This document shows, one piece after another, positions 1 to 20,000 of a stretch of DNA of 20,000 nucleotides. Position 1 is the first letter of the stretch. The number at the start of each line of letters is the position of its first letter. Source of the stretch: an uncultured virus (IMG/VR IMGVR_UViG_3300020577_001549). Lineage: Duplodnaviria > Heunggongvirae > Uroviricota > Caudoviricetes. Location of the stretch: the IMG/VR virus record IMGVR_UViG_3300020577_001549, one strand, 5' to 3'. The translations under genes and the position numbers were made by a program. The notes beneath the pieces were generated by a model. The model was not told the origin of the DNA. It made no database searches and saw nothing but the letters and a program-made list of their open reading frames with translations.

Positions 1-2
1 AG

Positions 3-419
3 AACCGCGAAGCTGACGCACGCCCCACCAAATGGACGCCGCCTCAGTTGTTGCCTGACCCCACACCGGAGCCGGGCTACGCATTTCGTTGGGTACGTGT
101 GAGCATGTTGGGCAAGGACGACCCCACGAACATTTCCGGCAAATTGCGTGAAGGCTGGGAACCTGTCAAGGCTTCTGACCACCCTGAGATTCGCTTGTTC
201 GGTTCTGGTGGAAACCATATCCCGGACAGCATTGAAGTTGGTGGCCTGTTGCTCTGCAAAACCCCGGTGGAGTTTGTCGAACAGCGTGATGCGTATTACC
301 AGCAACAAGCTGATGCGCAGATGCAATCGGTGGACAACACCTTCATGCGCGAGAATGACGCTCGGATGCCGCTTTTCAAAGAGCGTTCGTCTAAAGTCAC
401 TTTCGGCAAAGGCGTTTAA
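3..419 (+). CDS. Conserved phage hypothetical protein upstream of the head genes (5'-truncated by the window)
   Basis: The frame is open from position 3 (NREADARPTKWTPPQLLPDPTPEPGYAFRWVR...), so the true start lies upstream and the track start at 48 is artefactual. It has the 'GY.FRWVR...N+s.klREGWEPV...VGGLLLCK.P' pattern I recognise from proteins preceding capsid genes in such phages. TAA ends at 419. Confidence 0.8.
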   Translation, partial: NREADARPTKWTPPQLLPDPTPEPGYAFRWVRVSMLGKDDPTNISGKLREGWEPVKASDHPEIRLFGSGGNHIPDSIEVGGLLLCKTPVEFVEQRDAYYQQQADAQMQSVDNTFMRENDARMPLFKERSSKVTFGKGV

Positions 420-438
420 CTTTTTCAAGGAGTCATAA

Positions 439-1281
439 ATGGCTTATCCCGCAGTCTCGGCCCCATACGGCCTTGAGCCGATCAATCTGATCGGCGGGCA
501 AGTGTTTTCGGGTTCTACCCGCAGCTTGCCCATCCAATACGGCTACGGCACGAACATCTTCAATGGTGATTTCGTGGTTCTGTCGCGTGGTTTCATCACC
601 CGCGCCTCCGTGTCCACTGGTACTGGTGCAAACCAAGTTACCGGCATCTTCTTGGGCGTGTCCTACACCAACCCATTGACCAAGCAGAAGCAGTTCTCGC
701 AATACTGGCCCGCGTCTACGCTGGCTGGCGATGCGATGGCCATTGTTTGTGACGATCCTGACACCGTGTTCAAGGCTGTTGTTTGCTCTTCGGGCACAAC
801 CGTGGCTTCTGGCGCTCTGTCGATGATTGGCACCAACCTGTCGATGATCAACAACACCGGCAATGCCAACACTGGCAACTCTGCCAACGCTGTTTTGGCT
901 CCCACAGCCACTCCCGTCAGCACGATCCTCCCAGCTCGTTGCGTCGGTGTCGTGCCTGATACAGCCATCTCCACGTCGGCAACTGGCAGCTCGTCTACCA
1001 CCACCATCACACTGACCGGCTCGGGCTTGCCCATCGCCATCCCAGTGGGTACGGATGTGGCATACATCGCCGCCAACGGTCAGTTGATCGAAACCGGTTC
1101 GTTCGTGACAGCAGCAGCTGCCGCTGGCGCAACTTCGGTGACCATCAACGCACAGCCCAACATCCTTGGTTCTGGCGCTGACATCCCGTCGTCCTCCACC
1201 ATCGTGTTCACTCAGTACCCAGAAATTCTGGTGAAGATGAACCTGTTGGTGCATGGCTACTACAGCTCCACCACCGCCTGA
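439..1281 (+). CDS. Putative capsid decoration/cement (minor head) protein, 280 aa
   Basis: SD AAGGAG at 428-433. Thr/Ala/Gly/Ser-rich beta-type sequence (PYGLEPI, IFNGDFV, GIFLGVSY, VCDDPDTVF) immediately upstream of the major capsid gene, ending in tandem stops TGA TAA. Function is inferred from position and composition. Confidence 0.65.
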   Translation: MAYPAVSAPYGLEPINLIGGQVFSGSTRSLPIQYGYGTNIFNGDFVVLSRGFITRASVSTGTGANQVTGIFLGVSYTNPLTKQKQFSQYWPASTLAGDAMAIVCDDPDTVFKAVVCSSGTTVASGALSMIGTNLSMINNTGNANTGNSANAVLAPTATPVSTILPARCVGVVPDTAISTSATGSSSTTTITLTGSGLPIAIPVGTDVAYIAANGQLIETGSFVTAAAAAGATSVTINAQPNILGSGADIPSSSTIVFTQYPEILVKMNLLVHGYYSSTTA

Positions 1282-1296
1282 TAAGGAGTACGAATC

Positions 1297-2208
1297 ATGG
1301 CAATTTCACGCGCACAACTGCTCAAAGAACTCCTGCCCGGCCTGAACGCCTTGTTCGGTCTGGAATATGCCCGCTACGGCGAAGAGCACAAGGAAATCTA
1401 CGACACCGAGACATCGGAGCGTAGCTTTGAAGAAGAAACCAAGCTGTCGGGCTTCTCCGCCGCTCCTGTCAAAAACGAAGGCCAAGCCATCGCTTATGAC
1501 AACGCGCAAGAAGCATGGACCGCACGTTACAACCACGAAACCATCGCCATGGGCTTCTCCATCACGGAAGAAGCAGTGGAAGACAACCTGTACGACAGCT
1601 TGTCCAGCCGCTACACCAAGGCTCTGGCTCGTGGCATGGCCTACACCAAACAGGTGAAAGCTGCGTCGATCCTGAACAACGGCTTCAGCTCTGCCTACAC
1701 CTACGGTGACGGCCAAGCTCTGTTCTCCACTGCTCACCCTCTGGTGAACGGCGGCACGAACAGCAACCGCCCAGCTACCGCTGCCGACCTGAACGAAACA
1801 TCGTTGGAAAACGCTGTCATTCAGATCGCTGGTTGGACTGATGAGCGTGGTCTGTTGATCGCTGCCAAGCCCAAGAAGCTGATCGTTCCCCCAGCCTTGA
1901 TGTTCGTTGCCACTCGTTTGTTGGAAACCAGCCTGCGCGTTGGCACCACCGACAACGACATCAACGCCATCAAGAACAACGGTTCGATCCCCGAGGGTTA
2001 CACCGTGAACCACTTCTTGACCGACGCCAACGGCTGGTTCCTGACCACCGATGTGCCCAACGGCTTGAAGCACTTCGTCCGCACCCCCCTCCAGAATTCC
2101 ATGGATGGTGATTTTGATACGGGGAACGTGCGTTACAAGGCCCGCGAGCGTTACAGCTTCGGCGTGTCCGACCCGCTCGGCATCTACGGAAGCCCCGGTA
2201 GCTCCTAA
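1297..2208 (+). CDS. Major capsid protein (Mu gpT-like, HK97 fold), 303 aa
   Basis: SD AAGGAG upstream and strongly biased codon usage. Recognisable MCP motifs: MAISRAQLLKELLPGLNALFG, SERSFEEE..LSGF, YNHETIAMGFSITEEA.EDNLY, DGQALFST.HP, PKKLIVPP.L, W(F)LTTD, GDFDTGNVRYKARERYSFG.SDP.GIYGS. Followed by a terminator. Confidence 0.92.
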   Translation: MAISRAQLLKELLPGLNALFGLEYARYGEEHKEIYDTETSERSFEEETKLSGFSAAPVKNEGQAIAYDNAQEAWTARYNHETIAMGFSITEEAVEDNLYDSLSSRYTKALARGMAYTKQVKAASILNNGFSSAYTYGDGQALFSTAHPLVNGGTNSNRPATAADLNETSLENAVIQIAGWTDERGLLIAAKPKKLIVPPALMFVATRLLETSLRVGTTDNDINAIKNNGSIPEGYTVNHFLTDANGWFLTTDVPNGLKHFVRTPLQNSMDGDFDTGNVRYKARERYSFGVSDPLGIYGSPGSS

Positions 2209-2227
2209 AATTAGGACTTCCGGTTAC

Positions 2228-2257
2228 AAAAAGGGCCCTTCGGGGCCCTTTTTCTTT
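2228..2257. terminator. Rho-independent terminator, probably bidirectional
   Basis: AAAAA-GGGCCC-TTCG-GGGCCC-TTTTTCTTT: perfect 6-bp GC stem with a C(UUCG)G tetraloop, a U-tract on the + strand and an A5 tract giving a U-tract on the - strand, ~20 nt after the capsid stop. Confidence 0.92.
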
Positions 2258-2393
2258 GGGCGCGGCGCAGCCCCCTATCTTCCCGGTATCGAAATCCAGC
2301 GGCACCAGATTCTGAATCCTCAGAAATAATTTGTAGGTCTCCATCCATTGTCGGAATGGAAAGCCAAAATGTTGGCGGCACGCCAGAAAAAAG

Positions 2394-2422
2394 TTGTGCC
2401 TACCTTGGCCCAATGATATAGT
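2394..2422 (+). promoter_or_regulatory. Putative sigma70-type promoter with extended -10
   Basis: -35 TTGTGC (2394-2399), 17-nt spacer, TG-n-TATAGT (TG 2414-2415, -10 at 2417-2422), and an upstream A-tract (2387-2392) as a possible UP element. It lies after the terminator, with the predicted start at ~2428-2430, where the structured RNA begins. Confidence 0.65.
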
Positions 2423-2427
2423 GGGCC

Positions 2428-2503
2428 ATCCGGGAATCCCGGTACGCCAAACTGACCCGGCAGACATCATGCTGATTGACGTACCAACAACTGCATGAAG
2501 GAA
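2428..2503 (+). ncRNA. Compact double-pseudoknotted RNA downstream of the gpT-like capsid gene; candidate Mu-gpT-DE-type motif
   Basis: Pairings seen: GGTACGCCAA 2441-2450 / TTGACGTACC 2476-2485 (9 of 10); CTG 2452-2454 / CAG 2461-2463; loop CCCGG 2456-2460 / CCGGG 2430-2434; TCATGC 2467-2472 / GCATGA 2493-2498. The location fits the Mu-gpT-DE (Mu-like gpT downstream element) motif as I recall it. No covariance search was run. Confidence 0.6.
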
Positions 2504-2509
2504 ATCATC

Positions 2510-2974
2510 ATGGGAATCGCTTCTCACCTCGGCCCTTGGCTCTTGGGCACCGTCAAAGACACCACCGGCACCGCTGCTGGCACCGTTCGCAACATGGGCG
2601 CAACCATCGTTGCCCAGACCTTCAGCTTGACCGCTGCACAGGTGGCCACCGGTAGCATCTCCGCAGGTTTCATTCCCGCGGGCGCACTGGTCACTTCTGT
2701 CCAGATTCTGACCACCACGTTGTTTGCTTCGGCCACTACGTTGAAGGTCACGATCGCTGGCGTCGATGTGAACACCGCCTCGACCATCACGGCAGCCGGC
2801 ACGATCGCAGTGTCTCCTGCAGCCACGTTCACCCCAACGCAAGCCAACGTCGGTTCCACCGATGCGGCCGTCACGTTCACGACCACTGGCTCGTCTGCTA
2901 CGGGCGCGGTCACAGTCATTGTTGCGTACATCATGCGCAACAGCGACGGCACCAGCACCCCAGCTTCTGCTTAA
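2510..2974 (+). CDS. Putative virion (head) structural protein, 154 aa
   Basis: The better start is ATG 2510 (MGIASHLGPWLLGTVK) with SD AAGGA at 2498-2502. Thr/Ala-rich beta protein ('IPAGALVTSVQI...F.....LKV') with capsid-like codon bias. Confidence 0.75.
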   Translation: MGIASHLGPWLLGTVKDTTGTAAGTVRNMGATIVAQTFSLTAAQVATGSISAGFIPAGALVTSVQILTTTLFASATTLKVTIAGVDVNTASTITAAGTIAVSPAATFTPTQANVGSTDAAVTFTTTGSSATGAVTVIVAYIMRNSDGTSTPASA

Positions 2975-2981
2975 TTGATTT

Positions 2982-2999
2982 CGGGGGCTTCGGCCCCCG
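2982..2999 (+). other. Stable intergenic RNA hairpin (7-bp stem, C(UUCG)G loop) without a U-tract
   Basis: CGGGGGC-TTCG-GCCCCCG between the stop at 2974 and the SD AGGAG of the next gene. It is followed by CTCTATAG rather than poly-U. Confidence 0.7.
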
Positions 3000-3016
3000 C
3001 TCTATAGGAGACAGAT

Positions 3017-3307
3017 ATGGGAATGCAAGGTGACGTGCGGGCCAAGCACACCAATACTTCGGCCACCATTTACGCAGACCGGACGCGGGTCAAAGGGTTT
3101 TCCATTTGCGCAACAGCGAGTACCGCGGGCACCCTGCTGTTGAAAGACGGCGGGTCCAGTGGCACAACGCTGATCGAGATTGACATCCCGTCGAACTCAA
3201 ACCCCAACTCGTTTTATGTGGCCATCCCACAAGAAGGCGTGCTGTTCTCGACGGACGTGTACGCAACGCTGACAAACATTGCGTCTGTCACGATCTTTTA
3301 CGGGTAA
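3017..3307 (+). CDS. Small putative virion protein, 96 aa (beta-sandwich-like)
   Basis: SD AGGAG at 3007-3011. Pattern 'RTRVKG......GTL.LKDGG..GT......IP..G+LF.T.+Y......SVTIFYG' is typical of small head-module proteins of these phages. Confidence 0.75.
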   Translation: MGMQGDVRAKHTNTSATIYADRTRVKGFSICATASTAGTLLLKDGGSSGTTLIEIDIPSNSNPNSFYVAIPQEGVLFSTDVYATLTNIASVTIFYG

Positions 3308-3330
3308 ACCCCTAACACAGCAGAGTACCT

Positions 3331-3576
3331 ATGGCTGACGTTGATACCGCCCGCGAATTGGCAACACACGCCGCTGACATTGCGCACCTGCAGTCCGACA
3401 TGGACAAGCTGGTGGAGAGTGTCGCTGCGATGCAAAAAACCCTTTCCGAGATTGACAAAACACTGTCTGAGGCCAAGGGTGGCTGGAAGATGTTGATGAT
3501 GTTGGGCGGTGCCGGCGGCGTCCTCGGCTCTGTGGTTACGCAGGTCATCCACAACATGCCGACGTGGGGCAAGTGA
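3331..3576 (+). CDS. Coiled-coil protein with a C-terminal transmembrane helix (holin/XhlA-like architecture), 81 aa
   Basis: Heptad-like N-terminal region (IAHLQSDMDKLVESVAAMQKTLSEIDKTL) followed by 'AKGGWKMLMMLGGAGGVLGSVV'. The stop overlaps the next ATG (TGATG). The SD is weak. Confidence 0.65.
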   Translation: MADVDTARELATHAADIAHLQSDMDKLVESVAAMQKTLSEIDKTLSEAKGGWKMLMMLGGAGGVLGSVVTQVIHNMPTWGK

Positions 3577-3917
3577 TGCCAAGCACCAGCAAAAAACAGC
3601 ACAACTTCATGGCCGCTGTCGCGCATAACCCCGCTTTCGCAAAGAAGGCGGGCGTGCCACAATCAGTAGGTCAAGACTTCTCAAATGCGGACAAGGGCCG
3701 CAAATTCTCCAAAGGTGGCGATATGAAACATGATGACATGAAAATGGACAAGTCCATGATGCAGAAGGCCGTGAACAAACACGAGAGCCGCCTGCACAAA
3801 GGCCAACCGGTGACCAAGCTGGCCAAGGGTGGCGTGACACGCGCGGATGGCTGCGTGTCCAAAGGCCACACCAAAGGCAAGCAGATCACGATGGCACGCG
3901 GCGGCAGCTGCATGTAA
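3576..3917 (+). CDS. Small basic phage protein, 113 aa, with three hydrophobic-[AS]-[KR]-GG motifs
   Basis: Coupled start at TGATG (3576; MPSTSKKQHNFMAAVAHNP). Lys/Met-rich, with FSKGG, LAKGG, MARGG and a 'RADGC..KG.TKG' block. Confidence 0.75.
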   Translation: MPSTSKKQHNFMAAVAHNPAFAKKAGVPQSVGQDFSNADKGRKFSKGGDMKHDDMKMDKSMMQKAVNKHESRLHKGQPVTKLAKGGVTRADGCVSKGHTKGKQITMARGGSCM

Positions 3918-3920
3918 GCC

Positions 3921-4196
3921 ATGCTGGCCAGCCGTGGGATGGGGGCCATCTCCCCCAACAAAATGCCCAAAGGCAAGCGCACCGCTCGCCGGGATGACAC
4001 CGACTTCACGCAGTACGCTGAAGGCGGGGGCGTCAATGCGGCCGGTAACTACACCAAACCCGATCTGCGCAAGCGCATCGTGTCGCAGGTGAAGGCCGAC
4101 GCAACGCACGGCACCAAGGCTGGTCAGTGGTCGGCCCGCAAGGCACAGCTTGTGGCCAAGAAGTACAAGGCCGCTGGCGGCGGGTATCGGGATTGA
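3921..4196 (+). CDS. Basic phage protein, 91 aa; C-terminal part resembles the N-terminal half of DUF5872-like proteins
   Basis: Contains NYTKPDLRKRI...GQWSARKAQLVAKKYKAAGGGY, recalled as DUF5872-type. The N-terminal module MLASRGMGAI.P.KMP ends in YAEGG. Confidence 0.7.
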   Translation: MLASRGMGAISPNKMPKGKRTARRDDTDFTQYAEGGGVNAAGNYTKPDLRKRIVSQVKADATHGTKAGQWSARKAQLVAKKYKAAGGGYRD

Positions 4197-4197
4197 G

Positions 4198-4431
4198 ATG
4201 AAAGCCCCGCAGAAATCGCTCAAGGACTGGGGTGACCAGAAATGGCGCACCAAGTCTGGCAAGCCGTCAAGCAAGACGGGGGAGCGGTATTTGCCTGAAG
4301 CCGCCATAAAATCTCTGTCGCCGGACGAATACGCCGCGACAACCCGAGCCAAGCGAGCGGGCAAAGCGGCTGGCAAACAGTTCGTCAAACAGCCATCCAA
4401 AGTGGCAGCTAAAACAGCGAGGTATCGGTAA
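4198..4431 (+). CDS. Basic phage protein, 77 aa; resembles the C-terminal half of DUF5872-like proteins
   Basis: ATG at 4198, one base after the previous stop (TGA G ATG). Sequence QKSLKDW.DQKWRTKSGK....GERYLP..A...LS..EYAATTRAKR....GKQFVKQP. The stop overlaps the next ATG (TAATG). Confidence 0.72.
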   Translation: MKAPQKSLKDWGDQKWRTKSGKPSSKTGERYLPEAAIKSLSPDEYAATTRAKRAGKAAGKQFVKQPSKVAAKTARYR

Positions 4432-4685
4432 TGGCTAAATCACCTGCATGGCAGCGCAAAGAGGGCAAGTCCGAAAAAGGGGGCTTGAACGCGAAAGGCC
4501 GCGCCTCGTACAACAAAGCAAATCCGGGTAAACCCGGATTGAAGGCCCCCCAACCCGAAGGTGGCCCGCGCAAAGACTCCTTCTGTGCCCGCATGGAAGG
4601 TATGAAAGCCAAACTGACTGGCGAGAAAGCCAAAAAAGACCCAAACTCACGCATCAACAAATCGTTGAGAGCGTGGAAATGCTGA
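4431..4685 (+). CDS. Basic phage protein, DUF6321-like, 84 aa
   Basis: AWQRKEGKSEKGGLNAKGRASY...RKDSFCARM.G.......DPNSRINKSLRAWKC, recalled as DUF6321-type. Translationally coupled start. Confidence 0.72.
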   Translation: MAKSPAWQRKEGKSEKGGLNAKGRASYNKANPGKPGLKAPQPEGGPRKDSFCARMEGMKAKLTGEKAKKDPNSRINKSLRAWKC

Positions 4686-4696
4686 AGGACTGACCC

Positions 4697-4873
4697 ATGA
4701 ACCTCGAAACCGTACGCAAATGCGCTGACATGACCGCTCAAGTGCAGATGAACGCCTTTGGTCACGTCACCAAAGACGTGCAGGACCTGCTCGACGAGCT
4801 GAACACACCTGCGCCCGTGGCTGAAGAAGCCCCGGCTGCCAAACCCAAAGCCAAGGCGAAAGCCGCGGAGTAA
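4697..4873 (+). CDS. Small hypothetical protein, 58 aa (not in ORF track)
   Basis: SD AAGGA at 4685-4689, ATG 4697, TAA 4871-4873. Translation MNLETVRKCADMTAQVQMNAFGHVTKDVQDLLDELNTPAPVAEEAPAAKPKAKAKAAE fills the gap between neighbouring genes. Confidence 0.75.
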   Translation: MNLETVRKCADMTAQVQMNAFGHVTKDVQDLLDELNTPAPVAEEAPAAKPKAKAKAAE

Positions 4874-4876
4874 GCC

Positions 4877-5581
4877 ATGACAACTTCCGGCACCACTGCC
4901 TTCAACATGGACCTCACCGAATTGGTGGAGGAGGCGTTCGAGCGCTGTGGTGCGGAGTTGCGTTCTGGCTACGATCTGCGCACCGCTCGGCGGTCTTTGA
5001 ACCTGCTGTTCGCTGATTGGGCCAACCGCGGCATCAACATGTGGACTTTCGAGCAGGGTACGATCCCTCTGGTCGCTGGGACAGCCACCTACGACCTCCC
5101 AGCCGACACCGTGGACCTGATGGAGCACGTCATCCGTACGGGCGCAGGGTCGGCTTCCACGCAAGCAGACCTCAACATCACGCGCATCAGCGTCTCGACC
5201 TATGCCACGATACCCAACAAGCTCCAGCAGGCTCGCCCGATTCAAGTCTGGATTGAACGTCTGCAAGCCGGTCCTCGAATCACTGTATGGCCGGTTCCTG
5301 ACAACACTACAACTTACACTTTCGTGTATTGGCGGCTTCGTCGGATTGATGATGCTGGTGGTGGTGTCAACACGATGGACGTCCCCTTTCGCTTCCTGAA
5401 CGCCATGGTGGCGGGCTTGGCCTACTACTTGGCCATGAAGCTGCCCAACGGTGTCCAGCGCCTCGAAATGCTCAAGGCGCAGTACGATGAGGCTTGGGAC
5501 TTGGCCAGCTCGGAAGACCGCGAAAAAGCGGCTGTCCGGTTTGTGCCTCGCCACAACTTCATCGGCAACGGGGGGTACTGA
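4877..5581 (+). CDS. Putative head-tail adaptor/connector protein, 234 aa
   Basis: N-terminal helix 'LTELVEEAFERCG...ARRSLNLL...WANRG', then 'IPLVAGTATYDLP.D', 'ITVWPVPD' and C-terminal 'VPFRF..AMV.GLAYYLA....L...YDE....A..ED'. This resembles short-tail adaptor proteins (functional analogues of T7 gp11/P22 gp4). Confidence 0.7.
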   Translation: MTTSGTTAFNMDLTELVEEAFERCGAELRSGYDLRTARRSLNLLFADWANRGINMWTFEQGTIPLVAGTATYDLPADTVDLMEHVIRTGAGSASTQADLNITRISVSTYATIPNKLQQARPIQVWIERLQAGPRITVWPVPDNTTTYTFVYWRLRRIDDAGGGVNTMDVPFRFLNAMVAGLAYYLAMKLPNGVQRLEMLKAQYDEAWDLASSEDREKAAVRFVPRHNFIGNGGY

Positions 5582-5964
5582 TGCCGAACCGGTTTGCGTC
5601 GGGCCCACGGGCCATTGCGATGTGCGACATTTGCGGTTTTCAGTTCAAGCTGAAAGAACTGCGCACGCAGATCGTCAAGACCAAACCGGTGAACGATCGC
5701 GTCTGCAAAGAGTGCTGGTCGCCCGACCATCCCCAGCTCCAGCTGGGCATGTACCCGGTCGATGATCCACAGGCGTTGCGCAACCCACGGCGCGACACGA
5801 CGTACGTCACTGCGGGCACAAACTCCGGCGGCAACCCATCGGGCGGCAGTCGGGACATCCAGTGGGGCTGGGCACCGGTTGGTGGAGCCAGCAGCTTTGA
5901 TGCCGTGTTGACCCCCAATTACTTGGTGGCCACGACATTTGTTGGTACAGTAACAACTTCTTAA
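5581..5964 (+). CDS. Hypothetical protein with an N-terminal CxxC...CxxC putative zinc ribbon, 127 aa
   Basis: Coupled start TGATG at 5581 (MPNRFASG..AIAMCDICGF...RVCKECWSPDHPQL...DPQALRNPR). The track start at 5494 overlaps the upstream gene. Confidence 0.75.
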   Translation: MPNRFASGPRAIAMCDICGFQFKLKELRTQIVKTKPVNDRVCKECWSPDHPQLQLGMYPVDDPQALRNPRRDTTYVTAGTNSGGNPSGGSRDIQWGWAPVGGASSFDAVLTPNYLVATTFVGTVTTS

Positions 5965-5974
5965 GGAGCCGACC

Positions 5975-6160
5975 ATGGCATTCACAAAATCTGCAGACGG
6001 CGTTGCCAAAAAAGGCAAGACCTCGGTCAACGTTATGGCCAATGATGGCCCCAAAGTCGCCCCCAAAACAGCGGGCAAGAAAAGCTCCGGCGTGACCAGC
6101 GAGGCCATGATGAAAGTCGGCCGCAATGTGGCCCGCGCCAACAACCAAAAGCGAGGCTGA
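5975..6160 (+). CDS. Small Lys-rich phage protein, 61 aa
   Basis: SD AAGGAG upstream. Contains an 'ADGVAKKGKT' block similar to 'ADGCVSKGHT' in 3576..3917, and C-terminal GVTSEAMMKVGRNVARANNQ. Confidence 0.72.
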   Translation: MAFTKSADGVAKKGKTSVNVMANDGPKVAPKTAGKKSSGVTSEAMMKVGRNVARANNQKRG

Positions 6161-6162
6161 TC

Positions 6163-6429
6163 ATGGCCAAATTTAGCCAAAAAATGGGCGGCAAAGAGGT
6201 TGGCGCTGCCAGCGTCTACGCCAAGCCCCACACCATGTCGGGTAAAACCGTAACAGCTTCGACCAACCCCGGCAAAGCGCCGAACCGCAGCAAAGCGGAT
6301 ACGGTTGATGCGTCCGTGGGCAACATCAGCAAGTCGGCCGGCAACGAGCCGACCAAGACCAGCGGCATCAAGGTGCGCGGCACTGGCGCGGCCACCAAAG
6401 GCTTGATGGCCCGCGGCCCCATGGCGTAA
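6163..6429 (+). CDS. Small basic phage protein, 88 aa
   Basis: SD GAGG upstream. Lys-rich and low complexity, with C-terminal KTSGIKVRGTGAATKGLMARGPMA. Confidence 0.72.
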   Translation: MAKFSQKMGGKEVGAASVYAKPHTMSGKTVTASTNPGKAPNRSKADTVDASVGNISKSAGNEPTKTSGIKVRGTGAATKGLMARGPMA

Positions 6430-6439
6430 GGACTGAATC

Positions 6440-7096
6440 ATGGCGATGACCTATGCCCAGCTCGTGACGGCGGTTCAAGACTACTGTGAGAACACGTTTC
6501 CCACGGTGGACATGAACACGTTCATCCAGCAGGCGGAACAGCGCATCTACAACACGGTGCAGCTGGCGAGTCTTCGCAAAAACATGACCGGTGTGCTGTC
6601 CGCAAACAACAAGTACCTGTCGGCCCCCAACGATTTTCTGTCAGCGTACTCGCTGGCCGTCATCGACACCAACGGGGACTACCTGTACCTGCTGAACAAG
6701 GACGTGAACTTCATCCGTGAAGCCTACCCGTCGTCCACCGCCACCGGGCTGCCCAAGCACTACGCCATCTTTGGCCCGCAGAGTTCGGACGCCAAGGAGC
6801 TGTCGTTCATCTTGGGCCCAACGCCCGATCTGAGCTATTCCGTCGAGCTGCATTTCTACTACTACCCCGAGTCCATCGTGACGGCTGGCCAGACTTGGCT
6901 GGGCGACAACTTCGATTCCGCGCTGCTCAACGGCACCATGGTCGAAGCGATCCGGTTCATGAAGGGTGAGCAGGACATGGTTCAGCTGTACCAAGCTATG
7001 TACGAGCAGTCGATTGCTCTGCTGAAGAACTTGGGTGACGGCAAGCAACGGATGGATGCCTACCGTGACGGCCAAGTCAGAACGGGGGTTGCATGA
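6440..7096 (+). CDS. Second putative adaptor/head-completion protein, 218 aa
   Basis: SD AAGGA. Motifs 'MTYAQLV.AVQDY.E....FIQQAEQRI', 'YL..P.DFL', 'GLPKHYA', 'LGPTPD..Y.VEL.YYY.P', 'WLGDN...ALL.G..VEA..F+K'. The architecture is similar to 4877..5581. Confidence 0.7.
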   Translation: MAMTYAQLVTAVQDYCENTFPTVDMNTFIQQAEQRIYNTVQLASLRKNMTGVLSANNKYLSAPNDFLSAYSLAVIDTNGDYLYLLNKDVNFIREAYPSSTATGLPKHYAIFGPQSSDAKELSFILGPTPDLSYSVELHFYYYPESIVTAGQTWLGDNFDSALLNGTMVEAIRFMKGEQDMVQLYQAMYEQSIALLKNLGDGKQRMDAYRDGQVRTGVA

Positions 7097-7509
7097 GCAG
7101 CATCGTCCAGACACAGACGACCAGCTTCAAAAAGGAGCTGTACCAAGCGATCCACGACCTGTCCACCGACACGTTGATGATCGCCCTGTACACGGCCAAC
7201 GCGGACTTGAATGCCGCCACCACCGCGTACAGCACCGCCGACGAAGTCTCTGGTGGCGGGTACACCGCCGGGGGTGTTGCGCTGACCGGTGTGACCATCA
7301 ACTCTGACGGGTACACGGCCTACGTCAACTTCAACAACGTGAGCTTTGGCGCATCTGTGACAGCCCGGTGTGCGCTGATCTACAATTTGAGCAAAGCCAG
7401 CCGTTCGATCGCAGTGCTGGATTTTGGGTCCGACAAGACCTCGACCAGCTTTTCCATCACCATGCCAGCGAACACCGCCACTGCAGCGCTGATTCGCAGT
7501 TCAATCTGA
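7093..7509 (+). CDS. Putative tail/fibre-associated structural protein, 138 aa
   Basis: ATGA overlap with the upstream gene. 'TSFKKEL....HDL..DT..IALYT.......TT.Y....EVSG.GYTAGG..L' and 'ARCALIYN......IAVLDFG.DKTS' patterns of minor tail proteins. Confidence 0.7.
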   Translation: MSSIVQTQTTSFKKELYQAIHDLSTDTLMIALYTANADLNAATTAYSTADEVSGGGYTAGGVALTGVTINSDGYTAYVNFNNVSFGASVTARCALIYNLSKASRSIAVLDFGSDKTSTSFSITMPANTATAALIRSSI

Positions 7510-7518
7510 GGAGCAACC

Positions 7519-8097
7519 ATGTCTCTTGAAAAAATCAAAACTTCCGACACCATGGCCAGCGGCTTGATCGCGGGCACACGCTCGGGCGAAGACGCGGTGG
7601 CCCTTGGGTACTTCACCGTGCAGTGCTTCGACAAGGACGGCAACCTGAAGTGGGAAACGCAAAACCACAACCTTGTGGTGAACCAAGGCCTGCAGTACAT
7701 GTGCGGCACAGCGCTGACAAGCGTGTCTCAGCTCACCAGCTGGTACATTGGCTTGTATGGCGCTGGCGCGTCGAACACCCCGGCCGCTGGCGACACCATG
7801 GCTTCGCACGCTGGCTGGACAGAGATCGTGCCGTACAGCAACGCCGCACGCCCGGCCTGCACCTTTGCGACAGCAACAACCGCAAACCCTTCGGTGGCCA
7901 CCAACTCAGCATCGCCAGCAGCGTTTTCCATCAACGCAACCGCCACGGTGGGCGGAGCATTCTTGGTGAGCAACAGCACAAAATCCGGCACCACCGGCAC
8001 CTTGTTCTCGGCTGCGGACTTCTCATCCCCCGGCGACCGGAACGTGGCGTCTGGCGACACGCTGAACGTCACCTACACACTCAGCTTGGCTGGTTGA
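7519..8097 (+). CDS. Putative tail/fibre-associated structural protein, 192 aa
   Basis: SD GAGGAG. 'DKDGNLKWE...NLVVNQGL', 'WYIGL', 'GWTE..Y...RP', 'FSI....TVGG.FL......G.LFSA.DF....R.V.SGDTLNVTY' pattern seen in virion tail proteins. Confidence 0.7.
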   Translation: MSLEKIKTSDTMASGLIAGTRSGEDAVALGYFTVQCFDKDGNLKWETQNHNLVVNQGLQYMCGTALTSVSQLTSWYIGLYGAGASNTPAAGDTMASHAGWTEIVPYSNAARPACTFATATTANPSVATNSASPAAFSINATATVGGAFLVSNSTKSGTTGTLFSAADFSSPGDRNVASGDTLNVTYTLSLAG

Positions 8098-8120
8098 TCG
8101 CCATCGGCTTTGGAGCGTCC

Positions 8121-8288
8121 ATGAAAATCGACTTTCAGTTTGAAACGCCGCATGGCATCTTCCGTGATGCCTTGCATCTGGCGGACGACCACACGTTTAC
8201 GGAAGAAGAGATTCAAGCCATGAAGCAGCAGCGCCTTGACAAATGGGTTGCCCTCATCACTGCGCCGCCTGTTGATGAGGTAGCGTAA
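8121..8288 (+). CDS. Small hypothetical protein, 55 aa, coupled to the adhesin gene
   Basis: SD GGAG at 8112-8115 and ATG 8121: MKIDFQFETPHGIFRDALHLADDHTFTEEEIQAMKQQRLDKWVALITAPPVDEVA. TAATG overlap with the next gene. The track's 7623 start runs through the upstream gene in another frame. Confidence 0.72.
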   Translation: MKIDFQFETPHGIFRDALHLADDHTFTEEEIQAMKQQRLDKWVALITAPPVDEVA

Positions 8289-11200
8289 TGGCCGATCGGT
8301 TCTGGGTTGGTGGGACGGGGACATGGAGTTCGGTTTCCACAACCAACTGGTCCGCAAGCTCTGGCGGGCCTAGTGGCGCTTCGGCCCCAACAGCGACCGA
8401 TAGTGTGTTTTTTGACCAAGCCGGGTCGTACACAGTAAACTTCTCAGGCACGATTGCATGCGACAATTTCACCGTTTCTGCTGGCACGGTGACGTTTGCC
8501 TCAACCGGGACCTTGACGGTTAACGGCAACTGGAACACAAACGCAACAGTCGCTTTTACGCAGACAAACGCAATCGTGCTCGGTGCCACAACGGCAAAAA
8601 CCGTCACAACAAATGGCGGCGTACTGGGGCCATTGACGTTTTCAGGGAGCGGCGGAAGCTGGGCGTTGCAAGACGCCTTGAACGCCACCGCAACTCCGGC
8701 GTCAACAACAGTCACCCTTACTCAGGGGACGCTTGATCTAAACGGCAATACGTTCACATGCGGGCGGTTTGTAAGCTCCAATACGAACACGCGCACAATT
8801 GCGTTTGGGTCAAGCAACATTGTCCTTACGGGCAACGGTACGATCTGGAATTTGAGCACCGTCACAGGATTGACAATCACCGGCACTCCGGTGGTCAACA
8901 TAACCAACAGCACGGCCACGGCAACAACGGTTACTCCGGGCGCTTTGTCTGAGGCGATGGCTTGCAGTTTTGTATTCAGCGGCACAGGAGCAGCCACGTA
9001 CACGTTCTTGACGACCGGGACACACAATGCAAAAGATGTGACGTTTACGAGCACTTTTGGTGGGACTTGGGGGTCCACTGTTGCCGGATCGGTGTACGGA
9101 GAATTTCTATTTCAACCGTCTTCGGGTTTGAGTTTTACCGGGGCAATCGCCTTCCGGGGCACCAATGCTTCCAACAACATCACATCAAACGACACAGCGT
9201 TTTCCGCCGGGGTTACATTCAACGGCGTTGGAAAAACTTGGACGCTCCAAAACGCCTTTAGCGTAACCTCAACCGCACTCACAAACGGCACCCTAAATTT
9301 AAATGGGTACTCGTGGACCGCCACGACATTTTCGACCGTTGCCGGGGTAAAAAACTTGACGTTCAATGGCGGCTCGGTGGTGGTAACTACCAATTCATCG
9401 ACGGCGTTCAACAACGCGGCACCAACAGGGTTTACAACGACCGCAGGCACTGCAAACGGTGTCATTTCGTTGACCTCTAGTTTCCAAAAAACCTTTGTTG
9501 GCGGGGGCTCAACATACGCGGCAACGATTAACCAAGGTGGTGCTGGCGCATTGTTGATCTCCGGCTCAAACACGTTGGTTGGAATCTCTAACACCTATTC
9601 AGTTTCCGGGGCTACAACGATCTCTTTTACGTCTGGCATCACGACAACCGTTTCAGGCTTTTCGGCTGACGGTGCCCTCGGTAAAGTGCTGACCCTTAAC
9701 ACCACCACGCCGGGTGCTCGGGCTACGATTGCGCTGTCTGGTGGCGGAACCGTGATAGGTAACGATTACCTGAACTGGAGGGACCTTAACTTCACCCCAT
9801 TTGTGACCGACGGCACCGCTGCGTACAACTGGTACGCTGGGGTCAACTCCACAAGCTCTGGCAATTCAACTGGCATTGTTGCGCTTGCGGCCGGGTACAA
9901 GGCGTACCACATAACATCTGGCACAACATGGACGGTTCCATCCGACTGGAATAACGCAGACAACACCATTTATCTTGTTGGTGGCGGTGGGGGCGGCGGA
10001 GGGGGGCGGGCGACAAGCACGACCAACAAAGCCGCAGGCGGTGGCGGCGGTGGCGGCGGGTTCACGGCAATCTCAAACTATTTTTTAAGTGGGAGCGTCG
10101 GGTACGCGATTGGTGCTGGGGGTACTTCAGGGGCCGGTGGTGGCGGTGCTGGCGGTATGGGGGGGACTACTAGCTTCGACGTCTTTTCCGCCGTTGGTGG
10201 GCTAGGTGGGTCCACCACAGTAATCCCAACCTCCGTAGGTGGCGCAGGGGGTGGTGGCAGTACATATACCGGCGGCACCGGCGGCGCGGGAGCAACCACA
10301 ACCACCCTTAGCGTAGGTTGCGGCGCAGGAGGCGGGGGCGGCGCGGCTGGCCCTCTCGGCAACGGCGGCAACGGTGGAAACGGGGCTACCGGGGGCGCAT
10401 CTACCACCCCGGGTGGTGGCGGAGGCGGCAACGGCGGCGGGACTGCGGGCAGCAATGCAGTTGCCTCTACATCTGGCGGAGCTGGCGGCAACAACGCTGC
10501 GGGTGTCGGCGGAGGCGCAACCAGAACAACCACGGGGGCAAACGTCGGAACCGTGGGCGGCGGCGGTAGCGGCGGCTTTAACGGCGATGCGGGCGCGGGT
10601 AGTGCTGGGATTGAGATTTTTCAGGCAACAGGCTCCGGCGGCGGAGTTGGCGGGGCTTCACTTGGGGTTTCGGTTGCTGGCGTCAATGGTGCCGGGGGTA
10701 ACGGCGGATATGTATCAACGGGCACAACCACATCTTCCGGCGGTGCTGGCGGCGCTGGGTTCATCTTCATTGTTTATTTGTCGTCGGGGGGCTCCGGCGT
10801 TTCAGGCAGCTTCTCCGACTCGGCCACAGGCTCTGATGTTTTCTCGGCCGCAATCGCATTCCGCTCGGTTTTTTCCGATCTCGCTACTGCCGCTGAAGCG
10901 TGGGCCGTGCAAGCAAACCTGAACGCAATTGCTGAAGAGACTGCGGCCGGCACAGACCTGCTTGGCCAATCCCAAATCGCATACCCAAGCGTTGACGAGT
11001 CCGTTTCTGGCAGCGATGCGGCCACGGTGCTTGCCGACCTTCATGTGCTGCTCTATGAGACAGCCAGCGCATCAGACGCTGTTGCTGGGTTTGCCGCCAT
11101 ACAGGTGAGCGTGTCCGAAACCGCAACCAGCAGCGACACCCAGCAAGGCGTTGTGATTTTTGTCGGGGACATTTCCGAGCTGGCCTCCAGCACTGACGTT

Positions 11201-11515
11201 GTGGCCAGCATTGTCAGCTTCGCCTCACAGGTGCTCGAAACCACGACCACCACAGACGTTACGCTGGTTGCCCCAAGCGCATTCTCGATTGTGGTTGCCG
11301 AGGCAGTGACAGCATTGAGCGAGCTATTCCCCAAGGGCACTTTCAACGTCAGCTTGTCGGAAACCGCCACTGCATTAGACGCAATGGTTGGCGCATACCT
11401 GTGGAACCCGATTGATGACAGCCAAACAGCGAACTGGCAAAATGTAAGCAACCCGCAGTCGTCCAGCTGGACCGATGTGCCCAATTCTCAGTCTCCGGGC
11501 TGGACCGATATTTAA
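8288..11515 (+). CDS. Large mosaic tail fibre/adhesin, 1075 aa (beta-helix-like region + glycine-rich domain + 20-aa repeats)
   Basis: N-terminus 'MADRFWVGGTGTW....NWS..SGG..GAS.PT..D.VFFD'; duplicated 'TF.G.G..W.LQ.A....LT.GTL.LNG' units; poly-Gly domain at ~9905-10780; ten 20-aa repeats; Trp-periodic C-terminus. Confidence 0.8.
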   Translation: MADRFWVGGTGTWSSVSTTNWSASSGGPSGASAPTATDSVFFDQAGSYTVNFSGTIACDNFTVSAGTVTFASTGTLTVNGNWNTNATVAFTQTNAIVLGATTAKTVTTNGGVLGPLTFSGSGGSWALQDALNATATPASTTVTLTQGTLDLNGNTFTCGRFVSSNTNTRTIAFGSSNIVLTGNGTIWNLSTVTGLTITGTPVVNITNSTATATTVTPGALSEAMACSFVFSGTGAATYTFLTTGTHNAKDVTFTSTFGGTWGSTVAGSVYGEFLFQPSSGLSFTGAIAFRGTNASNNITSNDTAFSAGVTFNGVGKTWTLQNAFSVTSTALTNGTLNLNGYSWTATTFSTVAGVKNLTFNGGSVVVTTNSSTAFNNAAPTGFTTTAGTANGVISLTSSFQKTFVGGGSTYAATINQGGAGALLISGSNTLVGISNTYSVSGATTISFTSGITTTVSGFSADGALGKVLTLNTTTPGARATIALSGGGTVIGNDYLNWRDLNFTPFVTDGTAAYNWYAGVNSTSSGNSTGIVALAAGYKAYHITSGTTWTVPSDWNNADNTIYLVGGGGGGGGGRATSTTNKAAGGGGGGGGFTAISNYFLSGSVGYAIGAGGTSGAGGGGAGGMGGTTSFDVFSAVGGLGGSTTVIPTSVGGAGGGGSTYTGGTGGAGATTTTLSVGCGAGGGGGAAGPLGNGGNGGNGATGGASTTPGGGGGGNGGGTAGSNAVASTSGGAGGNNAAGVGGGATRTTTGANVGTVGGGGSGGFNGDAGAGSAGIEIFQATGSGGGVGGASLGVSVAGVNGAGGNGGYVSTGTTTSSGGAGGAGFIFIVYLSSGGSGVSGSFSDSATGSDVFSAAIAFRSVFSDLATAAEAWAVQANLNAIAEETAAGTDLLGQSQIAYPSVDESVSGSDAATVLADLHVLLYETASASDAVAGFAAIQVSVSETATSSDTQQGVVIFVGDISELASSTDVVASIVSFASQVLETTTTTDVTLVAPSAFSIVVAEAVTALSELFPKGTFNVSLSETATALDAMVGAYLWNPIDDSQTANWQNVSNPQSSSWTDVPNSQSPGWTDI
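10808..11410 (+). repeat. Ten tandem 20-aa (60-nt) degenerate protein repeats, consensus x-[VFL]-S-E-T-A-T-x-x-D
   Basis: Repeat heads SFSDSATGSD, VFSDLATAAE, IAEETAAGTD, SVDESVSGSD, LLYETASASD, SVSETATSSD, DISELASSTD, QVLETTTTTD, VVAEAVTALS and SLSETATALD, spaced 20 aa apart (one is 21). Confidence 0.8.
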
Positions 11516-11524
11516 GGACAAACC

Positions 11525-12358
11525 ATGTCAAGCACTTTCTCCAGCCTCAAGTTTGAGCTGATTGGCACCGGGGACCAGTCTGGTACTTGGGGCTCAACCA
11601 CCAACACCAACATCGGCACTGCCATCGAGCAGGCCATCGCTGGCATGGCCACTTTGACCGCCGGCAACTTCACTGCCAACGTGGCCACCCTGACGCTGAC
11701 GGACACCAACGCCGCTCAGAACGCCCGCGCACTGGCGCTCGTGGTGGCCAACGGCTCGCTGTCGGCCGCAGGCACGATCAACGTCCCCGCCGTCCAAAAG
11801 CCCTACATCATCATCAACAACGATGTTTGGGACGTCACAGTCAAGGTGTCTGGCCTGACTGGTGTGCTGGTGCCCGCTGGCAAGCGCACGGTGGTGTACA
11901 ACAACGGCACCGATGTGGGTGAAGAGATCAGCTACCTGACCGCCTTGGCACTGGGCACACCTCTGCCAGCCAGCAGCGGCGGCACCGGGGGCGCATCCCT
12001 TGCGGTGGCGCAGATCGTCACATACACGGGCGCGGAAACCCTGACCAACAAGACGTTCACCGGCTACACGGAAACCGTCTACGCCATCACTGACGGTGGG
12101 TCGGTGGTCATCAACCCCGCCAACGGCACGATCCAGACATGGACGCTGGGCGCAAACCGCTCTCCTTCGATCACGATGAGCGCAGGCCAAAGCCTGACAT
12201 TGATGGTCGATGACGGCACCGCCTACGCGGTCACATGGCCATCGGTCACGTGGGTTGGCGGCACCGCCCCCACGCTGCCTACCACCGGCTACGGCGTGAT
12301 TGTGCTGTGGAAGGTCGGGACAACGGTGTACGGCAACTACGTTGGGAAGGTGGCCTGA
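11525..12358 (+). CDS. Putative tail fibre protein, 277 aa
   Basis: SD AAGGA. Conserved-type N-terminal anchor MSSTFSSLKFELIGTGDQSGTWGSTTNTN, fibre motifs 'LPASSGGTG' and 'ETLTNKT', and a C-terminal 'ANGTIQ.WTL..N....GQS.TL......Y.VTWP.V.W.GG.APTL' domain. Confidence 0.75.
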   Translation: MSSTFSSLKFELIGTGDQSGTWGSTTNTNIGTAIEQAIAGMATLTAGNFTANVATLTLTDTNAAQNARALALVVANGSLSAAGTINVPAVQKPYIIINNDVWDVTVKVSGLTGVLVPAGKRTVVYNNGTDVGEEISYLTALALGTPLPASSGGTGGASLAVAQIVTYTGAETLTNKTFTGYTETVYAITDGGSVVINPANGTIQTWTLGANRSPSITMSAGQSLTLMVDDGTAYAVTWPSVTWVGGTAPTLPTTGYGVIVLWKVGTTVYGNYVGKVA

Positions 12359-12996
12359 TGTTGCTCGCAACCAAACTCATGGGGTCGAGCCGGGCGCTGA
12401 CGTTTGTGGCATCGGCCACGGGCGTAACCAGCATTGCCAGCATGCCTGCGCATCAAGCGGGCGATCTCTTGGTGGCGTTCTCGGCACTCAACAGCGGCGG
12501 CGTGTCTGGCCAAAAGCCAACGCTTCCGTCTGGTTGGACATCGTTTTCAAGCAACTCAAGCAGCGGCTCGCTCAGTGTTGGCACCCAAGGCGGGTACAAA
12601 ATTGCCACATCCGATGCGGAAACATCGGGTACATGGACTGGGGCGGAGGGGTTGATCCTTTGCGTTTATCGCAATTCGTCTGGACTGGGGACCACAAACA
12701 CCACCGGGTACACCGCATCGTCGTTGTCCGTCATCTATGCGTCCATGGCTACGTTTCAGGTGGCCAGCGGAACCTCATTTGCCGTGGGTTTGGTGGCCAC
12801 CGAAACGGCGTCCACCGTCGCCATCAACACCGCGCCAACCGGAATGGTGAACCGCAACTACGTGGCCAACGCCAACCTGTCAATGGCTTTTCATGACACC
12901 AATCAAGGCGTTACCAATTGGGGCACTCAAACGGCGTACATTGGGACCAACGTATCTGACCGGTGGGTGTCCCGGGTAGAACTCAAGCAAGCGTAA
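12358..12996 (+). CDS. Putative fibre-tip/receptor-binding accessory protein, 212 aa
   Basis: Coupled start TGATG at 12358 (MLLATKLMGSSRALTFVASATG). Ser/Thr-rich beta-sandwich pattern 'MP.HQAGDLLVAF...PTLPSGWT...YKIA...ETSG.W'. Confidence 0.65.
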   Translation: MLLATKLMGSSRALTFVASATGVTSIASMPAHQAGDLLVAFSALNSGGVSGQKPTLPSGWTSFSSNSSSGSLSVGTQGGYKIATSDAETSGTWTGAEGLILCVYRNSSGLGTTNTTGYTASSLSVIYASMATFQVASGTSFAVGLVATETASTVAINTAPTGMVNRNYVANANLSMAFHDTNQGVTNWGTQTAYIGTNVSDRWVSRVELKQA

Positions 12997-13007
12997 AGGA
13001 GCGCCCC

Positions 13008-13412
13008 ATGATCGACGCACTTCTCAATGTGGGCGGGAAGCTCATCGACAAGCTCATCCCTGACCCCGAAGCCAAGGCCAGAGCGCAGCTTGAACTGGCG
13101 ACGCTGGCGCAAAATGGCGAACTGGCGCAGATGGCCAACGACACCAAGCTGTTTGAGGTCGCGCAGACCAACACCACAGACCGCTGGAAAGCAGACATGG
13201 TGTCTGACTCTTGGCTGTCCAAAAACATCCGCCCCATGGCCCTGATTGCCATCTTCACGGCGTATTTCGTGTTCACCATGATGTCGGCGTTTGGATACAG
13301 TGCCCAAGAATCCTACGTCGAGCTGCTGGGCCAGTGGGGACAGATCATTTTTGTGGCCTACTTTGGGGGCCGCACGATCGAAAAGTTGGCCGACATGAAG
13401 GGCCGTAAATGA
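13008..13412 (+). CDS. Putative holin (3TM, GTA-holin-like), 134 aa
   Basis: SD AAGGAG and ATG 13008. 'VGGKLIDKLIPDPEAKA.AQLEL', 'RW.ADM.SDSWL.KNIRP', hydrophobic segments and 'YFGGRT.EK'. Directly upstream of the endolysin. Confidence 0.75.
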   Translation: MIDALLNVGGKLIDKLIPDPEAKARAQLELATLAQNGELAQMANDTKLFEVAQTNTTDRWKADMVSDSWLSKNIRPMALIAIFTAYFVFTMMSAFGYSAQESYVELLGQWGQIIFVAYFGGRTIEKLADMKGRK

Positions 13413-13927
13413 ACGGCAACTTCGACCGCGCTCTTGCAGACCTGCTGGCTCCTGATCGCGAAGGCGGGTTCAGCAACCACCCGGAAGACCCGGGCGGCAT
13501 AACCAACCATGGTGTCACCAAAGCAACGTGGGAAGCGTGGGTTGGCCATGCGGTCAGTGAAAAGGCCATGCGGGCGTTGACCCATGCAGATGTGGCCCCG
13601 CTGTACCGCCGCAAGTATTGGGACGCCGCGCGGTGTGGGGAATTGCCTGATGGGGTTGACTACATCGTCTTTGACACCGCCGTGAACAGCGGCGTTGGGC
13701 GGGCCATTAAATTCCTGCAGGGGTGCGTGGGTGTCGATATGGATGGTGCCTTCGGGCCCAAAACAATGGCCGCAGTCAAGGCCGCGGACAAGCAGCAACT
13801 GGTCGAGGACTACGCCAAGCGCCGCCTTTCGTTCTTGAGCGATCTGCGCACATGGGGTACATTCGGAAGGGGCTGGAGCCGCCGCGTGGCGGAGGTGCAG
13901 AAAACAGCCTCCGACATGCTCGCATGA
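13409..13927 (+). CDS. Endolysin, glycoside hydrolase family 108 with a C-terminal peptidoglycan-binding domain, 172 aa
   Basis: Catalytic signature EGGFSNHPEDPGGITNHGVT, plus 'YRRKYWD', 'LP.GVD..VFD.AVNSG..RA.K.LQ', 'DG.FGPKT' and 'FGRGWSRRV'. ATGA overlap with the holin gene. Confidence 0.9.
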   Translation: MNGNFDRALADLLAPDREGGFSNHPEDPGGITNHGVTKATWEAWVGHAVSEKAMRALTHADVAPLYRRKYWDAARCGELPDGVDYIVFDTAVNSGVGRAIKFLQGCVGVDMDGAFGPKTMAAVKAADKQQLVEDYAKRRLSFLSDLRTWGTFGRGWSRRVAEVQKTASDMLA

Positions 13928-13935
13928 GGTAGGCT

Positions 13936-16053
13936 ATGCCACTGAAAAAACTCACCCTTAAAGCCGGTGTCAACCGGGAAAACACACGCTACGCCAACGA
14001 AAACGGTTGGTACGAAAGCGAAAAAGTCCGATTTCGTCAGGGCACGCCTGAAAAGATTGGCGGGTGGAGCCGCATCTCGGCCAACACATACCTTGGTGTG
14101 TGCCGCTCGTTGTGGAACTGGGTGACGTTGACTGGGTCCAACCTGCTGGGTGTGGGCACCAACACAAAGTTCTACATCGAGGGCGGTGGCCCGTATGTGG
14201 ACATCACGCCCATTCGTCGCACGGCTGCACTGAGCAACCCATTTGTGGCTACGGCATCAAGCGCCACCATCACCGTGACCGACGCGGGCCATGGCTGCAT
14301 TTCTGGGGACTACGTCACCTTCACAGGGGCCGTAGGGCTGGGAGGCAACATCACCGCCGCCGTGCTGAATCAGGAATACCAGATCACGGTCACAGGGGTA
14401 AATACCTATACGTTCACCGCCACGGCCACCGCCAACGGGTCCGACACCGGGAACGGCGGCACCGGGGTGATCGCCCAATACCAGATCAACATTGGGTCTG
14501 TCGCGGCGACACCTACTTTGGGCTGGGGTGTGGGCACATGGGGGTCGGGAACGTGGGGGTACGGCTCGACCGCCGTGGACTCTTTGCGCCTGTGGACACA
14601 GACCAACTTTGGTGAAGACCTGATCTTTGCCCCTGTCGGCGGGGCCATCTACTACTGGGACGCCTCGATTGGGACGTCCGCTCCAACCTTCACCGTGACC
14701 ATCGCCGTCCCCGGCGTGATCACCACCGCGGTGTCTTTGGCCGACGGCACGGCTATCTCGTTGACCACCACCGGGGCGCTGCCTACCGGCCTGTCCGTGG
14801 GCACCATCTATTACGTGGTCAGTTCAAGCGGCACCAGCTTCTCGCTTGCAGCCACTTCGGGCGGCGCAGCCATCACCACCAGCGGCACGCAGTCGGGCAC
14901 GCACACCATCTCCACACGCGGTATTCCGGTGACCAGCATGAGCGGCGCATCCTCGGTCCCCACAGTCCAGAACGCCATCTTTGTGTCCGACACCAGCCGT
15001 TTTGTGTTCGCACTGGGCTGCAACGACTACGGCTCAACGACGCAAAACCCCATGCTGTTGCGCTGGTCGGATCAGGAGTCGGTGACGGAGTGGGCACCGG
15101 CAGCCACCAATCAGGCGGGCAGTTTGCTGTTCTCCCACGGCTCCAAGCTTGTCACGGCCATCCAAACCCGGCAGGAAATCGTGGTGTTCACCGACTCGTC
15201 GCTGTATTCCCTGCAATACCTCGGCGCACCCGCCGTCTGGGGCTCCCAGCTGCTCGGTGACAACATCTCGATCGCTGGCCTCAACGCGGCTGCTGTGGCG
15301 TCCGGTACTGTGTATTGGATGGGCGTGGACAAGTTCTACAAGTACGATGGCCGCGTTCAAACGCTGCGCTGTGACCTGCGCCAGTACGTCTATGGCGACA
15401 TCAACCTTGCGCAGTCCGAGCTGTTCTTTGCCAGCACCAACGAAGGCTTCAACGAAGTCTGGTTCTTCTATTGCAGCGCAAGCTCCAACGAGATCGACCG
15501 GTACGTGATCTTCAACTACGCCGAAAACAACGGCGAAGGCGTCTGGTACTACGGCAACATGGTCCGCACAGCGTGGCTCGACTCTGGCCTACGGGATTAC
15601 CCTATGGCAGCCACTCTCGCGCAGAACATCGTGTACCACGAGCTTGGGCTGGACGACAACACCACCGGCACCGCGCAGCCCATCTACGCGCTGATCAGCT
15701 CCTCGGAGTTCGACATTGACGACGGAGACAAGTTCGGCTTCGTCTGGCGCATGCTGCCGGATGTGACATTCCGCGGGTCTTCAGCCCCCAGCCCCACGGG
15801 CACGCTGACGCTGATCCCCATGCAGAGCTCAGGCTCGGGGTACAACAACCCAACCTCGGTGGCAGGCAGCGACGCGGCCACGGTCACGCGCACGGCCACA
15901 GTGCCAATTGAGCAGTTCACCGGTCAGGTGTACGTGCGGGTGCGCGGGCGTCAGATGACCATCCAGTTTGAGTCGAACCAGCTGGGCTGTACGTGGCAGC
16001 TGGGCTACCCTCGAATCGACATCCGGCCCGACGGCCGCAGGGGCAACACATGA
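13936..16053 (+). CDS. Putative tail nozzle/DNA-stabilisation beta-propeller protein (P22 gp10/T7 gp12-like position and architecture), 705 aa
   Basis: SD GAGG. Motifs 'GVNRE.T.Y..E.GWY...KVRFRQG.PEKIGGW', 'LRWSDQE...W.P.ATNQAG', 'EIVVFTD..LYS', 'YWMG.DKFY.YDG.V..L.C', 'FNEVWFFY', 'RTAWLD' and C-terminal 'RVRGRQ...WQLG.PRIDIRPDGRR'. Confidence 0.7.
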   Translation: MPLKKLTLKAGVNRENTRYANENGWYESEKVRFRQGTPEKIGGWSRISANTYLGVCRSLWNWVTLTGSNLLGVGTNTKFYIEGGGPYVDITPIRRTAALSNPFVATASSATITVTDAGHGCISGDYVTFTGAVGLGGNITAAVLNQEYQITVTGVNTYTFTATATANGSDTGNGGTGVIAQYQINIGSVAATPTLGWGVGTWGSGTWGYGSTAVDSLRLWTQTNFGEDLIFAPVGGAIYYWDASIGTSAPTFTVTIAVPGVITTAVSLADGTAISLTTTGALPTGLSVGTIYYVVSSSGTSFSLAATSGGAAITTSGTQSGTHTISTRGIPVTSMSGASSVPTVQNAIFVSDTSRFVFALGCNDYGSTTQNPMLLRWSDQESVTEWAPAATNQAGSLLFSHGSKLVTAIQTRQEIVVFTDSSLYSLQYLGAPAVWGSQLLGDNISIAGLNAAAVASGTVYWMGVDKFYKYDGRVQTLRCDLRQYVYGDINLAQSELFFASTNEGFNEVWFFYCSASSNEIDRYVIFNYAENNGEGVWYYGNMVRTAWLDSGLRDYPMAATLAQNIVYHELGLDDNTTGTAQPIYALISSSEFDIDDGDKFGFVWRMLPDVTFRGSSAPSPTGTLTLIPMQSSGSGYNNPTSVAGSDAATVTRTATVPIEQFTGQVYVRVRGRQMTIQFESNQLGCTWQLGYPRIDIRPDGRRGNT

Positions 16054-16379
16054 CCCGCGTTGTCACATCAGAAAAAGCGCTCAGCCAAGTCACACCCCCC
16101 AACCTGCCGTTGGCACCGGAGGTGTACACACCGCGGTATCTGAACCAGCTCAACAACGTGCTGCGGCTGTACTTCACCCAGCTCAACAAGATCATTGGCC
16201 AGCTCAAAGCTGAGCCGAACTACACGGTGGCCACACTTCCCAGCGCCGTGACCATGGGCGTAGGCTCCCGGCTGTTTGTGACGGACGCCAGCGGCCCCAC
16301 GTTTGGCGCGACTGTTGCCGGTGGTGGCGCGGTCGGTGTTCCGGTATATTCAGACGGAACAAATTGGAAGGTTGGGTGA
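16050..16379 (+). CDS. Putative small tail accessory protein, 109 aa
   Basis: ATGA overlap at 16050. N-terminal 'PPNLPLAPEVY...YLNQLNNVLRLYF.QL' helix plus a C-terminal 'YTVATLPSA...G....VTD......YSDGTNW' domain of the kind found in fibre proteins. Confidence 0.7.
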   Translation: MTRVVTSEKALSQVTPPNLPLAPEVYTPRYLNQLNNVLRLYFTQLNKIIGQLKAEPNYTVATLPSAVTMGVGSRLFVTDASGPTFGATVAGGGAVGVPVYSDGTNWKVG

Positions 16380-16380
16380 T

Positions 16381-16806
16381 ATGGAACAGCAAACCAGTGC
16401 CGAGCAGCAGAAGGTGATTCAGATACTGTATTTCTATTTTTTGAAGCAGTATGGTGACGAGCAGAAAGCCGCCGCCGGGGTGGGGGCCGTGGCTGAGCAA
16501 CTTAAAGACCCCGGGTTCAAACTCGTGCATTTTGGGGACACTGTGTTTGGCATCGCTGTGTCGGACAAAAATACGGTTGAGTTTCAGGCCATGGTCGGCA
16601 AAACAGAAAACCCGACATTGGAAATCCACCAAGCCATGAAAAAGCTCATCAAGTACCTCAAAGGCCTTGATGTGAAACTCATCTACATGCGGTCGCTGCC
16701 AGATCAGGCGGAGCAAGCAAAAAAGTTTTTGCAGCCGTTTAAATTCAAAACCAAAGACGTGGATGTGCAGGGCCAACAGTTTGTTGCGTTCTACAAAGCC
16801 ATTTAA
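16381..16806 (+). CDS. Hypothetical alpha/beta protein, 141 aa (possibly GNAT-like virion assembly factor)
   Basis: ATG at 16381 (MEQQTSAEQQKVIQ), one base after the previous stop. It sits between the nozzle and the putative ejection gene. The fold is inferred only. Confidence 0.6.
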   Translation: MEQQTSAEQQKVIQILYFYFLKQYGDEQKAAAGVGAVAEQLKDPGFKLVHFGDTVFGIAVSDKNTVEFQAMVGKTENPTLEIHQAMKKLIKYLKGLDVKLIYMRSLPDQAEQAKKFLQPFKFKTKDVDVQGQQFVAFYKAI

Positions 16807-16815
16807 GGAGGTCGT

Positions 16816-19800
16816 ATGGGCTGGAATCCGCTTGATTGGGTTACCGACATTGTTGGGGGAATTTTCGACACGGGCAGGGCTGCGCTGCATGGCGATGTTG
16901 GGGCAATTATTTCGCTCGGGGCCATGTTTCTTGGGGCTCCTGCCATTGGTAATTTTGTGGCCAGTAGCGTTGGCCTCACCGGCCTCAGTGCCGCAACAAT
17001 TCAAGCCATTGGTGCGGGCACCATTTCTGGAGCCCAGACTATCGCCAAGGGTGGCGACTTGGGCGATGTCCTCAAGTCCGCCATCGTGGCCGGGGGGACT
17101 TCGTATATTTCTGGCACGCTGGGCAAGGAGATCGCCAGCAATGTCCGCGCTGACGCCATCATGAATGGTGACATGTCGGCGTCAACCGCAGACATACTCG
17201 GCAATGCAGTTGGTGCCGGTGCCTCGGGGCTGCTGTCCAGCTCACTCAGGGTTGCCATCAACGGCAGCAAAGACCCAATCGGGGATATTTTGAAGGGCGG
17301 GCTTACCGCCGGGGTATCCGCCGGGGTGTCCGCTGCGGTTGGAAATCTCGTTAAAGACATACCCGGTATTGGCGATAACGCGGTGCTTAGTCGCGCCACT
17401 CAAGCCGCACTTTCTGCAGCCGTCATGGGGGGCGCGGGCACCGATGCGTTCAGCAAATCGCTGACGGAAAGCGCTTTGGGGTACGCCAAAACCTCGCTCA
17501 AAAACTCGTTCAAAGACAACAGCTACGCACTTACATCGGCCAAGTCGGAGTATGACTTCAACACCCGCAATATAGAAAGCGTGACGCAAAAATATAATGA
17601 TGCGTTGGCGGAAGCCCAGCGTCTGCGGGACCTTGAAGTTGCCACTTCCCGAGGGATCATAGTGGGCCCCCTCGAGGACTACAATATCGCAAAGTCCTAT
17701 TTAGATTCTTGGCATGGTGACCCGACAGCGGCGCAGGTCCGTGAAGCGGCGCGGGCCATCACAGGCCGCGAATACGACCCAAACTATTCTCCGATCTCAT
17801 GGGCAGTAGACGACCTTAAAAAAGCGCTCAATCCGCTGGCTGACCCCAACGTCGCTAGAGCATATGAGCGCTACCAGTACCTGCAGACAAACTTAGGCGA
17901 CTGGGCGGTGGATTCGCTTAGAGAGGCCGACAAGTACAAACAATACTACGATGAGCTGGTCGAACAAAGGCCCACTTTAGAGGCGGAACTCACCAAACAG
18001 GCCGACCGCTACATCCAAAACGAGATGGCGAACGCGGACCTTATTGCCAAAACGCTAACGGATACCGCTGCGGCTCAAGAAAAGTTTCTTGAGGAAGCTG
18101 GGGTTGAGTTGTCCAACGACGACCTTGGCAAGATTTTGAACAACGCCAAAAGCAAAGGCATCAGCGCGGAAGAAGCGGCGGACAACTACTACACGTCCAG
18201 CACCGAGTTCAAAGACACCTTTGAAGCGAAGTATGGCCGACCGCCAGACGAAGCCGAAATGGCCGAATATGAGGAAACGAACGGTTATGTCTCCGCGGAG
18301 ACTGCGGCATATAACGCCTATGTGAGCGGGAAAACAACCCGGGCGGAAGCTGAGATAGCGGAGGCGTATACAGCGGAAACCGGGGACGCCGTTTCCGCAG
18401 ACCAACTGAAAACTATACGCGCCACTGCGGAAATCCGAAATCAGGATTATGGCGACTACGTTGACTCGCTGTTTACCTCGCAAGACGAGTACAAACAAAT
18501 TTTTGAATTTGTGAACAACCGCCCCCCGACTGAGGAAGAGTTGGCGGAGTACGACAGCCATCGTACAGAGTTGGGAAACCGAAACTCGCTGATAGCTGAT
18601 GCGTACAAAGCGGAAATGGGAGTGGACGCCAGTTTAGGCGTGATTTCCGACATCGGGAGCAGAGCTGCCAAGGCGGGCATGTCTGTTGCAGACTACGTGG
18701 AGCAGAATTACACATCCAAGGACGAGTACGCGCAGGCGTTTGAAGCTGCGTATGGTCGAGAGCCCACGGAAGCTGAGCTGAACAAGTACACCAGCGTTGT
18801 AGCCGGCCAAAATGAGTCCGTCACGCAGCAGAAGTTGCTTACCGCTGCCGTCAACGAAGTCTACAAAGCCGAGCTGCCCGACACCAAATCGTCGCTCAAT
18901 GACACTGTGGCTCTCCGATACCGCGACGCCGCAGAGGCTGCGGGCATCCCCCTCACTGAGTACGTGGATAGCCTGTACACAAACAAAGATGAGTTTGCGC
19001 AAGGGTTCAAAGACATTTACGGCCGCGACCCAACCGCCGCAGAAGTGAACTCGCTGTACCGGCCGGATAAGCCCGAAGATCAAATCCTTGCGAAGGTGCA
19101 GGACACCTTCGACCAAAGCCTGTACACGGCAGAAACAGGCTCAAAATCTACGCTTTCTGCAGCGCAGTTGGACGACCTGCGAACCAAAGCCGAGGAGGCG
19201 GGGTTGCCGTTGGCCGAGTACCTTGATCAGAGGCACACCACAAAGGCCGAGTTCACACAGGCGTTCAACGACATTTACGGACGCGACCCAACCGCCGCCG
19301 AAGTGAAGGCATGGAACAACAACGTCTACAAACCCGAGGCCGACACCTTCGCTGCGTTGCAGAAGGCGTATGAGGCCACACAGCCAGCGCCCACACCAGA
19401 GGAGCCAGCACCGGTCGAGCCCACACCAGAGGAGCCCACGCCAGAGGAGCCCACGCCAGAGGAGCCCACACCGGAAGACACAACGGAGGTGGGGGCCCAA
19501 CAGCCTGACGTGCCTTTGGCCAGCGACGAGCAGATCGTGGGCACGCGCGTGGGTATGGACGGCACATTGCGGACAACCATTGAGCGCACCAACCCCAACG
19601 ACCCAAGCCAGTCGATCACCTACGAGCATGTGTATGACCCCGAGACTGGGGACACGTACTACGAGCAGGGCGGCTTCGGTGTGGATGAAGACGGGAACCC
19701 TACCTCTGGCGGCACCACCGTCAGCGACTCCAAACCTTCATGGTCATGGGAAACCCCCGCCGACACTGGCAGCGGCCTGCCAGACGAATCGGACCCGGTG

Positions 19801-20000
19801 GACGAACTTACCCCAGAGGAGCTGGACGACATCTTGAATGGCGGCGGCACCGACACGCCCACACCCGAGGAGCCAACCGATCAAGGCCCCGGCACGCCAG
19901 TCGAGCCCACACCCGAGGAGCCAACCGATCAAGGCCCCCGCACCCACGCTCGGTCCAACGCCAGTTCCCACCCGCTCACCCACCCCCGCGCCCACCACCG
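16816..20000 (+). CDS. Large putative internal virion/DNA-ejection protein, >1060 aa, 3'-truncated (absent from ORF track)
   Basis: SD AAGGAGG at 16805-16811 and ATG 16816 (MGWNPLDWVTDIVGGIFDTG...). I read the frame codon by codon and found no stop to the window end. Hydrophobic Gly/Ala-rich N-terminus, acidic helical middle with repeats, Pro/Thr/Glu-rich distal part. Confidence 0.85.
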   Translation, partial: MGWNPLDWVTDIVGGIFDTGRAALHGDVGAIISLGAMFLGAPAIGNFVASSVGLTGLSAATIQAIGAGTISGAQTIAKGGDLGDVLKSAIVAGGTSYISGTLGKEIASNVRADAIMNGDMSASTADILGNAVGAGASGLLSSSLRVAINGSKDPIGDILKGGLTAGVSAGVSAAVGNLVKDIPGIGDNAVLSRATQAALSAAVMGGAGTDAFSKSLTESALGYAKTSLKNSFKDNSYALTSAKSEYDFNTRNIESVTQKYNDALAEAQRLRDLEVATSRGIIVGPLEDYNIAKSYLDSWHGDPTAAQVREAARAITGREYDPNYSPISWAVDDLKKALNPLADPNVARAYERYQYLQTNLGDWAVDSLREADKYKQYYDELVEQRPTLEAELTKQADRYIQNEMANADLIAKTLTDTAAAQEKFLEEAGVELSNDDLGKILNNAKSKGISAEEAADNYYTSSTEFKDTFEAKYGRPPDEAEMAEYEETNGYVSAETAAYNAYVSGKTTRAEAEIAEAYTAETGDAVSADQLKTIRATAEIRNQDYGDYVDSLFTSQDEYKQIFEFVNNRPPTEEELAEYDSHRTELGNRNSLIADAYKAEMGVDASLGVISDIGSRAAKAGMSVADYVEQNYTSKDEYAQAFEAAYGREPTEAELNKYTSVVAGQNESVTQQKLLTAAVNEVYKAELPDTKSSLNDTVALRYRDAAEAAGIPLTEYVDSLYTNKDEFAQGFKDIYGRDPTAAEVNSLYRPDKPEDQILAKVQDTFDQSLYTAETGSKSTLSAAQLDDLRTKAEEAGLPLAEYLDQRHTTKAEFTQAFNDIYGRDPTAAEVKAWNNNVYKPEADTFAALQKAYEATQPAPTPEEPAPVEPTPEEPTPEEPTPEEPTPEDTTEVGAQQPDVPLASDEQIVGTRVGMDGTLRTTIERTNPNDPSQSITYEHVYDPETGDTYYEQGGFGVDEDGNPTSGGTTVSDSKPSWSWETPADTGSGLPDESDPVDELTPEELDDILNGGGTDTPTPEEPTDQGPGTPVEPTPEEPTDQGPRTHARSNASSHPLTHPRAHH
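18100..19320 (+). repeat. Five internal protein repeats of 79-94 aa with core Y[VL][DE]..[YF]T...E[FY].Q.F...YGR.PT.AE
   Basis: The GR/NR dipeptides start at 18235, 18517, 18754, 19021 and 19279. Repeats 4 and 5 share 41/44 nt (19006-19049 vs 19264-19307). Confidence 0.85.
19390..19479 (+). repeat. Six tandem 15-nt units encoding PTPEE-type pentapeptides
   Basis: CCCACACCAGAGGAG / CCAGCACCGGTCGAG / CCCACACCAGAGGAG / CCCACGCCAGAGGAG x2 / CCCACACCGGAAGAC. Confidence 0.92.
19857..19938 (+). repeat. Perfect 34-nt direct repeat, 48-nt period (PTPEEPTDQGP)
   Basis: GCCCACACCCGAGGAGCCAACCGATCAAGGCCCC at 19857-19890 and 19905-19938. Confidence 0.92.

Follow-up and report, generated by a model that had tools for sequence, protein, structure and literature searches.

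Which element occupies the DNA between the major capsid gene and the next virion gene of this uncultured caudovirus (IMG/VR record IMGVR_UViG_3300020577_001549), and what could it do there? A preliminary description, made from the letters alone, had placed in this spacer a pseudoknotted RNA that begins at a promoter of its own, ends at the ribosome-binding site of the following gene and was assigned to the Mu-gpT-DE motif. To our knowledge cis-regulatory RNAs have been described for only a handful of the structural genes of phages. We analyzed the whole stretch of 20,000 nucleotides, called the window in the following, together with related loci.

Fold and conservation of the RNA

All four pairings of the preliminary description could be read directly from the window sequence (Table 1). 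Helix B contains one mismatch, C2447/A2479, which had not been mentioned before. The strands follow one another in the order A, B, C, A', C', D, B', D' and therefore form two interleaved pseudoknots. The competing hairpin CCGGG-AAT-CCCGG was likewise found, at 2430-2442. As a strict Watson-Crick helix of at least 4 bp it occurs in 32 of 67 sequences and hence is not family-wide; among the relatives its pairs are changed to, for example, CTGG/CCAG, CCGA/TCGG and CCAGG/CCTGG.

Table 1. Positions of the genes, signals and RNA elements at the locus
Feature	Position	Strand	Remarks
Major capsid gene, Mu gpT-like	1297..2208	+	303 aa; Phage_capsid_4 4.5e-14, Mu-like_gpT 4.1e-10 (Pfam)
Intrinsic terminator	2228-2257; stem 2228-2238/2243-2253	+	loop TTCG, T-rich tail; read and folded
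GIY-YIG-like homing-endonuclease remnant	2354..2416	+	C-terminal part (..EWKAKMLAARQKKVVPTLAQ, stop); truncated by an upstream stop; overlaps the -35 box
Predicted sigma70-type promoter	-35 TTGTGC 2394-2399; -10 TATAGT 2417-2422	+	17-nt spacer; predicted start ~2428-2431
Helix A (pseudoknot 1)	CCGGG 2430-2434 / CCCGG 2456-2460	+	5 bp
Alternative helix A partner	CCCGG 2438-2442	+	local 5' hairpin, incompatible with pseudoknot 1
Helix B	GGTACGCCAA 2441-2450 / TTGACGTACC 2476-2485	+	9 of 10 pairs in the window
Unpaired A, helix B/C junction	2451	+	A in 97% of 67 sequences; B-C linker 1 nt in 63 of 64
Hairpin C	CTG 2452-2454 / CAG 2461-2463	+	6-nt loop contains helix A 3' strand 2456-2460
Unpaired AC 3' of hairpin C	2464-2465	+	A 97%, C 96% (67 sequences)
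Helix D (pseudoknot 2)	TCATGC 2467-2472 / GCATGA 2493-2498	+	3' strand ends at first base of AAGGA
Unpaired GA 5' of helix B 3' strand	2474-2475	+	G 94%, A 99% (67 sequences)
Shine-Dalgarno sequence AAGGA	2498-2502	+	7 nt 5' of ATG 2510; read from sequence
Putative capsid cement (decoration) protein gene	2510..2974	+	154 aa; predicted-fold match

Folding 2428-2512 of the window alone gives a nested minimum free energy of -18.8 kcal/mol (z = -0.79), which was equalled or bettered by 37 of 200 shuffled sequences. Single-sequence thermodynamics is uninformative here, and the fold rises beyond chance only on the relatives. In a structure-blind MAFFT alignment of 64 sequences 80.6% of the cells were paired, compared with 62.1% after shuffling and 28.0-40.4% after sliding. 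Double-sided changes were present at 21 of the 24 pairs of this alignment and the covariation score was 0.516, a value reached by none of 500 shuffles, versus 0.209; RNAalifold run on the same alignment predicted helices B and C unaided. With helix A left unmodelled, that is with a model of B and C only, 91.3% of its cells were paired, as against 97.6% when it was modelled. The reverse model of A and D only left out helix B, for which 85.3% of the cells were paired and 10 of 10 pairs had double changes, and hairpin C, which was 100% paired and whose middle pair is UA 42 times, AU 16 times, CG 6 times and GC 3 times.

The two pseudoknot helices were also recovered by an alignment-free search. 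Helix A was found in 64 of 64 sequences, with a per-sequence shuffle p<0.05 in 63, and is formed by 16 pair-sequence types such as CTGGG/CCCAG, CTAGG/CCTAG, CCAAG/CTTGG and CCGAG/CTCGG. Helix D was likewise present in 64/64 sequences (median 6 bp, 28 pair-sequence types; shuffle p<0.05 in 39/64); it is only 65-69% paired when the columns are kept fixed, since subgroups pair two columns out of register. Helices B and C contain 54 G.U cells versus 15 A.C cells, and this excess fits an RNA transcribed from the plus strand. Conservation and covariation were thus found for all four helices when post-capsid intergenic regions were compared, as the preliminary description had suggested doing, and its proposal of a conserved, doubly pseudoknotted RNA withstood the alignment, the partial models and the alignment-free search. 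At the level of comparative sequence analysis these data establish the existence of this conserved RNA, about 70 nt in length (2430-2498), with a predicted architecture of two H-type pseudoknots that interleave, one formed by A and C and the other by B and D.

The unpaired parts are similarly constrained. The five unpaired bases at the B/C/D junction are 94-99% conserved, the 5' strand of hairpin C is separated from A' by 1 nt in 61 of 64 sequences, and A' is followed by the 3' strand of hairpin C with 0 nt in between in 60 of 64.

Genomic setting and distribution

The gene upstream of the RNA also matches PHROG 371, major head protein (1.3e-22); against PDB sequences its product gave nothing significant. 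The terminator behind it is palindromic and therefore could act on both strands, and most relatives have a GC-rich hairpin with a T run 3' of the capsid gene. A -10-like hexamer matching at 4/6 positions or more is present in 64 of 67 distinct relatives (5/6 in 52) and ends 7-10 nt before helix A in 59/67 sequences; a -35 box with at least 4/6 matches is seen in 30/67. This conserved spacing of the -10 box suggests that the RNA should begin the transcript, in agreement with the earlier proposal that its start coincides with the predicted start of the upstream promoter. The promoter and terminator calls rest on reading of the sequence and on conservation; a simple consensus scanner reported neither the promoter nor the capsid terminator in the window, the latter, as we think, because the A-T pairs of the terminator consume the T run.

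A purine-rich Shine-Dalgarno (SD) sequence is found at the equivalent site in the relatives. Of 64 sequences counted, 40 have an SD that starts 0-1 nt behind D'; in another 17 part or all of the SD falls within D', and in the remaining 7 it follows at a distance of 3-5 nt. The claim that the last helix adjoins the SD therefore extends to the family, as the 3' strand of helix D abuts or contains it in 57/64 sequences, 12 of which carry a GAGG core in D' (e.g., CCTCA/TGAGG). The conserved structure thus occupies the stretch from the predicted transcription start to the SD of a single gene, and one of its strands is at or in this SD. Both in the window and in the relatives the RNA is, as had been proposed, placed as a 5' leader ahead of the gene that follows the capsid gene, and the terminator separates it from the capsid gene. 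The design of the locus is clear: a terminator is followed by a promoter, a 5'-terminal double pseudoknot and the SD. In three RNA runs from two studies contigs have their start within the element, and no contig extends across the promoter (X17 at 2441, X19 at ~2438, and X20, a contig of a relative, 68 nt before its ATG). A contig of X15, which is probably DNA, also starts at 2440; since the upstream DNA varies between relatives, such contig ends may be assembly breaks. The region 2217-2404 is without cover in the runs, which proves nothing.

ATG 2510 was taken as the true start of the downstream gene instead of the in-frame ATG 2495 because the N-terminus MGIASHLGPWLLGT aligns with the relatives from residue 1. 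The product had no Pfam, PHROG or PDB sequence match. Its AlphaFold model is of moderate confidence only (pLDDT 70.2, pTM 0.67). The best Foldseek match was 7eel_H from the capsid unit of cyanophage Pam1 (E 1.1e-4, TM 0.52/0.56), the role of chain H being taken from the context of the entry and not from its title, followed by the KHP40 cement protein 7dou_4 (E 3e-3) and by chains in the capsid entries 8h89_J (GP4) and 7dn2 (KHP30). Genes at the same position are annotated as 'minor capsid protein' and 'cement protein' in OL906435 and OR003939. The predicted fold best resembles phage cement proteins, and we refer to the product as a putative cement protein. Across the relatives the downstream proteins belong to at least five different families, which have only an N-terminal motif in common. 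Plus-strand ORFs run from 2510 to the end of the window, and the late operon was taken to extend beyond 20000; two minus-strand ORFs (1970-2842, 290 aa; 2211-2381, 56 aa) showed no Pfam family and were considered spurious because they span the terminator and both genes.

A covariance model of the RNA gave a match in 70 of 83 sources, one in each and always on the plus strand, and every match ends at the ATG with which the next gene behind the Mu-gpT-like capsid gene begins. Five of five whole genomes contain one copy. When loci were collected by a pattern scan blind to the capsid gene, 80/80 were model-positive, and each of these precedes an ORF sharing one N-terminal motif. Among prokaryote genomes 78 of 80 pattern-only matches were model-negative, and the model is therefore specific; the two true matches, one in a Gammaproteobacteria strain (12-kb contig) and one in a Kordiimonadaceae MAG (18-kb contig), are weak hints at the hosts. 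Relatives with the element come from lakes, rivers and the sea. Aquatic podophages that carry the element form a large group; a single sequence class already accounts for at least 120 IMG/VR stretches. Isolates are represented by Pelagibacter phage HTVC023P (48.8 bits) and, with a doubtful match, HTVC027P (14.2 bits, E 0.66).

No model match was obtained with the isolates 023Pt_psg01 (9.9 bits, E 6.1), CRP-901, Alcaligenes QDWS535, ct2G2228, Caulobacter GB2A and Pag-Yong1, nor in 13 of the 83 sources. Searching five loci (L001, L007, L032, L035 and L041) again with the filters off gave 11.4 bits at best (E 2.2). In Pag-Yong1 (L001) a GC-rich spacer of 104 nt is found, and in L007 the next gene (MAQTRFSGP..) is leaderless and overlaps an inserted GIY-YIG gene at the end of the latter. 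Most other non-matching loci have further ORFs after the capsid terminator, and there the sampled DNA may end before the next virion gene. Spacers are short in element-free relatives (9 nt in ct2G2228, 51 nt in QDWS535); that these phages manage with them counts against the reading of the leader favoured below.

Comparison with known RNAs

Mu-gpT-DE, a motif for which we know of no function, had been named in the preliminary description, and this resemblance was a fair lead. Like the element it is located next to a Mu-gpT-like major capsid gene on its downstream side, and in the window the element starts 222 nt after the Mu-like_gpT gene. The consensus of the Rfam family (RF03012) ends with ..CAGGAGAUuaACAUG (CAGGAGAU..AUG), so that, as in the element, the final helix strand and the SD of the following gene overlap, and this consensus also contains the strings CUGAC and CUAGC, which resemble the element core. 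These points would favour a diverged member of the family at the identical genomic place. The Rfam model, however, is a nested structure of 53 positions, an outer 4-bp helix (CCUG/CAGG) around a 5-bp hairpin, and has two helices and no pseudoknot, in contrast to the four covarying helices in pseudoknotted order of the element, which moreover begins at the predicted +1, unlike Mu-gpT-DE.

Covariance-model searches gave no similarity between the two either. At the gathering score (49 bits for RF03012) the window had no match in Rfam 15, and 20 relatives had none, RF03012 included. RF03012 was also not among the 15 weak matches to 2150-2600 at E values up to 10, and was missing at the element in the records that contain the loci L077, L054, L049 and L002. 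Its sole sub-threshold matches, in Pag-Yong1 and DSL-LC04, fall elsewhere in these genomes. With no model match at the element and a different architecture, membership of the element in Mu-gpT-DE is refuted, and we regard even a diverged member as extremely improbable. Since its consensus ends in an SD and AUG, RF03012 is a leader as well. Mu-gpT-DE, named a 'downstream element', is thereby recast as the leader of the next gene, and post-capsid leaders may be a recurrent solution with several unrelated folds.

The search against all of Rfam 15, likewise proposed in the preliminary description, yielded no family matching the element, ribozymes included. In E-value mode we obtained weak matches to sRNAs, miRNAs and lncRNAs and to a few cis-regulatory RNAs (leaders, purD, PhotoRC-I), which fall mostly into the terminator and spacer; none overlaps the element on its own strand. 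We are thus dealing with a strongly covarying fold of tightly fixed geometry that lies outside every Rfam 15 family.

The leader of the T4 gene 32 mRNA is a single H-type pseudoknot. Like the element it is a pseudoknot in a phage 5' leader ahead of a ribosome-binding site. It is bound by the ssDNA-binding product of its own gene; the element differs from it in having two interleaved pseudoknots and in preceding a putative cement protein gene of variable family. As described in PMC10690425, the gene 32 pseudoknot upstream of the ribosome-binding site sets downstream translation, and no Rfam model of it exists. The catalogue in the same paper is derived from IMG/VR, the data source of the element, and according to its main text lists 8,495 covarying intergenic motifs (DNAVirus_N), of which 879 lie no more than 25 bp ahead of genes with known domains. 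The element may belong to this catalogue; three short strings of the element had no match in supplementary files 3-6, and the main-text passages compared describe no such motif.

Possible functions of the leader

The preliminary description had offered three functions, a translational switch coupled to capsid assembly, a small ribozyme or a packaging-type RNA. We tentatively favour, with a probability of about 0.45, a 5' leader that acts in cis, gating the access of ribosomes and capping the 5' end of the mRNA; the RNA probably controls the amount of cement protein made. The RNA 2430-2498 would constitute the entire 5' leader of the cement-protein mRNA. With transcription starting, as predicted, 1-3 nt before helix A, the 5' end would be tucked into the fold and thus shielded from 5'-end-dependent decay. 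Helix D would set a stable tertiary structure directly on the SD, and D' coincides with the SD in some lineages. The folded state could then limit binding of the 30S subunit, and translation would be released by opening helix D or helix A, which should buttress D. The conserved junction bases are likely contacts of a trans-acting factor, a protein being likelier than a metabolite, and such a factor could set the balance between folded and open states, tuning the output of cement protein relative to capsid protein. In about half of the family the local A hairpin could serve as a competing state or a folding intermediate. How a phage adjusts its accessory capsid protein relative to the major one could be studied at this locus in a small, defined and testable system.

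A capsid requires many copies of its cement protein, and an enhancer or stabiliser would suit this demand no less than a repressor. The fact that the downstream proteins belong to at least five families weakens the case for simple autoregulation by the gene product. In 40/64 sequences the SD lies beside and not inside helix D; it could there stay accessible, and the helix could even aid ribosome binding. The 7/64 sequences with the SD 3-5 nt away count against gating.

The position of helix A, 1-3 nt after the predicted start and at a conserved distance from the -10 box, would also suit a purely protective knot at the 5' end, stabilising the late mRNA and directed against the 5'-end-dependent RNase E or the 5'-3' RNase J and having no regulatory role. 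The strand order encloses the 5' end, the strict linker lengths suggest a precise compact fold, and the element is kept regardless of the downstream protein family. In flavivirus xrRNAs the 5' end pairs with the inside of a closing helix, from which another segment pairs with sequence downstream of the helix, the same strand order as in the element; these RNAs reside, however, in the 3' UTRs of eukaryotic viruses, are built around a three-way junction and have no sequence or model similarity to the element. No Rfam xrRNA family matched, a plain hairpin would be enough for 5' protection, and stabilisation would not call for D' to be so closely tied to the SD, or to be the SD as in some lineages. 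We consider protection as the sole role unlikely.

More speculative, and less probable, is a new class of cap-like knot, a ring-shaped double pseudoknot that would thread the transcript 5' end as in xrRNAs and at the same time act as a sensor, whose junction would bind an assembly component and thereby open or close the SD-adjacent helix. If this were true, the knot would make the late cement-protein mRNA resistant to 5'-end-dependent decay by the host, the sensor would couple synthesis of the decoration protein to capsid assembly, and bacteriophages would have their first described RNA fold that blocks an exoribonuclease or senses assembly.

The compact pseudoknots of preQ1-II and SAM-II riboswitches sequester the SD with a 3' strand at or in it and have conserved junction bases. 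The element resembles them in its compact SD-linked fold, its near-invariant junction and its fixed linkers, and the B/C/D junction could in principle be a pocket for a small molecule that stabilises helix D over the SD. Against this, the controlled gene would encode a virion structural protein, with no metabolic logic and no ligand suggested by the context, no Rfam riboswitch family matched and the element is found in a single context in every genome; we give such a riboswitch only a slim chance. Slimmer still is that of a put-like RNA which modifies RNA polymerase for processive antitermination. The place of the element, directly behind a strong terminator and at the head of the long plus-strand ORF run from 2510 to the window end, would be apt for this purpose, but an RNA acting on the polymerase is not expected to need a constant position against the SD and start codon, put RNAs consist of two stem-loops without pseudoknots, and Rfam gave no match. 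A small self-cleaving ribozyme, conceivable for a pseudoknotted RNA of ~70 nt with conserved unpaired bases in a phage, is hardly tenable given the lack of a match to any Rfam family, ribozyme families included, a strand order unlike that of HDV-like and pistol ribozymes, and no evident use for cleavage in a leader that starts at +1.

A further observation concerns mobile genes between the capsid gene and the leader. The endonuclease remnant in the window has a counterpart in the related locus L013, an intact ORF of 258 aa ending in ..VWKAKMLAARKKTVVPPTKP with a sub-threshold GIY-YIG-like match (20.1 bits vs a cut-off of 27), and by blastn positions 2357-2520 of the window align with L013. In this locus as well as in L008, L014 and L025 mobile genes are inserted after the capsid gene, placing the element ~900 nt away from it, and across these insertions the element remains with the downstream gene and its promoter.

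Covariation of the four helices in related phages

Reading the window sequence directly we found every pairing of the preliminary description in place. The four helices, here called A to D with primes for their 3′ strands, are listed in the table; their strands follow each other in the order A B C A′ C′ D B′ D′ and thus form two interleaved pseudoknots. Taken alone the window sequence is unremarkable: its nested minimum free energy is −18.8 kcal/mol (z = −0.79), a value reached by 37 of 200 shuffles.

Features of the capsid gene region and of the leader upstream of ATG 2510 (window positions)
Feature	Position	Strand	Remarks
Mu-gpT-like major capsid protein gene	1297-2208	+	Pfam Phage_capsid_4 4.5e-14, Mu-like_gpT 4.1e-10; PHROG 371
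11-bp GC-cored hairpin and T-rich tail	2228-2257		after the capsid gene
Remnant (3′ end) of a decayed GIY-YIG-like homing-endonuclease gene	2330-2416		ends ..EWKAKMLAARQKKVVPTLAQ*; stop 28 codons upstream
-35 box	2394-2399		TTGTGC
-10 box	2417-2422		TATAGT
Helix A	2430-2434 with 2456-2460
Helix B	2441-2450 with 2476-2485		one C.A mismatch, 2447/2479
Helix C	2452-2454 with 2461-2463
Helix D	2467-2472 with 2493-2498

Relatives were collected by searching IMG/VR with the capsid protein, and the best 80 of 600 (86-92% identity) were kept. Iterated nhmmer with window 2400-2540 recovered the element in 33, then 60 and then 68 of 82 loci, with conservation starting at about 2429. A covariance model containing helices B and C only matched in 70 of 83 sources, once in each locus and throughout on the plus strand, and each complete match extends up to the ATG of the gene that comes first after the capsid gene.

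In a structure-blind MAFFT alignment of 64 distinct sequences 80.6% of cells were paired, as against 62.1% in shuffles and 28.0-40.4% with slid partners; double-sided changes occurred in 21 of the 24 pairs, and the covariation score (0.516 versus 0.209) was matched by none of 500 shuffles. RNAalifold predicted helices B and C unaided from this alignment, with compensatory changes in 11 of its 12 pairs. Helix A, which is not part of the B and C model, was paired in 91.3% of cells on the alignment fitted to that model. Conversely, with a second covariance model built on helices A and D only, the unmodelled helix B was paired in 85.3% of cells with double changes in all 10 pairs, and helix C in 100%. 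Helix D reached only 65-69% in fixed columns, the register of an ATGCAA/TTGCAT subgroup lying two columns away. An alignment-free search found helix D in 64/64 sequences (median 6 bp, 28 pair-sequences, p<0.05 against shuffles in 39/64) and likewise helix A (64/64, 16 pair-sequences, p<0.05 in 63/64). Helices B and C contain 54 G.U versus 15 A.C cells, the direction expected for a plus strand RNA. The structured RNA proposed from the window is borne out by this covariation and by its occurrence as one copy per locus before the post-capsid gene, and we regard the element as a real and well supported new family of structured RNA.

The fold between promoter and ribosome-binding site

The linkers of the fold are almost constant in length across the 64 sequences: one base between B and C (63/64), one base between the C 5′ strand and A′ (61/64), none between A′ and the C 3′ strand (60/64) and 12 bases from C to the B 3′ strand (54/64), while helix A and the ATG are 75-87 nt apart. 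At the meeting point of B, C and D lie five unpaired bases, A2451, A2464, C2465, G2474 and A2475, conserved at 94-99%. We infer that A′ runs on without a break into the C 3′ strand; in that case A and C would stack as an 8-bp helix with a single base crossing, the classical H-type geometry. A local hairpin of the helix A 5′ strand with 2438-2442 is present in 32/67 sequences, with some pairs changed; it is not family-wide and may represent an intermediate in folding or else an alternative conformation.

From the two promoter boxes of the window a transcription start at about 2428-2431 is predicted. Among 67 distinct sequences a -10-like hexamer (TATATT, TATAAA or similar) with at least four of six matches is present in 64, and with five of six in 52, where by our arithmetic a 5-of-6 match across 11 offsets is expected at random in roughly 5% of sequences. 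The hexamer ends 7-10 nt 5′ of helix A in 59/67. The -35 box has at least four of six matches in 30/67, with an exact TTGACA in 18. Promoter and element move as a pair: they keep their place before the downstream gene both where the capsid gene is 60-80 nt away and where, with another gene inserted between, it is about 900 nt away. RNA contigs from three runs of two studies start about 10 nt into the element and never extend across the promoter; since a run that is probably DNA breaks at the same place, these starts may be assembly breaks. Metatranscriptome contigs of relatives in runs X17, X19 and X20 cover window 1700-2190 (the capsid gene's 3′ half) and end before the terminator, which shows presence only. 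These contigs are 85-95% alike and come from related phages.

At the other end of the element, the purine-rich Shine-Dalgarno sequence (SD) begins 0-1 nt past D′ in 40/64 sequences by our count. In 17/64 the core GGAG/GAGG lies inside D′, partly in 5 and wholly in 12 (e.g. CCTCA/TGAGG), and in 7/64 the SD is 3-5 nt downstream. Thus the second pseudoknot stays linked to the SD through its 3′ strand in lineages whose helix sequences have wholly changed. By comparative sequence analysis we have shown the element to be a conserved, precisely shaped plus strand RNA which fills the stretch from a conserved promoter to the SD of one gene. At 2495-2509 the window also has an in-frame ATG (2495), which lies within D′; the same spot reads ATGTAAGGA, a start codon directly followed by a stop and overlapping the SD, in 9/67 relatives (L015, L013, L034, L079, L046, L014, L078, L006 and L027).

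Known families and possible function

The 154-aa protein encoded downstream of the leader has no Pfam, PHROG or PDB sequence match. For its AlphaFold model, built from 19 relatives (pLDDT 70.2, pTM 0.67), the best match is chain H in the capsid unit of cyanophage Pam1 (E 1.1e-4), followed by phage KHP40's trimeric cement protein and by chains in the capsid entries of GP4 and KHP30. Two GenBank phages have the annotations "minor capsid protein" and "cement protein" for the gene in this place. Across the loci (L003-L082, L098-L177) the proteins downstream of the element belong to at least five unrelated-looking families of 83-240 aa having in common only an N-terminal motif, M-x-x-(S/T)-x-F-x-G-P or MGFATHLGPWLLGT. 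From these sequences it looks as if the C-terminal domain is exchanged as a module behind a fixed leader and N-terminal anchor.

We favor, with a probability of about 0.45, control of translation in cis with 5′ protection as a side effect. The 5′ end of the transcript would be buried in the fold and thereby protected; helix D, buttressed by the remaining knot, would limit or shape access of the 30S subunit to the SD, and the conserved junction bases could be the site for a factor shifting the balance. The variety of the downstream proteins argues against simple autoregulation via their variable domains; possible partners are the N-terminal segment which they have in common and the conserved capsid protein. 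That the buried 5′ end serves protection only is unlikely, and a metabolite riboswitch is appreciably more so. Antitermination we hold to be less probable still, and a ribozyme very improbable. The remaining probability falls to something we have not thought of.

As improbable as a ribozyme is a diverged Mu-gpT-DE RNA (RF03012; PMC7657543), the family to which the preliminary description had assigned the element. Membership fails, as there is no RF03012 match at the element; Rfam 15 gave no match at gathering score in the window and 20 relatives, and nothing relevant in E-value mode. The analogy holds: Mu-gpT-DE, too, is a leader one strand of which overlaps the SD, and it occupies a comparable place, but its fold is different. 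Its consensus, seen via a sub-threshold match in the Pag-Yong1 phage, is a 53-position nested hairpin ending ..CAGGAGAUuaACAUG, that is in SD and AUG, so that the "downstream element" is itself a leader. Two matches lie below the gathering score of 49, both far from the capsid gene: L083 1501-1554 (−), corresponding to OL906435.1 27393-27446 (24.9 bits), and OR003939.1 34582-34634 (−) (16.2 bits). The former extends to the ATG of a hypothetical gene of 300 aa, which lies behind a gene with a VWA domain. In full-text searches of the literature on Mu-gpT-DE, on candidate structured RNAs in connection with phage, capsid and pseudoknot, and on HTVC023P we met with no description of the element; an IMG/VR catalogue of 8,495 unnamed candidates (PMC10690425) may contain it.

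Distribution and genomic setting

Exactly one copy was found in 5/5 whole genomes; three of these are IMG/VR contigs with a rated completeness of 100%, the others being Pelagibacter phage HTVC023P (48.8 bits, before gp41) and phage DSL-LC04. At least 120 IMG/VR stretches match the pattern of one sequence class, which is blind to the capsid gene. All 80 loci fetched from these are model-positive; a capsid homologue (59-93% identity) is in the flank of 70, and an ORF with the N-terminal motif follows the element in at least 74. As a specificity control a like pattern was run on 596 Gb of prokaryote genomes, the matches listed coming mostly from GC-rich genomes; among these, 2/80 loci were model-positive. 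The two are L244 1498-1584 (71.7 bits), on a 12-kb contig entered under a Gammaproteobacteria strain, and L239 1452-1542 (36.5 bits), on an 18-kb Kordiimonadaceae MAG contig; both contigs are probably of phage origin and hint only weakly at the host. The model search found no element in the isolates Pag-Yong1, 023Pt_psg01, CRP-901, QDWS535, ct2G2228 and GB2A. HTVC027P is doubtful (L086 3475-3553, before gp62, 14.2 bits, E 0.66): helix B and a D-like CCTAG/CTAGG overlapping the SD are kept, with no clear helix A, and this form may be degenerate or remodelled.

As a whole the window represents the structural module of a podophage-like genome, with all genes on the plus strand. The spacer between the capsid gene and the 154-aa gene, whose start is ATG 2510, measures 301 nt, and Pfam and PHROG searches identified SU10-type adaptor genes, an endolysin and large virion proteins further downstream. 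The final codons of the GIY-YIG-like remnant overlap the -35 box of the leader promoter, and an intact 258-aa version occupies the same place in L013 (4056-4832). The capsid-cement gene junction is a hotspot for inserted genes (L007 3962-4648; L013 4056-4832; L041/L042, L051, L062, L064, L071; L092 2998-4548), which include a GIY-YIG endonuclease (Pfam 27.6 bits, L007) and other small ORFs; Caulobacter phage GB2A carries an annotated homing endonuclease there. In L007 the insertion has replaced promoter and leader, and two further genes with the N-terminal motif are present without a leader.
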